64,000 nucleotides of DNA from Polyangiaceae bacterium (GTDB lineage: Bacteria; Myxococcota_A; Polyangia; Polyangiales; Polyangiaceae), in NCBI GenBank assembly GCA_050287085.1, contig JBNKBE010000006.1, positions 10,281 through 74,280 of the forward strand, given 5' to 3'. Below the pieces are notes generated by a model that ran no database searches, was not told where the DNA came from, and saw only the letters and a program-made list of their open reading frames with translations. The translations under genes were made by a program, and so were the position numbers. Below are positions 1 to 64,000 of this stretch, piece by piece (the stretch's first letter is position 1; the number at the start of each line of letters is the position of its first letter).

Positions 1-2
1 TC

Positions 3-1058
3 TTAGATGGAGAGCCTTTTGATCTCATCTTATGTGACCTCCGCATGCCGGGGTGTGACGGGATCGAAACCCTGCGGCTCTTCGCTGAACGCAATATTCG
101 CTCCTCCATCGTGCTGCTCAGTGGCTCCGATGCTCGGCTCCTACGCTCAGCTAAGGAGCTGGGGCGCAGTCGTGGTCTTGCCGTCATCGGCACCCTCACC
201 AAACCCATCTCGCTGCTGGACCTGGAGGACTTGCTCTTCTCCATGTCCTCGGGCCCGCGGCCCGCAAAAGCCCGACGGATTGAGCTGCAGAGCTCTTCCG
301 AGCTGCAAAGCGCCCTCGAGCGCGGCGAGCTACGACTTCACTACCAACCCCAGCTCGACCTCCGGACCCAGGTGTTGACAGGGGTGGAGGCCCTCGTTCG
401 CTGGGAACACCCCGAGCGGGGTTTGGTCATGCCCGACACCTTCATTCCCGTGGCGGAAGAGTCTGGGCTTATCGAACCGCTTACAGAATGGGTTGTGTGT
501 GAGGCGATCAATCAGGCCAGCCGCTGGCGCAGAGCAGGACTGGCCGTCGGCGTTTCCGTCAACCTCTCGGCCAGAACCCTGAAACGTCTGGATCTCCCCG
601 ATCGCCTGGCCGCATTCTTGCTCGACGCAGGGCTTGCGCCCGCGGAAATCACCCTCGAGGTCACGGAAAGCGGAGTCTCCGACGACATCGAGGCCCTGCT
701 GGACATCACGACTCGCCTTCGGCTCAAGGGCTTTCCGCTGTCGATCGACGACTTCGGCACCGGTTTCTCCAATCTCGAGCAGCTCCAACACCTGCCCTTC
801 AGTGAACTCAAACTCGATCGACGCTTCGTACACGCCTCGCTCACTGAGCCGGACGCCGCGTCCATGCTGCGCGCCTCCGTCGACCTCGCCAAGCAGCTCC
901 AACTGGAAACGGTCGCCGAGGGTATCGAGAGCGAAGCCGAATGGGCGCTGCTCGAGCGATTGGGGGTTGAGCGCGGTCAGGGTTTCTACATGGCGCGACC
1001 GATGCCAGGTGCCGATCTCGAAGGCTGGCTCACCTCCTGGCGAAGCCAAGTTGCCTAG
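3..1058 (+). CDS. Response regulator receiver + EAL c-di-GMP phosphodiesterase (5' end truncated by window edge)
   Basis: Frame is open from position 3 (FDLILCDLRMPGCDG receiver motif, LTKP). EAL motifs EALVRW, SVNLS, LEVTES, IDDFGTG, LKLD, VAEGIE and QGFY are all present. Confidence 0.92.
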   Translation, partial: LDGEPFDLILCDLRMPGCDGIETLRLFAERNIRSSIVLLSGSDARLLRSAKELGRSRGLAVIGTLTKPISLLDLEDLLFSMSSGPRPAKARRIELQSSSELQSALERGELRLHYQPQLDLRTQVLTGVEALVRWEHPERGLVMPDTFIPVAEESGLIEPLTEWVVCEAINQASRWRRAGLAVGVSVNLSARTLKRLDLPDRLAAFLLDAGLAPAEITLEVTESGVSDDIEALLDITTRLRLKGFPLSIDDFGTGFSNLEQLQHLPFSELKLDRRFVHASLTEPDAASMLRASVDLAKQLQLETVAEGIESEAEWALLERLGVERGQGFYMARPMPGADLEGWLTSWRSQVA

Positions 1059-1081
1059 AGCCAGGGCACAGCTCTCAGTAG

Positions 1082-1121
1082 CCTAGAACCTCGGAAACCT
1101 AGAACCTCATAAACCTAGAAC
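1082..1121. repeat. Tandem 16-bp duplication overlapping a stop codon
   Basis: CCTAGAACCTCGGAAA, CCTAGAACCTCATAAA, CCTAGAAC. The last copy holds the minus-strand TAG at 1115-1117. Confidence 0.8.
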
Positions 1122-1867
1122 AGGTAGTGCACTTCGAGGCGGGCGCGAGCGCGGTCGAAGTAGTCCAGGGTCGCCCCGCGCAGTCGCCGCGCCACCAGCC
1201 AGCGATGCAGGTCAGCCCGAACAGCTTGGTATTCGCCGCGAAATGGCGCTCGCCCAGAGCGATACAGATTGCGCAGCTCCTGCTCTGTGGGATTGAGCAT
1301 AGGCGCCACCATGCGGTCGAGATACAAACTGGCTCGGGCTCGTCGCTGGGTCACCCGCAGAAGCTCGACGCGCGAAAGCCCTTCCGCCGCCAACGACTGA
1401 TCCAGCGCGTTGCGCCCTCCCACGCGCAGGGCCAAGGCAAGTTCGGCGGTCCGCGCACGCTCAGCCACTTCAGCCTCACTGGGGCCGGGCGTCACCTCCA
1501 GCGCCGATAGAATCTCCTCGGCGATATGACGCTCAACGGCAGCCCGCACGTGGCGCTCGCGGTAGGGGCGGCTCTGCCCAGGGCGAAAGCCGGGCTCCGT
1601 CAAAGCCTCGAGGCGCGCCTCGAAAGCAAGCTCCCGCTCGAGGATGAAACGGGGAGCGTCGGTTCCGCCTAGCTCGGAGGCCGTGAAGCGCACCACGGCG
1701 CGCTCTACCGGCTCTGCGGCAAGCGACGCACTGGCGCCGAGACAAGCAACGCCGAGGCAAGCAACGCCCCACGTGAAGGCCAACGCTTGCCGCCGTCTCA
1801 CGACCCGCGGAAGCTCCGCTGAGGGGCCGCGGCCCCCCGAGGCTCGACGCGAGGTCACTGTGCACAC
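1115..1867 (-). CDS. Exported hypothetical protein, possibly SurA N-terminal-like helical chaperone fold
   Basis: Signal-peptide-like RRRQALAFTWGVACLGVACLGASASLAA followed by a helical domain. Start uncertain (GTG at 1867 or 1801). Directly downstream of the UPF0158 gene. Confidence 0.55.
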   Translation of the reverse strand: MCTVTSRRASGGRGPSAELPRVVRRRQALAFTWGVACLGVACLGASASLAAEPVERAVVRFTASELGGTDAPRFILERELAFEARLEALTEPGFRPGQSRPYRERHVRAAVERHIAEEILSALEVTPGPSEAEVAERARTAELALALRVGGRNALDQSLAAEGLSRVELLRVTQRRARASLYLDRMVAPMLNPTEQELRNLYRSGRAPFRGEYQAVRADLHRWLVARRLRGATLDYFDRARARLEVHYLF

Positions 1868-1871
1868 CCGC

Positions 1872-2627
1872 TCAATGTACGACGGTTGATCCCTTATTTT
1901 CTTCCACGGGGCGCACAGCCACGTCTTCCTTGGCGGCACTGCCCTCCGCTTCGCTCTCGTCCGCAGGTCCGCTCTTGGTGCCCGGTGGGATCCCCGGCCC
2001 CCGACGCGAACGAACGAATTCGACAAAAACCAAGACCCGGTCCAGGTCCTTTGGCGCCAGCCCCTCGAGCGCCTCTTCGATCCGACGCCGGGTTGCTTCG
2101 GCCCCCCGCGGGCGGCGGGCGGCGTTCTCTTCCGGCGGCAGCGGCGAAGCCTCTGAATCGCTGGGCCAAACCTTGCGCTCGACGGCGACGAGGGCATGGG
2201 CCGTCAGCCAAGCTTCCATGAACACGCGCAGACGCTCGCTGCGAAACACAAACCATCGCTCGCGCTCTGCGCTATGCGCCATCAGCACGTCCTTGAAGCG
2301 ACGGAAGGCGCCTTTGCCGTCGATGGCGCGCATGAGCAACCCCTTTAGAGCGCCGTCTTCGACCATCTGAATGAAGCGCTCCATCCAGCGGTACTGCTCG
2401 CGAGAGCTGACGGATTCGACGCGCAGATAGTCCGGCTCGGAAACGATCCGAGCGTGCATCTCGGGATCCGCCACCCCATCGACGATACGCAGGACCTCCC
2501 CGGAGCCAAGATGCAGGTAGCTATGCACTTCCGGCGCGTTGTTTTCGAAAGCATCTTCCAGCGCCTCCCAATCAATGGGGATACTCCGCGGAGCCTCTCG
2601 CTTGTCGTTCGTTCGCTCGTTGCGCAT
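1872..2627 (-). CDS. UPF0158 family protein
   Basis: IDWEALEDAFE...SYLHLGSGEV...EQYRWMERFI...AIDGKGAFRRFKDVL pattern. ATG at 2627 lies just after the glpK stop. Confidence 0.85.
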   Translation of the reverse strand: MRNERTNDKREAPRSIPIDWEALEDAFENNAPEVHSYLHLGSGEVLRIVDGVADPEMHARIVSEPDYLRVESVSSREQYRWMERFIQMVEDGALKGLLMRAIDGKGAFRRFKDVLMAHSAERERWFVFRSERLRVFMEAWLTAHALVAVERKVWPSDSEASPLPPEENAARRPRGAEATRRRIEEALEGLAPKDLDRVLVFVEFVRSRRGPGIPPGTKSGPADESEAEGSAAKEDVAVRPVEENKGSTVVH

Positions 2628-2634
2628 AGTCCAA

Positions 2635-4143
2635 CTACTTCGTCTTCTCGGCCACTCGCTCGCAGCCCGCCATGACCTGATCGATAGCGCGAGCCCAACG
2701 CCGACGCTCGCGTTCTCGTTCAGACTCGGACATAGTGCCATCGAATTGCCGTGGGGTCCGGATCATTTCTCGCGCTATCTCATCGGTCGTGAACCAGCCG
2801 GCGCCTACGCCTGCCAGCCAGGCCGCGCCTCGAGCCGTGGACTCGAGCTCCTGAGGACGCTGCACCGCTAGCCCGGAGATCCCCGCCTGCAGCTCCAGCA
2901 ACAGGTCGTTGGCAGCGGCGCCACCGTCCACGAGTAAACGCTCCCCCAGGCCGCCCGCGGTTCGGCTCATCGACCGAAGAAGATCGTCCACCTGGAAGGC
3001 AATCGCCTCGAGCGTCGCGCGAGCGACGTGAGCCCGCGTCGTACCCCGCGTGATGCCGCTCAGCATGCCCGTCGCCTCTGGACGCCAATAGGGGGCCGCA
3101 AGGCCCGCCAACGCGGGGACAAAGACCACCCCCCCCGCGTCAGGAACGCTGCGAGCCAGCGCCTCCACTTCGCCCGCGCTATCGAAGAGCCCAAGCCCGT
3201 CGCGCAGCCACTGCACGGCTGCCCCCGCAATGAAGCAACTGCCCTCGAGCGCGTAGGCCACCTCGTCCTGAAGTTGCCAGGCGATCGTCGTGAGCAAACC
3301 TTCGTCGCTGAACACGGGAGCGTTGCCCGTATTGGTCAACACAAATGCGCCCGTACCATAGGTACATTTGGCGTCTCCTGCCCTAAAACAACCCTGCCCA
3401 AAGAGGGCGGCGTGCTGGTCCCCTGCAACCCCATAGATCGGAATGCCGTCGGGCAAGAACGCCACCCCACGGGTTGCTCCAAACGCACCCGCGCTAGGCC
3501 GAACCTCGGCCAAAGCCGCGCGTGGGACCTCGAAGAGTTCACATAGCTCCGGCACCCAGGTCCGGCTGCGCAAGTCCAGAAGCTGCGTCCGGCACGCGTT
3601 GGTCACATCGGTGAGGTGTTCCCCGCCCGTCAATTTGAAGAGCAAGAAGCCGTCGATGGTTCCGAGGCATAAGCGGCCTCGAGCCGCCGCGTCCGCCACC
3701 GGCTGACTGTTCTGCAGCAACCAGCGAAACTTGGAAGCGGAGAAATAGGGGTCGATGACCAGCCCTGTGCGCTCGCGCAAGAACGCGCCCTGTCCGTCCG
3801 CTTCCAGTTCCTGACAGAACTCGGCCGTGCGCCGATCTTGCCAGACGATCGCGTGATGCAGGGGCGCACCGTCGTCGCGATCCCAAGCCACCGCCGTCTC
3901 GCGTTGATTGGTCAACCCTATGGCAGCGATGTGCCCTGCAGCAGGAGCGTCGGCCAGGGCACCTTGCACCGCAAGTCGCACACTATTCCATACCTCTACC
4001 ACATCGTGCTCGACCCAACCCGGCCGCGGGTAGTGCTGCGAGAACTCGACGTTGCAGCGACCGCGCACCGTCCCAGCGCGGTCCACCACCACAGCCGTCG
4101 TGCCCGTCGTCCCCTGATCGACCGCCAGGATGAACTCGCTCAT
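2635..4143 (-). CDS. glpK: Glycerol kinase
   Basis: DQGTTGT, TNQRET, AIVWQDRRT, DPYFSASK, GDQHAALFG, KCTYGTG, YALEGS, VDGGAAAN. Confidence 0.97.
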   Translation of the reverse strand: MSEFILAVDQGTTGTTAVVVDRAGTVRGRCNVEFSQHYPRPGWVEHDVVEVWNSVRLAVQGALADAPAAGHIAAIGLTNQRETAVAWDRDDGAPLHHAIVWQDRRTAEFCQELEADGQGAFLRERTGLVIDPYFSASKFRWLLQNSQPVADAAARGRLCLGTIDGFLLFKLTGGEHLTDVTNACRTQLLDLRSRTWVPELCELFEVPRAALAEVRPSAGAFGATRGVAFLPDGIPIYGVAGDQHAALFGQGCFRAGDAKCTYGTGAFVLTNTGNAPVFSDEGLLTTIAWQLQDEVAYALEGSCFIAGAAVQWLRDGLGLFDSAGEVEALARSVPDAGGVVFVPALAGLAAPYWRPEATGMLSGITRGTTRAHVARATLEAIAFQVDDLLRSMSRTAGGLGERLLVDGGAAANDLLLELQAGISGLAVQRPQELESTARGAAWLAGVGAGWFTTDEIAREMIRTPRQFDGTMSESERERERRRWARAIDQVMAGCERVAEKTK

Positions 4144-4149
4144 GCCCGC

Positions 4150-4178
4150 ACCGTAGCTCCCCAGCCGGTCCAGCTCAA
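4150..4178 (-). promoter_or_regulatory. Putative sigma70 promoter of glpK (leaderless-type)
   Basis: Minus strand reads TTGAGC-17 nt-TACGGT-6 nt-ATG. Confidence 0.55.
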
Positions 4179-4254
4179 GGCGGACCCGGCCCGAGGCGCC
4201 GCTTGCGCGTGTACAAAAGCTCCCGGCTCGCTTTTAGCCTTTCACCTGTTTGAC

Positions 4255-4283
4255 TTGTACCGCGCTGCCCGCGACGGTAGCCT
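4255..4283 (+). promoter_or_regulatory. Putative sigma70 promoter of the adenylate cyclase gene (leaderless-type)
   Basis: TTGTAC-17 nt-TAGCCT-8 nt-ATG(4292). Confidence 0.5.
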
Positions 4284-4291
4284 GCTCCAAC

Positions 4292-6043
4292 ATGGCGCGG
4301 TTAGTGCTTACAACGCCCGAAGGGCAGCAGACCGTCGACCTGCGGCCGCGCAACACGCTTGGGCGACACCCAAACAACTCGATCCAGCTGCTCGACAAGA
4401 TCGTCTCCAAGGAGCATTGCGTCATCGTCGAGCGCGGCGGAGCTTACGTGCTGCAGGACCTCGGCAGCCTCAACGGGACTTTCGTGGGCGGCGAGCGCGT
4501 GGTCGGCGAGCGGGAGCTCGTCGACGGCGACGAGATAGCCATGGGCTCCACGCGTGCTCGCTTCATTGCGGGCCTGCCGCACGCCAATCCCCCGAATGCT
4601 TCGTGGCCTGCGCCCGCCCAGCCCGCTGGCTTGTCGCCGCTGGAAAGTGCACACACCTTCCAGCTCCCCCCGGGCGGGCCGACGGGCACGCAGCCGATCC
4701 CAGCGCAGACCCGTCATCTCGCAAACCAAACGCGCGTGGACATGAGCGACGCCGGGCGCGCCATCGGCAATCAGATCGACGCGACGGCCCACGGCTTTCA
4801 GACCTACGCGGAACTCGCAAACAACCCTGCACAGCTGTCGGCCGACTACGAGCGACTGCGACTCTCCCACGAGCTTTCGCGAGAGATCGCACTCGAGCGC
4901 GACCTTCACTCCCTGCTCAACAAGATTCTGCAGAGCGTCTTTCGCTTCATCAGGGCAGACCGTGGGGTAATTTTCCTACGCGACGCGGCACAAGGTGGCG
5001 AGCTCCTGCCCTGCGCGAGCCTGCGCCGCGACGGCTCAAGCGACGCCATCAGCGTCTCGCAGACCATTCTGCAACACGTCATGCGCGAGCGAGCGACGGT
5101 GTTGACCCACGACGCAGCCATGGACTTTGCCGGCTCCCAGGGGCGCAGCATGATCTTGCACCGCATCAGCTCGGCAATCGTCGCGCCGCTGCTGCACAAC
5201 GACGACCTGCTCGGCGTGTTGTGGCTCGACAGCGAGACGCTGGCGCAGTTCCAAGCCAAAGATCTCGAAATGGTGACGTCGATCGCCGCCCAAGCGGCGA
5301 TGTTCATCGAGATCAACATCTTGGGTCGCAAGCTGCAGCAGGAAGCCGTAACCCGAGAACGCTTCAGCCGACTGCTCTCGCCCAACGTCGCCGAGAAGGT
5401 ATTGTCCGGCGACATGATCGTCGAAAAAGGCGGTCAGCTCGTCGATTGCACCGTCTTCAACTCGGACATCCGGGGTTTCACTCGGATGAGCGAAGGTGCT
5501 GACCCTGAAGCCGTGGTGGAACTGCTGAACGAGTACTTCGAACACATGGTGGAGACGATCTTCCGTTTCGAGGGTACGCTCGACAAGTTCATGGGTGACG
5601 GCATCATGGCCTTGTGGGGCGCGCCTGTTGCCCATCCGGACGATGCGCCCCGCGCTGTGGCGTCTGCGATCGAACAACTGCGACTGCTGAGTGAACTGAA
5701 CACCCGACGACGGGGTTCAACCCAATTGCCCCCCATTGAAATCGGCATCGGAATCCACACCGGCAAGGTGGTGGCGGGCTACATCGGAAGCTCGCGGGCG
5801 CTCTCGTACACGGTCATCGGCGACACCGCCAATACCAGCGCACGACTCTGTGGCGTTGCCGGGCCGGGGCAGCTCCTGGTGAGCGAAGCCACCTTGGCGG
5901 AGCTGGGCGCGATGTTTCAGTACCGCGAGCTAGAGCCCGTTCAGCTGAAGGGCAAGCGGAGCCCCTTCCGCATCTTCGAGATCTTACACAACCCCGCGCT
6001 GGCTCAGGTCCCCGCTGGCCTATCGTCGCGACCGCCGGGCTAA
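4292..6043 (+). CDS. FHA-GAF-class III adenylate/guanylate cyclase
   Basis: FHA (LGRHPNN, VSKEHC, DLGSLNGT), GAF domain, and cyclase motifs SDIRGFT, DKFMGDG, GIGIHTG, YTVIGDTANTSARL. Confidence 0.93.
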   Translation: MARLVLTTPEGQQTVDLRPRNTLGRHPNNSIQLLDKIVSKEHCVIVERGGAYVLQDLGSLNGTFVGGERVVGERELVDGDEIAMGSTRARFIAGLPHANPPNASWPAPAQPAGLSPLESAHTFQLPPGGPTGTQPIPAQTRHLANQTRVDMSDAGRAIGNQIDATAHGFQTYAELANNPAQLSADYERLRLSHELSREIALERDLHSLLNKILQSVFRFIRADRGVIFLRDAAQGGELLPCASLRRDGSSDAISVSQTILQHVMRERATVLTHDAAMDFAGSQGRSMILHRISSAIVAPLLHNDDLLGVLWLDSETLAQFQAKDLEMVTSIAAQAAMFIEINILGRKLQQEAVTRERFSRLLSPNVAEKVLSGDMIVEKGGQLVDCTVFNSDIRGFTRMSEGADPEAVVELLNEYFEHMVETIFRFEGTLDKFMGDGIMALWGAPVAHPDDAPRAVASAIEQLRLLSELNTRRRGSTQLPPIEIGIGIHTGKVVAGYIGSSRALSYTVIGDTANTSARLCGVAGPGQLLVSEATLAELGAMFQYRELEPVQLKGKRSPFRIFEILHNPALAQVPAGLSSRPPG

Positions 6044-6063
6044 GCCGGGCTAAGCCGGGCTAA
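6034..6063. repeat. Tandem 10-bp repeat x3 containing the cyclase stop codon
   Basis: GCCGGGCTAA x3. The first TAA (6041-6043) is the stop codon. Confidence 0.9.
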
Positions 6064-6175
6064 ACGGGGTGGGAAGTAAACAGGCGAGTAAAGTGCGAGG
6101 GTGAAACCGCGGCGAAACCTGCGGAGAAGCGGGATGACCCCGGCGGTCAAAAGCTGTTTGGCGACGATTGTTTCG

Positions 6176-6205
6176 TTGACGCCCGGATTTGCGAACGGAT
6201 AGAGT
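6176..6205 (+). promoter_or_regulatory. Putative sigma70 promoter in the long intergenic region upstream of gap
   Basis: TTGACG-18 nt-TAGAGT. Confidence 0.4.
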
Positions 6206-6814
6206 CACGCTCAAATGAGAGTTCGGGGTCTTTAGCGCTCCGACCGCAGGCGCTGCAGTCGCGGGCGCCACACAACCGCAAGCCCTAGCACCCCGTATTC
6301 CTACGCCCTCCCAAGCCCATCGTCCATTCACGCGCCATTGCCCGCTTGGGGCGGCGAGCGCCATTGCCCCGGGGTATCGCCTCGAATCGCCGTGCTTGTG
6401 GGAATCGCGGTATCCCCTGGAATCGCGGTGGGGGTCTTACACTGCCATCAGGTCCGTGAAGAGACCTCAGAGGGAGCGACGGCAAAGGGTTTCCGTGACG
6501 GAGTGCAGTTCTGGGGTCGACGCTTCACTTCGGCCATGGCACAAGCCGCGGGGCCTTTCACGGGGCTCGCGACAGACGTCACCGATACCCTTGAGGTCGG
6601 CCCCCGTCGGAAACTAAGTCATCGCGCGACTTGCTTGGGCTCCGGCCCCGCGAAGGCTACACCAGGGCGGGATTTCAGCGTCGCCGTTTCGTGGCTGAAA
6701 CGGAACGCGCTCTAGGCAGCCAGAGCTGGTAACGCTAGGGCTCAGTCCCTCGACCCGAGAAACGCAATTGGGAGCCACAGCGCTCGAAAACCGAAAGAGA
6801 ATCAGGAGAATATC

Positions 6815-7834
6815 ATGGCAATAAAGGTTGGTATCAACGGCTTCGGTCGCATTGGACGCTGCGTGCTTCGCGCCATTCACGAACGCGGTTTGGCGGGTGA
6901 AATCGAAGTGGTGGGCATCAACGACCTCACCGATCCGAAGACCCTGGCGCACCTGCTCAAGTACGACTCTGTCCACCGTACCTTCAAGGCCGCACCGGTC
7001 TCCTCGTCGAAAGACGGCATCGTCGTCGGCGACAAGGAGATTCGCGTCTCTTCGGTCCGTTCCCCCGCAGAGCTTCCGTGGAAAGAACTCGGTGCCGACG
7101 TTGTGCTCGAGTGCACCGGCCTGTTCACGACCGGCGAAGATGCCGCGGGCCACCTCAAGGCGGGCGCCAGCAAGGTCATCATCAGTGCTCCGGCCAAGGG
7201 TCACGACCTCACCGTCGTCATGGGCGTCAACCAAGACCAATACGACGCCTCCAAGCACAACATCATCTCCAACGGCTCATGCACGACCAACTGCCTGGCC
7301 CCGGTGGCCAAGGTGCTGCTCGATGAGTTCGGAATCAAGCGCGGCTTGATGACCACTGTGCACTCCTACACCAACGACCAGGCCGTCCTGGATGTACCCC
7401 ACCGCAAGGGCGATCTGCGCCGTGCGCGCGCCGCCGCCGTCAGCATGATCCCGACGAGCACGGGTGCCGCCGCCGCGGTGAGCCAAGTCATCCCCGCGCT
7501 GACCGGCAAGTTTGACGGTCTGGCCGTACGCGTTCCAACCATGGACGTCTCGTTGGTCGACCTATCGCTCGAGACCGAAAAGACCGTCACGGTCGACTCG
7601 ATCAACGCGGCGGTGGCCAAGGCGGCCGAAAGCGCCGCCATGAAGGGCTTCCTCTACTACAGCGACGAGCCACTCGTTTCGAGCGACTACATCGGTCATC
7701 CAGGCTCCAGCATCTTCGACGGCACCATGACCAAGGTCATGGGTGACAACTTCGCGAAGGTCTTCTCGTGGTACGACAACGAGTGGGGCTTTTCCAACCG
7801 CATGGTTGATATCACCAAACTGCTCGCAGGCTGA
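6815..7834 (+). CDS. gap: Glyceraldehyde-3-phosphate dehydrogenase, type I
   Basis: GINGFGRIGR, catalytic SCTTNCLAP, WYDNEWGFS. Strong RBS (AGGAG) upstream. Confidence 0.98.
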   Translation: MAIKVGINGFGRIGRCVLRAIHERGLAGEIEVVGINDLTDPKTLAHLLKYDSVHRTFKAAPVSSSKDGIVVGDKEIRVSSVRSPAELPWKELGADVVLECTGLFTTGEDAAGHLKAGASKVIISAPAKGHDLTVVMGVNQDQYDASKHNIISNGSCTTNCLAPVAKVLLDEFGIKRGLMTTVHSYTNDQAVLDVPHRKGDLRRARAAAVSMIPTSTGAAAAVSQVIPALTGKFDGLAVRVPTMDVSLVDLSLETEKTVTVDSINAAVAKAAESAAMKGFLYYSDEPLVSSDYIGHPGSSIFDGTMTKVMGDNFAKVFSWYDNEWGFSNRMVDITKLLAG

Positions 7835-7968
7835 ACCTGCCGGCACGGTAGCGGGGGGCGTGCTGAACACTCATCAGGCCCCCGCGACCCAAAGCGAAGC
7901 GATCGCCGCCAAGAGTCGAGACATGAGCTCTTCCTTCGGCGGTCGCTTCTGCTAGGTTGCCGCCCCCC

Positions 7969-9063
7969 ATGTTCCAGTTCAAAGGCCTCCGGCGCCTCGA
8001 AGACCTCGAGGTGACCAAGAATCGCGTACTTCTGCGCGCCGACCTCAACTGTCCGCTCGCACCCGATGGGTCGGTTGCCGACGACACCAAGCTACTAGCA
8101 GCGGTCCCCACCCTGAAGCAGCTGCTCGACGCAGAAGCGCAGGTCCTGATTGCAGCGCACCAGAACCCCCTTAGCGCCGACCAAAAAGCACCGAGCCTAG
8201 CGGCCGCTGCGGAGCGACTCGCCGAACTCACCGGAGTCGAGATCTTGCTCCCGGAACGCAACAGTCGCTTGCTGATCAATCGGCTGCTGGTCGACGCTGC
8301 GGGTGGACGTATCGTTCTGCTCGAGAATCTGCTGACCGAACCCGGTGAACTGACCGGCGATGACGGTTTGGCTCGACGGCTGGTCGAAGGCGCTCATTTC
8401 TATATCGGAGACTGCCTAGAAGCTCCGACAAGCGGCGCAAGCACCACCCGGGCGCCCAAGTTTTGTTCCGAGCGAGCGATGGGCATTGCGCTCGAACAAG
8501 AGCTGCTCTGGCTCCAGGAGTTTGAGTCGGTGCCTGCCGCGCAGCGCGCATTTGTACTGGGCGGCCCCTTCGACGAGGTGGAAGGTCCACTGCGCCGGCT
8601 CATGCGCCAGGGCCATACCGTCTGCGTGGGGGGCGATGCGGGGTTGCTCTTGGCACAAACGGAGGCCGGCACCTGCGACGGCCCCGAGGCGGCACGGGCC
8701 CGCACGCTGCTGGCCTCGGCACGCGACGCCGGTATCCAGCTGCTCCTGCCATCATCGGGTAAACGCGGAACGCGCCTTTTTTCAGCCGAAGCCCTAGCCA
8801 CGTTGAACGATAAGCTTAGCCGTGCCGCTATGGTGCTGGTGGGCGGCGAGCTGGACTCCGCGGGTAGCACCGCCACGTTGTGCCAGCTGCTCTGCGACTC
8901 AACACGGGTCGTTCTGGCGCTCCCCAACCCCCGCGCGCGTGGACTGGTGCCGCAGCCAGCGCCCAGCGGTCTGGCTTTTGTTTCGGCCGCCGGCACCGAG
9001 CTCCTTCGGCTGTTCTGCGGCTACAACTCCCCCGTGGTTGAGACCCTCCGCATGCCGAGTTAG
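7969..9063 (+). CDS. Phosphoglycerate kinase-fold protein, highly degenerate (probable pseudo-enzyme)
   Basis: Lies between gap and tpiA. Residual PGK scaffold is visible (RVLLRADLNCP, DDTKL, VLLENL, FVLGG, VCVGG, FVSAAG...PVVETL), but catalytic and ligand residues are substituted. Confidence 0.85.
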   Translation: MFQFKGLRRLEDLEVTKNRVLLRADLNCPLAPDGSVADDTKLLAAVPTLKQLLDAEAQVLIAAHQNPLSADQKAPSLAAAAERLAELTGVEILLPERNSRLLINRLLVDAAGGRIVLLENLLTEPGELTGDDGLARRLVEGAHFYIGDCLEAPTSGASTTRAPKFCSERAMGIALEQELLWLQEFESVPAAQRAFVLGGPFDEVEGPLRRLMRQGHTVCVGGDAGLLLAQTEAGTCDGPEAARARTLLASARDAGIQLLLPSSGKRGTRLFSAEALATLNDKLSRAAMVLVGGELDSAGSTATLCQLLCDSTRVVLALPNPRARGLVPQPAPSGLAFVSAAGTELLRLFCGYNSPVVETLRMPS

Positions 9064-9124
9064 GGTCTCGAAACGCCCCCCTGCCCCGCCGTCCAAAGCG
9101 ATGGCCGAAAAGAAAGACACGCCC

Positions 9125-9877
9125 ATGACAGACCGACGCCCCTTGATTGCCGGAAACTGGAAAATGAACTGCGGAGCTCCGGCCGACCTCGCACTGGCTC
9201 GCGCCGTCGCCTCAGGCGCAAGCGCCACCAGCGCGGAGCTCGTCGTGGCTCCGCCCTTCACCTTGCTGGCCCAGGCCGCTTCCGAGCTGAGCGGTGGTCC
9301 CGTCGCGCTAGCAGCCCAGAACGTCCACCAGGAAGCTAGCGGTGCCTACACCGGTGAAGTATCCGCCTCCATGCTGAAAGCCGCGGGCGTCCAATGGGTG
9401 ATCATCGGACACAGCGAGCGCCGGCAATATTTCGGCGAAACAGACGACTTGGTGCTGGCCAAGACCCGTGCCGTATTTGCGGCAGAGCTCAAGCCCATGG
9501 TCTGCATCGGAGAAACCCTCGAAGAGCGGGAAAGCGGCAGAACGCTCGAGGTTGTCTTCAAGCAGCTCGACGCCGTGGCGGGCGCCCTCGCCGAGCACGA
9601 GGGCGTCGGAGTCATCGCCTACGAGCCCGTCTGGGCCATCGGCACGGGCAAGGTCGCCACCCCGGAGCAAGCGGACGAGGTCCATGCGGCCATTCGCGAG
9701 CGCCTTGCACTGACGAGCGGCTCGCTGGCCAACAACACGCGTATCCTCTACGGCGGCAGCGTGAAGCCAGGAAACGCTGTAGAATTAATGAGTTGCACCA
9801 ACATCGACGGAGCGCTAGTCGGGGGTGCGTCGCTCAACGCTGAGGACTTTCTGGCAATCGCTACCGCGGCGAAGTAA
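9125..9877 (+). CDS. tpiA: Triosephosphate isomerase
   Basis: AGNWKMN, IIGHSERR, AYEPVWAIGTG, LYGGSVK, LVGGASL. Alternative ATG at 9101. Confidence 0.98.
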   Translation: MTDRRPLIAGNWKMNCGAPADLALARAVASGASATSAELVVAPPFTLLAQAASELSGGPVALAAQNVHQEASGAYTGEVSASMLKAAGVQWVIIGHSERRQYFGETDDLVLAKTRAVFAAELKPMVCIGETLEERESGRTLEVVFKQLDAVAGALAEHEGVGVIAYEPVWAIGTGKVATPEQADEVHAAIRERLALTSGSLANNTRILYGGSVKPGNAVELMSCTNIDGALVGGASLNAEDFLAIATAAK

Positions 9878-9961
9878 AGGCGGACCCCTAGCGGGAGACC
9901 GCAGCGCCGCGTATCCGGCTCCCCGGGTCGGGTGCGGGCTCACTCATCATCAGGTTGTTCC

Positions 9962-10807
9962 ATGCTCGAAGTATTTGAGACTCCAATCACCGTATTGCAC
10001 GTCCTGGTATGCCTTTTTCTCGTACTCATCGTGCTCATCCAGCCCGGCAAGAGCGGTGGGTTGGGTGCCGCTCTCGGCGGAGCGGGTGCGCAGCAAGTGT
10101 TCGGGGGGCGAGGCGCCGGTAACTTCCTGTCGCGAGCCACGTGGATCTGCGCAGGGACCTTCTTCTTGACGAGCATGGTCCTCGCCTACGTGTCCTCGTC
10201 GACCGGAGATAGCTTAGCTGAACGCACAGCGGCGGCGATCGGCCCCCTCGACGAGCCAGAAAGCGCCACCAAAACTGCGGACGAGCAGGTGAACGAGCAG
10301 GGCGCTGGCGAAAAGCAGGGCGCTGGCGAAAAGCAGGCCCCTGCGGACGAGCCAGGCGCCGCCACCCCCACAACCGGCGAAGGCGACGAGGCAAGTCCCG
10401 AGGCCGCTGCGAACTCTCCGGCGGGAGAAGCCGCCGGGAGCGAAGCCACCACCCCGGCACCGACCGCAAGCGCCTCCGCCGACGCAGCGCCCGCAACGGC
10501 GATCCCTGTGAAGCCGGCGCCGCCCGTGGCTCAGCCTATCAAGCTACCGACGCCCAACGCGCAGGCGACGCCCAACACAACGCTACAGCCCAAGGCGACG
10601 CCGGCAGCCCCCAAGTCGCCCTCTCCCCAGACGGCACCGCCAGCACCCGTTAGCGCCGCCCCCAAGACGCCCGCGCCCTCAGCACCGGCAGCCCCCATGC
10701 CCGCTGCGCCCCGCGCGCCCTCGGCCCCAGCTCCGGCCGCGCCCAGCGCTCAGGTCCCGTCGTCGGGAGCCACCCCCGCTGCGCCCGCTCCGGCGCCGGC
10801 GCCGTGA
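9962..10807 (+). CDS. secG: Preprotein translocase subunit SecG with long acidic then Pro/Ala/Thr-rich C-terminal tail
   Basis: HVLVCLFLVLIVLIQPGKSGGLG...FGGRGAGNFLSRAT, two TM helices, conserved position after tpiA. Confidence 0.9.
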   Translation: MLEVFETPITVLHVLVCLFLVLIVLIQPGKSGGLGAALGGAGAQQVFGGRGAGNFLSRATWICAGTFFLTSMVLAYVSSSTGDSLAERTAAAIGPLDEPESATKTADEQVNEQGAGEKQGAGEKQAPADEPGAATPTTGEGDEASPEAAANSPAGEAAGSEATTPAPTASASADAAPATAIPVKPAPPVAQPIKLPTPNAQATPNTTLQPKATPAAPKSPSPQTAPPAPVSAAPKTPAPSAPAAPMPAAPRAPSAPAPAAPSAQVPSSGATPAAPAPAPAP

Positions 10808-10934
10808 GCCAGCGGTGGGCCAAGCAGGCCCTCAGCGCTCTGCCAACGAAGCGGCGCACACGCCGGCTGCGTGACGCCGTGCTAGCGTGAGATCCCTCCC
10901 TCAGGGCAAAAAGCCCGATGGTATCGGAAGCGCT

Positions 10935-12512
10935 ATGGTCGAGCAGAAGCCGGTCGCCCCGGACCAGCGCCGCGCCGAACTGAGCGCGGCCACCTTCGCG
11001 CTGCTCAGTGTTGTGCTGATCGTGGCAGCCCACGGACTGGCCGTGGGCTGGGTGCGTTCGCAGGGTTTTTCCGCCATCAGCGATGACGACTATGCACGCG
11101 TCGTCATCGCCCAGCGCTTTGCACTGGCCCCCAAGTGCGACCCTTCCGGCACAAGCTGGCTGCCCTTCCCCTTTTGGCTCCTCGGCGCCGGACTCTCCGT
11201 ATTCGGGCTAGATCTAGACACCGCCCGGGGACTGAGCTTTGCCTTCAGCGCGGCCGGTCACGTGTTATTAGTGCCCGCCGGGCGTTGGCTTGGGCTTTCT
11301 CGGGGGTTCAGCTTGAGCCTTGCGCTGCTGCTGGCGCTGCTACCCGACGCCGTCTACGCGGGGGCCGCCACCGTGCCGGAAGGGTTCGTGCCCGCCCTCG
11401 CACTGGCAGCCGTCGCAGCGCTGAGCGCCACAGGGTGTTCGGGGGCTCGCGTCTGGCGCGGGTTCGGCGCCGTGATGCTCACGGCGGCCGCGTTGAGTCG
11501 CTACGAAATCTGGCCTCTGGTTGCGCTGAGCGCGCTGCGAGTCACAACGACGCGCGCTCTTGCGCGCCGCGAACGCGTTGCACTGGTGTCCACCCTCCTC
11601 TCCGGACCGCTCGCCTGGATGCTTGCCGGTCACTTTCAACACGGCAACTGGCTGTTCTTCGTCAAGCGGGTTGCAGCATACCGGCAGGCTCTGGGGGAAG
11701 GTCACGTAACGCTCGGCCACGCCCTCAGTGACTACCCACGGGCGCTGCTACACTTCGAACCCGGGCTGCTGCTGGGGGTCGCCGGCTTGCTCCTGAGCGC
11801 AAGGCAAGCGCCGTGGAAGGCCTCCGAGCGGTGGCTGCTCGCTCATGTCGCAACCCTGATGGCGTTCCTCATCTACGGGGATCTCCGGGACGGTGCCCCC
11901 ACACATCATCCCGAACGCGCACTTCTCTTCGCGTGGTACGGCCTGGCGGCAGCGGCCGCCCTGCGCCTCGAATACCTAGGCCCCGCTCAGCGTCGCCGGA
12001 AGCTCTGGATGATTGCCACAACGCTGCTGGCCAGTCCCTTTCTTGCAGCCGCGATCACGCCGGAACGTCACTACGCCGAGCGCAGCGTCGAGGAGGCCTT
12101 GGGCCGCGACGCCGCCCGGCTCACCCAGGGGCGAGGGGTGATCGACCACCCCGACTACGGCTACTTCGCCCTCCAGGCCGCCCTCGCCCGCCCCGGCTCG
12201 AGTCAACCGCTCGACCGGCACGATCCCCGCGCGCCGACGCCGGATCCCTTCGCTGACCTGCAGGCGCTCTCGCAGGAGCTGACGCGGCAGCGAGCATCTT
12301 GGTGGGTGCTGCGCGACGACCATCGCCATCGCTTGGCGGCTGCCCCGCTGGGGCAAGTGCTGCTGGGGCCTGTGCTGGCTCAGCACGGCGCCTTCGCGCT
12401 ACTGGCTTTGGGTTCGAATCGTTCAGGTCCTGCCCCAAGCGACCCGGTAGCACCGGCAGCGGGCCCCACCACCAGCCCTTCGACCGCCGCAAGCACCGGA
12501 ATCTCGCCTTGA
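10935..12512 (+). CDS. Polytopic membrane protein, probable GT-C (ArnT/PMT-like) glycosyltransferase
   Basis: Acidic SDDDYAR motif after TM1, WLPFPFW, SRYE, about 11 hydrophobic segments and a C-terminal soluble domain. Confidence 0.55.
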   Translation: MVEQKPVAPDQRRAELSAATFALLSVVLIVAAHGLAVGWVRSQGFSAISDDDYARVVIAQRFALAPKCDPSGTSWLPFPFWLLGAGLSVFGLDLDTARGLSFAFSAAGHVLLVPAGRWLGLSRGFSLSLALLLALLPDAVYAGAATVPEGFVPALALAAVAALSATGCSGARVWRGFGAVMLTAAALSRYEIWPLVALSALRVTTTRALARRERVALVSTLLSGPLAWMLAGHFQHGNWLFFVKRVAAYRQALGEGHVTLGHALSDYPRALLHFEPGLLLGVAGLLLSARQAPWKASERWLLAHVATLMAFLIYGDLRDGAPTHHPERALLFAWYGLAAAAALRLEYLGPAQRRRKLWMIATTLLASPFLAAAITPERHYAERSVEEALGRDAARLTQGRGVIDHPDYGYFALQAALARPGSSQPLDRHDPRAPTPDPFADLQALSQELTRQRASWWVLRDDHRHRLAAAPLGQVLLGPVLAQHGAFALLALGSNRSGPAPSDPVAPAAGPTTSPSTAASTGISP

Positions 12513-12540
12513 ACTCGGCCGTTGCGCTAGGCTGGAAAAG

Positions 12541-12840
12541 GTGCTCAAGCTGGTACGCAGAGCCTGTGAGCTCGTGATCTTGTCGATGGCCATGTACGCC
12601 TTCGTCTCGGTGCCGCTGGGCAGCAAGACGGGGCTCGAACACGCTCGCGCCATCCTGGGTACCCCGGAGGCAAAACACGCCGGCGAAGAGCTCCAGCAAG
12701 CTGGCCTGCGCGTGGTAAGCGAACTGCTGGCGTTTGGAACGCCTCCCTATCGGGGCGAACCCCAACTGCCAGAGCTCCCGAGCGGGCCGCGTCCTGGACG
12801 TGAGCACCCGGAGAGCCCCTCATCGAAGCTCCCGCGCTGA
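12541..12840 (+). CDS. Small hypothetical membrane-anchored protein
   Basis: GTG start, N-terminal hydrophobic segment (YAFVSVPLG), fills the gap before ychF. Confidence 0.6.
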   Translation: MLKLVRRACELVILSMAMYAFVSVPLGSKTGLEHARAILGTPEAKHAGEELQQAGLRVVSELLAFGTPPYRGEPQLPELPSGPRPGREHPESPSSKLPR

Positions 12841-12908
12841 TCCCGCGTCGTGCCCGCTTCGGCCCAGGGCGCCACCTTGGGCGCGCCCAATAGCCCTCGC
12901 GGGGTCGT

Positions 12909-14012
12909 TCAGACGTTGAAGCGGAAGTGCACCACGTCGCCGTCTTTGACCACGTAGTCCTTGCCTTCGATCCGGAGCTTACCGGCCTCTTTGCACTTGG
13001 CCTCGCTGCCGAGACGCACGACGTCTTCCCACCAAATGACCTCGGCCTTGATGAATCCGCGCTCAAAATCCGAGTGGATGACGCCCGCGGCCTGGGGCGC
13101 GGTCGCCCCCTTGCGAATGGTCCACGCCCGGACCTCCTTTTCGCCTGCCGTGAGATAGGTCTCCAGACCGAGCAACGAATAGCCCGTGCGAATCACGCGA
13201 TTGAGTCCAGGCTCGCTCAGACCAGCGCTGGCCAAGAACTCGCCGCGATCCTCCGGATCCAGCTCGGCGATCTGCGACTCGAGCTGGGCACAGATCGGCA
13301 CCACATCCGCGCCTTCGCCCGCCGCCATGGCCACCAATGCACGGTAGTGAGGGTTCGCGTCCAGATCGGTAAGCGAGCCCTCGTCAACGTTGGCAATGTA
13401 GAACGTTGGCTTGTGGGTGAGCAGCTGCATGTCGCGTGCGATCTTGTCCTCGAGCTCCCCCGAAAACTCGAACGCGCGCACCGGGGCGAGGCGGTCCAGG
13501 TGCTCTAGCAGCCGCTCGCATAGCCCGACGGCGGCCTTTTCTGTTGGGTCGCCACCTTTGCTCTGCTTCCGAGCCCGCTCGAGCCGTTTGGTAACGGAAT
13601 CGAAGTCCTTGAGGCAAAGCTCTGTGTTGATGGTCTCCACGTCCGAAACCGGATTCACCCGACCCTCAACGTGCGTGACGTTGTCGTCCTCAAAGCAGCG
13701 CACCACGTGGGCGATGGCGTCCACCTCGCGGATATTCGCCAAGAACTGATTGCCCAACCCCTCGCCTTTGGACGCGCCACGCACCAACCCCGCAATGTCG
13801 ACAAAGCGGATGCTGGTCGGCAACAGGGCTTGGGGCTTGTACACCGTGGCCAGGGCATCGAGCCGCGGATCCGGTACCGGCACGATCCCGACATTCGGCT
13901 CTACGGTGCAGAACGGAAAGTTCTGCGCCTCCGCCTTGGCAGAGGAAAGGGAGTTAAAAAGCGTGCTCTTGCCCACGTTGGGCAGGCCGACGATGCCGCA
14001 GGAGAAACCCAT
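12909..14012 (-). CDS. ychF: Redox-regulated ATPase YchF
   Basis: [57 protein letters not shown]. Confidence 0.98.
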
Positions 14013-14024
14013 AAGAGCGGCCCT

Positions 14025-14741
14025 TTAGCGCACTCCGCCAACGCCGTCGACCAACCCCGAAAAAAAGTTGGGCAACACCACCCCGCCTTCGCCCTCCACC
14101 ACCTCGTCGCGCAACGCGATCGGGTCGAGACCTTCGCCGGCCAAGGTCTGGGCCCGGGCTTCGATATAGGCACGGGTGATCTCAGCGTCGAACTCCGGAT
14201 GGAACTGGACGCCCCAGGCGCGCGCCCCGAATCGGACCAGCGCGTGGGGCTCGAGCTCCGTGCGGCCAAGACAGACAGCGCCGGGCGGCAGCGCGAGGAT
14301 CGAATCCAGGTGGCTCGCATTGACAACTCTACGCCCTGCCGGGAGCAGCTCTGATGCCTGCAGGACCTCGAGCTGCGCCGAACCGATCTCACGCCCTGCC
14401 GGATTTCGTCCCACCACCCCTCCCAAAGCGGCTCCCAACATCTGATGACCAAAACACACGCCCAGAGTCGGCACCTCCGCAGCAACCGCCGCACGCAAGA
14501 ACTCGAGCCCCCGGAGCATCCAGGGCTCCGCGTCGGCCAGATAGGCAGCGGAGCCGCTGATCACGATCGCCGACAATTCGCTCGGCGAAGGCAAGACAGG
14601 ACCGTCCCTCAGATCGAGCACACGCGCTTCCCCCGGCGCCCAAGCTCTGGGCGCCATCAACAACGCGGCGAACCCCCCACGAAGGCGCGCTACTTCAGGG
14701 ACTGGATCACCGGTGATGAGAAATAAGACAGGCCGAGCCAC
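14025..14741 (-). CDS. Class I glutamine amidotransferase-like protein
   Basis: ISGSA, LGVCFGHQ (catalytic Cys), GVQFHPE (His-Glu). Confidence 0.9.
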   Translation of the reverse strand: MARPVLFLITGDPVPEVARLRGGFAALLMAPRAWAPGEARVLDLRDGPVLPSPSELSAIVISGSAAYLADAEPWMLRGLEFLRAAVAAEVPTLGVCFGHQMLGAALGGVVGRNPAGREIGSAQLEVLQASELLPAGRRVVNASHLDSILALPPGAVCLGRTELEPHALVRFGARAWGVQFHPEFDAEITRAYIEARAQTLAGEGLDPIALRDEVVEGEGGVVLPNFFSGLVDGVGGVR

Positions 14742-14937
14742 GGTGAAAAGTGTGTAGCTCGACCTTCCCGAGAGCTTTGCAAAAGCTCAAAAAACGGCCA
14801 CCCGGACTCGGGTGTATTTCGCAACACTCGGGCAGCGCGCAGAGTCCATCGCGAACGTGGGACGGTTGGGGCTTCCCGTCCCGAGGGTCTAGCTGTAAAC
14901 CCCGGACGTCCCTCACCTGCAGGGCGCGAGAGTTTCA

Positions 14938-15636
14938 ATGAATCTAGTTGAGTGGTTGCAAAGGTTGATGACCAACTTCGGAGCGGAGTGGGTCATGTGG
15001 TTGATGTTGGGTCTGAGCGTGATCAGCGTAGCTATCATGCTGGAGCGAGCCTGGTTCTATTGGTCCCTGCGCGACGACATCGCCCGGTTGGCGAGCGATC
15101 TGCGCGCGCAGCTGAAGACAGGTGACTTCGAAGCGGCCACACGCAGGCTCAACGAATCCCCGTCCGCGGAGGCCGCTGTCGTCAGTGCCGGACTGGCGGA
15201 AGTCGACAACGGCGCCAAAGCCGCCGAAGAGGCGATGCAGGGAGCCACTGCGCTGCAGCGCCTGAAGCTCGAGAAGCGACTCGCGTACTTGGGTACCCTG
15301 GGCAACAACGCACCCTTCATCGGCTTGTTTGGAACGGTGATCGGTGTGGTTCAAGCCTTCGAGAAATTGGGGGAGCAAAGTGCCGTCAAGGTCGCGGAAG
15401 CGTCGGTCGCCGCGCCCCAAGAGGTCATGGCCGCCATCGCCGAAGCGCTGGTCGCAACGGCGGTCGGCATCGCGGTCGCGATCCCCGCGGTAGCCATGTT
15501 CAATATCTTCAACCGGCAGACGCGCTCCATCCTGGCCAACACCGAGGCCCTGAGCCGGGTGCTGCTGGCTCACCTCGTGGCAGAGCCGCACGAGGCCACC
15601 AGCACCAAAGCCAAGAAGAAAGATCAGGAGAAGTAG
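14938..15636 (+). CDS. exbB: MotA/TolQ/ExbB proton channel protein
   Basis: LGTLGNNAPFIGLFGTVIG, IAEALVATAVGIAVAIPA. Confidence 0.92.
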   Translation: MNLVEWLQRLMTNFGAEWVMWLMLGLSVISVAIMLERAWFYWSLRDDIARLASDLRAQLKTGDFEAATRRLNESPSAEAAVVSAGLAEVDNGAKAAEEAMQGATALQRLKLEKRLAYLGTLGNNAPFIGLFGTVIGVVQAFEKLGEQSAVKVAEASVAAPQEVMAAIAEALVATAVGIAVAIPAVAMFNIFNRQTRSILANTEALSRVLLAHLVAEPHEATSTKAKKKDQEK

Positions 15637-16125
15637 ATGGCCGGGGGCGCGCAGTCCGACGACGACGGCATGATCAGTGCCATCAACGTGACGCCGCTCG
15701 TCGACATCACGTTGGTGCTTCTCATCGTGTTCATGGTGACCGCTCGGATCATCGTCTCCCAAGGGATGCCGATGGATCTGCCCAAGGCGGCATCTAAGAC
15801 CGAAGAACTCCAGATGGTCTTCAGCGTGGAGCTAACGGAAAGCGGAAAGACTTTTGTCGATAGCAAAGCGCTCGCCAGCGACGAAGAGGTTCTCGTCCTG
15901 GCGCAGAACGCGCGAGCGCAGAACGAAGATCTACGCGCCGTGATTCGAGCCGATCAAGCGGTGTCCCACGGGCGGGTGATCCACGTGTTGGATCTTCTGA
16001 AGCAGGCGAAAGTCAGCAAGATCGCCTTTGCTGTCAGTCCTACCGCCCCTGGAGCAGAAGACGGCGAAAACAAGACGCCCGGGCAGGCGCCTCCCGCGGC
16101 TGCCGCCGCAACCAACACCCCGTAA
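15637..16125 (+). CDS. exbD: ExbD/TolR biopolymer transporter
   Basis: INVTPLVDITLVLLIVFMVT (conserved Asp), IRADQAVSHG. Confidence 0.93.
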   Translation: MAGGAQSDDDGMISAINVTPLVDITLVLLIVFMVTARIIVSQGMPMDLPKAASKTEELQMVFSVELTESGKTFVDSKALASDEEVLVLAQNARAQNEDLRAVIRADQAVSHGRVIHVLDLLKQAKVSKIAFAVSPTAPGAEDGENKTPGQAPPAAAAATNTP

Positions 16126-16161
16126 CCGCCGGCTCGCCGTGCTCCACTCTCGTTTGAAAGC

Positions 16162-17088
16162 ATGACGACAGACCACAAGCTTGCAGAAGCAACGCCGTGG
16201 GCCCGCGTCCTCGAGCTCGGCACCAGCTCCGGGCAACCGTCGAGTTTCGCGGCGGTTGTGATGGCCGCGCTCGTTCACGCCGCGCTCGCAGGCCAAGGGG
16301 CATTGATGTCAGATCGTGCTGAGCTCCGGCACTTCGCCGCCCAAGTGCGCGCTGAAACCTACGCAAGTTTGCAGGGAACGCTGGATATCGAGGTCGACGA
16401 ACCCAAGCCTGAACCTGAACCTGAACCTGAACCCGAGCCGGAGCCCGAACCCGAACCCGAACCCGAGCCCCAACGTCAGCCGACTCCCCCCCCGCCCGCA
16501 GCGCCAGAGCCCAAAGCGGAGCCAGCGGCTCCCACACCGCCCGCAGCCAATGAGCCTCCGCCGCCCGCAGCGGAAGCTGGCAAAGTCTTGACCGCCGAGC
16601 CCGACCCGAATGAACCCCTCGATCTCACCGGGGACAATACCTTCGTCACCGGCACCGGGGATCGCTACGTCGGCGGCATCACGGCCGCCGCCGGCACCGG
16701 CAAGAAAGCTGTCTACGATCGCAATGCGAGCCCGAAGGGCGTGGAAGGCGGCCGTGGCACAACCCCCGCTCCCGCGAAGAGCGTATCGATCGTAGGGCCC
16801 GATTTGTCGCGTCAAGTGATCATCCCAACAGCCATACTTCAGCGTTGTCAGGCGAGTCCGGAGGCGCGAGCCGCTGGAGTCAGCAACATCACGGTCGGAT
16901 TGCTGGTGAAAGTGGATGCCGGCGGTACCGCCACCGATGTCCAGATCACGTCCGATCCCGGCTACGGTATGGGTCCGCGCTTCCGGCGCTGCGCACTCCG
17001 CGCCCCTTGGGGTCCGGCGCTGAACCGGGCTGGCAAGGCCATCGCATCCACCCGGCGTTTCAATATGCGCTACGTAGTCAGTGACTGA
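16162..17088 (+). CDS. TonB-like energy transducer
   Basis: N-terminal TM with His (ALVHA), (EP)n spacer, Pro-rich linker, TonB C-terminal-like domain (VKVDAGG, DPGYGMG, WGPALN). Confidence 0.8.
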   Translation: MTTDHKLAEATPWARVLELGTSSGQPSSFAAVVMAALVHAALAGQGALMSDRAELRHFAAQVRAETYASLQGTLDIEVDEPKPEPEPEPEPEPEPEPEPEPEPQRQPTPPPPAAPEPKAEPAAPTPPAANEPPPPAAEAGKVLTAEPDPNEPLDLTGDNTFVTGTGDRYVGGITAAAGTGKKAVYDRNASPKGVEGGRGTTPAPAKSVSIVGPDLSRQVIIPTAILQRCQASPEARAAGVSNITVGLLVKVDAGGTATDVQITSDPGYGMGPRFRRCALRAPWGPALNRAGKAIASTRRFNMRYVVSD

Positions 17089-17181
17089 ATACCGGTTGCC
17101 AACATGGAGCAGTCCCGTCTAGGTCGGCTCCGAGCAGATGTTGCACCGGCCCAGGGCAATCCACTACAGTGAAGTCACCCT

Positions 17182-17649
17182 ATGGCGTCGCCCCACCTCG
17201 AGCAACTCGCTCAAGTCGAAGTCTTTCGCGGGCTGCGCGAGGAGGCATTGCGACGCATCCTCGACGTCGCGCGCCAGGAGAATCACGAGGCAGGTGAGCG
17301 CCTCTTTCGTCAGGGAGACGCCGGCGATCGACTGTACATCATCCTGAGCGGCAAGGTGCGCATCAGCCGTCAGCACGCCGCCGTCGGGGAAGAAACTCTG
17401 GCCGTGTTAGGGCCCGGGCAAACCTTTGGCGAGATGGCGTTGCTCGACGAAGCCGAGCGCTCTGCCGACGCGTACGCTCACGAGGACTGTGCGTTGCTGG
17501 CGCTCGCCAAAGACGCCTTTGACGACCTGCTCTTCGCCAACAAGGAACTCGCCTACGAAGTGCTCTGGGGCTTTGTCCAGTCACTGGTCGGCCGACTGAG
17601 GGAGACCAACGACAAGCTGACCTTCCTTTCGATCAGCGGTCGATTCTGA
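17182..17649 (+). CDS. Stand-alone cyclic nucleotide-binding domain protein
   Basis: LFRQGDAGDRLYIILSGKV, FGEMALLD, ERSADA. No HTH domain. Confidence 0.9.
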   Translation: MASPHLEQLAQVEVFRGLREEALRRILDVARQENHEAGERLFRQGDAGDRLYIILSGKVRISRQHAAVGEETLAVLGPGQTFGEMALLDEAERSADAYAHEDCALLALAKDAFDDLLFANKELAYEVLWGFVQSLVGRLRETNDKLTFLSISGRF

Positions 17650-17778
17650 TCCATAGGGCTTGCCGTTATGGTGGCAAAGCACGCTGAACGCTTGTCGAGC
17701 GGCACCCTCCGCCGCTCGCTCACAAGCGCTCCGTCACGAGCCCCGAGCTCGAGTCCGCGGGATATCTGGCTGAGAAGT

Positions 17779-17807
17779 TTGCATTCCAAACACCCGTTCA
17801 GTACACT
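17779..17807 (+). promoter_or_regulatory. lexA promoter with a LexA (SOS) box in the spacer
   Basis: TTGCAT-17 nt-TACACT-8 nt-ATG. CCAAACACCCGTTCAGT (17786-17802) matches 15/17 positions of the Myxococcus xanthus LexA consensus CTRHAMRYBYGTTCAGS (consensus recalled, not searched). Confidence 0.75.
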
Positions 17808-17815
17808 TGCGCACC

Positions 17816-18460
17816 ATGCAGGGCCTCACCAAGCGTCAAGCGCAGACACTGGAGTACATCCGCCAATCGATTGAAGAGCGTGGTTATCCACCCACCCTCC
17901 GTGAAATCGGCGAGTACATGGGGATCCGCTCGACCAACGGGGTCAACGATCATCTCCGCGCCCTAGAGCGCAAAGGGTACCTGCGCCGCGAAGACATGAA
18001 GAGTCGTGCCTTGCGGCTGGTGCATGCGGCCCCGGAAGCCGAAGCGGCTCCGGTCGCTGACGACGGTCAAACGCGGGACATTCCGATTCTCGGTCGCGTG
18101 GCGGCTGGGCTACCGCTGCTGGCCGAAGAGCACATCCTCGACACGGTGCGCGTCGATCAGTCGATGGTGCGCGGCAATCACAATGTATTTGGATTGCGAG
18201 TCCAGGGTGACTCGATGATCGAGGCGGGGATCCTGAGCGGCGACTACATCTTCGTGCGACAGCAGTCGACCGCTGAACGGGGCCAAATCGTCGTGGCTTT
18301 GATCGGTGAGGAAGCCACCGTGAAGTATTACTATCCGGAAAAGGACTATATCCGGTTCCAACCTGCAAACGCGGCCATGGCTCCGATCTTAGTGCGCGCG
18401 ATGGACTTCAAGCCCACGATGCTGCTCGGCGTGATGGTCGGCTTGTATCGAGCCTACTGA
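17816..18460 (+). CDS. lexA: SOS repressor LexA
   Basis: [17 protein letters not shown] cleavage site, GDSM catalytic Ser, ATVK catalytic Lys. Confidence 0.97.
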
Positions 18461-18524
18461 GCCTCAACAGCTTGTAGGGCCTCAACAGCTTGTAGGGCCT
18501 CAACAGCTTGTAGGGCCTCAACAG
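18461..18524. repeat. Perfect 18-bp tandem repeat x3.5 immediately after the lexA stop
   Basis: GCCTCAACAGCTTGTAGG x3 plus GCCTCAACAG. Confidence 0.92.
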
Positions 18525-18580
18525 GGGCGAGCTCCTTGGCTGGGGCTTGTGTCAGCGCTAGGGCGAAGATATCAGCACGC

Positions 18581-20257
18581 TCAGCGAAAGGGATTGTCCT
18601 CGTCAAGGCTGCGGTGGACGCGACCCTTTGCCGACATGAGGTCTTCGCCGATCCCAAGCCCAGGTGTGGCGTCTGCCTGTCGCTCGAGCCCGCGCTTGTC
18701 GGCGGCACTTGTCCGTGCCCCTTTGGCTTTGGGTTGCGACTTGCTCTTGGCGACGTGCCGCCGCGGACGCCACTTGCGAACAGGCGGACGAGACGGCTCT
18801 GGGGCTTCCGCCAGCTCGACTTCTGTCACGTCCGGCTGAACGCTGGCCGCCTTCGGGCCTACCTCTGGACTCGGGCTGGGCTCGGGTACCAACGCCAACA
18901 CGGCGGTCGACAGCGGCCGCGGGCTCGCCGCTTCGTCGAGCTCCCGCCCCGTCGTGACGGGCAACGGCCCTGGCTCACTCACGGGGGGCTTCACAGTGGC
19001 CTGCCGCGCCCAGGGAGCGCGGGTGGCCAACGCGCTTTCAGGAAGCCACGACGTTACGCTTAGCAGCAGCGCGGCCGCAAAAGCCAACGTGATGCCAGCG
19101 ATTGCCCCCCGCGAAGGCCACGACGTCTTTCCTTCGGCAGGCGGAGCTGAGCTGCCGCCGACGCGACCGTCACTGCGGGTCATTTCCAGCAGCTCACTCA
19201 ACTCACCCACCTGGGTCACCTCGAAGTCCGAACTGCTGGGCACGATGGACACTCGGGGTCGCAGCTTCAAAGCCGAATGCTCCCCATTCATGCGCTCATG
19301 GATCAACGCATTCTGGGCCGCTCTTTCGCTCCGAAATTTCAGCGACATGAAGGCACCCACCTCGGCGGGAGTCGAGATCTTATCCCGCTCGCGCATGTAC
19401 TGAGACAAGGCGACGCGGAACTCCTCGGCCGTGCCAAATCGTTCCGCCGGATCCATGGCCAGGGCCCTGTCGCAAATCGCCGCAAGCCTAGGGTGAATAC
19501 TCGGAACCGCCGCGCGGATGCGGGGCTCTGTCCCAGCCAGACGAGCCGCCACGATCTCCTTCTGGGGGGTGTCCCGTGGCACCAGACGGCGCTTCGCCAG
19601 CACCTCCCACAACACCACCCCGAGCGCGAATACGTCGGTGCGACGATCGAGTGAGCCCCCGCGGATCTGCTCTGGAGAAGCATACGCCAGTCGTCCGCGA
19701 AAGCCGCCAGATTCGGCCTGACCTGCAGCCCGCGCGATACCGAAGTCGACGATCTTGGTATGCCCGTCATAGGTGACGAAGATGTTCTGTGGGCTCACAT
19801 CGCAGTGAACGATAGCGAGGGCATTGCCGCCGTAGTCCTGCAACTCGTGAGCGTAGTGCAGACCGGCAAGCGTGTCGCAGAGTACCTGCAACGCCAGTCG
19901 CTCCGGCATTCCACCAGCGCGCATGAGCTCGCTCAAGGACTGTCCCTCGAGAAACTCCATCGCGAGAAACAGACGACCATCGACCCGTGTCGCTTCAATC
20001 GTCTGAACCACGTTCGGATGGTTCAGTTGACCGGCTAGCTTGGCCTCCGCCAGAAACAGCTCGACGAACGCCGCATCGCGAGCCCGTTCTTCTCGAAGCT
20101 CCTTGATGACAACAAGCTTCTCGAAGCCACCCGAGCCCTCCGCTAGAGCTAGGTGAATGGTTCCCATCCCTCCTTGCCCAAGGTTGAGCAGCAGCCGGTA
20201 TCGGCCCAGCGTCGTTGCGGCATAGCCAGCCGGAGGTAGCGGTACCACTTGAGCCAT
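18581..20257 (-). CDS. Transmembrane Ser/Thr protein kinase (Hanks type)
   Basis: LGQGGMG, VVIK, HCDVSPQN, DFG, YASPE, DVFALG, one TM helix, low-complexity tail ending LDEDNPFR. Confidence 0.92.
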   Translation of the reverse strand: MAQVVPLPPAGYAATTLGRYRLLLNLGQGGMGTIHLALAEGSGGFEKLVVIKELREERARDAAFVELFLAEAKLAGQLNHPNVVQTIEATRVDGRLFLAMEFLEGQSLSELMRAGGMPERLALQVLCDTLAGLHYAHELQDYGGNALAIVHCDVSPQNIFVTYDGHTKIVDFGIARAAGQAESGGFRGRLAYASPEQIRGGSLDRRTDVFALGVVLWEVLAKRRLVPRDTPQKEIVAARLAGTEPRIRAAVPSIHPRLAAICDRALAMDPAERFGTAEEFRVALSQYMRERDKISTPAEVGAFMSLKFRSERAAQNALIHERMNGEHSALKLRPRVSIVPSSSDFEVTQVGELSELLEMTRSDGRVGGSSAPPAEGKTSWPSRGAIAGITLAFAAALLLSVTSWLPESALATRAPWARQATVKPPVSEPGPLPVTTGRELDEAASPRPLSTAVLALVPEPSPSPEVGPKAASVQPDVTEVELAEAPEPSRPPVRKWRPRRHVAKSKSQPKAKGARTSAADKRGLERQADATPGLGIGEDLMSAKGRVHRSLDEDNPFR

Positions 20258-20472
20258 CACGCCACCTCTCCCAGCGCAAGCCGCACCCATACTAGAGGCC
20301 GGTGGCCTTGGAATCCGGCTACGTTGGTGGAGATGTAATGGCTTGTCCTCATCATCATGAATCCGTCCCCGAGGAGATTGCTTCTGGATCTCTAGTCTGC
20401 GGAATGTTTCGTACCGAGAGCCTCTAGAGCACAGAAGAGTAAACCCGCGAGGAAGCGGCCCCGGCTCGTCGT

Positions 20473-21423
20473 CTATTGAAGCAGTAGCTGCGGCGTACCG
20501 GTCGTGACAGCGCCCTTGCGCACGACCAAGCCGACCTGGCCCAGGCTCCCGCCCGTGCTCGCCGACGCGAAAGAGACAACTGTGTTGCCGGGAGGAAAGT
20601 TCACGAAACCTGCCACGCCCGACGTGGTTGTCTTGGACAGATCGCTCGACGGAATTCCGTCGAGCGAATAGAACCTCACCGACGCGCCATCAACCCCCGT
20701 CGAGCTGATCTCAACGTCTTCGGCAAGACCGAGGCAGTCGAGTAGAGTGAGGAATAGATGCCCCTTCTCCGGATCCGGCTCTGTTCCGATGGCCGCAGTG
20801 AGGCCGCCATAGATCAGGTCTTCCGGCAAGAGGCGCACCGGAGGAAGTTGCCCATCCACGGGGAAGCGGACTGGTAGCGCGTGAATCTGAGGCACGAAGC
20901 CCTCAGCGTGAAACTCCACGTACCCGCGAAACCCGGCCTCCAAACGCAGCTTCAGTGCCCCGTCGTCGCCGACGCGGGCCTCCTGCAACGGATTGAGGCA
21001 TTCCGGGTCCATATTCCAGCAAACTCGAGCCGACACGCCGGAAAGCGGCTTCCCCATCACGTCCACTACGGGCAGGGCGATCGCGAGCTCCCCCGAAGTC
21101 TCGGGAGGCGGCTCGCACGCAAAGGGATCCAGGCAGAGCTCCGATTTGCAGCGCATGCCGGCAACGCAATCTGCGCTTACATCGCAAGTCTGCGGTTCAT
21201 TTGTGGACTCATCGGCCACTTCTACGCATCGCCCGGCCTGACATTCCGAAGCGACAAACGCCTCTCCCCGGGCCCTGCAGTCCGCCGTGACGCTGCATTG
21301 CTCTCGCGCGTCGTCGATGACGAGCGTGCAGGCGTTGATCGCCACCGCGGCGGGCGCCAGCACGAGTGCACACGAGGCAAGTCCAGCGCCCGGTAAGCGT
21401 TGGATGCTGCTAATCCGAAGCAT
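20473..21423 (-). CDS. Cys-rich putative lipoprotein
   Basis: Lipobox-like AINA-C, two Cys-rich modules (CSVTADC...C...C; CDVSADC...C...C), then beta-rich domains. Confidence 0.7.
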   Translation of the reverse strand: MLRISSIQRLPGAGLASCALVLAPAAVAINACTLVIDDAREQCSVTADCRARGEAFVASECQAGRCVEVADESTNEPQTCDVSADCVAGMRCKSELCLDPFACEPPPETSGELAIALPVVDVMGKPLSGVSARVCWNMDPECLNPLQEARVGDDGALKLRLEAGFRGYVEFHAEGFVPQIHALPVRFPVDGQLPPVRLLPEDLIYGGLTAAIGTEPDPEKGHLFLTLLDCLGLAEDVEISSTGVDGASVRFYSLDGIPSSDLSKTTTSGVAGFVNFPPGNTVVSFASASTGGSLGQVGLVVRKGAVTTGTPQLLLQ

Positions 21424-21914
21424 GATGCCCGCAAAGTACCGACTGCGACGGATACGAGCCAGGGAGATCCACCACGCCAGGGCGACCTTGAAAAGACCGT
21501 GTTCGAATCTGCGAGGACCATCGGCATCCCTTCATCTGGAGTGGAACGCACGGCACGTTGCCGTGCCGGTGTAGCGCGGGCTGCGTATGAGAACTGGACT
21601 CCTGTTTCGGATCGAACAGATGAGTCGACGCGATTGGAACATGTGTTCACCTGGCCCGAGCGCTCCACCCTCCCCTGGCGCCATGCCGAGGAGTTCATGT
21701 GCCGCAGCCAGTGCGACCGATTCCTTTTCGTCACAGGTCTTCGCGGATGCAACTGTCGGCAGCAGCCGCCGCGCCGCGGTGCATCGATGGCAGAGCAGGC
21801 AATTCGCTCGGAAACCGATACCGGGGCTCGGATGAAAAATCGAAGTGGACCGGGAGGCTCGAGGGGACCGATCCCGCTTGCTAGCACCCAGGATTTGACC
21901 GAGACTTTGAGGGC

Positions 21915-22943
21915 ATGCCGACAACCGTCCAGGATGAGCTATTGGCCCTCACCGAGGCTCTCCGGGCGCACGTCCAATGGCTTGACGCCTGTGGTTTTGC
22001 GGACCTCCCACCGGCAAGCGAGGCGCAACTGGAGGCCCGACGCGGCCAGTATCGACAATACGTCCTGACGGACAGCGACCTCACGGAGCTCGAGTGGACG
22101 CAGGCGAGCGACCACGAGGACACCGCCGTCGAGCAGAGGGCCCACGGGGCGCCCCCCCTTCGCGAGGCACCCAGTCCAACGGCCACCGCCCACTCTGCGG
22201 CCACCGCCCACTCTGCAGCCGCCGCTCACTCTGCAGCCGCCGCTCACTCTGCAGCCGCCGCTCACTCTGCAGCCACCGCTCCTTCCCTAGCCGGGCCCGA
22301 TGCGGCCCCGGCGTCTCGGGCTTCGGAAGCCGCTCCATCGGCGGCACCCGCACGTCCCCCTCTGCTGTCCGTCCTGGATCCGACGAAACTCGCGCTCGAG
22401 CTTGAGCCGCTGGCCACCCAGGTCGCCGAATGCAAGGCGTGTGGGCTCTGTCAGGAACGGACAAACACGGTCTTCGCTCGCGGTACGGGCGCGTCAGGTG
22501 TGTGTTTTATCGGCGAGGGACCCGGCTCGGAAGAAGACGCTCAAGGACTGCCTTTTGTTGGCCCCGCCGGACAACTACTGGATCGCATGATAGCCGCCAT
22601 GGGGTTGTCGCGCGACAGCGTCTACGTCTGTAACATCGTCAAGTGCCGCCCGCCCCGCAATCGCAAGCCCAGCGCCGAAGAGATGGCGGCTTGTCGCCCT
22701 TATCTGGAACGTCAACTGCAGCTACTTCAACCACGGATCATCGTGGCGCTGGGTGCTACGGCCGTATCTGGCCTACTCGGTATCGATAGCGGCATCACCC
22801 GACTGAGGGGCAATTGGCGCTTGTATCGCGGCAAGATCCCCGTGATGCCAACGTTTCACCCAGCGTATCTGCTACGACAGCCGAGTGCCAAGCGGCAGGT
22901 CTGGGAAGATCTGCAGGCCGTTATGCGCGAGCTTGAACGCTGA
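21915..22943 (+). CDS. Uracil-DNA glycosylase family 4 with low-complexity N-terminal extension
   Basis: CKACGLC Fe-S ligands, GEGPG, PFVG, KCRPP, TFHPAYLL. Confidence 0.92.
   Translation: MPTTVQDELLALTEALRAHVQWLDACGFADLPPASEAQLEARRGQYRQYVLTDSDLTELEWTQASDHEDTAVEQRAHGAPPLREAPSPTATAHSAATAHSAAAAHSAAAAHSAAAAHSAATAPSLAGPDAAPASRASEAAPSAAPARPPLLSVLDPTKLALELEPLATQVAECKACGLCQERTNTVFARGTGASGVCFIGEGPGSEEDAQGLPFVGPAGQLLDRMIAAMGLSRDSVYVCNIVKCRPPRNRKPSAEEMAACRPYLERQLQLLQPRIIVALGATAVSGLLGIDSGITRLRGNWRLYRGKIPVMPTFHPAYLLRQPSAKRQVWEDLQAVMRELER
22182..22280 (+). repeat. In-frame 18-bp tandem repeat x5.5 encoding A[TA]AHSA
   Basis: GCCRCCGCYCACTCTGCR units. Confidence 0.9.
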
Positions 22944-22973
22944 CGGCGTCTACTGAACTCTGACGGCGTCTGC
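22934..22973. repeat. 20-bp tandem duplication containing the UDG stop codon
   Basis: TGAACGCTGACGGCGTCTAC / TGAACTCTGACGGCGTCTGC. Confidence 0.8.
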
Positions 22974-23053
22974 CAAACCCCGAGGTCCCCAGGACCCGGC
23001 CCCCCAACGGGGGCCGCCCCTCAGAGCGTCGGCACAAACAACGGCTGTGTTCT

Positions 23054-24016
23054 TCAACTGTGCTCTGCAAGCCAGCGCTCGGCGTCAAGCGCCGCCATAC
23101 ACCCCGTACCAGCCGCGGTGACCGCCTGCCGATAGATCCAGTCCGCGCAATCGCCCGCGGCAAACACGCCCGGAACGCTGGTGCGTGTCGAGCCGGGTTG
23201 CACTTTGAGATAGCCATTGTCGTGAAGCTCCAGTTGGCCACGCACCAACTCCGTCATGGGGGTGTGCCCGATGGCCACAAACATGGCCGAAACGTCCAGG
23301 GTGCTCACCTCGCCGGTCTGGATATTCTTCACCTTCACCCCGGTGACTGTATCCTGAGCGACGTCGAGCACCTCCTCTACGACGTGATGATACAGAATTT
23401 CGATATTCTTGGTGGCCATCACACGCTCCTGCATGGCCTGAGACGCGCGGAACTCCCCTCGTCGATGGATGAGCGTCACCTTTTCGCATAGTCCGGAAAG
23501 GTAGTGAGCTTCCTCCATGGCCGTGTCTCCGCCACCAACGACGCAAACGGGCTTTCTTCTGAACAGTGCTCCGTCACATACCGCACAGGCGCTCACGCCC
23601 TTGTTCTTCAGCACCTCCTCGCTCGGCAGACCGAGGTAGTTGGCCCGCGCGCCCGTCGAAATGATGACGGTCTTGGCCAAATGCAAGATGTCCTCGCCCT
23701 CGCCGACCCAGACCTTGAACGGACGCTCCGAGAAGTCCACGCGCTGAACATCCGCCGTTATGAACTCGGTGCCCTGCTTTTCGGCCTGCTCGCGAAAGCG
23801 CTCCATCAGCTCCTGCCCGGTGACGCCGCTCGGAAACCCCGGGTAGTTCTCGACGTCCGTCGTGAACATCAGCTGCCCTCCCGGCACCAACCCCCCCGCG
23901 TTGAAGCCCTCCACACACAGCGGCTTCAGATTGGCGCGAGCTGCATAGATGGCAGCGGTGAGCCCCGCCGGTCCTGAGCCGATGATGAGAACGTCGTGCA
24001 CTTTGGGTTCGGTCAT
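23054..24016 (-). CDS. trxB: Thioredoxin reductase
   Basis: IIGSGPAG, GGQL, ENYPGF, CAVCDG, GGGDTAMEEA, GVFAAGD. Confidence 0.97.
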   Translation of the reverse strand: MTEPKVHDVLIIGSGPAGLTAAIYAARANLKPLCVEGFNAGGLVPGGQLMFTTDVENYPGFPSGVTGQELMERFREQAEKQGTEFITADVQRVDFSERPFKVWVGEGEDILHLAKTVIISTGARANYLGLPSEEVLKNKGVSACAVCDGALFRRKPVCVVGGGDTAMEEAHYLSGLCEKVTLIHRRGEFRASQAMQERVMATKNIEILYHHVVEEVLDVAQDTVTGVKVKNIQTGEVSTLDVSAMFVAIGHTPMTELVRGQLELHDNGYLKVQPGSTRTSVPGVFAAGDCADWIYRQAVTAAGTGCMAALDAERWLAEHS

Positions 24017-24115
24017 GTTGTTGCTTCCGTATCGATACTTATCCGGCCCGCAGGGCCTGCAAAACTTGCCTCGCGCTCGCGACGGGAACCCCGCAGGGAG
24101 CCAGAGGCCATAGGC

Positions 24116-25756
24116 TCAGTCCGGCATCGGGCTGGCCTTGAGCGCCGCCTTGCCGTCTTTGATATAAACCGAGAACTTGACGCGTCGAACGTTGTGCTTC
24201 TGCTGGATCGCCGCCTCGTTCTTGCGCAGAGTGACCTCGAACTTCTCGTACGTTAAGCTCTGCGTGTTTTCGCCGCAGCGCTCCTTCGTGGCGACGAACT
24301 CCGCGTAGATCTCTCGCCAGCTGGGATCGATCTCGCGCACCCGTGGCATGGGTTCGGTGCTGTGCTGCCCTTGGCCACCGGCCTCCACCAAAGTTGAGGC
24401 GAAGTTGCCTCCCGGAGCCGAGCTCGCGTCGGTCAACAACGTGGCGCCTGGTCCAATCGGCTTTCTGCGAGGCGGCGGAGGCATCGGCAGCCCACCGCCG
24501 CGGGGGCCCTCCTCCGCAGCGGGCGGCGTGGCCACTGGCGCCTCGGGGAAGTCAAACGCGCTCATCGCTGGCTGCTCTGGCAGCTCTCCAAGAACAGCTT
24601 TGAGGTCCGCCGCGCGCCGCGAGCCGCCGCCCTTGGCCACGGCGTGATCGATCCCGTCATTGATCTGCGTCGCGAGCTTCCTGTAGGCGCCGGAAACGCG
24701 ACTGGCCTGGACGTGATCCTCCTTGCCGGCCGCAAACGCCCCCGCGAGCGCCGCGAAGCGCTGCAGCGGTCTGGTGTGTTCCAACACGGTGAAGCCAATT
24801 CCAAGACCCGCGGTGAGCAGGGCCACGGCCAATACGATCAGCCAGTTCGCGTTGGCCTTGTCCTTGTCGTCTGCGTTGAAGAAAAAGCCGATAGGAGACT
24901 TAACAGGGGTGAACTTGCGCCCCACGACATATCCGGCGCCCAGCGACCACGCATCACCGGGTATCCGGGAGTAGACGGCCGAGACATCACCCGACAGGCG
25001 GCGAACCGTGCTGCGACCCCGTTCGCGATAGTCTTCATCCTCGTCAATCGTCTTGATATCGCGAACCAGCCCCGCGAGATCAGCCTTCAAGAAGCCCTCG
25101 GGAGTCGCCGCGGCTATGCGCTCACCGTCTTTATAGAACGCGATTGCGGCGCCGGTCCGTGCCGACACATCGGCGGCAAACTCCTCGTCAACGGTCCTGA
25201 GTCCGACGACCGCACCGGCGGGCAGCTCGGTGGTTCCCGATTCGATCGGCCGAGCGACGGCCAGGTGAAGTCGCTTCCAGGCAAACGAACCATCCCGCAC
25301 GTAGCCGTGCAGCGCATCCGCAACCAGCGGGTACCCGCCCAACTCGAAAGGTCGACCTTGTGTCTGCTCGAAGCCCAATTGGCCTACGACGCGGCCCCGT
25401 TGATCGACGGCGAAGAGAGCATCAAAAGCAAACTCCTTGGGAACCGAAGTCGCCAGTTTGGCGAGCGCCGCGTTGGCGCGATCGCGCGCCTCTTTGGGTA
25501 CCTCGCCCTTGGTGTTGGACTGATTCACGGCAGCCGAAACGTCGGGATGCAACGCAAAGCGCAATAGCTGTGCCGAGCGCTCGCGCGCCATGCTCCGCAT
25601 GCCCCAAGAAACAACTTGGGCGTCCGCCGAAAGCCCTTCCGCGAGCACACGCCCTCCAACCCGATCGTACATGCTCTGGGCCAGATACCCTCCAAACACG
25701 ACCGTGCCCAAGAGCAGCCCCAGGACGACGTACCAGAAGCGAGAAAGAAGCATCAT
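24116..25756 (-). CDS. Membrane protein resembling the myxobacterial MXAN_5187 family (2 TM, Cache-like periplasmic region, conserved C-terminal domain)
   Basis: Two TM helices flank a large loop. A Pro-rich linker precedes the C-terminal WREIYAEFVATKERCGE...VKFSVYIKDGKAALKASP. Confidence 0.65.
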   Translation of the reverse strand: MMLLSRFWYVVLGLLLGTVVFGGYLAQSMYDRVGGRVLAEGLSADAQVVSWGMRSMARERSAQLLRFALHPDVSAAVNQSNTKGEVPKEARDRANAALAKLATSVPKEFAFDALFAVDQRGRVVGQLGFEQTQGRPFELGGYPLVADALHGYVRDGSFAWKRLHLAVARPIESGTTELPAGAVVGLRTVDEEFAADVSARTGAAIAFYKDGERIAAATPEGFLKADLAGLVRDIKTIDEDEDYRERGRSTVRRLSGDVSAVYSRIPGDAWSLGAGYVVGRKFTPVKSPIGFFFNADDKDKANANWLIVLAVALLTAGLGIGFTVLEHTRPLQRFAALAGAFAAGKEDHVQASRVSGAYRKLATQINDGIDHAVAKGGGSRRAADLKAVLGELPEQPAMSAFDFPEAPVATPPAAEEGPRGGGLPMPPPPRRKPIGPGATLLTDASSAPGGNFASTLVEAGGQGQHSTEPMPRVREIDPSWREIYAEFVATKERCGENTQSLTYEKFEVTLRKNEAAIQQKHNVRRVKFSVYIKDGKAALKASPMPD

Positions 25757-26563
25757 TTACTGGCCCTCCGTCGGCTTGCTCTTCGGCGTCGCCACGACCA
25801 GTGGCGTGCGGGATATGTCGAGCACAGCGGCCGGGGCAGCGAGTGGCGCGGGCAGCTCCGCGCCCACTTGCTTACCCGCGAAGTAGGCGCGCACTACGTA
25901 TTGACCCGGCACCTCATGAACCAGAGCGAAGCGACCATCCAGGGATGGGTGAGCTACGGCAGCCACGTTGGGTTCCGACACGACCCACATGCGCAGACTG
26001 GGAAACGCCTCGTCTCGGATCTCGTAGACCCCAGGCCCTGGAACCGCCCAGGTACGCTCTTCACCAGCTTGGGTCGGAGCCGCGGAGAACCCGTTCTGGC
26101 CCACGGCATACAAGCGATGGGTAAACGGATCTGCGTTCTTGAACTTCAGAGCGGTTCCGGGGGTCACGACAAGAGTGACGGAACTGGTGCGCCCGCCCGC
26201 CACCATCACATCTACCGCCCTCATCTTCGGAGCGGACTCCGGCGCGATCAAGACGACGGCAAGCTCAGCCGGAATATACGGAAAGAGTCGACGCATCTTC
26301 GCGCTTACGGTGGACACCGGTTCGCGAAACGTATAGCCGTGGGCCTGGGGCTTCTTGGCCTCGGCCCACACCGGATTGACAAGCTCGGTATACCCCGCAA
26401 GCCGTCCACGGACCTCGCCGGCAGAAGCCCATCCCGAGGCGAGCGCCACCACCAGTCCGGCAAGAGCGGCAGGTACTATCCGGCCCGCGCGAGCCACCCC
26501 TCTGCGGGCCACCCTTCTGCGGGCCACCACAGCGCACCAATCCACGTTAGAAAGTCCTCTCAT
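25757..26563 (-). CDS. Exported beta-rich hypothetical protein (cupredoxin-like / carboxypeptidase-regulatory-like)
   Basis: Signal peptide (ALASGWASA), FKNADPFTH, PGVYEI, DGRFAL...VPGQY. Abuts the next gene. The true start may be downstream. Confidence 0.65.
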   Translation of the reverse strand: MRGLSNVDWCAVVARRRVARRGVARAGRIVPAALAGLVVALASGWASAGEVRGRLAGYTELVNPVWAEAKKPQAHGYTFREPVSTVSAKMRRLFPYIPAELAVVLIAPESAPKMRAVDVMVAGGRTSSVTLVVTPGTALKFKNADPFTHRLYAVGQNGFSAAPTQAGEERTWAVPGPGVYEIRDEAFPSLRMWVVSEPNVAAVAHPSLDGRFALVHEVPGQYVVRAYFAGKQVGAELPAPLAAPAAVLDISRTPLVVATPKSKPTEGQ

Positions 26564-26651
26564 CGGCGCTATACGCTAGTGCAGGACCTGCGATGACGGA
26601 AGGACGAACGGGCGAAATGCTGGGGACGAGGGTGACGACCGAACGGGCCGC

Positions 26652-26724
26652 CGCTTCGCCTCCCACGATGCGCTTCGCCTCCCACGATACATAGAGAATG
26701 GGCTGCCTCGCAGGCAGCCCATTC
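26652..26724. repeat. 18-bp direct repeat followed by a perfect 13-bp inverted repeat
   Basis: CGCTTCGCCTCCCACGAT x2 (26652-26688). GAATGGGCTGCCT-CGC-AGGCAGCCCATTC (26696-26724). Confidence 0.85.
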
Positions 26725-27015
26725 AGGTTGTTCCGTACCGCAGAGATCCGATGGATAATTAGCGAGCCGTGAACCCCTAGAGAATCTAGGTGGAAGAGTC
26801 TCACACGACTTCTGGCTTCCCAGTCTGGGCTGGGCCTAGCGCTCCGCCGATATGTCGTCTTCCTGGTTCATTCCGAGTAAGGGATTCATCTTTCGCACCG
26901 GTCGCGACCCACAGAGGGAACACCGAAAATGTATTTCCTTCGGCGCGAGTAGTCAATGCGCACCGCAAGACAACAAAAGTTGGCCCCCCGCGTCCGGCCG
27001 TGGCAGCGGCCTACC

Positions 27016-28836
27016 ATGTCTCTCCAAACGGCCGTTGCGGAGCAACACCCACGTCATCGCCTAGCCATTCGTTTAGGTCGCGTGCCCGGCGAGAGCCGAG
27101 GCGCCCTGCTGTGGTACGTCGACGCCCGCATCGAAGAGGCGCTAGCGGTGATGGGGGCGCTACCACGTCCCAACTACGTCAAGCCCAACGCCGACGAACT
27201 GGTCTTGGATCAGTTGTATCGCGCGCGACTGGTGGGCATCGAGTACATCGACCTCTGCTTCGAAACTCTCGCGGACCTGGAACAGGACGGCGCACTCGAC
27301 CCGGCGGATCAAGCCGCTTGGGACCAGTGGCAACGCCTCACCCGCAGCAAGCCCCTGTCGCTGCAAGTAGCGCACCAACCAGCCCCGCAGGCGCTCCCCC
27401 CGTCACGCGCCCGCGACCAGACCAGCCCGGAGAAGGGGCGCTTCTTCGACCGAAAGAACTTCTTCGCTGACGACGACGGAATCGAAGGCTTCGAGCTGGA
27501 AGAGAGCCCCTCTGCCAGCAGCGCAAGTGGCGTGCACCCAAGACCCGCTGCGCTCTCCCTCAAGCCGCTTTCCGCTCCTACCCTGCGCGTTCCGCGGCCA
27601 AGCGAGCTGTCCTATGAGGACGCCGAATACCGTTCGGACGCCCCTTATCCCTCGGCGAACTCGACGCCGGAAGAGCCGCTGCGCCACGCGGCGGAGTCAA
27701 GGGGCTCCGCTCCACCGGAACAAGCCGAAGACGCCGGCGCCGCCCTGCTCGCTTCTGCCTCCAGCGCGACTGACCACAGCGAGTTCCACGCGCCCTCCAC
27801 GCGTAGTGACTTCGAGCCCGCAACGCGTAGCGAGTTCGAGCCCGCCGGTCCTGAACCCGCCGGTCCTGAACCCACCGGTCCCGAACCCACCGGTCCCGAA
27901 CTCACCAGGCACCAGCCCACCGCCAAGGGAAGCGCCCCCCCGAACGGCCCTGGAGCTGAATTTGAGGAAGCGAAGCGGCGCGTTGCCCCCACCGGGCGAC
28001 GCGATCCCCTCGTTCCGCCCGGCTTTGAGCCCGAGGCGGCCGCGCGGGCCCTGGCGGAAAGTGGTGCGACCACCTTCGAAGCGGTCGAAGCCCTCTTCCT
28101 CAACCACTACCTTCCCCTTCGTCACGTGGCTTTGGCGGGAAGCGATGCTCAGGCGAGCGCCCTCGAAGCGGCGCTCAGCACCTTCGATCACCAGTTCGGC
28201 GAGAGCTATCTGAAGGCTTTTCCGCGTCTGTCTGGCCGAGGAGTGCGGCCGAAGATGGTCCTCGATGCACCCCGACTCTCCCAAACGGCCGCCCGCGAAG
28301 CCGGCGCGAGCGGCCGGCGGATGTTGTTGGTCGATGGGCTCCGCGTGGACATCGGCGTTCGGGTCGCAGCCAAATTGGAGCTTCAACTCCTGGGTCACGC
28401 GACCTTGATCGACAGCGGTCTGCTCTGGGCCGCACTGCCCGCAACGAGCGCGGTCCAGTTGGAACTGCTGGCCAAGGGCGCCGACGGCCTGCGTCACGTC
28501 GAAGGCACGTTGCAAGAGAGTGAGCTGGTGGCGCGGAACCAAGCACGCAAGGTCCGAGGCCTACGAGCCGGCCCGCACTCCCTCTCCAAACTCGACATCG
28601 TGGAGGTCGCTCGTAGCGGCGCAACAACGCGCACCAGCCTCGATCAACTCGCGGCCGACGTGGCCGTGAGCAGCGCGCGCTTCATCAAGGCTCAGGCGCC
28701 CGGCACGCTGGTCTGGTTGTTCGGCGACCATGGCTTTGCCACCCAGGAGCCGGGTGCCGTGCCCAGTCCTGAGGCGGTGTTGGTGCCGTACCAAGCTTGG
28801 CTGGTAGGGTCGGACGATGAAGCGTCAAGGGGATGA
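27016..28836 (+). CDS. Hypothetical protein: N-terminal domain, long low-complexity linker, C-terminal PglZ/alkaline-phosphatase-like domain
   Basis: LLVDGLRVD, ALPATS, FGDHGF and SPEAVLVPY motifs appear in PglZ order. Confidence 0.65.
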   Translation: MSLQTAVAEQHPRHRLAIRLGRVPGESRGALLWYVDARIEEALAVMGALPRPNYVKPNADELVLDQLYRARLVGIEYIDLCFETLADLEQDGALDPADQAAWDQWQRLTRSKPLSLQVAHQPAPQALPPSRARDQTSPEKGRFFDRKNFFADDDGIEGFELEESPSASSASGVHPRPAALSLKPLSAPTLRVPRPSELSYEDAEYRSDAPYPSANSTPEEPLRHAAESRGSAPPEQAEDAGAALLASASSATDHSEFHAPSTRSDFEPATRSEFEPAGPEPAGPEPTGPEPTGPELTRHQPTAKGSAPPNGPGAEFEEAKRRVAPTGRRDPLVPPGFEPEAAARALAESGATTFEAVEALFLNHYLPLRHVALAGSDAQASALEAALSTFDHQFGESYLKAFPRLSGRGVRPKMVLDAPRLSQTAAREAGASGRRMLLVDGLRVDIGVRVAAKLELQLLGHATLIDSGLLWAALPATSAVQLELLAKGADGLRHVEGTLQESELVARNQARKVRGLRAGPHSLSKLDIVEVARSGATTRTSLDQLAADVAVSSARFIKAQAPGTLVWLFGDHGFATQEPGAVPSPEAVLVPYQAWLVGSDDEASRG

Positions 28837-28913
28837 CAATAGGCGCTGACAACGAGTGAAGATCCAGACGCTCCGGCCTTGAGTGCAGCCCCTGCGCGGC
28901 CGTATTGCGAGCC

Positions 28914-30500
28914 ATGGCAGAGGTTCACGGCGGTCGCCTGGTGGCGGAAGCGCTGCGCCGCAACGGGGTGCAATACGCGTTCACACTTTGTGGCGGTCAC
29001 GTCCAAGCGATCTACGAGGGCTGCGTCCGCGAGGGCATTCGACTGATCGACACCCGCCACGAACACACCACCGTCGCCGCGGCTGAAGGAGTGGGACGCA
29101 TCACGGGACGTCCGGGCGTCGCCATAGTTACCGCAGGTCCCGGGGCGACGAACGTCGTCACCGCCATGGCCAGCGCCGCCCGAGCCCAGATTCCGCTGGT
29201 GTGCTTGGCGGGCGCAGGGCCCCAAAGCCTCAAGGATATGGGCGCGCTAGCTGATCTCGACGGCGTGATGCTGATGCGGCCGCTGTGTAAGTGGGCAACG
29301 CGCGTAACCGAGACGCAGCGACTGATGGAGTATATTGACACCGCCTTCAATCGCGCCCAAGCAGGTGTGCCTGGACCTGTTTACCTGGAACTGCCTCTCG
29401 ACGTGTTGATGGGCCAAGCACCAGCTACCCCCCCTCGCACGGCGCCCCTGGCGCCGATCCGCCCCGCGCCAGACGCGAGCGCCATAGAGCAGGTGGCGGA
29501 ACTGCTGCGTCGCGCGGGACGGCCAACCTTGCTGGTAGGTTCACAGCTCAACTTCAGCTCAGCTCAGCACGCATTGCAGCAGTTTGCGGAGCGCGTGGAG
29601 TTCCCCATCTATCTCAACGGTCTGGCGCGAGGTCTGCTGCCCCCAACCCACCCCTGCTTGCTCTCGCGCACTCGCCGCTCCGCCATGCGAGATAGCGATC
29701 TAATCCTGCTCCTCGGAACTCCCCTCGACTTTCGCCTCGGCTACGGCAGGAGCGCCGATTTCAATCCCGAGGCCAAGGTGGTACAGGTCGATCTGGACCC
29801 GAGTGAGCTGGGGAAGAACCGAGCGGTCGATGTCGCGCTCAACGCCGATACTGGCCTAACGCTGCAAGCTCTGGGTCGGGTGCTGGGTGAAAAGCGCTGC
29901 CCGGAGTGGTTAGCGGGCCTGAGCCGCGCCGAAGCCGAAGCCGAAGCCGAAGCGAACCCGAGCGAGTTGTCTTCCCGCAGGATCTACGAAGAAGTGGCAG
30001 CGCGCCTGCAGAGCGATGATCTCTTGATCGCCGACGGCGGCGACTTCGCGACGGGAGCTGTGAGCAATATCTACCTCACCGCCCCCCAAAAGTGGCTCGA
30101 CGCTGCGCCATTCGGCGCTCTGGGGATGGGACCGGGTTACGCGATGGCTGCGGCCCTAGCTCGTCCTGGCGGCAGGGCGGTGGCCTTCTTCGGCGACGGT
30201 GCCATCGGTTTTCACCTTGGCGAGTTTGAGGCAATGGCGCGCCAGGGACTACGCGTGCTTGCGATCGTCGGCAACGACGGCGGCTGGTCCCAGGAGCGAC
30301 GGGCCCAACGACAGCTTTATGAACTCGAACAACCTGTGGCAACGCGCTTGAGCCACGCCCGCTACGACAAGGTCGTGTCGGCCTTGGGCGGTCAAGGCTA
30401 CTGGGTAGAGCAGTCCGAGGAGCTTGGGCCTGCGCTGGACGAAGCCTTCGGCGCCAATGTGCCGGCCTGCGTAAACGTGAAGCTGCCGCAAGCGGACTAG
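28914..30500 (+). CDS. Thiamine pyrophosphate-dependent enzyme (acetolactate synthase-like / 2-hydroxyacyl-CoA lyase-like)
   Basis: FTLCGGH, RHE catalytic Glu, TAGPG, GDGAIGF...GND TPP-binding motif. Confidence 0.88.
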   Translation: MAEVHGGRLVAEALRRNGVQYAFTLCGGHVQAIYEGCVREGIRLIDTRHEHTTVAAAEGVGRITGRPGVAIVTAGPGATNVVTAMASAARAQIPLVCLAGAGPQSLKDMGALADLDGVMLMRPLCKWATRVTETQRLMEYIDTAFNRAQAGVPGPVYLELPLDVLMGQAPATPPRTAPLAPIRPAPDASAIEQVAELLRRAGRPTLLVGSQLNFSSAQHALQQFAERVEFPIYLNGLARGLLPPTHPCLLSRTRRSAMRDSDLILLLGTPLDFRLGYGRSADFNPEAKVVQVDLDPSELGKNRAVDVALNADTGLTLQALGRVLGEKRCPEWLAGLSRAEAEAEAEANPSELSSRRIYEEVAARLQSDDLLIADGGDFATGAVSNIYLTAPQKWLDAAPFGALGMGPGYAMAAALARPGGRAVAFFGDGAIGFHLGEFEAMARQGLRVLAIVGNDGGWSQERRAQRQLYELEQPVATRLSHARYDKVVSALGGQGYWVEQSEELGPALDEAFGANVPACVNVKLPQAD

Positions 30501-30521
30501 GAACGCTCGACGGCAGCGGAG

Positions 30522-32348
30522 CTAGCTGCGCCGGCTGGGAACCGGATTCGGCTCCTTCTCCAGGTAGCGAAATACTGTCCGGGGGTCGACTCCAAGGTCG
30601 CGCGCAGCCTGCGTGCGATTGCCGCTATTGCGCTCCAGAACTTCGAGTACGTAGCGACGCTGAAAGTCTTCTTTTGCCTTCTCCAGCGGCACGATCGGCT
30701 CAACCGTGCCGTCATCCAGTTCGAGATCGTCCGACGTGATCAGGCCGCCCTCACACAACACGATCGCCTTCTTGATACGATTCTCTAACTGACGAATGTT
30801 GCCAGGCCACGGGTACTTGCGAATCGCAGACAATGCGCCCGGACTGAAGCCCTTCACTTTGGCTCCGAACTCGTCGGCGTACTTGCTGAGCAATGCCTTG
30901 GCGATGATCAGCACATCGTCTGCGCGATCGCGCAGCGCGGGAAGCGTCAGATTGACAACGTTGAGCCGGTAGTAAAGATCCTCCCGAAAGTCGCCCCGCT
31001 CAATCATCTCCTCGAGGTTCCGGTTGGTCGCCGCGAGCACACGGATGTCGCATTTCTCCGGGCGAGTATCGCCGACTCGGTAGACGACCCGCTCCTGAAG
31101 AGCCCGCAGCAGCTTGACCTGCAAAGGCGACGCGAGCTCGCCAACCTCGTCCAGAAAGAGCGTGCCACCGTCTGCCGCCTGGAACTTACCAGGACGGTTG
31201 GCGATGGCGCCAGTGAATGCACCTCGCACGTGTCCGAAGAGTTCACTCTCGATCAGGTTCTCAGGAATCGCTCCGCAGTTGACGACAACAAAAGGGCCGC
31301 TGGCGCGATGACTGCGAGAATGCAATTCGTGAGCGATCAGCTCCTTGCCTGTGCCCGTCTCGCCGGTGATCAAGACGCTGATGTCAGTCGTCGCCACCTT
31401 CTCCAGTTTGCGAAAGACGTCCAGCATGGACGAGCACGAGCCGATAATCGTCCCGAAGCGCTTGTCACTCAGTTCGCGAGTCAGCTTCTCTTTGTCCTCG
31501 CGCAAGGCCGAAACGAGCAACGCGTTCTGAAGAATCAAAGACGCCTGACCGGCGAAGATGGTCAGAATGTCGAGCTGTGAACGATGGAAGAGATGACGCA
31601 CCTCGTCGTTGCCAACATAGAGGACCCCCAGCGTTTGCCCTTGATAGACAAGAGGGGCACACATCACGGAGCTGAGCTTGAGCGCGATCACGCTCTCGCT
31701 CTTGCCGAAGGTGGCGTCCGACAGTGCGTCGCTCACAATCAGAGGACGCTGCGTCGTCAGTACGTGGCGCACAATGCTATCGCTGATCACGCCAGCGGCA
31801 TCTTCGAGGTCTTCGCGGCGTACGTTGCGCGCGGCCCGAACGCGAACCGGGGTGGTCTCCGTTGTCCCCGCGCCGTCGGCCAACAGCAGGGCCCCTCGAG
31901 ATGCCCCTGTGATCTCGATCATGCCATCCAACAACGCCTGCAAGAGCTCGTCCACAGAGCGGATTGTCATCATGCGCTCGCTGAACTCGTGCAGCTTCCT
32001 CAAGCCTCCAAGCTCGCCTGCGACACTGGGTTCCGGCGTAGCGACTACATCGGGCAGCTCGCTGAACATCGAGAAGCCCAGACTCGCGGTGCTCAGCTTG
32101 ATGCGATCGCCCTCGGACAGCCGAATCCGGCGCTTGCGCTTGCCGTTGATCTCGATCTCTGCGTCGCGATGCAACTCTTCAATCTGGAAGTCGCGCCCAT
32201 TGTGGACGATCTGGGCGTGGTGTTCGAGCACCCCCGGCTCCTGAATGCAAACATCATTGCCCCCGCCGCTGCCCAAGGTCACGATCGGCTTATGGATGGC
32301 GAACAGCACGGGAGGGCCGGACGGGGGAAAGTATCGAAGCATCGCCAT
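30522..32348 (-). CDS. FHA-GAF sigma-54-dependent enhancer-binding protein
   Basis: [46 protein letters not shown]-terminal Fis-type HTH. Confidence 0.95.
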
Positions 32349-32536
32349 GGGTAACTCGAGGATAGTGCCGAGCGGGTGGCCACAGCCAGAGAATTTCCGG
32401 ACGGATCGCGTCCACAGGAGAACATCGTCAAAAATCTCCAGCCGGCCGAAGCTGCGTGCAGCCAACCGACACCAAAATTTTGAGACTCCTGCCTGCTTGG
32501 ACATCGCTCGGGCCGCGCCGCGAGTATGCTGCCAGC

Positions 32537-33616
32537 ATGCATCACACTCAGGGCTTCGCGCGCCGCTGGCAAGCCGTTGGCTACCTGGCGGGCCTGCTGG
32601 TCTCGACTGCCTGCGGCTCCCAGGAGCAAACGGGGTTCGGTGCCATGACCGTTGTCGGTCAGGGCATCGTCAACGACCCCGCCAACAAGACACTTCGCTT
32701 CGATCTGCTGCGTTATGGCTTGGCCAAGTTCTGCCATGAAATGCAGCAGCGAGGTGTTGCGTTGAAGCTTCGCGACGGCCAACCCATCGCGGGGCGCTTC
32801 TTCGCCAGCAGCTGCCAATCTGAGCTCTTGGAAAACGGCGAGCGGCAAACGCTAGCACTGCGCTACGCTGGGCGAGGCTACACGTGGACCAACGTGACTG
32901 GACGCGTTGGCTTCGAGGTTCAGGGCTTCATCGAATATGCGCCCGACTTCAAGTTGCACGATGACACGTTGTACATCTACTTCCGCCCCCAGAATGTCGA
33001 CGCGAGCCGCTTCCATACGACTCTAGTGGAGGCCCAGGCCCCCCAGGCTGGCCTGGCCGTATTGGGCGTCTCCGCAGATCAGTTGGGTCACGACACCCTG
33101 ATCGGCCAACTCCGCCGCGGATTCACCGTCGTCCGTGCTCGCGACGGCGCCACCGATTTCGCGCCCGGCTTGCTGCCGGCGGGCGAGCACCCGTTCCATC
33201 CCTTCGAGATTCGCGCTTCGGACAAGGTCACCCTCGACAACAATCGCACGGAGCTACATGCCGGCCAGCAGGACTATATCGGAGGTTTCGCCGTGGAGGA
33301 AGGTCAGGCGCTGTTCCTGACTCTAACCCTGGACGGCGCCTCGGCCGTCGATGTGCTGGTTCTCCCCGAGGCGCAGGGGCGGCAAATGATCACCCAATAC
33401 ACCACGGTCGCGGGCCCAGCGGTCCCGCCAACGGCCCCCTACGGGGTGGTGCTCCCGGCAGCAACCGGCCTGCGACAGGGGCTTCCGCTCCCCGCAGGTC
33501 GCTACCTGCTACTGCTCGATCACTCGAACGCGGTGGGGCAGGTTGCGCCCCCGCCCGGCTTCGCCCCGAGCGCCGCGCGAGTTGACTATCTGGTACAGGC
33601 CGGAGCCCGACCCTAG
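32537..33616 (+). CDS. Hypothetical lipoprotein
   Basis: Lipobox LVSTA-C. Long ORF with coding-like composition. Confidence 0.7.
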   Translation: MHHTQGFARRWQAVGYLAGLLVSTACGSQEQTGFGAMTVVGQGIVNDPANKTLRFDLLRYGLAKFCHEMQQRGVALKLRDGQPIAGRFFASSCQSELLENGERQTLALRYAGRGYTWTNVTGRVGFEVQGFIEYAPDFKLHDDTLYIYFRPQNVDASRFHTTLVEAQAPQAGLAVLGVSADQLGHDTLIGQLRRGFTVVRARDGATDFAPGLLPAGEHPFHPFEIRASDKVTLDNNRTELHAGQQDYIGGFAVEEGQALFLTLTLDGASAVDVLVLPEAQGRQMITQYTTVAGPAVPPTAPYGVVLPAATGLRQGLPLPAGRYLLLLDHSNAVGQVAPPPGFAPSAARVDYLVQAGARP

Positions 33617-33800
33617 CCAGAAGGGGGCGCTGCGGCGTGGTGAGCCCGCGCAATTCACCCTCGGGTCGGCCCCGACGAGAAGCTTGGAAGCGCAAGGTTG
33701 CCGTTCGGCGAGCTCGCGACTAGAAACGGCCACGGCTGCGCAGGTACCCGTCCAGCATCGTGTGCGAGCGGGGCCTGCGACATTCATCCGGACATCAGCG

Positions 33801-35081
33801 GTGCAGAAAGACATACTCCTAGGCCACGCGACCCGCACCTTTTGGTACACGTTGGTGCCCATCGCTCTCGCCCTCGGCGTGGTTCGATACTGCAACTCCA
33901 CCCCGGAGGCTTTGGGCCCGTTGGGCGCCTTCGTGCGAGAGCAGCAGATCCCAGCGCTGATCCTGCTCGTTACCCTGCTTGCCCTACTCATCTACTCGTT
34001 TCGCGACCACTTGCCCCTCAGCCAATACCTTGCGGGCCCCGGCGCAAGTCATGTCCCACAGGAATATCGCCAGGAGTTCATGCAAGCGCGCTCGCTGGCG
34101 GGAGAAATCGACTCCATTTTCGCCAAGCACCGTGCCAAGCTCGAGCAGCGCTTGCCCGCTGCAGTCCGAGAGCAGCTGAAGACCGCCCAGGGTGAACTGC
34201 AGACGTCCTTGCAGGCTGGGTCTTTTGACCCGAAGCGCTTTCTCGCTGCGTTCCACCAGACTCAGGACCTGGCTGACGTCCACCTCGCCAAGTACCGCAA
34301 AGGCGAAGCTCGCGAGTTCGTCGAAGCCCTGTTGACGGCACTGTTTTTCGCCGTGCTGCTTCGCACTTTGGTGGTTGAAGCCTTCAAAATCCCGTCGGGC
34401 TCGATGCTTCCCACGCTGCAGATAAACGATCACATCTTCGTCAGCAAGTTTTCCTACGGCCCCAATCTGCCGTTTAGCCATATCCGTCTGTGGCACAACC
34501 TGCCCCCCGAGCGGGGTGACGTGATGGTCTTCGAGTTCCCCGACGTGCCCGCCGGAGAAGTAGGACAAGACTTCATCAAGCGTGTCATCGCGCTGCCCGG
34601 CGACACGCTCGAAGTCGAGAATGGACACCCCATCATCAACGGCTTTCCCGTGCCATCTTGCTTCGTCGGGAAGTACAACTACCGCAGCGCTGACAACAGC
34701 AGCGCGCCGCGCGGGGACCTGTACGTGGAGTTCTTGGCTGACGAAGCCTACCTGACCGTCTACGCGGACGACGCGCGCACGGGCACCCAAGGTCCCTATG
34801 TGGTGGCACCGGGAGAGGTGATGGTCATGGGTGACAACCGCCACAACAGCCTCGACTCGCGACTCTGGCACGGGGGCAAAGGCGGCGGCGTTCCCTTCCC
34901 CAACATCAAGGGACGGGCGCTCTTCGTCTGGCTGCCGTGGTCACGGCTGGGCACCCCCGTCATGGGCGAGCCCCAGCTGCCCGAGGGGATGTCGCCTGAG
35001 CTCACAAGCAAGATTCATCAGTGTTTGGCCAAGCGCCCCGCCGCAACGACCCCTCCTCCCCCGCTCAAGCCGGCACGCTAG
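33801..35081 (+). CDS. lepB: Signal peptidase I with N-terminal extension
   Basis: FKIPSGSMLPTL (Ser), DFIKRVIALPGD (Lys), MGDNRHNSLDSR. Start uncertain (GTG 33801). Confidence 0.92.
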   Translation: MQKDILLGHATRTFWYTLVPIALALGVVRYCNSTPEALGPLGAFVREQQIPALILLVTLLALLIYSFRDHLPLSQYLAGPGASHVPQEYRQEFMQARSLAGEIDSIFAKHRAKLEQRLPAAVREQLKTAQGELQTSLQAGSFDPKRFLAAFHQTQDLADVHLAKYRKGEAREFVEALLTALFFAVLLRTLVVEAFKIPSGSMLPTLQINDHIFVSKFSYGPNLPFSHIRLWHNLPPERGDVMVFEFPDVPAGEVGQDFIKRVIALPGDTLEVENGHPIINGFPVPSCFVGKYNYRSADNSSAPRGDLYVEFLADEAYLTVYADDARTGTQGPYVVAPGEVMVMGDNRHNSLDSRLWHGGKGGGVPFPNIKGRALFVWLPWSRLGTPVMGEPQLPEGMSPELTSKIHQCLAKRPAATTPPPPLKPAR

Positions 35082-35229
35082 CGGCGCGGGATTTGCGTCG
35101 CGCCAACGCTAGGAGGCCTGCCAGGAGGATGGCGAGTGTTTCCAATTCGTCCGCTTCGTGGTGCATGCAGTGATGCTACGCCCACTCCTGCCTGCTCCTT
35201 CCCCAAGACCCGAGCGCGGAGCGAGACCG

Positions 35230-35589
35230 CTACGCTGGCTCGCCCCGGGCCCGAATCCCCAACTGGATGCGCTGCGCACGCGCCTCTGTCGTCTGTCGCC
35301 AGGTCCACATCAGGGCTCCGACCCAGGCAACGAATACCACGAGTCCGCCAATGCGAAGCAACGTCGGACTGCTCCCCGCCAAACGCAGCCAGGCCAAGTT
35401 GACAGCGACCTTCAGCGTACAGGCCAGAGCGCCGACGTTGTAGGCGCGCAGCGCAGCCTTCTTCCAGTACTCAAACGCCCCCGCCGGCAAATGGCGGTTA
35501 TCCTCGAGACGGTAGCCGATTGTCTCAAGACGGCGCAGCATGATGATGCTGAGCAAGACGGCGGCGAGAATGTCATCGATTCTGAGCAT
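35230..35589 (-). CDS. Small hypothetical membrane protein (about 3 TM)
   Basis: 119 aa with three hydrophobic segments, fills the gap. Confidence 0.6.
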   Translation of the reverse strand: MLRIDDILAAVLLSIIMLRRLETIGYRLEDNRHLPAGAFEYWKKAALRAYNVGALACTLKVAVNLAWLRLAGSSPTLLRIGGLVVFVAWVGALMWTWRQTTEARAQRIQLGIRARGEPA

Positions 35590-35827
35590 TTGTGCGGGGG
35601 CCCTGGTTAATTTTGGAGCTTGAGCTAAGCTCTACTATCTCATGCGGGCTCTTGGCTACAAGGGTCCCTCGGAACCACCCATACCACAGTGCCCGAACAC
35701 CCCTAAGATGTACGGGGTTCAGTGGAACGAACGCTTATTAGACACCAAAGCGGCCGGGGGGGAAGCCGGACCGCGGGGCCGCAAGCGATGGTGAGCCTCA
35801 GCTGGCAGGAAAGGAAACGCTAGGTCC

Positions 35828-37513
35828 GTGATTGAAGAGATCTTGAAACCAGGGCTCCGCCTCGGTGGTTTCGACCTGCTGGCCCCTATCGGTCGGGGCG
35901 GGATGGCCAGCGTATGGGTCGCACGCGGCTCAGCCCTCGGAGCTGGAGCTGCCCAGCATTTCGCCATCAAGATCATGCTGCCTGAACTCTCCGGCGAAAT
36001 GGACTTCAGGGACCTATTCCTAGCTGAAGGGCGCCTAATCCGGAGCATTCAACACCCTCACGTCGTTCGCGTGTACGACGTCGGCGTCGAAGACAGTCTG
36101 CTCTACATCGCCATGGAGTGGGTCGAAGGCGCCTCCCTTCATTCGTTGATTGCCGAGGCAAACAAGCGCAGCCCGATCCCGACAGAAATGGCGGTGCGCC
36201 TCATCGCCGACACCGCCGCAGGTCTTCACGCCGCCCACGAAGCGCGGGATGAGCATGGCAACGTAAGGGGTGTGGTCCACTGCGACGTATCCCCCCACAA
36301 CATCCTGGTCGGCCTCAAGCGAGGGGTTAAGCTGGTAGACTTTGGCGTCGCCGCAACCCTCAACAGCATGAGCGGCGGCTCGAGCCCTATCCGCGGCAAG
36401 TTCTCGTATATGTCACCGGAACAGACCCGCGGCGAAACGCTGGATCGAAGGAGCGACGTTTTCTCCCTGGGAATCGTGCTCTTTGAGCTCACCACGGGTT
36501 ATCGCCTATTTCGTGGTCAAACGCCTCAGCAAGCGATCGATCTGGTCCGCAATGGGCCGATCACCGATCCGCGGCAATTGCGAGAAGACTACCCCGCCGC
36601 TTTGGCGGAAATTGTCATGCGTGCGCTGCGGCGAGATCCGGAAGAAAGGTTCCCAACCGCTGCCGGCCTCCGCAGCGCACTCGAGACTTTCCTGCACACG
36701 CAGCGCATCGTGGTCCCCAGCGCGGGTATCAACGCCTTGCTGGAACGCGTGCTGGGCGACAAGATCCTGGCGCAGCGCGCTGCAATCGACGCGGCGGAGC
36801 GAGAACTATTCGGGAGCGGGGTCAACACGCCCCCACCCCGCCTCGAAACCCCTTACGCGGCGACGGATGACGATACCGCCAGTGCGCTCAGTCGCACTTC
36901 CAGTCATCCGCCGGTCAAACGCCATCGACCTTGGGTTCTCGCTACGGCGCTGGGCCTGGCAGCGGGCGGGGTTGGCGCTTGGACGCTGGCGCGGCAGGAG
37001 AGCCCCCTCGCCGTGAACGTCGAGCCCGGGGCCGACAAGAGCAAGCCCGCAGAGCTCACCGCCGCCAAGGCGAAGCGCTCGGCAGACGGCTCCGAAGGGG
37101 AACAAAGCGTCAGTGAGTCCGCGCTCCGAGGAGCCCCCGAGCCCGCTGCGAGCAGCACTCGCGCCTTCACCCTGTCAGCGCTGCCCAAGGCTCAAAGCAC
37201 GGACGGGCCAGGGCCCGAAGGCTCGGCCAGCGGGGTCCAAGCCCAAGCAACCAGCGCGCCTGCAGGCGGCAGCGACGCGCAGCGCCTCGCCTCGGCAGTG
37301 CGTGCCGTCCGCGCCTGCGGCCGACAAGGCGGTCCCAAAGGCAAAGGGGCCGCACGCCTTTCGGTTGCCAGCGGCGGAACGATCGTCGCAGTGGGTCTCA
37401 GCGCGCCCTTCAACACCGGAACGAATGCATCCTGTATCGCGGGCAAGTTCCGCGGCTTGCGGCTTCGTCCCGGCAAACCCAGAACGCTGGTGCGTAAGTT
37501 CACCGTGCGCTAG
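35828..37513 (+). CDS. Transmembrane Ser/Thr protein kinase with C-terminal TonB-C-like domain
   Basis: IGRGGMA, AIK, HCDVSPHN, DFG, YMSPE, DVFSLG, then TM, linker and a two-Cys alpha/beta C-terminal domain. Confidence 0.92.
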   Translation: MIEEILKPGLRLGGFDLLAPIGRGGMASVWVARGSALGAGAAQHFAIKIMLPELSGEMDFRDLFLAEGRLIRSIQHPHVVRVYDVGVEDSLLYIAMEWVEGASLHSLIAEANKRSPIPTEMAVRLIADTAAGLHAAHEARDEHGNVRGVVHCDVSPHNILVGLKRGVKLVDFGVAATLNSMSGGSSPIRGKFSYMSPEQTRGETLDRRSDVFSLGIVLFELTTGYRLFRGQTPQQAIDLVRNGPITDPRQLREDYPAALAEIVMRALRRDPEERFPTAAGLRSALETFLHTQRIVVPSAGINALLERVLGDKILAQRAAIDAAERELFGSGVNTPPPRLETPYAATDDDTASALSRTSSHPPVKRHRPWVLATALGLAAGGVGAWTLARQESPLAVNVEPGADKSKPAELTAAKAKRSADGSEGEQSVSESALRGAPEPAASSTRAFTLSALPKAQSTDGPGPEGSASGVQAQATSAPAGGSDAQRLASAVRAVRACGRQGGPKGKGAARLSVASGGTIVAVGLSAPFNTGTNASCIAGKFRGLRLRPGKPRTLVRKFTVR

Positions 37514-37571
37514 CGCGCAGCAGCCCCCCGAAACGGGTGAGTGCTGCGCGCCGCTGCCCTAACGCCGCCCC

Positions 37572-40253
37572 TCAGACGTGAGCGCTGTAGAGCTTCTCTG
37601 GATCCACGCCTAGGTCGGCGATCGCCTGCGCCACCAACGCCCCTGATACTTTGCCCTCCAAGCGGAGCGCATCGAGGGCGCCAATCACAATCGACTCGGC
37701 GTCGACTTCGAAGTGTCGACGCAGCGCCTCTCGCGTGTCGCTCATGCCAAAGCCGTCGGTCCCCAGTGCAACGTAGCGCCCCGGGACCCACCGCGCGATC
37801 TGGTCTTGAACCAAGGTCATGTAGTCGCTGGCGGCGATGACGGGCCCTTCGCTGCCGGCAAACGACTGCGAAACGTAGGGAACACGCGCTTCGGCCTCGG
37901 GATGCAGTCGATTGTAGCGCTCACACTCGAGAGCTTCGCGTCGCAGGAGTTGATAGCTGGTGACACCCCAGATGTCGGCTCCCACGTCGTAGCGCTCCGC
38001 CAGGATCTCGGCGGCTCGCAAGACCTGCAACATGATGCACCCGCTGCCGAGCAACTGCACACGGTGCGTCTTTGCTTCGCCAGACTGGTAGCGATACATC
38101 CCGCGCAGAATCCCCTCCTGGGCCCCCTCGGGCATCGGAGGCATCGGGTAGTTCTCATTCTGCAGCGTGATATAGTAGTAGATGTTTTCGCCTTCGGCGT
38201 ACATCCGGCGCAAGCCATCCTGAACGATCGTCGCAAGCTCGAAAGCAAAACTGCAATCGTAGGCGAGAATGGAGGGATAAGTCGCCGCAAGCAGCAGCGA
38301 GTGACCATCCTCATGCTGAAGCCCCTCGCCATTGAGCGTGGTGCGCCCCGCCGTAGCGCCGAGCAAGAAGCCACGCCCCATCTGATCGCAACAGGCCCAC
38401 ATCTGATCCCCGGTCCGCTGAAAGCCGAACATCGAGTAGAAGATGTAGAACGGGATCATCGGCTCGCCGAAGGTCGAGTAACTGGCCGCCGCCGCGGTAA
38501 ACGACGCCATCGAACCGGCCTCCGTGATCCCTTCCTCGAAGACCTGCCCGTTCTTTGCTTCGCGGTAGTACAGCACTCGCCCCTTATCAACGGGCTCATA
38601 GAGCTGTCCCTTGGACGAGTAGATACCCACCTGGGAAAACAACGCATCCATCCCAAAGGTGCGAGCTTCGTCGGGAACGATTGGAACGACGCGCCGCCCT
38701 ACCTCTTTGTCCCGGATAAGCTTTGAAAGCAGACGCGCGAATACCATTGTGGTGGAGGCTTCGCCCGCTTTCATGCCGCCCATGAACTCGTCGTAGAGGC
38801 TGGCCCCCGGCAGGGTGATCGGCACCTGCGACTTGGCGCGACGAACCGGGATGCAGCCCCCCAGAGCCTGTCGCCGTTCCATCAGGTATTGGATCTCCTC
38901 GCTGTCGCGTCCTGGGCGATAGAAAGGAGCCTCCTCCAACTTGTCATCAGGAACGGGGAGATCTAGGAGGTCGCGGAAGCGGCGCAAATCCTCCAGGTCC
39001 ATCTTCTTCTTTTGATGGGTGACATTGCTGCCCTCGAAGTTGGGTCCCAAAGTCCAGCCTTTGACGGTGTGCGCCAATACCACCGTGGGACGTCCCTTGG
39101 TGTTTACGGCTCTGTCGTAGGCTGAATAGATCTTACTGTAGCTGTGCCCGCCCCGCCGCAAGCGCTCCAGCTGCTCGTCCGATAGATGACTGACGAGCTC
39201 GAGCAAGCGCGGATCCGAGCCGAAAAAGTGCTGCCGAATGTACGCGCCGGAGCTCGTCGTATACTTCTGGAACGCGCCGTCCACGACCTCGTTCATACGC
39301 CGACGCAACACGCCTTCCGTGTCGCGTGCGAGGATTCCGTCCCATTCTGGACCCCAGATGCACTTGACCACGTTCCAGCCGGAGCCCCGAAACACCGCTT
39401 CCAGCTCCTGGACGATCTTGCCGTTGCCACGGACCGGCCCATCAAGGCGCTGCAGATTGCAGTTGATGACGAAGGTCAGGTTATCCAACCCTTCGCGCGC
39501 TGCGACGTGCAGCGCGCCCAAGCTCTCGGGCTCGTCGCATTCTCCGTCGCCCAAGAAGGCCCACACGCGGACGTTGGAGGTGTCGGCAAGCCCGCGGTTG
39601 GCCAGGTAACGGCTAAACCGCGCCTGGTAAATCGCACTGATGGGACCGATCCCCATGCTGACGGTCGGGAATTGCCAGAAGTCCGGCATTAGACGCGGAT
39701 GAGGGTATGAGGAAAGCCCCGGCTGCGCGCCCGCCTCACGCCGAAAGTGGTCTAGCTGGTCCGCTTCTAGTCGGCCCTCGACGAAGGCGCGCGAGTAGAT
39801 CCCCGGCGCGGCATGCCCCTGGTAGTAGATGAGGTCGCCAATGCCATCCTTGGCGGGCCCCTTGAAGAAGTGGTTGAAGCCGACCTCGTAGAGGCTGGCG
39901 CTCGAAGCGTAGCTGGAGAGATGCCCCCCGATACCGCTGAAGCGCTTGTTGGCTCTTTGAACCATCGCCATCGCATTCCAGCGGACGATGCGACGAATGC
40001 GCTTCTCGATCCCCGCGTCCCCCGGAAACGCCGGCTCCTCCTCAGCTGGAATGGTGTTCACGTAGTCCGTGCTGACAGGCAGCTCAGGCAGCGCACTTGC
40101 GCGGCCGGCGCGTTCGACCAAACGCTGAAGCACGTAGCGGGTGCGGCCCTTGCCGCGCGCGGCAACAAGCGAGTCGAGCGAATCAAGCCAGTCGGCAGTC
40201 TCGCTGGGGTCTTGGTCCAAGAGGTCTGTGGAAGTGATGTCAGATTGGGTCAC
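37572..40253 (-). CDS. aceE: Pyruvate dehydrogenase E1, homodimeric type
   Basis: DPSETADWL, GGHLSSYASS, QFPTVSMG, GDGECDEPE, PDEARTFGM, YSMFGFQR, GTDGFG. Confidence 0.97.
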   Translation of the reverse strand: MTQSDITSTDLLDQDPSETADWLDSLDSLVAARGKGRTRYVLQRLVERAGRASALPELPVSTDYVNTIPAEEEPAFPGDAGIEKRIRRIVRWNAMAMVQRANKRFSGIGGHLSSYASSASLYEVGFNHFFKGPAKDGIGDLIYYQGHAAPGIYSRAFVEGRLEADQLDHFRREAGAQPGLSSYPHPRLMPDFWQFPTVSMGIGPISAIYQARFSRYLANRGLADTSNVRVWAFLGDGECDEPESLGALHVAAREGLDNLTFVINCNLQRLDGPVRGNGKIVQELEAVFRGSGWNVVKCIWGPEWDGILARDTEGVLRRRMNEVVDGAFQKYTTSSGAYIRQHFFGSDPRLLELVSHLSDEQLERLRRGGHSYSKIYSAYDRAVNTKGRPTVVLAHTVKGWTLGPNFEGSNVTHQKKKMDLEDLRRFRDLLDLPVPDDKLEEAPFYRPGRDSEEIQYLMERRQALGGCIPVRRAKSQVPITLPGASLYDEFMGGMKAGEASTTMVFARLLSKLIRDKEVGRRVVPIVPDEARTFGMDALFSQVGIYSSKGQLYEPVDKGRVLYYREAKNGQVFEEGITEAGSMASFTAAAASYSTFGEPMIPFYIFYSMFGFQRTGDQMWACCDQMGRGFLLGATAGRTTLNGEGLQHEDGHSLLLAATYPSILAYDCSFAFELATIVQDGLRRMYAEGENIYYYITLQNENYPMPPMPEGAQEGILRGMYRYQSGEAKTHRVQLLGSGCIMLQVLRAAEILAERYDVGADIWGVTSYQLLRREALECERYNRLHPEAEARVPYVSQSFAGSEGPVIAASDYMTLVQDQIARWVPGRYVALGTDGFGMSDTREALRRHFEVDAESIVIGALDALRLEGKVSGALVAQAIADLGVDPEKLYSAHV

Positions 40254-40750
40254 GATGGCCTTTTGCTGCGTTCGGCGTGTGCACTGCGGGCACCGTTGCT
40301 GAACTCGTGTTGCCGTTGCATTGCCGCTTGTGCGGCCGCGGTAAACTGGTGCTTTGGACAGGGGACCCTAGCGCGTGCCGGAGGTCGAAGGTAAGCCGTT
40401 TTTCGGCCGTACACACATCCGCCGCGCCCTATTCCGGGCGGGCATCCAGCGGCTTTCGGCCGCGCCTTTGAGCTCGGAAACGCCCGCGTCATGCACCCAC
40501 GCCCGGAAACCGTCGAGCAACACGCCATGGCGCAGAGCGTCATGGCACGGTCCGCTCTTGGCCGGCCCAGTCGACAGTGGGGACGCCGGCCCCACACGCC
40601 GTCCGAGCAGCCCGGTCGCCTTCGCTCAGTCAAGACGCCAACCCGCATTTGGTCGCGGAACCGTTTTTCCGTCCGCACAGACCGCCACTCGCCCGAGTAA
40701 ACCCAATGATGACTCGCGCAAGGGAACTTCGAGCTCCACAACCTTCGTCC

Positions 40751-41923
40751 ATGCAGCCCCGCATCGTCGCTGTCCTCACGTTCGCCGTCGTAAGCCTGGG
40801 CTTGTTGTCCCTTGGCCACTACTACCTCTGGAGCCGCCTCGTCCGCGACACACAGCTCCCGAGTCCCTGGCGCAAGCCTCTGGCCCTCGCGTTGATCGTG
40901 TTGGGCGTCAACCTCCCCCTCGGCATCGTTCTCCCTCGCTGGTTTGGGGGCGTATGGGTGAGCCTCTGGGCAAGGCTCGTACTCGCTTGGCTAGGCACCC
41001 TGTGGCTGCTGCTGGCGGCCACCGCCGCGCTCGAACTTGTGCGACGGCTGCTGCAAGTGGCGCAACCAAAACGAGCTCTCGACCCGACGCGGCGCAACGC
41101 GCTCAAACGCCTCACGGGCATCGGTGCAGCCGGTCTGGGGGGTGGCGCCGCCCTTGTCGCCCTCGCAGAAGCCGGCAAGATCACGCTTCCCGAGGTCGAA
41201 GTCTCCCTTCCGCGCCTTCCGCGTCCATTCGATGGTCTACGGATCGCCCATCTGAGCGACGTGCACGTCGGCCCCACCCTCCAGCGCGACTTCGTCGAGA
41301 GCCTGGTGGAACAAGTCAACGCCAGAAGCCCGGACCTCGTTGTCATCACAGGCGACTTGGTGGACGGGAGCGTCGCTCAGCTCAAGGAGTGCGTCGCTCC
41401 GCTGTCGAAGCTGCGCTCGCGCTTTGGGACGTTTTTTGTGACGGGCAATCACGAGTACTACTCCGGGGCCGAAGAGTGGTGCCAGCATCTGCCATCGCTA
41501 GGGATCCGCGTGCTCCGCAATGAGTCCGAGCCGTTGGAGCTCGACGGCCACCGGATTCAAGTCGCGGGAGTGGAAGACTTCCATGCCGATCGTTACGGTT
41601 CGCCCTCCGAGCTCGTCCGAGCCCTGAGCCAGCGGGTTCCCAATGAAGTGGTCGTATTGCTAGCGCATCAACCTCGCTCCGTTTACGAAGCAGCCGCCTT
41701 GGACGTCGACCTGCAGTTGAGCGGGCACACGCACGGCGGCCAGCTGTGGCCCTTCAACTGGCTCGTACGACTGCAACAACCCGTGGTCGCCGGCCTGGAA
41801 CGAATCGGCTCAACGCTGGTATACGTCAGCCGCGGCACCGGGTACTGGGGACCCCCGATGCGACTGGGTGCCCCCGCCGAGATCGCCCTCATCACGTTGC
41901 GGAGCTCAGCTGCGACGGCCTAG
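40751..41923 (+). CDS. Membrane-bound metallophosphoesterase (YkuE-like)
   Basis: SDVH, GDLVD, GNHE, LAHQP, SGHTHGGQ. Three N-terminal TM helices plus TRRNALK before a fourth. Alternative ATG near 40706. Confidence 0.9.
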   Translation: MQPRIVAVLTFAVVSLGLLSLGHYYLWSRLVRDTQLPSPWRKPLALALIVLGVNLPLGIVLPRWFGGVWVSLWARLVLAWLGTLWLLLAATAALELVRRLLQVAQPKRALDPTRRNALKRLTGIGAAGLGGGAALVALAEAGKITLPEVEVSLPRLPRPFDGLRIAHLSDVHVGPTLQRDFVESLVEQVNARSPDLVVITGDLVDGSVAQLKECVAPLSKLRSRFGTFFVTGNHEYYSGAEEWCQHLPSLGIRVLRNESEPLELDGHRIQVAGVEDFHADRYGSPSELVRALSQRVPNEVVVLLAHQPRSVYEAAALDVDLQLSGHTHGGQLWPFNWLVRLQQPVVAGLERIGSTLVYVSRGTGYWGPPMRLGAPAEIALITLRSSAATA

Positions 41924-42174
41924 CCAAAGCTTGATTGATAGTCGGTCCGGAGCTACCCCACCGGGCTTTGCCAAGTCCTCGGCGAACGCCGGTCCCGACT
42001 GAACCGTTGCCCTCGCAGTCGCACGCAATCATCAGCAAGGCGTGCTTCAACCGGCCCCCCGAAAACCGAACCCCCTCCCACCGGCCGACCCCCGAAGCGC
42101 GGGGAGCGAACAACTCGCTCCCCCCTCCTCCGATCAAAGCTCCGGCCTAGCCCAGCCGACGACGCCACGCACTG

Positions 42175-43740
42175 CTAATCAATAGATACGCCGCACTGCC
42201 GCAAAATGCTGCGCGCGACGCGAATCCCGTCCAACGCAGCACTCATGATGCCGCCAGCGTACCCTGCCCCTTCCCCGGCGGGATACAGTCCCTCGAAGCC
42301 GGGCACACTACACCTCTCGTCGCGTACGACTCGGACAGGGCAACTGGTCCGCGATTCGACCCCGACGAGCACAGCTTCGTCGCGTACGAAACCCTCGAGC
42401 TGCTTTCCAAAGTGCTGAATGCCTCGACGCAGGGGTTCGACCAACGCAAGCCCCGTACAATCCAGAACGGTGCTCAAATCTGTCGCAACGAGCCCGGGGA
42501 CGTAGCTGGAGTCGGGAACCGAGCTGGAAGCGCGGCCCCTCAGGAAATCCGGGATGCGCGTTGCCGGAGCCGCTAATCCAGAGCCGGCATCCCACGCGGC
42601 GCGCTCGATCGCCGCTTGTGCCTCAACCCCCGCCAGGGGACCCACAAATCCGGCGCGCGCCAAGGCCTCGAGAGTCACACCTACGACGATCCCGCTGTTT
42701 GCGTAGCGGGAGTCTCGCCGCGAAAGGCTCATGCCATTGACGACCAATTCACCAGGACTGGTGGAAGCCGGGACGATGAAGCCGCCAGGACACATGCAGA
42801 ACGAAAACACCGGGGGCTCCTGCCGACTGTCCACCAGCTTGTAGTAAGCTGCGGGCAACGACGGATGCTGAGCGTGACGGCCGTATTGGGCAGAATTGAC
42901 GACCGTCTGAGGGTGCTCGACCCGAACTCCGACGGCAAATGGCTTCGCCTCGAGAGGGACACCGATCTGCTGCAACATGACAAAGACATCACGTGCCGAA
43001 TGCCCCGTTGCCAGAACGAGGTGCGCTGCCTCTAGCCGCTCCCCGCTGTGCAGGTGTACCACGTGCCGCCCGGGTCGCTCCCTGGCGATCGCCGATACGC
43101 GACTATCGAAGCGGAACTGTACCCCCTCAGCCTCGAGCGCTGCGCGCATGGAAGAGACTACCTGGGGCAGGCGATTGCTCCCGATGTGCGGGCGAGCGTC
43201 CACCAGGATGGCGTCTGGCGCGCCGTGATGCACAAGGGTACGCAGCACGTCGCGAACGTCACCACGCTTATGCGAACGGGTGTAGAGTTTTCCGTCGCTA
43301 TACGTCCCGGCGCCACCTTCACCGAAGCAGTAGTTGCTATCTGGATTGACCGTACCTTTGCGCGTAAGTCCCTTCAGGTCCTTTCGGCGCGGCTGCACGG
43401 GCTTGCCACGCTCCAGCACGGTGCTCCCTACCCCAAAGCGAGCCAACTCGTAGGCACAGAACAGCCCTGTGGGACCGTCTCCAACGATATACACGCGCTC
43501 GTCACGCTCGGTGACGCGCAGGGGTCGCAGCGGCGGCTCCGGCGTTGGCTCGACCTCGACGTGGTGCACAAAGCGCACGCGCCCGCGCCGACAATCGAGC
43601 GAGCGCCGGCGCACCACGTATCGGGGCAGCTCAGCCACGTCCACGCGCAGCGCCGTTGCCAACGCCCGCGCCAAAGCGCTGACATCCGCCTCTTCATCCG
43701 GCGAAAGCGAAAGCGTTACAGCGCGCACGTCAGCGGTCAT
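42175..43740 (-). CDS. FAD-dependent oxidoreductase (uncharacterised family)
   Basis: VGDGPTG, FGEGGAGTYSDGKL, PHIGSN, FCMCPGG, GEGAGYAGGIMSAA. Confidence 0.9.
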   Translation of the reverse strand: MTADVRAVTLSLSPDEEADVSALARALATALRVDVAELPRYVVRRRSLDCRRGRVRFVHHVEVEPTPEPPLRPLRVTERDERVYIVGDGPTGLFCAYELARFGVGSTVLERGKPVQPRRKDLKGLTRKGTVNPDSNYCFGEGGAGTYSDGKLYTRSHKRGDVRDVLRTLVHHGAPDAILVDARPHIGSNRLPQVVSSMRAALEAEGVQFRFDSRVSAIARERPGRHVVHLHSGERLEAAHLVLATGHSARDVFVMLQQIGVPLEAKPFAVGVRVEHPQTVVNSAQYGRHAQHPSLPAAYYKLVDSRQEPPVFSFCMCPGGFIVPASTSPGELVVNGMSLSRRDSRYANSGIVVGVTLEALARAGFVGPLAGVEAQAAIERAAWDAGSGLAAPATRIPDFLRGRASSSVPDSSYVPGLVATDLSTVLDCTGLALVEPLRRGIQHFGKQLEGFVRDEAVLVGVESRTSCPVRVVRDERCSVPGFEGLYPAGEGAGYAGGIMSAALDGIRVARSILRQCGVSID

Positions 43741-46700
43741 GACGGGTGGACCTCACGAACCGAGCCATTCGGCGTCTCCGACGATAGTACATGAAGGCCG
43801 AGTCGCTCGCTCGGCACTACGGCCTGTGCCAAGTCGACCAAACGCGAGTGATGAGTAAAGAAGACGACCTGGGTTTCCATCGCAACCTCGGACAAGACCT
43901 CGAGTGCAGCACGCGCCCGGTGATCGTCGAAGTGGATCAGGATGTCGTCGAGCACCAGGGGCATTGCACGACGGTGTTTCAGAAAGTGCAGCAGGCTGGC
44001 CAGACGGAGCGCCAGGTAGAGCTGATCGCGCGTGCCATCACTGAGTTGCGACACTTCGACCTCAGCGCCGTTCGCCTGCACGCAAAGCAAGATTTGCTGG
44101 TCCTTCCGGTCGAAGCCGGTCCGGAGCCCCGTATATTGTCCACACGTAAGTCGAGGGAATAGCTGCTGGGCGTGGGTTATGACCGGTCCTTGATGCGCCT
44201 CGCGGTAGCGCTCTATCTCTTGTTCCAAAAGCAGCGCGGCGAGCCGGAGACGTACGTACTCAGCAGCCGAGCGCTTCAGCGAGGCGACCTCTGCCGCAAG
44301 TTCTTCGGCCGCGCGATTGGCCCCGGAGCGGAAGCGATTCAGTTCGCGTTCAAGGGTCGCGCGCCGCTCGACAACGGCTTCGATGCGCTCCTCAATGGGT
44401 CGTATCAGCTCACCGATGGCGCTCCGCCGTTCCTCCGCGTGCTCGGTATCCAGCGCTGCCACCTCCTCCACCAAGCGTGCAAGCTCTCGTCCGCCGCCCT
44501 GCGCCAAGATGTCCGTCACCAAGTTCTCACGTTGCGCCTCCAGCGCACGTGCCTTCTCTAGGCGCTGCTCCAGCTCGACCAACTGCTCGAGGTCCTGGGC
44601 TCCGGCGCGCTGCATGAGCTCCTGCAGGCGCTGCTCCGCCTCGGCCATGAGCCCGCTCGCACGCCGAGAAGCCGTGGCGTGCTGTTCGCAGTCCGCCTCA
44701 AGCTGAAGACGTGTCACCTGATCAGCCAGATACTGACGCTGGGCCGCGATGAATGTGGTCACGCACTCGTCCGTAGACGTCGAAGACGGCATTGGCATAA
44801 CACGATCCAGTACCTGGCGAATGTCGCGATCGAGCTCGCCTGCGTCCCGTCGCATGCTCTCAATACGCCCGCCAAGGGCTTCAGCCTCGCTTACCTTCTG
44901 TTGAAGCTCCGTTCGGACGTCTAGCACGCCGTACACCGCGTCACTGCCAGCATCCTTGGACAAGGACAGGGCCTTCAAAGCCCGCTGCCATTCGCCTCGC
45001 CACTCCTTGTACTGAGTCTGCAGCTTGTTCACCTGTGCAGTGGCCTCATCGACGTCGGCGCTCGCAGCCTGAACCTGCTCCGTCAGCCGCGTATGGTTAT
45101 GCTCTGCGCTTCGGGCACGCGTCAGGCAGTCCTGCGCGCGGTCGACCAACTGCGGCAAGGACTCCCACATCATGTGCTCGGCTTCACCCGCTCGCTGCAA
45201 GGCCTCCGACAGTTCACGGGTGACTACCGCTACGTCCTTCTCCAATTCCCGAGCGCTCTCGAGCCAGCTCCTTCGCTCCTCCTCCTCCGAACGCTGCCGC
45301 TCCGCGCTGACGAGCCATGCGCGCATTTCCTCGGGGGAAGCCGGTTTCAGGTTAAGTTCTTGCCACACGCGTGCCCACTCTTCATCGATCGCGATGAGCG
45401 CCTGCGTTTCCTCCTCCAGCCGCTTTTCCAACCAAGTATCTTGCTCGGCCAATGCCTGCAGCTCGGACTGCAGTTGCGCTTTCTGACTGGTCCGCGTGGC
45501 CTCCGCCACCAGCCGGTCCCCGTAGACGTCACACGTGCGAATCGCTGCGCCCAGCGCTTGACGCGCTGCCGCATCCCAGCGCTTCGCTGAGAGCAGCTCA
45601 TCCCGATCCGCTCGAAGTTCCGACAGGCGCTGATGGTCGGGGACTTCTACGCCCCCTTCCAGAGCCCGCAGGTCAGCACGGACGCGAAGCTTGCGAGCCT
45701 CCGCTTCCTCGCGCCGTTCGAGCAAACGCCCACGTCGCTTGGCCCCCTCTGCGTAGCGCTGGGCGTACACCAGCACAGTCGACTCATCGGGCAAGGCGCG
45801 CTGCAAGAGCACTGCGGCGTCGCCTCCAAAACGCACCAGATCCTTGGCGGCGACCTCCAGCCGCAGCTGCAGCGCCGTCGCCCGCTCGCGCAATGCGTCC
45901 GCCCGTGACTTCTTGTCGAGTTGCGCCCGCGCGCGCTGCAGAGCTCGTTCCAAAGGCGCTGAAGGCGCTGGGGTGCGACTGGCCGCCAGGATCTTTTTGC
46001 GCTGACGCAAGGTCGCTGCGGCACTCTGAGCCTGTTCGGAGCGAGCCTGAAGCTGGGCTTCATAACGCGTCTTGTCGTCCGCGAGACGCCGGAGCTGAAG
46101 TTCCTGCGTGCGACTGAGCCGGTACTCGGAAGCGCTGCTAGGGTCGCCTTCGACCCCGAGCTCGCGCAGCAATCTCTCGATCTGGTGATGCAGGGCCGAC
46201 AGCTCACCCTCGCGTTTGGGCAGGTCGCGTTGCGCCTTGCGGTGCTGCCCAAGGCGCTCTGTGAAGTCCTCGCACAACCTCGGGTCAAGACCTTGCCACG
46301 ACGGCTGAACTGCAAGTCCATCGAGACGCTCGCGGGCTCGGCGTAGCTCTTCGGTGTATAGGGCCAGGTCGCGCTGCGCCTGATCACGGGCGTGCATCGC
46401 TTCGATTCGCCACTCTCGGACTTCAAGCGGCATGTGCGGAACAGGTCCGAGGCGCCTTAGCTGTTGCTCGATCTGGCGAAGACGCGCGACGTGCGGCACC
46501 AGCGCTAGCAATCGCAGCAAACCGCGCTCCTCGGCGCGCAGCGCGTCGCGTCGCGTCTTCAGTTCGTCCAGCTCGCGCTGTAGCTCCAGTAGGTCGCGTT
46601 CATGCTCGACAAAAGCACGTGCGCTCACCGAGGCCGCCGCCACGGCTTGTCGCGCCGAACGAACCGCCTCGATGCCCTGATTGATACGCTTTCGGCCGCG

Positions 46701-47231
46701 ACCGCGCTCGGTGAACAACTCGTCAGCACCACCGCGCAGACTCTGCAAGACCACGCGACTGCTGAGAGTGCCAGACCCAGCCCCAAACAGGCTCTCCGAC
46801 ACACTTCCAGACGCGTCCAAGAGCTCCTTTGCGCCGCGCCGGAGTCGTTCATGGTCGAGGCCGAACATGGCCGCGAAGAGTTGCTCATCAACCCCTTCGA
46901 GCAAGTCGAGCAGAACACTTTCCGACAGCGGGGCGCCGTCAGCGTCCAGCAACGTGTCCTTGCGCCCTTTGCGACGAAACAACGTCAGCGGCTCCCCCCC
47001 GTCGGCCTGCAGCGTCATGCCGATCCGGAGCTTTCTGGGCTCGTGCAGGAAGGCGTCCGGAGTCTCGTTGGGAATGCCGAAAAGGAAGTCTGATATGGCG
47101 CGCAGCGTAGTGCTCTTACCCGCTTCATTGAGACCGTAGACGACGTGCAGCCCAGCGCTTGGCTCACTGAAGTCGAGCTCCCGTGCCGTGAAGCGGCCGT
47201 ACGCGGCCAGATGCAGCTTGAGTAGTCTCAC
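43737..47231 (-). CDS. YhaN-family SMC/Rad50-like coiled-coil ATPase
   Basis: Walker A GLNEAGKST, long coiled coil, signature LSDGTRDQLYLALRL, Walker B LVLDD. Confidence 0.9.
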   Translation of the reverse strand: MRLLKLHLAAYGRFTARELDFSEPSAGLHVVYGLNEAGKSTTLRAISDFLFGIPNETPDAFLHEPRKLRIGMTLQADGGEPLTLFRRKGRKDTLLDADGAPLSESVLLDLLEGVDEQLFAAMFGLDHERLRRGAKELLDASGSVSESLFGAGSGTLSSRVVLQSLRGGADELFTERGRGRKRINQGIEAVRSARQAVAAASVSARAFVEHERDLLELQRELDELKTRRDALRAEERGLLRLLALVPHVARLRQIEQQLRRLGPVPHMPLEVREWRIEAMHARDQAQRDLALYTEELRRARERLDGLAVQPSWQGLDPRLCEDFTERLGQHRKAQRDLPKREGELSALHHQIERLLRELGVEGDPSSASEYRLSRTQELQLRRLADDKTRYEAQLQARSEQAQSAAATLRQRKKILAASRTPAPSAPLERALQRARAQLDKKSRADALRERATALQLRLEVAAKDLVRFGGDAAVLLQRALPDESTVLVYAQRYAEGAKRRGRLLERREEAEARKLRVRADLRALEGGVEVPDHQRLSELRADRDELLSAKRWDAAARQALGAAIRTCDVYGDRLVAEATRTSQKAQLQSELQALAEQDTWLEKRLEEETQALIAIDEEWARVWQELNLKPASPEEMRAWLVSAERQRSEEEERRSWLESARELEKDVAVVTRELSEALQRAGEAEHMMWESLPQLVDRAQDCLTRARSAEHNHTRLTEQVQAASADVDEATAQVNKLQTQYKEWRGEWQRALKALSLSKDAGSDAVYGVLDVRTELQQKVSEAEALGGRIESMRRDAGELDRDIRQVLDRVMPMPSSTSTDECVTTFIAAQRQYLADQVTRLQLEADCEQHATASRRASGLMAEAEQRLQELMQRAGAQDLEQLVELEQRLEKARALEAQRENLVTDILAQGGGRELARLVEEVAALDTEHAEERRSAIGELIRPIEERIEAVVERRATLERELNRFRSGANRAAEELAAEVASLKRSAAEYVRLRLAALLLEQEIERYREAHQGPVITHAQQLFPRLTCGQYTGLRTGFDRKDQQILLCVQANGAEVEVSQLSDGTRDQLYLALRLASLLHFLKHRRAMPLVLDDILIHFDDHRARAALEVLSEVAMETQVVFFTHHSRLVDLAQAVVPSERLGLHVLSSETPNGSVREVHPS

Positions 47232-48478
47232 CCGTCATCCTCCAGCAAGCGCTCCACAAGCAGCTCGGAAGCTTCGTTCAGATAGGCATCGAGCTGCTCT
47301 GGAGACGAGAGCTCGACCGCACCAGGCCCAGACTTCACCTCGTGGGGCAGCTTGGCCACAAATACCGCAAACTGTTCGAGCAGCTGCGTCTTGCGCGGGT
47401 CGTCGGTGCGCAGCCGAGCGAGCGAACGCACCAACTCCCCTAGCGCGTCCCCGCGCTGCGCCCGCGCCTCAGCGCTCTGTAGCGGTCGCGTTTCAACTCT
47501 GAGGTCTTCGACCCAGACGGAACCCGCCTCACCGCTCAGCGCGCGGAGCTCCTGTAACCAGTGTTCTCGCTCGAAAACCAAACGCGCATGCGCCGCGCTG
47601 CTGCCGGTGGCAATGGCGCGCACGACGAGCGTACGGCCCTCAGCACTGGCGCTCGCGTCGCCGATAGCCCTCGCCAGCTCATCAACGACGGCCTCGGCCG
47701 AAGCCTCGGCGTCCACCACCACACGCAAGCGGATGAAGCGGACCACATCCACTGAGCGGTGCTCCACCCGCTGCACCGCCCCTTCCTCGATGGTGATGAG
47801 CGTCGCCCCTTTCTGACCTTCCTCGCGCACGTGGCGCCCTTGAAGATTACCGCTAAACACAACCCAAGGGGCCTCGCTCAACACCTCCCGCTGATGCACG
47901 TGACCCAGAGCCCAATAGTCGTAGCCCTTTTCCAGCAACTCATCGAGCGTGGTGGGCGCGTAGGTCGCATGTCCCGGCCGCCCAGAAACGCTCGTGTGCA
48001 GCAGTCCGATGTTGACGTAGCTATCCCACCTTTTGGGGTAATGGCGAGCCAGGTTTTCCTGCTCCTCACGATGGCGGTAGCTCTGTCCATGCACCACAAC
48101 GCCAAGGTCCTCGTAGGCACGGCTGGTAGCCTGCTCGTGCGAGAATACGAAGACGTTGTCCGGCAGCCGCAGGTGCTTTTCGATCTGACTGGCTGCGTCG
48201 TGATTGCCCCTCACGGCGACAACCTCGACTCCGGCCTCTTTTAGCACACTCATCTGCTGGGAAAAGAACAAGCCGGTTGAATAGTCACGCCAATCCCCAT
48301 CGAAAAGGTCACCCGCAATCAGCAGGAGTGCGACCTTCTCCGACACGCACAGCGCGACCAGATTCTCCAGGGCTCGCCGGGTCGCACTTCGGATTTCCTC
48401 GACGGGCGCACTCTCATAGCGGTCCAGGCCAGCGAGTGGGCTGTCGATGTGAAGATCTGCGGCGTGAACCACCTTCAT
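47228..48478 (-). CDS. YhaO/SbcD/Mre11-like DNA exonuclease
   Basis: HAADLHID, AGDLFD, GNHD, LLHTS, YWALGHVH. 4-bp overlap with the YhaN gene. Confidence 0.92.
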   Translation of the reverse strand: MKVVHAADLHIDSPLAGLDRYESAPVEEIRSATRRALENLVALCVSEKVALLLIAGDLFDGDWRDYSTGLFFSQQMSVLKEAGVEVVAVRGNHDAASQIEKHLRLPDNVFVFSHEQATSRAYEDLGVVVHGQSYRHREEQENLARHYPKRWDSYVNIGLLHTSVSGRPGHATYAPTTLDELLEKGYDYWALGHVHQREVLSEAPWVVFSGNLQGRHVREEGQKGATLITIEEGAVQRVEHRSVDVVRFIRLRVVVDAEASAEAVVDELARAIGDASASAEGRTLVVRAIATGSSAAHARLVFEREHWLQELRALSGEAGSVWVEDLRVETRPLQSAEARAQRGDALGELVRSLARLRTDDPRKTQLLEQFAVFVAKLPHEVKSGPGAVELSSPEQLDAYLNEASELLVERLLEDDG

Positions 48479-48740
48479 CGTGAGATCCTCACCTTTCGCC
48501 CCTCGAATGTCACCCGCGAACGCGAGTGCACCTTAGGCGCGGCCGGACAAGGTTCTAGAGCCGCGCCGTTCGCGCCTCATTCCGCTGGGGCAGTGGCGCT
48601 AGATCGCGCTAGGCTATCAGCCTACCGGCCGTTTCGGCTCCATCAGGGCGAGCCTCCTGGTGCGAGGTGTTTGGTCGCGGAGTGCATGCTTCTCCGGCAC
48701 GGAGTCGAAATCCCCGACGACTTTGGCTAGGCTAGTCTAA

Positions 48741-49919
48741 ATGAGTAAGGACGTTGCAACGCCACACCCCGCTTCCCCGGGTCCGGATACGTTGCTGACC
48801 ATCGCGTCGCTGGGGCTCTTGGCAGAGCACATCCACCAACCGCTCTTCGCCAAAGACCGTGAGCTTCGCTACGTGCTCGCCAACCACGCGTTCTGCACGC
48901 TGCTCGACTACCCGCGGACGGAATTGCTCGGCCGGCGTCACTCGGAGGTCTTCGCCCGCGGCGCCGAATTGGAAGCCGCCGACAGCAAGGTATTCGAAGA
49001 AGAAGCGCCAACGGCCGAAGCCTTCATCTTCACGGGCCTGGTTGGGGACGGCGAAGAACGCCCTGGAACCCGCATGCCCATCTTGGACGCCCAAGGGCAC
49101 GTGACGCACTTGGTCTGTATTCTCGGACGCGAGGGGGATAAGGCCGCTTCCCCACAACAGCTGGAGCGAGAGCTGGAGCGCTACGCTCAAGAACGCACCA
49201 ACGCTCTGCGCGCAATGCAAGATCAACTGCTACGCAAAGAGCGCCTGATGGTGCTCGGCCAGCTGGCAGCGGGTTTGGCTCACCAGATCAGAAACCCGCT
49301 GGGGGCAATCGCCAACGCCATTGCCCTGGCGCGTCGCCAGATTTCTCCCGATCAGAAAGGCGTCGCGCGCGCCCTGGAAATCGCCAACGAAGAAATCTGG
49401 GAAGCCAACCGCATCATTAGCGATCTTCTAGACTACGCTCGGATCCGCCCGGCGGCACGCACGGACGCTGCCATCGACCAGTTGGTTCGCGATGCGTTGA
49501 CGGTCGAAATGCTGCCTGATCGCGTTTCGATTGCTTTTGATCTGGAGCCAAGCACGGTTTCTGTGGATCACCGGCAGGTGCGAGATGCCCTGCGCAACAT
49601 CATCCGCAACGCTCGTGAGGCCATGGAAGGCAATGGGGCACTCACCTTTACCGGTCGCGTCGTCGGCAAGACCTACGAGCTACTCATCCAAGACAGCGGC
49701 GTAGGGGTACCAGAAGAACACCGGCACCTGCTCTTCGAGCCGCTCGTCAGCAGCAAGCCTCTCGGTATCGGCCTCGGGCTCCCTACCGCACGGGCATTGA
49801 TAATGAATCAAGCAGGCAGCCTCGACTGTATTACCAGTGAGGTTGGAGCCTGCTTTGCGGTAAGACTACCGCGCTTTGCGCCTGAAGAAGACGACAACGA
49901 CAAGGACAACGAATGCTGA
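48741..49919 (+). CDS. Cytoplasmic PAS sensor histidine kinase
   Basis: PAS (FAKDRELRYVLAN), H-box AHQIRNPL, N-box NIIRNA, DSGVG, GIGLGL. Confidence 0.9.
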   Translation: MSKDVATPHPASPGPDTLLTIASLGLLAEHIHQPLFAKDRELRYVLANHAFCTLLDYPRTELLGRRHSEVFARGAELEAADSKVFEEEAPTAEAFIFTGLVGDGEERPGTRMPILDAQGHVTHLVCILGREGDKAASPQQLERELERYAQERTNALRAMQDQLLRKERLMVLGQLAAGLAHQIRNPLGAIANAIALARRQISPDQKGVARALEIANEEIWEANRIISDLLDYARIRPAARTDAAIDQLVRDALTVEMLPDRVSIAFDLEPSTVSVDHRQVRDALRNIIRNAREAMEGNGALTFTGRVVGKTYELLIQDSGVGVPEEHRHLLFEPLVSSKPLGIGLGLPTARALIMNQAGSLDCITSEVGACFAVRLPRFAPEEDDNDKDNEC

Positions 49920-50335
49920 TCGACGACATAAAAGCCCAGATGTTTGCAGCTATGAAGGCGAAGGCAATCGTCAAGAAGGAGATCTTGCGCACCGTCATCG
50001 GGGAGGTCACCGCCACCGGTGAAGACGCCACCGACGAACGCGTCCAAAAGGCAATTCGCAAGATGCTCAAGAGCAATCAGGAGACTCAGAACGCCGTAGT
50101 CGACGAAACGCAGCGGGCGGAGCTGATAGAGGAGGCGGAAATCCTGAACGCGTATTTGCCGAAGGCGCTGAGTGTTCAACAACTGATCACCGAGCTTTCG
50201 CCCGTATGCGACGCCATCCGAGCCGCCAACAATGACGGCCAGGCTACGGGGGTTGCAGTCAAGCACCTCAAGACGACAGGCGCTGAGTTCGACGGCAAAG
50301 ACGTCGCCGCTGCTGTCAAACAGCTTCGTACGTGA
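49913..50335 (+). CDS. GatB/YqeY domain protein
   Basis: IKAQMFAAMKAK...EAEILNAYLPK...DGKDV. Confidence 0.85.
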   Translation: MLIDDIKAQMFAAMKAKAIVKKEILRTVIGEVTATGEDATDERVQKAIRKMLKSNQETQNAVVDETQRAELIEEAEILNAYLPKALSVQQLITELSPVCDAIRAANNDGQATGVAVKHLKTTGAEFDGKDVAAAVKQLRT

Positions 50336-50417
50336 GGGACCGAGAGCCCTAGCCCACCTCCCAATACCGTGCCACGAAGGCAGGGCGTAGCGCCGCAGAC
50401 GGCCAACTCGGGAAAGG

Positions 50418-50669
50418 CTAGGGCTTGGGGTTCCCTGCCCCACTCCTATCGTGCAAAGCGCGAACCAGCGGCGGAACGATGCGCGAGAGCGCCCACAAGA
50501 CAACCAGCGCAATCGCTAGCCACCAGGTTCCACTCCGGAAAGCGGCAAAGATGACGAGCAGTCCAACCCCTGTCCGGACCCACCCGGTCAAGCGTTGCCG
50601 CGCCGGAGCTGCGCCGGCCCGCGACAGCGACAGCAGCAGCCAAACGAAAAGCAGAGCGAGGACTAGCAC
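50418..50669 (-). CDS. Small hypothetical membrane protein
   Basis: 83 aa, three hydrophobic stretches, directly downstream of the metal transporter gene. Confidence 0.5.
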   Translation of the reverse strand: MLVLALLFVWLLLSLSRAGAAPARQRLTGWVRTGVGLLVIFAAFRSGTWWLAIALVVLWALSRIVPPLVRALHDRSGAGNPKP

Positions 50670-50683
50670 CCAATGCCTGGCTC

Positions 50684-51439
50684 TCAGATACCTAGCAGCT
50701 GGATCCCAAGGCCGCTCAGCGCGATGGCAACACCCGCCGACCAGTTGAGGTGCTTCTCAAAACGCTCAAGACGATGGGCTGAACCGGAGAGGGTACCGAG
50801 TCCCCAATGTCCCAGTGCGACCAATGCCAACATGGTCACAAGGGTTGCACCCGAAAACGCTGCCGCGATAAGCAGGGCGCTGGCCCAGTCTCCCCCCAGA
50901 CTCTCGGCGAACATCAGCGGGATCAGCGCCTCACACGGCCCCAGCAGGAAGATGACAAAGAGGGCCGGGACGAGCCGCCCGCCGCCAAGCCGAGCGATGC
51001 TCCGGGTTGCGCCGTGCCGATGCTGATGCACGACCCGCTCCGTCGGTCGTGGATGGTCATGTCCGTGTGAGTGGATTGTACCGTCCACATGCACGTGCAC
51101 ATGTTGGTGATCGCCGCGATCCATCCGGAGCCAGCCAAACACCGCGTAGACGACTCCAAAAGCTATCAGCAGCCACGCAGCCAAACTGCCGCGCGTCGCC
51201 TCTACCTCAGCTAGACGCCCCAAGGTGGCCCCGAATACCCAGCCCAAGTAGCCAATAGCCACCGATGATAGGACATGGCCAACGCCGCACACCGCCGTCA
51301 CCGACAGCGTCCACCCGAGCGACCACCGCCTAGCTCGACCCAAGGCGACGAAGGGCAATGTATGATCGACACCGATTGCCGTGTGGCCGACGCCCAAGGT
51401 CAGGGCCGTGATGAGCAGGACAGAAAACTCAGGGGTCAT
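50684..51439 (-). CDS. His-rich nickel/cobalt transporter-like membrane protein (NiCoT/RcnA/UreH-like)
   Basis: GHTAIGVDH, GHVLSS, His-rich loop HQHVHVH...HSHGHDH, GPCEALIP, about 6 TM. Confidence 0.75.
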   Translation of the reverse strand: MTPEFSVLLITALTLGVGHTAIGVDHTLPFVALGRARRWSLGWTLSVTAVCGVGHVLSSVAIGYLGWVFGATLGRLAEVEATRGSLAAWLLIAFGVVYAVFGWLRMDRGDHQHVHVHVDGTIHSHGHDHPRPTERVVHQHRHGATRSIARLGGGRLVPALFVIFLLGPCEALIPLMFAESLGGDWASALLIAAAFSGATLVTMLALVALGHWGLGTLSGSAHRLERFEKHLNWSAGVAIALSGLGIQLLGI

Positions 51440-51528
51440 GGGGGTGCTTCTTGGTTAGGGCCACGCTGCGTCCGACAAAGCGTCTGGAGTGCAAGCATGT
51501 CCTACCGCGCGCGGATGTCGAGAAGGTG

Positions 51529-54186
51529 TCAAGCCTCGGCCACGAGGTCATAGAGTGACTCGAGTGCCGCGTCCAGCTCAGCGACCTGACTACCACCCGC
51601 TTGCGCCATATCCGGTCTCCCGCCACCACTTCCGCCCAAACGCTCCGCGATAGGACGGATCAGTTTCCCCGCCGCATAACGCTTGGTCAGAGATTTTGAA
51701 ACGGTGAGCACCAGCTGCGCTTTGTCGCCTTCGACCGAACCGACCAGGACTATGGCATCCCCCAGCCGGTCCCGCAGCTGCTCGGCCTGTTGCCGTAACA
51801 ACGCGCGGTCCGTGACATCCGAGCGGACGCTGAGGACCGAAACATCCCCAACCTGCCGCGCTTGCTGCGAAGCCTCCGAGGCGCCTGCCCCTCCTGTGGC
51901 CAACTTATGCGACAGCTCAGCTACCTGCTTGCTCAGCTGGCGCTCCGTCGCCAGCATCTTGTCGAGCTTCTGTGGTAGCTCTAGGGCTGTTGATTTTGCG
52001 AGCGCTGCCGCCCGCTGCAGCGCCTGCTCGACCTGTCGCAGATGCAGAAACGCGCCCCGTCCGGTAACTGCGGTAATACGACGAACGCCCGCTGCAACCC
52101 CCTGCTCAGACAGGACTTTGAGCAGTCCAATATCCCCGGTTCTGCGCGCGTGCGTACCTCCGCATAGCTCCACCGACTCGGCCATCGACAAGACGCGCAC
52201 GCGAGCCCCGTACTTCTCGCCAAAGAGCATCATGGCCCCGCGACCTTTGGCCTCGTCGATCGACAGTTCCTCTGTCTGCACCGGAGCGTTGAGCAGGATA
52301 CGCTCGTTGACCAGGTCTTCAATCCGCTCCAGCTGCTCCGGCGTGACCGGCTGACCGTGGGTGAAATCAAATCGCAGGCGCTCAGGATCGACCCAAGAGC
52401 CCTTCTGCTGAGCATGCTCGCCCAGCACTTGGCGCAGACTCCAGTGCAATAGGTGGGTCGCGGAGTGGTTTCGAGCAATCGCGCGGCGGCGTGACTCGTC
52501 GACGGAGAGCCGGCAGTTCTCCCCGACCACCAGCGTCCCCCGCTCGATGCGACAACGATGGACGCTCAGCCCTTCGAGGGGCCGTACCGTATCCGATACG
52601 AAAGCCTCTCCAGAGGCGCTGGTGATCGTGCCCGTATCGCCCACCTGCCCGCCCGCTTGGGCATAGAACGGAGTACGCGCAAAAACGAGCTCTGCCTGCT
52701 GCCCGGCGGAAACGCTCTTGACCGCCGCCCCGTCCACGATCGCAAACGCCAGACAGACCTCGTCTTGACCGCGCTCATAGCCGACAAAAGCGGTCGCCGA
52801 AGCCAGCGCCTCGCGAGCCTCGCGGTACACATCCAGCACCGCCTGTTCCACCCCCCGAAAGCGGGTGCGGTCGCGCGCCGCTTGCAGCTCAGCCTCGTAG
52901 CCCGCGCTGTCGACGACCAGACCGCGCTCAGCGCAGATGACCTCGGTCAGGTCGAGTGGAAAGCCGTAAGTGTCGTATAGCTTGAAGGCGTCTTGGCCCG
53001 AAAGCAGTCGTTGGCCCTCGGCCTCGAGCGCGGCAAAGCGGTCTTCGAGCAGCGACAAACCGCGCTCGATAGTGCGACGAAAGCGCACTTCCTCCTGCTC
53101 GCAGACCGCCGCAATGTGCGCTGTCTTCTCGCGCAGCTCGGGATACTGATCCCCCATCAGCTCGGTGACCCGCAGCGCCACACGATGAAGAAAAGGCCGC
53201 TCGATCCCGAGACGGTGGCCGTGGCGGATCGCCCGGCGCATCACCCGGCGCAGCACGTACTCGCGGCCGTTTGCATCCGGCATCACTCCCTCAGCGAGCA
53301 AGAAGGCTGCTAGCCGCGAATGATCGGCGATCACGCGCAAGCTCACATCGTCGTCGTTCATGCTACCGCTGTAGCTCTTGCCTGCGATATCCGCCGCCGT
53401 CTCCACGAGCCCGCGGAGCACGTCCGTGTCGTAGTTGGAGGTCTTGCCCTGCAACACCGCAACGATCCGCTCGAGCCCCATCCCGGTGTCGATGCTGGGA
53501 GCTGGGAGCAAACTGAGCTCACCGGACGGCGCACGATCGAACTGCATGAACACGAGATTCCAGATCTCGACCCAGCCGTAGCCCTCCGCCGTCTGCTCCT
53601 CGCCAAACAGCCGCACGTCCGGCTCCGGCCCTTGAAAATAGTGGATCTCGCTGCACGGTCCACAGGGCCCGGTGTCTCCCATGGACCAGAAATTGTCGGC
53701 CGCGCCGCAACCGATGATGCGCTCATCGGGCAAACCGCTGACCCGCTTCCAAATCGCACGCGCCTCCTCGTCCGCTGCGACGCCATCCTCCCCTTTGAAG
53801 TAGGTGACGCACAAGCGCTCCTCGGGCAGCCCTAGCTCCTGGATGAACCCCCAAGCAAGCTCGATCGCTCGCTCCTTGAAGTAGTCACCGAAGCTGAAGT
53901 TACCCAGCATCTCGAAGAAGGTATGATGTCGCGGAGATGGCCCTACATTCTCAAGATCATTATGCTTTCCAGAAATGCGAATGCACTTCTGGCTGCTCGC
54001 TGCGCGCTGGTAGTCCCGCGTCTCCTTGCCCGTGAAGACGTCTTTGAACTGAACCATTCCGGCGTTGGCGAACATGAGCGTCGGATCGTTGGGAGCTATG
54101 ACCGGCCCACTGGCGACGACCTCGTGGCCGTTGCGTTGAAAGTAAGCCAGAAAAGCGGAACGAACTCGGTCGGTAGTCCAGGACAT
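51529..54186 (-). CDS. alaS: Alanine--tRNA ligase
   Basis: FANAGMVQFK, HHTFFEMLGNFSFGDYFK, NHSATHLLH, ELCGGTH, GGGRPDMAQAG. Confidence 0.98.
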   Translation of the reverse strand: MSWTTDRVRSAFLAYFQRNGHEVVASGPVIAPNDPTLMFANAGMVQFKDVFTGKETRDYQRAASSQKCIRISGKHNDLENVGPSPRHHTFFEMLGNFSFGDYFKERAIELAWGFIQELGLPEERLCVTYFKGEDGVAADEEARAIWKRVSGLPDERIIGCGAADNFWSMGDTGPCGPCSEIHYFQGPEPDVRLFGEEQTAEGYGWVEIWNLVFMQFDRAPSGELSLLPAPSIDTGMGLERIVAVLQGKTSNYDTDVLRGLVETAADIAGKSYSGSMNDDDVSLRVIADHSRLAAFLLAEGVMPDANGREYVLRRVMRRAIRHGHRLGIERPFLHRVALRVTELMGDQYPELREKTAHIAAVCEQEEVRFRRTIERGLSLLEDRFAALEAEGQRLLSGQDAFKLYDTYGFPLDLTEVICAERGLVVDSAGYEAELQAARDRTRFRGVEQAVLDVYREAREALASATAFVGYERGQDEVCLAFAIVDGAAVKSVSAGQQAELVFARTPFYAQAGGQVGDTGTITSASGEAFVSDTVRPLEGLSVHRCRIERGTLVVGENCRLSVDESRRRAIARNHSATHLLHWSLRQVLGEHAQQKGSWVDPERLRFDFTHGQPVTPEQLERIEDLVNERILLNAPVQTEELSIDEAKGRGAMMLFGEKYGARVRVLSMAESVELCGGTHARRTGDIGLLKVLSEQGVAAGVRRITAVTGRGAFLHLRQVEQALQRAAALAKSTALELPQKLDKMLATERQLSKQVAELSHKLATGGAGASEASQQARQVGDVSVLSVRSDVTDRALLRQQAEQLRDRLGDAIVLVGSVEGDKAQLVLTVSKSLTKRYAAGKLIRPIAERLGGSGGGRPDMAQAGGSQVAELDAALESLYDLVAEA

Positions 54187-54334
54187 GTCGGAGGCGCTTT
54201 GCCTAGCACAGTTGCCCACGCAGATGCGCGGCGCAAATGCCCGGTTTGGCCCCCGAGAACACGCTCTACGCTGGGCCTCGAACGGCCCCCACGAGAGAGC
54301 GTCACGACGTGCGCTAGCAAGCTGTCAGAGGGCC

Positions 54335-56281
54335 ATGGCACGCCGCTCCGGCCCTCCGGCCCCAGTGCGCGCAGGGGCCGCCGCTCCCGAAACGTCTGGA
54401 CGGATCTCACCCGGGGGGCGAACTTTCGCCTCTGTGAGCACGGTTGCGCTAGCTGCCCCCAAAGGCGAGCCCGTCGAAGAGCGGCTGCGCCTTTCGCGTG
54501 AGGCTGAGCTCATTCTGACCCCTGACGCTCTGCGGCTGCTGCAGCGAGGTCAAAGCCCACGCGACTTTCCGCTGCTCCCGAGCGCGCTACTGCAGTTGCG
54601 GCGCGCGCGCTGGGGAGCGCGCCTCGAGATCGGAGCGGAAGTCTTTCGACTATCGCGGCGGCAGACGGCCCGCGCGGAACGCCTGCTGGCCATAGCCCGC
54701 CTGCGCGCACAGGCTCGGGCCACGCTCCCTCCTCGGGCTTTGCCATCGATCGCCTCGGACAATCTGGCGCAAGCCGCTCTCTGCGCGGTGTTGCAGCCGC
54801 AAGAAGTGGCCGTGGTGTTTGGACGCCTGCGCGGTCGTGAGGCGCGTGGCCTTCGGCGCTACCTGCTGCTCAGCGACCAACGGATCGCATGCGTCGGGGT
54901 TCGAAGCAGTGGGACCCTGCGCCCAGCCGAGCCTTGGACGTGGACGGAACGTGCCTCGTGGACGCCGCAGCTTCCTGCATCATTGCGTTGGCTGGCCACG
55001 CTGGAAGCCAGGTCACCGCGTGAGCTGTGTGAGGCTTGTCTGGCCACCGAGCTCCAGCAACTCGGCCCGCCTCCGGCCCTGACGGTAGCCCTGCCCGGCA
55101 CCCAGATCCCCCCCCCTCTGATACCCCGCCTCGCCATCGCCGAGTGCCGGCTCGATCTCTATCGCTCTGCGCCGTCCGAACGTCCTTCAGCCCCTCCCAG
55201 CGAGGTGGCGGAAGCCTGGCTGCAATGCGCAAGGCTCCAACCTCTCGAGCCACGCTGGCTGCTGCATCTGGGCGACGCGCACCCCGATCCGGCTTTGCGC
55301 CGGAGAGCGAAGCGCGCCCACTCGCTCTTATGTCAGTCACTGGCGACAAGCGTCTCGGACTCAGACCCCCCGCTCCGCTCCCCCTCTCCCCTATCAGGCG
55401 AAGAACTCCAATCGCTGCTGCACTCCGAACCGGCGAAGGCCACGGCCCAGCGCGTTGGAGAATGGATCGCGCGGCAATGGACGCCGGAGCTTGATACCCT
55501 GAGGCAATTCTGCGAGCGGGCGCGAGACCGCGACGCACCCCTGCTGCGCGCCGTCGATCGCGCGGCAACGTTGCTAGGACTCGGCCACGTCGAAGTATTC
55601 ATCTCGCGCGGCAACCACGACGTTGGCATCCGCGCACTCGCAACCAAGCCGCCTAGCCTTCTGGTTGGTGGTGAACACCTAGCAAACGGCAGCCGCTACT
55701 TCTTACGACCCCGCGAATTGGCCTTCGCAGTCGGGGCAGAACTAGCGCAGGGCCGTCTGGGCAATCGTCGCGTCGGGCCGCGGGACTTATTGCGGGGCTC
55801 CTTGTCCAAGAGCAAGCTCGGCTTGGACCTCGCACTCTCGGTGATCCCCGTCCTGAGCGGCCTGCGTCTTGCGAACAAGGTTGGAGTGATGACCGCCAAG
55901 CTCGCGGTCCCTGAAGTCCTCCGCACGCTTGAGGCCGCGCGGCGCGTGCCGCAGCAATTCGCTGACGGCGACCGCCCTCGCTCCGAGCTGTCGGTGCCCA
56001 ACGAAACGCTCGTCGGCGGCGGTCATGCGCTGCAGTGGGGCGCTGATAGAGCGGGGCTTGTGTTGTGCGAAGGTCTGGAGGCAGCCGTGCTTGCGATCAT
56101 GAAGACCCGCAACGCCTACGTCCGCGCGTCCGTCGACCTCGACGACGGTGGGCTGCTTCAAGCCCTGAAGCGACAATCACCTGGTAGCCGCGCCGCATTC
56201 GCCGACCTGGAGCAACGCGTGGCTCTGTTGATCTCCTTCTATCTCTCGGAGCAATACGCGCGCCTGGTTGAGTCCGCCTGA
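54335..56281 (+). CDS. Hypothetical protein with C-terminal degenerate M48 peptidase-like domain
   Basis: ELAFAVGAELAQ and ADRAGLVLC resemble M48 ELxFxxGHELGH and ADRAGL. Start uncertain (54335 or 54434). Confidence 0.55.
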   Translation: MARRSGPPAPVRAGAAAPETSGRISPGGRTFASVSTVALAAPKGEPVEERLRLSREAELILTPDALRLLQRGQSPRDFPLLPSALLQLRRARWGARLEIGAEVFRLSRRQTARAERLLAIARLRAQARATLPPRALPSIASDNLAQAALCAVLQPQEVAVVFGRLRGREARGLRRYLLLSDQRIACVGVRSSGTLRPAEPWTWTERASWTPQLPASLRWLATLEARSPRELCEACLATELQQLGPPPALTVALPGTQIPPPLIPRLAIAECRLDLYRSAPSERPSAPPSEVAEAWLQCARLQPLEPRWLLHLGDAHPDPALRRRAKRAHSLLCQSLATSVSDSDPPLRSPSPLSGEELQSLLHSEPAKATAQRVGEWIARQWTPELDTLRQFCERARDRDAPLLRAVDRAATLLGLGHVEVFISRGNHDVGIRALATKPPSLLVGGEHLANGSRYFLRPRELAFAVGAELAQGRLGNRRVGPRDLLRGSLSKSKLGLDLALSVIPVLSGLRLANKVGVMTAKLAVPEVLRTLEAARRVPQQFADGDRPRSELSVPNETLVGGGHALQWGADRAGLVLCEGLEAAVLAIMKTRNAYVRASVDLDDGGLLQALKRQSPGSRAAFADLEQRVALLISFYLSEQYARLVESA

Positions 56282-56312
56282 GCCCAAACCACCGGCGCCG
56301 CCAGCGTGCCCG

Positions 56313-58130
56313 CTACTGAAATAGGTTTGGTGGACTGCGACCCGCTGCGGCGGAACGAGCGGCCTCGACGGCTTCGGCTTCAAAGACACAGTCCGTCTCT
56401 GCCACTCGCTCGAGCAGCGTCTCAGCACGCGCGTCGGCGCTGATCGCGGCCCCTACTAGCAGTCGCTGATACTCGGCACAGGTCGTTGCGCTGCGCCACT
56501 GAAGCAAGAATTTCAGGGCCGGTGAGGCATGGGCAATGACCGCAGGCTCGTGCAGCCACTGCCGCGCTTCCAGCGTAAGCGGCGTTACCGCTTTTGTTCG
56601 TACCCACACGAAGTAGATGAGGTCGGCCCCAAAAGCGCCGAGATAGCGGGCTGCGATGCGCAGGGCTGTCGAGGCGATATCTGGCTGCAAAGTGGCCCGC
56701 GAGACCTCCTTTTGAAGGGCCGTGTCGAGCCCCAAGGTAGCGTCGCCCTCGAGCGCACGCTCGTAGGCCACAAGCGCCTTGGCCGTGTTTTGCTGCTCGC
56801 TGTAGACGCGCGCCAACGCGAGCCATTCGCGAACGCCACGCGCGCTCGCGTCTTGTCGCTCGAGCTTGCGCGCAGCGTCGAGATCCCCCGCCAGCGCCCG
56901 GGCCAAGTGTCGCCCCAAGGAACTGGGCTGGGCCCCAGCGTCCTGCGCCGAGACCACCGTCGAAGAAGCCTGCATGCGTTCACGCGGCTCCGGCGCGATG
57001 GCAAGCAACACCCACAACACCCAGGACGCAGCGGCGAGCACCGAGACCAGCGCGGCCAAGCGCCAGAACGGAATGCGATGCCCGAGAAGGGGAATGCGCG
57101 CGCCAACCAGGCTGCCGTCCAGGCGCTGCCCCAGGGTGCTCGGCCCAGGGGACTCGCTCACCGGCCACCGCTGCTCGAGCGGTAGCCCATCGAGACACGC
57201 CGACAACACCTGGCGCACCTCCCCCGCGGTGGCCGGCCGCAGCTCGGGAGCCTTTGCCAGCAAACGAGACACTACTGCTCGCAAGGGCGCTGGCAACGAC
57301 TCCGGCAACGGCGGAGGCTCAGCCGATACCTGCAGCATCAGAGTCGCCTGCACCGTATCGCCGTGAAAAGGGGGACGCCCCGCCAACATGCGGTAGAGCA
57401 CCACCCCCAGCGAGTACAGATCGCTGCGCACATCAGCGCCTTCTCCTGTCGCCTGCTCCGGCGCCATATACTCCGGTGTGCCGAGCACAGTTCCGGTCTG
57501 CGTGATGGCGTGTAACTCCTCCGAGCTCGCTCCAGGCCACAACTTCGCAATCCCGAAGTCGAGAACCTTGACCAGCAGCTCACCGTCGCCCTCGCGCAGC
57601 ACCATGACGTTGTCTGGCTTCAGATCGCGATGGATGACTCCCTCGGCGTGGGCCGCCTCCAGCGCCGCCGCAATCTGAATGGCCACGACCAGCGCCTGGG
57701 CAAGCGGCCAACGGCGCCCTCTGTCGAGCACTGCGGTGAGGGTCTCGCCCGCGACGTACTCGAGCACAAGGTAGTAGGCACCGTCCTCGATGCGCCCAAA
57801 GTCCAGGGCCGCAACGACGTTTCGATGAGAGATGCGGCCTGCCGCGATCGCTTCCCGCTCGAACCGACTCCTCACCGACGCCACCGCGGTCAGCTCCTGA
57901 TGCAGCAGTTTGAGCGCCACCCACTTGCGCATGTGGACATGGCGGGCCTTGTAGACGACCCCCATGGCGCCGACCCCGAGCAGCGCCACGAGCTCGTAAC
58001 GCTCAGCCACCGTCTGACCGAGCCGGGACAGCTCCTCGCTCAGTGGCTCCGATGCCGCCGCAGGCGAGCGCGCGTCGTCGCCCGCGGCGTCCCGGGGCGA
58101 GGACTGTTCGGGATTGGACGCATCTGTCAC
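56313..58130 (-). CDS. Transmembrane Ser/Thr protein kinase with C-terminal helical/TPR-like domain
   Basis: [37 protein letters not shown], one TM helix. Confidence 0.95.
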
Positions 58131-58277
58131 GGCAACTGTCCGTGTAACGACGATTGGTCCCTACTGGAACCCCAAGCCTTTGGCTCGCAGGCCAAAGCAC
58201 GTCATTTCTGAGTTTCCACACTCGCCAACGCTCAAGCCATCCGAAACGCGAGCCGTACGGGGGGAGGAAGGCGACAG

Positions 58278-58820
58278 ATGAAGAACGAAGATCGGGATCT
58301 GAGCTCCGAGCAGGCGCATGTCATCGACGAAATCCTGCGGGGTTCGACATCTGCCCTATTCTCGGCCTACGGACTGGAGTTGGAAGAGCTGCGCCCGCCT
58401 ACCAGCAAAGAGGACGAAGGTGAGCATATGGCCGGTGTCATCGGCTTCACCTCGAAAGAAATCTCCGGATCCCTCGTCATCTCAGCCAGCGCCGCCCTGG
58501 TCCGGCGAACAGTCCCCGAAGGAAGCTCCAGTCTACACGACTGGATGGGCGAGCTTGCCAATCAGTTGCTCGGGCGCAGCAAGAACCAGCTGCTCAAGTA
58601 CGGCGTGACGCTGAGCATGAGTGTGCCGGTTGTGGTGACGGGCCTTGCGCTGCAGACGCCCAAGATCGCCCATCATGCCATCCGCGACTACGAGTTCACA
58701 AGTGAGGTAGGGTCACTGCATGTGCGCCTGGACGTGGCGGTCGACCCAGCGCTGGACTTCAGCCAGATCAGTGGAGAAGATTCTCCGGGGATAGACGAAG
58801 GGGAACTGCTCCTATTCTGA
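58278..58820 (+). CDS. cheX: CheX-like phosphoaspartate phosphatase
   Basis: GVIGF...GSL, DWMGELANQLLG (ExxN), SVPVVVTG. Confidence 0.8.
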   Translation: MKNEDRDLSSEQAHVIDEILRGSTSALFSAYGLELEELRPPTSKEDEGEHMAGVIGFTSKEISGSLVISASAALVRRTVPEGSSSLHDWMGELANQLLGRSKNQLLKYGVTLSMSVPVVVTGLALQTPKIAHHAIRDYEFTSEVGSLHVRLDVAVDPALDFSQISGEDSPGIDEGELLLF

Positions 58821-58873
58821 GCCGCTCCGCCCAAGGCCGGTATCCCCGAGCCCAAGTCGCCTGCGCCCCCGCG

Positions 58874-59980
58874 TCAGCGCCCTAGCAGATCGTCGTACAA
58901 GCGCTGGTAGGCCACGTCGCGCCGAGCTGGGTCGCACTTGGCAGCAAGAAAACTCCGCGCAAGCTGGGTGCTTTGCTGACGTCGCTCTGCGTCTGTCGCC
59001 AGAGACGTCACGGCCGCCAGTAGCTCCGAAACGTTGCCCGTCGGCACCTGGACCGTCCCCTCCAGCTCAGCAAGAGGTCCATAGTTGTAGGTGACCACGG
59101 GACATCCGAGCGCCATGGCCTCGAGCAATGACACAGGCAGGTCCACCTTGCCGTATAGATCGTCGACGGGAAACAATACGGCCGTGGCTGCCCGTAGCAG
59201 CGGCGCCAAGCTTGGCAGCTCTCCTACGAAACGAACGCCTTCGGCCGGAGCGAGGCGGGCTAGCTCTTTGGCAATCGCCTGCGCGCGGCTCGTCTTGGGG
59301 CGACAAGCCATGACGAGCACCGCCCCTGGCAGGCGTTGGCGCAGCTCATCCATCATGCCAACCAGCGTCCGTGCTGCGGAACTGAACTCAAGGTCACCGG
59401 GGTAGCAGAACAACGGCGCGTCGGGGGCAATGTGGAGGGCGGCACGAAACGCCAGCCCATCATCGTGGCCTCCGGCGCGGGGCAGCGCAACAGCCGGGTA
59501 TATCACCTCGATTCGCCTGCGAGGCGCGAACTGCTGCAACCAGGTCTGTGCCCAAACGCTGTGCGTCACTACCACGTCCCCAAACAACAGCTGCCGCGCC
59601 GAAGAAAACGACGCCGGCGCGGACGCCACCGTCTGCACGCTTGGGATCGCACGACGGCGCTTCAACCACGACAGCGGGCCACAACTTCTAGGATTCGGCG
59701 CAAATACGAAGTGCCAGAGATCGCTTCGGTCCGTCAGCAAGTGCGCCAACACCTGGCTGTTGTCTACGAGTGAGCCACCAAAGCGGCGCCTGCCGGCGCG
59801 CAGCTCCACCCGCTGGACGTCGTGCCCCGGCAAGGGATGTGGACCCGGGCGCGTGAAGACGGTCGCCGCTATCCCCTCCAGACCCGTCGCAAGGTCCCGC
59901 ACCAAACACAAGCTACCATCGTGCAACGGAGCCACGAGGGGCTTCGAAACAAAGAGGACTCGCGGAACCTGCGACGCCAA
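58874..59980 (-). CDS. Glycosyltransferase family 4 (GT-B)
   Basis: VIYPAV, VRFVG, DLPVSLLEAMALGCPVV. Confidence 0.85.
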   Translation of the reverse strand: MASQVPRVLFVSKPLVAPLHDGSLCLVRDLATGLEGIAATVFTRPGPHPLPGHDVQRVELRAGRRRFGGSLVDNSQVLAHLLTDRSDLWHFVFAPNPRSCGPLSWLKRRRAIPSVQTVASAPASFSSARQLLFGDVVVTHSVWAQTWLQQFAPRRRIEVIYPAVALPRAGGHDDGLAFRAALHIAPDAPLFCYPGDLEFSSAARTLVGMMDELRQRLPGAVLVMACRPKTSRAQAIAKELARLAPAEGVRFVGELPSLAPLLRAATAVLFPVDDLYGKVDLPVSLLEAMALGCPVVTYNYGPLAELEGTVQVPTGNVSELLAAVTSLATDAERRQQSTQLARSFLAAKCDPARRDVAYQRLYDDLLGR

Positions 59981-59997
59981 AACAGCTCCAGCGCTGT

Positions 59998-61440
59998 CTA
60001 CTGATCCTCGTCCTCAGGACAGCCGTCTTCATCATCCTCGCCGTTGATCGTCTCGGCCTCGTCGACGCACTCATCTCGGTCATCAGGAATACCGTCGCCG
60101 TCGTTATCCAGATCGGGACAACCATCGGTGTCCTGATAGCCATCGGTATCTTCGGCCTCGTCCGGACACTTGTCATCCGCATCGGTCACCCCATCCCCAT
60201 CGGTGTCGGGTACGTCGGGGCAGCCGTCCTCGTCCTCGTAGCCGTTGACCACCTCGGCCTCGTCGGGACAGCGATCCTGCACATCGGGGATGCCGTCCTT
60301 GTCGTTGTCAAGCTCAGGACAACCGTCCGTGTCTTCGAACTTGTCCAGGTCCTCGGCCTCGTTGGGGCACTTATCACCTTCGTCCGGCAGCGCATCACCA
60401 TCGTTGTCGGGCTCAGCACAACCGTCCATGTCCTCATAGTCGTCGAGGTCTTCGGGTTCCGCCGGGCACATATCTTCTTTGTCAGGTATGCCATCGCCGT
60501 CCTCGTCGGTCTGCTCATGGGCGTAGCTAAACCCAAGCATGCCTCGGAAGTCCGGAATGCCCACGGAGCCTTGCGTCAACCCCGCGCCGCCGCCGACCAA
60601 AACGGACCACGACGCATTGAGCGGCGTGACTCGCACCGCGCCATCAACCTCCATCGGATTGGTACCGGCCTCCGATGAAAACTGCGTGGCCCCGTGAACG
60701 TCCGCCATAAGGCTGACGACAGGACTCACCGCAAACGCCGCTGCGGCGGACACCAAAGCTCGCGACCCGACCTCAGACTTGCCGATGCGCGCCTTTGGCT
60801 GATACATGTAGCCCAGGTTGACGGCCGCACTGAAGGGCCCACTCAGGAAGTCAACGATAGCGCGACCGCCTCCCGCGATCCCCTCGCGACCGATGTGCGC
60901 CCCTTTGGCGGTCGCCTCACCCGTAGGGGCTGTTACGAACGCCGCCACCGCCGGCACAATGGGGCTGTGCACGTCTGGAAGAATGCGAAACTTGACCTCA
61001 AGTTCTGGATCCGCGAGACCGGTTGCCTTCACCTCGTTGCCCAGATCGGCGGTTCCCCGCTCGGTGAGTCCTTGGCCCTGGGCAAAAGTAACGGGCAGAT
61101 GCACGCCGACTTGGAGCTGAGGGATGGGCGTGTATGAGGCAAGCACCCCGGCCGAGAGCAGATTCTCGATGACCAAGATCTTCGGGATATCCGGATTGCT
61201 CGAGTTGACCACAAAGGGTCGCCGTCCGTAGCTGGCGAGCAAGCCGACGCTAAAAGACTGCTCTCCGTCGGTGCGAGCACCACGCGTTACGACGAAATTG
61301 CGAGGTCCCGGCGCCGGGCTGAACCCGTTGACGTTGAACTTCCCCTCGATCTGAGCCTGTTGTGCCCAGGCGCCCGGAGCTTGAATCAGCGCTAGTAGCC
61401 CAGCTGCAGCGAGTGTGTGACGGCGGACGGATCGGGTCAT
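59998..61440 (-). CDS. Exported beta-barrel-like protein with five thrombospondin type-3 repeats and no OmpA domain
   Basis: Signal peptide (APGAWA), alternating beta-strand region, five DxDGDGIPDxxDxCPxExED...DGCP-type repeats running to the stop. Confidence 0.85.
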   Translation of the reverse strand: MTRSVRRHTLAAAGLLALIQAPGAWAQQAQIEGKFNVNGFSPAPGPRNFVVTRGARTDGEQSFSVGLLASYGRRPFVVNSSNPDIPKILVIENLLSAGVLASYTPIPQLQVGVHLPVTFAQGQGLTERGTADLGNEVKATGLADPELEVKFRILPDVHSPIVPAVAAFVTAPTGEATAKGAHIGREGIAGGGRAIVDFLSGPFSAAVNLGYMYQPKARIGKSEVGSRALVSAAAAFAVSPVVSLMADVHGATQFSSEAGTNPMEVDGAVRVTPLNASWSVLVGGGAGLTQGSVGIPDFRGMLGFSYAHEQTDEDGDGIPDKEDMCPAEPEDLDDYEDMDGCAEPDNDGDALPDEGDKCPNEAEDLDKFEDTDGCPELDNDKDGIPDVQDRCPDEAEVVNGYEDEDGCPDVPDTDGDGVTDADDKCPDEAEDTDGYQDTDGCPDLDNDGDGIPDDRDECVDEAETINGEDDEDGCPEDEDQ

Positions 61441-61737
61441 ATTGATTTGAATCTCGAGTGAGAGCGTTGCCTACGAGGGCGCGGTGCTTCAAAAATCCGG
61501 TTCTAGGCGAGGTGCCAAGCCTGGCATACCGGCCCGGCGCTCCGCAAGTTGTCGTCTGACTAGCGAGGGGGGCGGCCGACGTTCCCACCTGGCCCGCCCG
61601 CCAGTCTCGAGCTTGGCGGCGCTTCCGGGGAGCCTCCGGGGCCCGCGTGATTGACAGGTTTTGCGCGCGCGTGCGACACCCGCGCCACTTTGTAGTCCTG
61701 GTGGCATCTCGCACGCCGGCTATGAAAGCGATTTACC

Positions 61738-63873
61738 ATGCGCCACGTTCAAACTCTCGCAGCCCTAGTCACCCTGCTGTCGCCCAGTTGGGTGTTGGCG
61801 CAGGCCACCCCTCCCGCGCCGCCACCATCCCCTGAGGATGCCACCGCGCAGCCACAGCCACAGCCACAGCCACAGGCGGTCGACACCACCGCCCCCGCAC
61901 CGTCGCCGGAAAGCGCTGCGCCACCCGCCAGCGCCGAAGCCGCTCCACTCGAAGAGCCCCCGGTCACCTCCGGAGCGGCAAGCGCGGAAGCTAAAGCCAC
62001 CGTCGACCCCGCCGCCGACGCGTCGCGGCTGGCCGCACAGGGACTCGAGGAGCCGTCACCAATAGCGGGCGAGCTCGACGAGGATACGAAGGAACCCACC
62101 GCCGGAACGCAGCAGCAGACCTTTGCCGAAGATTGGTGGACGCACGCCCGCCCCCTCCTGGAGCTGCACGGCGGCTTGCGCGGACGCGGTGAGATGTTCC
62201 ACAACTTTTCGCTCGGACGCCGCAACACGCCGGGTGAATCGCTATGGGCGCCGCCCCCGGACCAGCGGTACTCGGCCGGAAACCAGCAAACCTTCGGGCC
62301 CGCATTGTGCGCAGGCAGCGAAACGGACGCTGGTTCGGGTAGCAGCGACCTCGCCAGTGATGGCCTCTATTCGTGCGACAACAAGACTCAGGCCGGCGCC
62401 AACATGCGCTTCCGTTTGAATCCGTCGATTCACATCTCCGACAACGTCCACATCCACGGGCAGGTGGACCTGCTTGACAATCTGGTGCTGGGAAGCACGC
62501 CCGATGGCTATCGTTACGCCTACGCCCCAGAGGGCCTGACTACATTGCAGCGCTCGGGCTACAATCAGTTCAGCTTCTACGACAGCACCACCGTCCCCCC
62601 CGACTCCGGGACGAATGGCTTCTCCGACAGCATTCGCGTCAAGCGAGCCTGGGGAGAGTACAACACGCCCCTCGGCGACGTCCTATTCGGTCGCATGCCC
62701 CACCATTTCGGTCTCGGCATGCTGTACAACTCGGGCGACACGTTCGATGCCGACTACCAGAGCACGGTCGATCGTTTGCAGCTGGCGACGTCGTTCGCCT
62801 CCTGGGACTTGCGCATCGCACTCATGGCGGACTTCGTCTCCGAGGGCGCGACAGACGCGATCGGGATACCGGGTTCACAACCCTACGACCGAGCCCAACT
62901 CGACGACATCAACCAGTACGGCTTACTGCTGTTGAAACAAGGCGATCCAGAACTCGAGCGGCTGGCTCTCGCGCGCGAGAACGTGATCTTCAACGCGGGC
63001 TTCTATCTCCTGTATCGCAGCCAGACGCTCGCCGCTGATCAGGCCCTGAGCGCAGCAGACGGCGGCCCGGTGCCGGGCGCCAACCTAGACAACCAGCCGG
63101 GGACCTACGCGAGGCGCGATGCCTACGCCTTCACGCCGGATCTGTGGCTGCAGCTCAAGTACAAAGGCTTCAGCGCAGAATTGGAAGCCGCTGGGGTCAT
63201 CGGCAAGATCGGAAGCCCGTCGATCGGGCCAAACTCACTGGCACATTTTCAGAACGGGGATCCCTCGCTGAAACTCCGCCAGTTCGGTGCGGCGTTGGAG
63301 CTTGGCCAACGCCTGGTTGAAGACCGCCTCAAGCTGGGGTTCGACGCGGGCTTTGCAACCGGTGACGCCGATACGGTCGACCCGTCCTTGCCGGGCGAGC
63401 TCGTCCCGGGCCCCGCCGAAGCCCAGCGCAGCGACGACACGATCTCCACCTTTCGCTTCAATCCAGCCTACCGCGTCGATTTGATCCTGAATCGTAACCT
63501 GCTGCAGCGCGTCCAGGGCACCTACTACTTTCGGCCCAACGTGTCCTATGACTTCCTCCGCGACAGCCGCGGACAGCGCGCTGGTGGCAGTTTTGCGGGG
63601 ATCTGGACACGCGCCGCGAAGTCGGTCCAGACCCCAGGCCATGATGCAGATCTCGGATTGGAGCTCAACGGGTCACTCTATTATCAGGCACGCGATGGCA
63701 GCCTGAATGACGATCTGGACACCATGGGCGGCTTCTACACGATGCTGCAATACGGTGTCCTCTTCCCCCTCGCGGGCCTGGGCTATGCGGCGGAAGAACG
63801 CGTCAGCATCACGGGCAATACGGATCTTTCCGTAGCTCAAGTCCTGCGACTGCACCTCGGTATTCTGTTCTAG
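61738..63873 (+). CDS. Myxobacterial outer-membrane beta-barrel protein (TIGR04551-like)
   Basis: Signal peptide, Pro/Ala-rich linker, ANMRFRLNP, IRVKRAWGE, FGRMPHHFGLG, FRFNPAYRVDLIL, C-terminal Phe. Family name is from recall. Confidence 0.7.
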   Translation: MRHVQTLAALVTLLSPSWVLAQATPPAPPPSPEDATAQPQPQPQPQAVDTTAPAPSPESAAPPASAEAAPLEEPPVTSGAASAEAKATVDPAADASRLAAQGLEEPSPIAGELDEDTKEPTAGTQQQTFAEDWWTHARPLLELHGGLRGRGEMFHNFSLGRRNTPGESLWAPPPDQRYSAGNQQTFGPALCAGSETDAGSGSSDLASDGLYSCDNKTQAGANMRFRLNPSIHISDNVHIHGQVDLLDNLVLGSTPDGYRYAYAPEGLTTLQRSGYNQFSFYDSTTVPPDSGTNGFSDSIRVKRAWGEYNTPLGDVLFGRMPHHFGLGMLYNSGDTFDADYQSTVDRLQLATSFASWDLRIALMADFVSEGATDAIGIPGSQPYDRAQLDDINQYGLLLLKQGDPELERLALARENVIFNAGFYLLYRSQTLAADQALSAADGGPVPGANLDNQPGTYARRDAYAFTPDLWLQLKYKGFSAELEAAGVIGKIGSPSIGPNSLAHFQNGDPSLKLRQFGAALELGQRLVEDRLKLGFDAGFATGDADTVDPSLPGELVPGPAEAQRSDDTISTFRFNPAYRVDLILNRNLLQRVQGTYYFRPNVSYDFLRDSRGQRAGGSFAGIWTRAAKSVQTPGHDADLGLELNGSLYYQARDGSLNDDLDTMGGFYTMLQYGVLFPLAGLGYAAEERVSITGNTDLSVAQVLRLHLGILF

Positions 63874-64000
63874 ATCGGCGCCAGGGTGCGGTCCTCTTGG
63901 CGACGCGAAGTCCTCTGCCCGCCCCCTTGGCTCGCCCCGAGGCCGCAGCGCTCTGGTTCTTGCGGCCAACGGGGCTGTCTCCGCGACCGCGCCGCTGTGC

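What the first reader, a model, noticed from the sequence alone, without database searches (positions are those of the whole stretch)
7969..9063. Intact but apparently catalytically dead phosphoglycerate kinase in the gap-pgk-tpiA-secG operon
Seen: an uninterrupted 364-codon ORF in the pgk slot with the PGK scaffold. Canonical PGK motifs are changed as follows: DDTRI->DDTKL, SHLGRP->AHQNPL, LENLRF->LENLLT, NDAFGTAHR->GDCLEAPTS, GGAKVSDK->GGPFDEVE, NGPMGVFE->GGELD, GGGDT absent, STGGGA->SAAGTE. Part of the C-domain after LLLP also appears deleted. Established: these Arg/His residues form the 3-phosphoglycerate basic patch, and the Lys/Glu/Gly motifs bind ATP. The flanking gap and tpiA are fully canonical. 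Inference: loss focused on ligand residues, with no stop or frameshift, fits a retained pseudo-enzyme (scaffold or regulator of GAPDH/TPI) better than a decaying pseudogene. It implies a second pgk or a bypass such as GapN or GAPOR elsewhere.
Basis: partly seen in the sequence, partly recalled or inferred. Interest (0 to 1): 0.82.

Follow-up and report, generated by a model that had tools for sequence, protein, structure and literature searches.

The report
Dead native PGK kept by myxobacteria
This myxobacterium does its glycolytic phosphoglycerate kinase step with an imported gene but still keeps its own original copy, which has lost the active site; the same thing has happened repeatedly among myxobacteria, with related dead copies still under selection, which points to an unknown second, non-enzymatic job of this enzyme.

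Summary
Confirmed. The 364-codon ORF folds as a whole PGK (model pLDDT 87; Z 37.5 to 1VPE) but keeps 4 of 19 ligand residues. The genome has a second, intact PGK of the eukaryote-like Verrucomicrobiota/Planctomycetota type. The dead gene is the displaced native pgk. I read 79 such full-length, stop-free copies (78 genomes, 16 genera/families of Myxococcota); trees force at least four origins, and one genus shows the series intact, duplicated, eroding. Close pairs give dN/dS 0.01-0.17, so the family is no pseudogene. The GAPDH-scaffold idea is weakened: native-type gap was not found in 35 of 38 chosen genomes that keep the dead pgk. Dead copies keep a phylum-specific N-domain helix (Arg kept in 69/79, against 2/82 foreign PGKs) and converge on Asn26Asp (65/79). 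Best reading: native PGK has a second, docking role; import of a catalytic substitute split the two jobs. Partner unknown. Caveat: this window's copy is the most eroded and has lost that helix signature; selection on it alone cannot be measured. I found no paper on this; dead PGKs are described in kinetoplastids and Mycoplasma mobile, and this scan noted a like case in Dojkabacteria.

The parts
7969..9063 (+). pgk*: native phosphoglycerate kinase homologue, both ligand sites lost, 364 aa
   Evidence: model and fold match
8239..8310 (+). N-domain strand-helix-strand segment (residues 91-114) that is the best kept part in other dead copies (consensus EVxLPDDCxGDAAKKVVxDLRxGQ) but eroded here (G108, D109, R119 of the family replaced)
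8770..8790 (+). site of the 21-residue in-frame deletion in the C-domain that removes the DIGP loop (position approximate)
6815..7834 (+). gap, canonical type I GAPDH, native type; only gap found in this genome
9101..9877 (+). tpiA, canonical (second possible ATG at 9125); separate ORF, no fusion
9962..10807 (+). secG with a long Pro/Ala-rich tail
4250..6043 (+). FHA-GAF-class III cyclase gene; marks the native locus in this family, also beside intact pgk; not found beside the copies from other orders

Best explanation
The gene is the lineage's own pgk. An imported, intact PGK elsewhere in the genome (G000:C14:166013-167230, eukaryote-like type shared with Verrucomicrobiota and Planctomycetota) now does the catalysis (shown by sequence, not by assay). 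The native protein lost the 3-phosphoglycerate and ATP sites but keeps the two-domain fold and stays under purifying selection (shown for the family; inferred for this copy). Inferred mechanism: Myxococcota PGK is bifunctional. Besides catalysis it docks on a partner through a phylum-specific surface of the N-domain, on the face away from the active site (the helix before strand D with D109, K113, R119, plus R178 and the C-terminal Arg). Imported PGKs lack this surface, so they can replace catalysis only; the native gene therefore cannot be deleted and specialises as a non-catalytic subunit or adaptor. The partner is unknown and need not be native GAPDH or native TPI. The recurrent Asn26Asp change probably closes the phosphoglycerate pocket so that the dead protein does not hold substrate (inferred). 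This window's copy is a late, strongly eroded member.
For: Second PGK with 19/19 residues, 549-555 bits to mammalian PGKs against 421 or less to bacterial ones, nearest named relatives Verrucomicrobiota/Planctomycetota at 62-69%. All 17 same-genus genomes have a strong and a weak PGK match. 79 dead copies read, 2-14 of 19 residues, full length, no stops. Family screen: of 70 genomes in the eight affected genera whose best match to an intact native PGK is weak, 64 have two or more matches; of the other six, four show only the dead copy, one has it at a contig end, one lacks tpi as well. Imported PGKs fall in at least three separate clades. Tree without the ligand columns needs 5 changes, at least 4 forced by starred branches (3 forced). 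Genus g48 series: 9 of 9 single-copy natives read are 19/19; of 10 two-copy genomes with a still similar native copy 7 are 19/19 and 3 are 17, 15, 15; deeper ones 14 to 7. dN/dS 0.013-0.17 in 10 pairs with dS up to 1.0, against 0.023-0.035 for imported PGKs and 0.03-0.10 for tpi in such pairs. Fold positions kept, ligand positions lost: K216 5/79, N26 6/79, G397 9/79, R66 13/79. R119 69/79 dead, 56/58 native, 2/82 foreign; D109 62/79, 54/58, 4/82; C-terminal Arg 54/79, 47/58, 0/82. Residues 85-124 are the best kept stretch. Asn26Asp in 65/79, in 15 of 16 groups. Native gap is dropped when displaced, native pgk is not.
Against: No partner, expression or phenotype is shown. This copy has the lowest match to the conserved patch of 64 dead copies (0.25, median 0.625), has lost G108, D109 and R119, keeps Asn26, has the longest end branch among native-locus copies (2.5-2.7) and has no relative close enough for dN/dS (33% identity, dS saturated). 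Dead copies descend from native ones, so some sharing of clade residues is inheritance; the patch could serve folding only. Its surface position is inferred from strand topology, not from coordinates. tpi is still the next gene in most dead loci. Deep branches join long branches and trees are quick searches without bootstrap. G255 (100% complete, 620 contigs) shows only the dead copy. All genomes read are draft assemblies.
Confidence: 0.65

Rival explanations
1. Scaffold or regulator of the glycolytic neighbours (GAPDH and/or TPI), able to bind native or imported versions.
For: gap and tpiA flank it here; tpi follows directly in most dead loci in all classes; native tpi is mostly retained; PGK-TPI fusions are known (NF010569; PMC7729029 passages).
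Against: Native-type gap found in 3 of 38 chosen dead-copy genomes; g103 keeps the dead pgk (dN/dS 0.07-0.17) with gap and tpi only in or near the imported operon; in 7 of 17 own-genus loci tpi is not adjacent; the one apparent PGK*-TPI fusion is an assembly artefact.
Confidence: 0.13
2. Operon passenger: the gene has no job; stops are purged because of polarity on tpiA-secG and misfolding changes because the gene is highly expressed.
For: It lies upstream of tpiA and/or secG in most loci; fold-core positions are the most conserved; dN/dS is about 2-5 times that of active PGKs.
Against: gap in the same operon is repeatedly deleted cleanly; the dead pgk persists after tpi and secG have moved away (followed by metG or alone); a clade-specific, probably exposed Arg is kept better than many core positions; no clean deletion seen among 70 genomes.
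Confidence: 0.08
3. The family is functional, but this particular copy is under relaxed selection and on its way out (not exclusive of the best explanation).
For: Lowest patch score, 21-residue deletion, loss of D278/D306/G308 that 93-95% of other dead copies keep, longest branch.
Against: No stop, all indels in frame, conserved start and C-terminal LR, GC3 0.725 (lowest of the nine genes compared, range 0.725-0.811), confident whole-fold model; its genome is the most or joint most divergent of nine for its other genes too, and its subclade is only 32-40% identical throughout, yet a pair in that subclade gives dN/dS 0.17.
Confidence: 0.2
4. New chemistry or sensing: the D-x-D motif made by Asn26Asp, with His63, forms a new ligand or metal site.
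For: D24 73/79, D26 65/79, H63 56/79 kept; convergence across 15 groups.
Against: No other shared replacement residues; pocket residues differ by lineage; this copy has D-L-N; Asn to Asp is one transition favoured in GC-rich DNA.
Confidence: 0.07
5. Still an active PGK with a divergent active site.
For: Whole fold kept; databases label such copies phosphoglycerate kinase.
Against: 15 of 19 ligand positions replaced or deleted, including all four basic-patch arginines and both lysines.
Confidence: 0.01

Closest known systems
Canonical phosphoglycerate kinase (EC 2.7.2.3; PF00162; Thermotoga maritima 1VPE, Campylobacter 3Q3V)
   Same: Two-domain fold over 353 of 364 residues (Z 37.5, rmsd 2.9), position in gap-pgk-tpiA-secG.
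   Different: 4 of 19 ligand residues; 21-residue C-domain deletion; 25% identity in the structural alignment; a second, intact PGK elsewhere.
'Dead' PGK-like proteins of kinetoplastids, e.g. axoneme-bound PGKL of Trypanosoma brucei (PMC7729029, passages read)
   Same: PGK scaffold without substrate-binding residues, kept beside active isoforms, non-catalytic role proposed.
   Different: Eukaryotic, from gene duplication, often with CNB/HTH/PAS domains; here bacterial, single-domain-type, produced by horizontal displacement of the native gene, many times.
Mycoplasma mobile PGKs MMOB4530 and MMOB4490 (PMC11864180, passages read)
   Same: Shows a bacterial PGK used as a docked part of a larger machine (MMOB4530), and a second homologue lacking catalytic residues (MMOB4490).
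   Different: The docked copy is the active one and binds through its C-domain; nothing links the present protein to such a motor.
Myxococcus xanthus PGK MXAN_2816 (PMC10141889, passages read)
   Same: Native myxobacterial PGK in the gap operon; folded protein inhibited E. coli growth in vitro, the only non-glycolytic effect I found in print for this phylum.
   Different: Intact enzyme; the authors say it does not seem to be secreted; whether it carries the patch was not checked here.
Imported PGK of the Planctomycetota-Verrucomicrobiota type (bioRxiv 10.1101/2024.05.29.596406, passages read, names this group as a possible donor of eukaryotic PGK)
   Same: The working PGK of this genome groups with these sequences and is closest to eukaryotic PGKs among solved structures.
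   Different: Concerns the replacement gene, not the dead one.

Membership tests
Phosphoglycerate kinase (active enzyme) | PF00162 score above the curated cut-off | tested here: met
   117.9 bits, cut-off 27
Phosphoglycerate kinase (active enzyme) | Two-domain PGK fold | tested here: met
   Model pLDDT 86.9, pTM 0.87; Z 37.5, rmsd 2.9, 353 aligned to 1VPE; a prediction, not a structure
Phosphoglycerate kinase (active enzyme) | Basic patch and D/N pair for 3-PG (PMC7729029 section 3.1) | tested here: not met
   3 of 8 kept (D24, N26, H63); all four Arg and H170 lost
Phosphoglycerate kinase (active enzyme) | Nucleotide site: two Lys, Asn, Glu, GGGD, TGGG | tested here: not met
   1 of 11 kept
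Phosphoglycerate kinase (active enzyme) | Phosphoryl transfer activity | not testable with these tools
   needs an assay
Pseudoenzyme | Catalytic residues lost, fold positions kept | tested here: met
   64-66 dead loci keep on average 36% of ligand and 67% of other invariant positions; this copy 21% and 45%
Pseudoenzyme | Purifying selection on the protein (family) | tested here: met
   dN/dS 0.013-0.17 in 10 pairs with dS up to 1.0
Pseudoenzyme | Purifying selection on this copy | tested here: inconclusive
   dS saturated against all relatives; stop-free state unlikely under drift, 8 of 2000
Pseudoenzyme | Protein made and has a non-catalytic function | not testable with these tools
   needs proteomics and genetics
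Pseudogene | Stops, frameshifts, dN/dS near 1 | tested here: not met
   No stop inside any of the 79 dead copies read; one (G064, left out of the 79) has an N-run near its end
Bifunctional PGK/TPI fusion (NF010569) | One ORF with both domains | tested here: not met
   Separate ORFs; 97.9 bits against cut-off 883
Kinetoplastid multidomain PGKL | Added CNB/HTH/PAS domains | tested here: not met
   Only PF00162 found up to E 1

The most novel reading that the evidence does not exclude
Myxococcota PGK is a fixed structural part of a phylum-specific cellular machine (for example for motility, polarity, cell organisation or RNA handling), docking through the N-domain helix; this second job is so important that the gene cannot be lost, and each time a foreign PGK arrives the native one is actively switched off (Asn26Asp, loss of the catalytic Lys) to become a dedicated subunit.
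Probability: 0.3. Interest if true: 0.85.

Novelty: new variant of a known kind. Interest (0 to 1): 0.64.

Why it matters
It is a repeated natural experiment that separates the two jobs of a core glycolytic enzyme and marks the surface that carries the hidden one, so the moonlighting role of myxobacterial PGK becomes directly testable by a gene swap in a cultured strain. It also gives a clear case of pseudoenzyme birth by horizontal displacement, with early and late stages in one genus. Practically, databases label these genes 'phosphoglycerate kinase', so metabolic reconstructions of such genomes credit the wrong gene.

Tried and rejected
Homodimer test: two copies of a typical dead member (L077, alignment of 136) gave no answer (score 0.00 twice, mark 0.42); it is no evidence either way. 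RNA runs: no RNA holder listed; no reads were laid. Word-index homologue search with the window protein found only canonical PGKs and one distant dead copy; orthologues came from genome searches. The search for related loci could not use alignment A1. Long tandem-PGK hits (P0086, P0089, P0095, P0154, P0164) are unrelated. A 692-codon PGK*-TPI frame in G064 is caused by an N-run and was rejected. A GAPOR-type bypass: no PF01314 match in G000; enolase and iPGM are present; GapN not tested. The upstream FHA-GAF-cyclase as partner: adjacent only within the family and also beside intact pgk; not tested for binding. Promoter/terminator scan: nothing useful inside the gene. The careful tree did not finish and no AU test was run. 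Rows left out of the 79: L065 (N-run), L049, L053, L239, L247 (partial), L086, L244 (solitary dead copies beside an intact native gene, patch absent), L250, L259 (degenerate, not at the native locus), and copies with 15 or more of 19 residues. Paper searches; none listed a paper on dead PGKs in Myxococcota; most subscription papers are not in the library, and supplements were not read (fig. S13 of PMC11864180 and tables of PMC7729029 may bear on precedent).

Full report
Observation. The ORF at 7969-9063 (+) is as described: 364 codons, no stop, between a canonical gap (6815-7834) and tpiA (9101-9877), followed by secG. It scores 117.9 bits on PF00162. Scored at 19 ligand and catalytic positions (labels in human-type numbering, recalled; the roles of the N-domain set and most of the nucleotide site are described in PMC7729029 section 3.1, read), it keeps 4: D24, N26, H63, G396. 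It has a 21-residue deletion after LLLP and several smaller ones, all in frame. An AlphaFold2 model from 18 orthologues has pLDDT 86.9 and matches T. maritima PGK over 353 residues (Z 37.5, rmsd 2.9). Random drift of an intact pgk to 35% identity stayed stop-free in 8 of 2000 runs.

The working enzyme. The genome (96.8% complete) has a second PGK on contig C14 with 513 bits and 19 of 19 positions, outside any glycolytic operon. A preprint names that group as a possible donor of eukaryotic PGK (10.1101/2024.05.29.596406, passages). It is about 45% identical to native PGKs of the family. No GAPOR-family match was found. A cluster member of one dead copy is named Polyangiaceae bacterium, another Myxococcota bacterium; this is my basis for the taxon.

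The pattern is phylum-wide. All 17 same-genus genomes have one strong and one weak PGK match. I fetched weak copies with flanks from the family, class and phylum samples and read 79 with 2-14 of 19 positions, from 78 genomes in 16 genera or families; all are full length and stop-free, and nearly all lie at the native locus (rows left out are listed under Tried and rejected). In the family screen of 317 genomes, 70 genomes of eight genera lack a close match to an intact native PGK (one unpublished genome not counted); 64 have two or more matches, four show only the dead copy, one has it at a contig end and one also lacks tpi, so its locus is probably unassembled. I read only part of the 64 at sequence level. 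No clean deletion of the native gene was seen. A profile search of representatives gave 79 of 134 full-size proteins with 13 or fewer positions.

Many origins. The imported PGKs fall in at least three separate clades. A quick IQ-TREE C20 tree of 35 chosen native copies without the ligand columns needs 5 changes, at least 4 forced by starred branches; a 58-row tree forces 3. Long branches make the large dead clade uncertain. Genus g48 shows the sequence of events: 9 of 9 single-copy natives read have 19/19; of 10 two-copy genomes picked for a still similar native gene, 7 have 19/19 and 3 have 17, 15 and 15, losing K216, N26 (to Asp), R66 or G397 first; others have 14, 13, 10, 8, 7.

Selection. 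My pairwise codon model (GY94 type, F3x4) gives dN/dS 0.013-0.17 for 10 pairs of dead copies with dS up to 1.0 (one genome is in two pairs), against 0.023-0.035 for imported PGKs, 0.016-0.033 for two intact single-copy pairs (dS above 2) and 0.03-0.10 for tpi. Constraint is weaker than on the enzyme but strong. For the window copy dS is saturated against every relative.

What is kept. Fold positions stay; ligand positions go (K216 5/79, N26 6/79, G397 9/79, R66 13/79). Asn26 is Asp in 65/79, in 15 of 16 groups. The best kept stretch is residues 85-124 of the N-domain, with the consensus EVxLPDDCxGDAAKKVVxDLRxGQ. R119 is present in 69/79 dead, 56/58 intact native and 2/82 foreign PGKs; D109 in 62/79, 54/58, 4/82; K113 55/79, 53/58, 10/82; the C-terminal Arg 54/79, 47/58, 0/82 (rows are not independent). 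By the strand order of the model R119, R178 and neighbours sit at the N-terminal ends of the parallel strands, the face away from the substrate site; this is inferred, as no coordinates were available. Inheritance explains part of the sharing, and the patch could be for folding.

Not simply a GAPDH/TPI scaffold. Of 38 chosen genomes with a dead copy, 3 have a native-type gap (73-100% to the window gene), 34 only a gap of 47-58%, 1 none; 10 of 12 genomes with intact native pgk have the native type (own-genus genomes were picked partly for lacking an adjacent gap, which 13 of 18 do have). In g103 the only tpi is beside the imported pgk in 6 of 6 genomes (identity alone does not separate native from foreign tpi well), while the dead pgk remains before secG under selection. 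In part of the own genus it is followed by metG or stands alone. So displaced gap and tpi are deleted, displaced pgk is not. Still, tpi follows most dead loci, so a TPI link is not excluded.

Mechanism. Shown by sequence: displacement, loss of both sites, retention, selection on the family, repeated origin, a kept clade-specific segment. Inferred: the native PGK has a second, docking role that foreign PGKs cannot supply, and import splits the two jobs (0.65). The partner is unknown.

This copy. It is the most eroded: patch match 0.25 against a median of 0.625 in 64 copies, G108, D109 and R119 replaced, 29 of 53 other invariant positions lost, end branch 2.5-2.7. Its genome is also at the divergent end for other genes and its subclade is only 32-40% identical throughout. 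I put 0.2 on late relaxation of this copy.

Known cases. Dead PGKs are described in kinetoplastids (PMC7729029: passages; section 3.1). In Mycoplasma mobile an active PGK is docked on the gliding motor and a second homologue lacks catalytic residues (PMC11864180, passages). Folded M. xanthus PGK inhibited E. coli growth in vitro (PMC10141889, passages). Ten searches listed no paper on dead PGKs in Myxococcota; other listed papers were seen as listings only. Earlier notes of this scan report a like case in Dojkabacteria (e1-5286501), a dead PGK domain fused to GDH (e1-2930387) and a dead GAPDH kept after displacement (e1-5235064); these are unchecked notes on other DNA. No look-alike stretch was listed for this protein or for L077.

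Verdict. Real; a pseudoenzyme family born repeatedly by horizontal displacement; new variant of a known kind; interest 0.64.

Noticed in passing
L001:1462-2682 (-) = G000:C14: The working PGK is closer to mammalian and yeast PGKs (549-555, 535 bits) than to any solved bacterial PGK (421 or less); the type is shared with Verrucomicrobiota, Planctomycetota and several Polyangiaceae genera and bears on the origin of eukaryotic PGK.
   Followed up: partly
window 4250-6043 (+): FHA-GAF-class III cyclase gene at the head of the native glycolytic locus in this family, extremely conserved (dN/dS 0.015-0.019 in 7 pairs); function not looked up.
   Followed up: partly
window 9962-10807 (+): SecG with about 190 extra C-terminal residues, acidic then Pro/Ala-rich.
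   Followed up: no
window 10887-12512 (+): Membrane protein without Pfam match here, syntenic after secG across the family; one orthologue hits PMT_2, so probably a GT-C glycosyltransferase.
   Followed up: partly
L086:2521-3705 (-), L244:1471-2640 (+) (genus g79): Solitary, very divergent dead PGK copies (4 of 19) without the N-domain patch, beside peptidoglycan-binding genes, in two genomes whose native pgk is intact: a second kind of dead PGK.
   Followed up: partly
L222 (G319:C286): The imported pgk lies about 1.7 kb from the still intact native pgk, between it and tpi, on the opposite strand: a recent insertion at the locus.
   Followed up: no
L209, L241, L243: Insertions of 7-8 residues directly after the conserved LR of the patch, the Arg itself kept.
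   Followed up: no
G354:C1:8848887-8850058: A second PGK split into two pieces in a genome with an intact native gene: a redundant copy can break, unlike the displaced native ones.
   Followed up: no
proteins P0086, P0095, P0143, P0089, P0154, P0164: Tandem multi-PGK proteins, bacterial and eukaryote-like, some repeats degenerate.
   Followed up: no
L240 (G066, 1.8 Mb single contig): A reduced genome in this family whose only PGK has His in place of the basic-patch Arg66.
   Followed up: no
L001:1-864 (-): Eukaryote-type glycogen synthase domain (PF05693) near the imported pgk.
   Followed up: no
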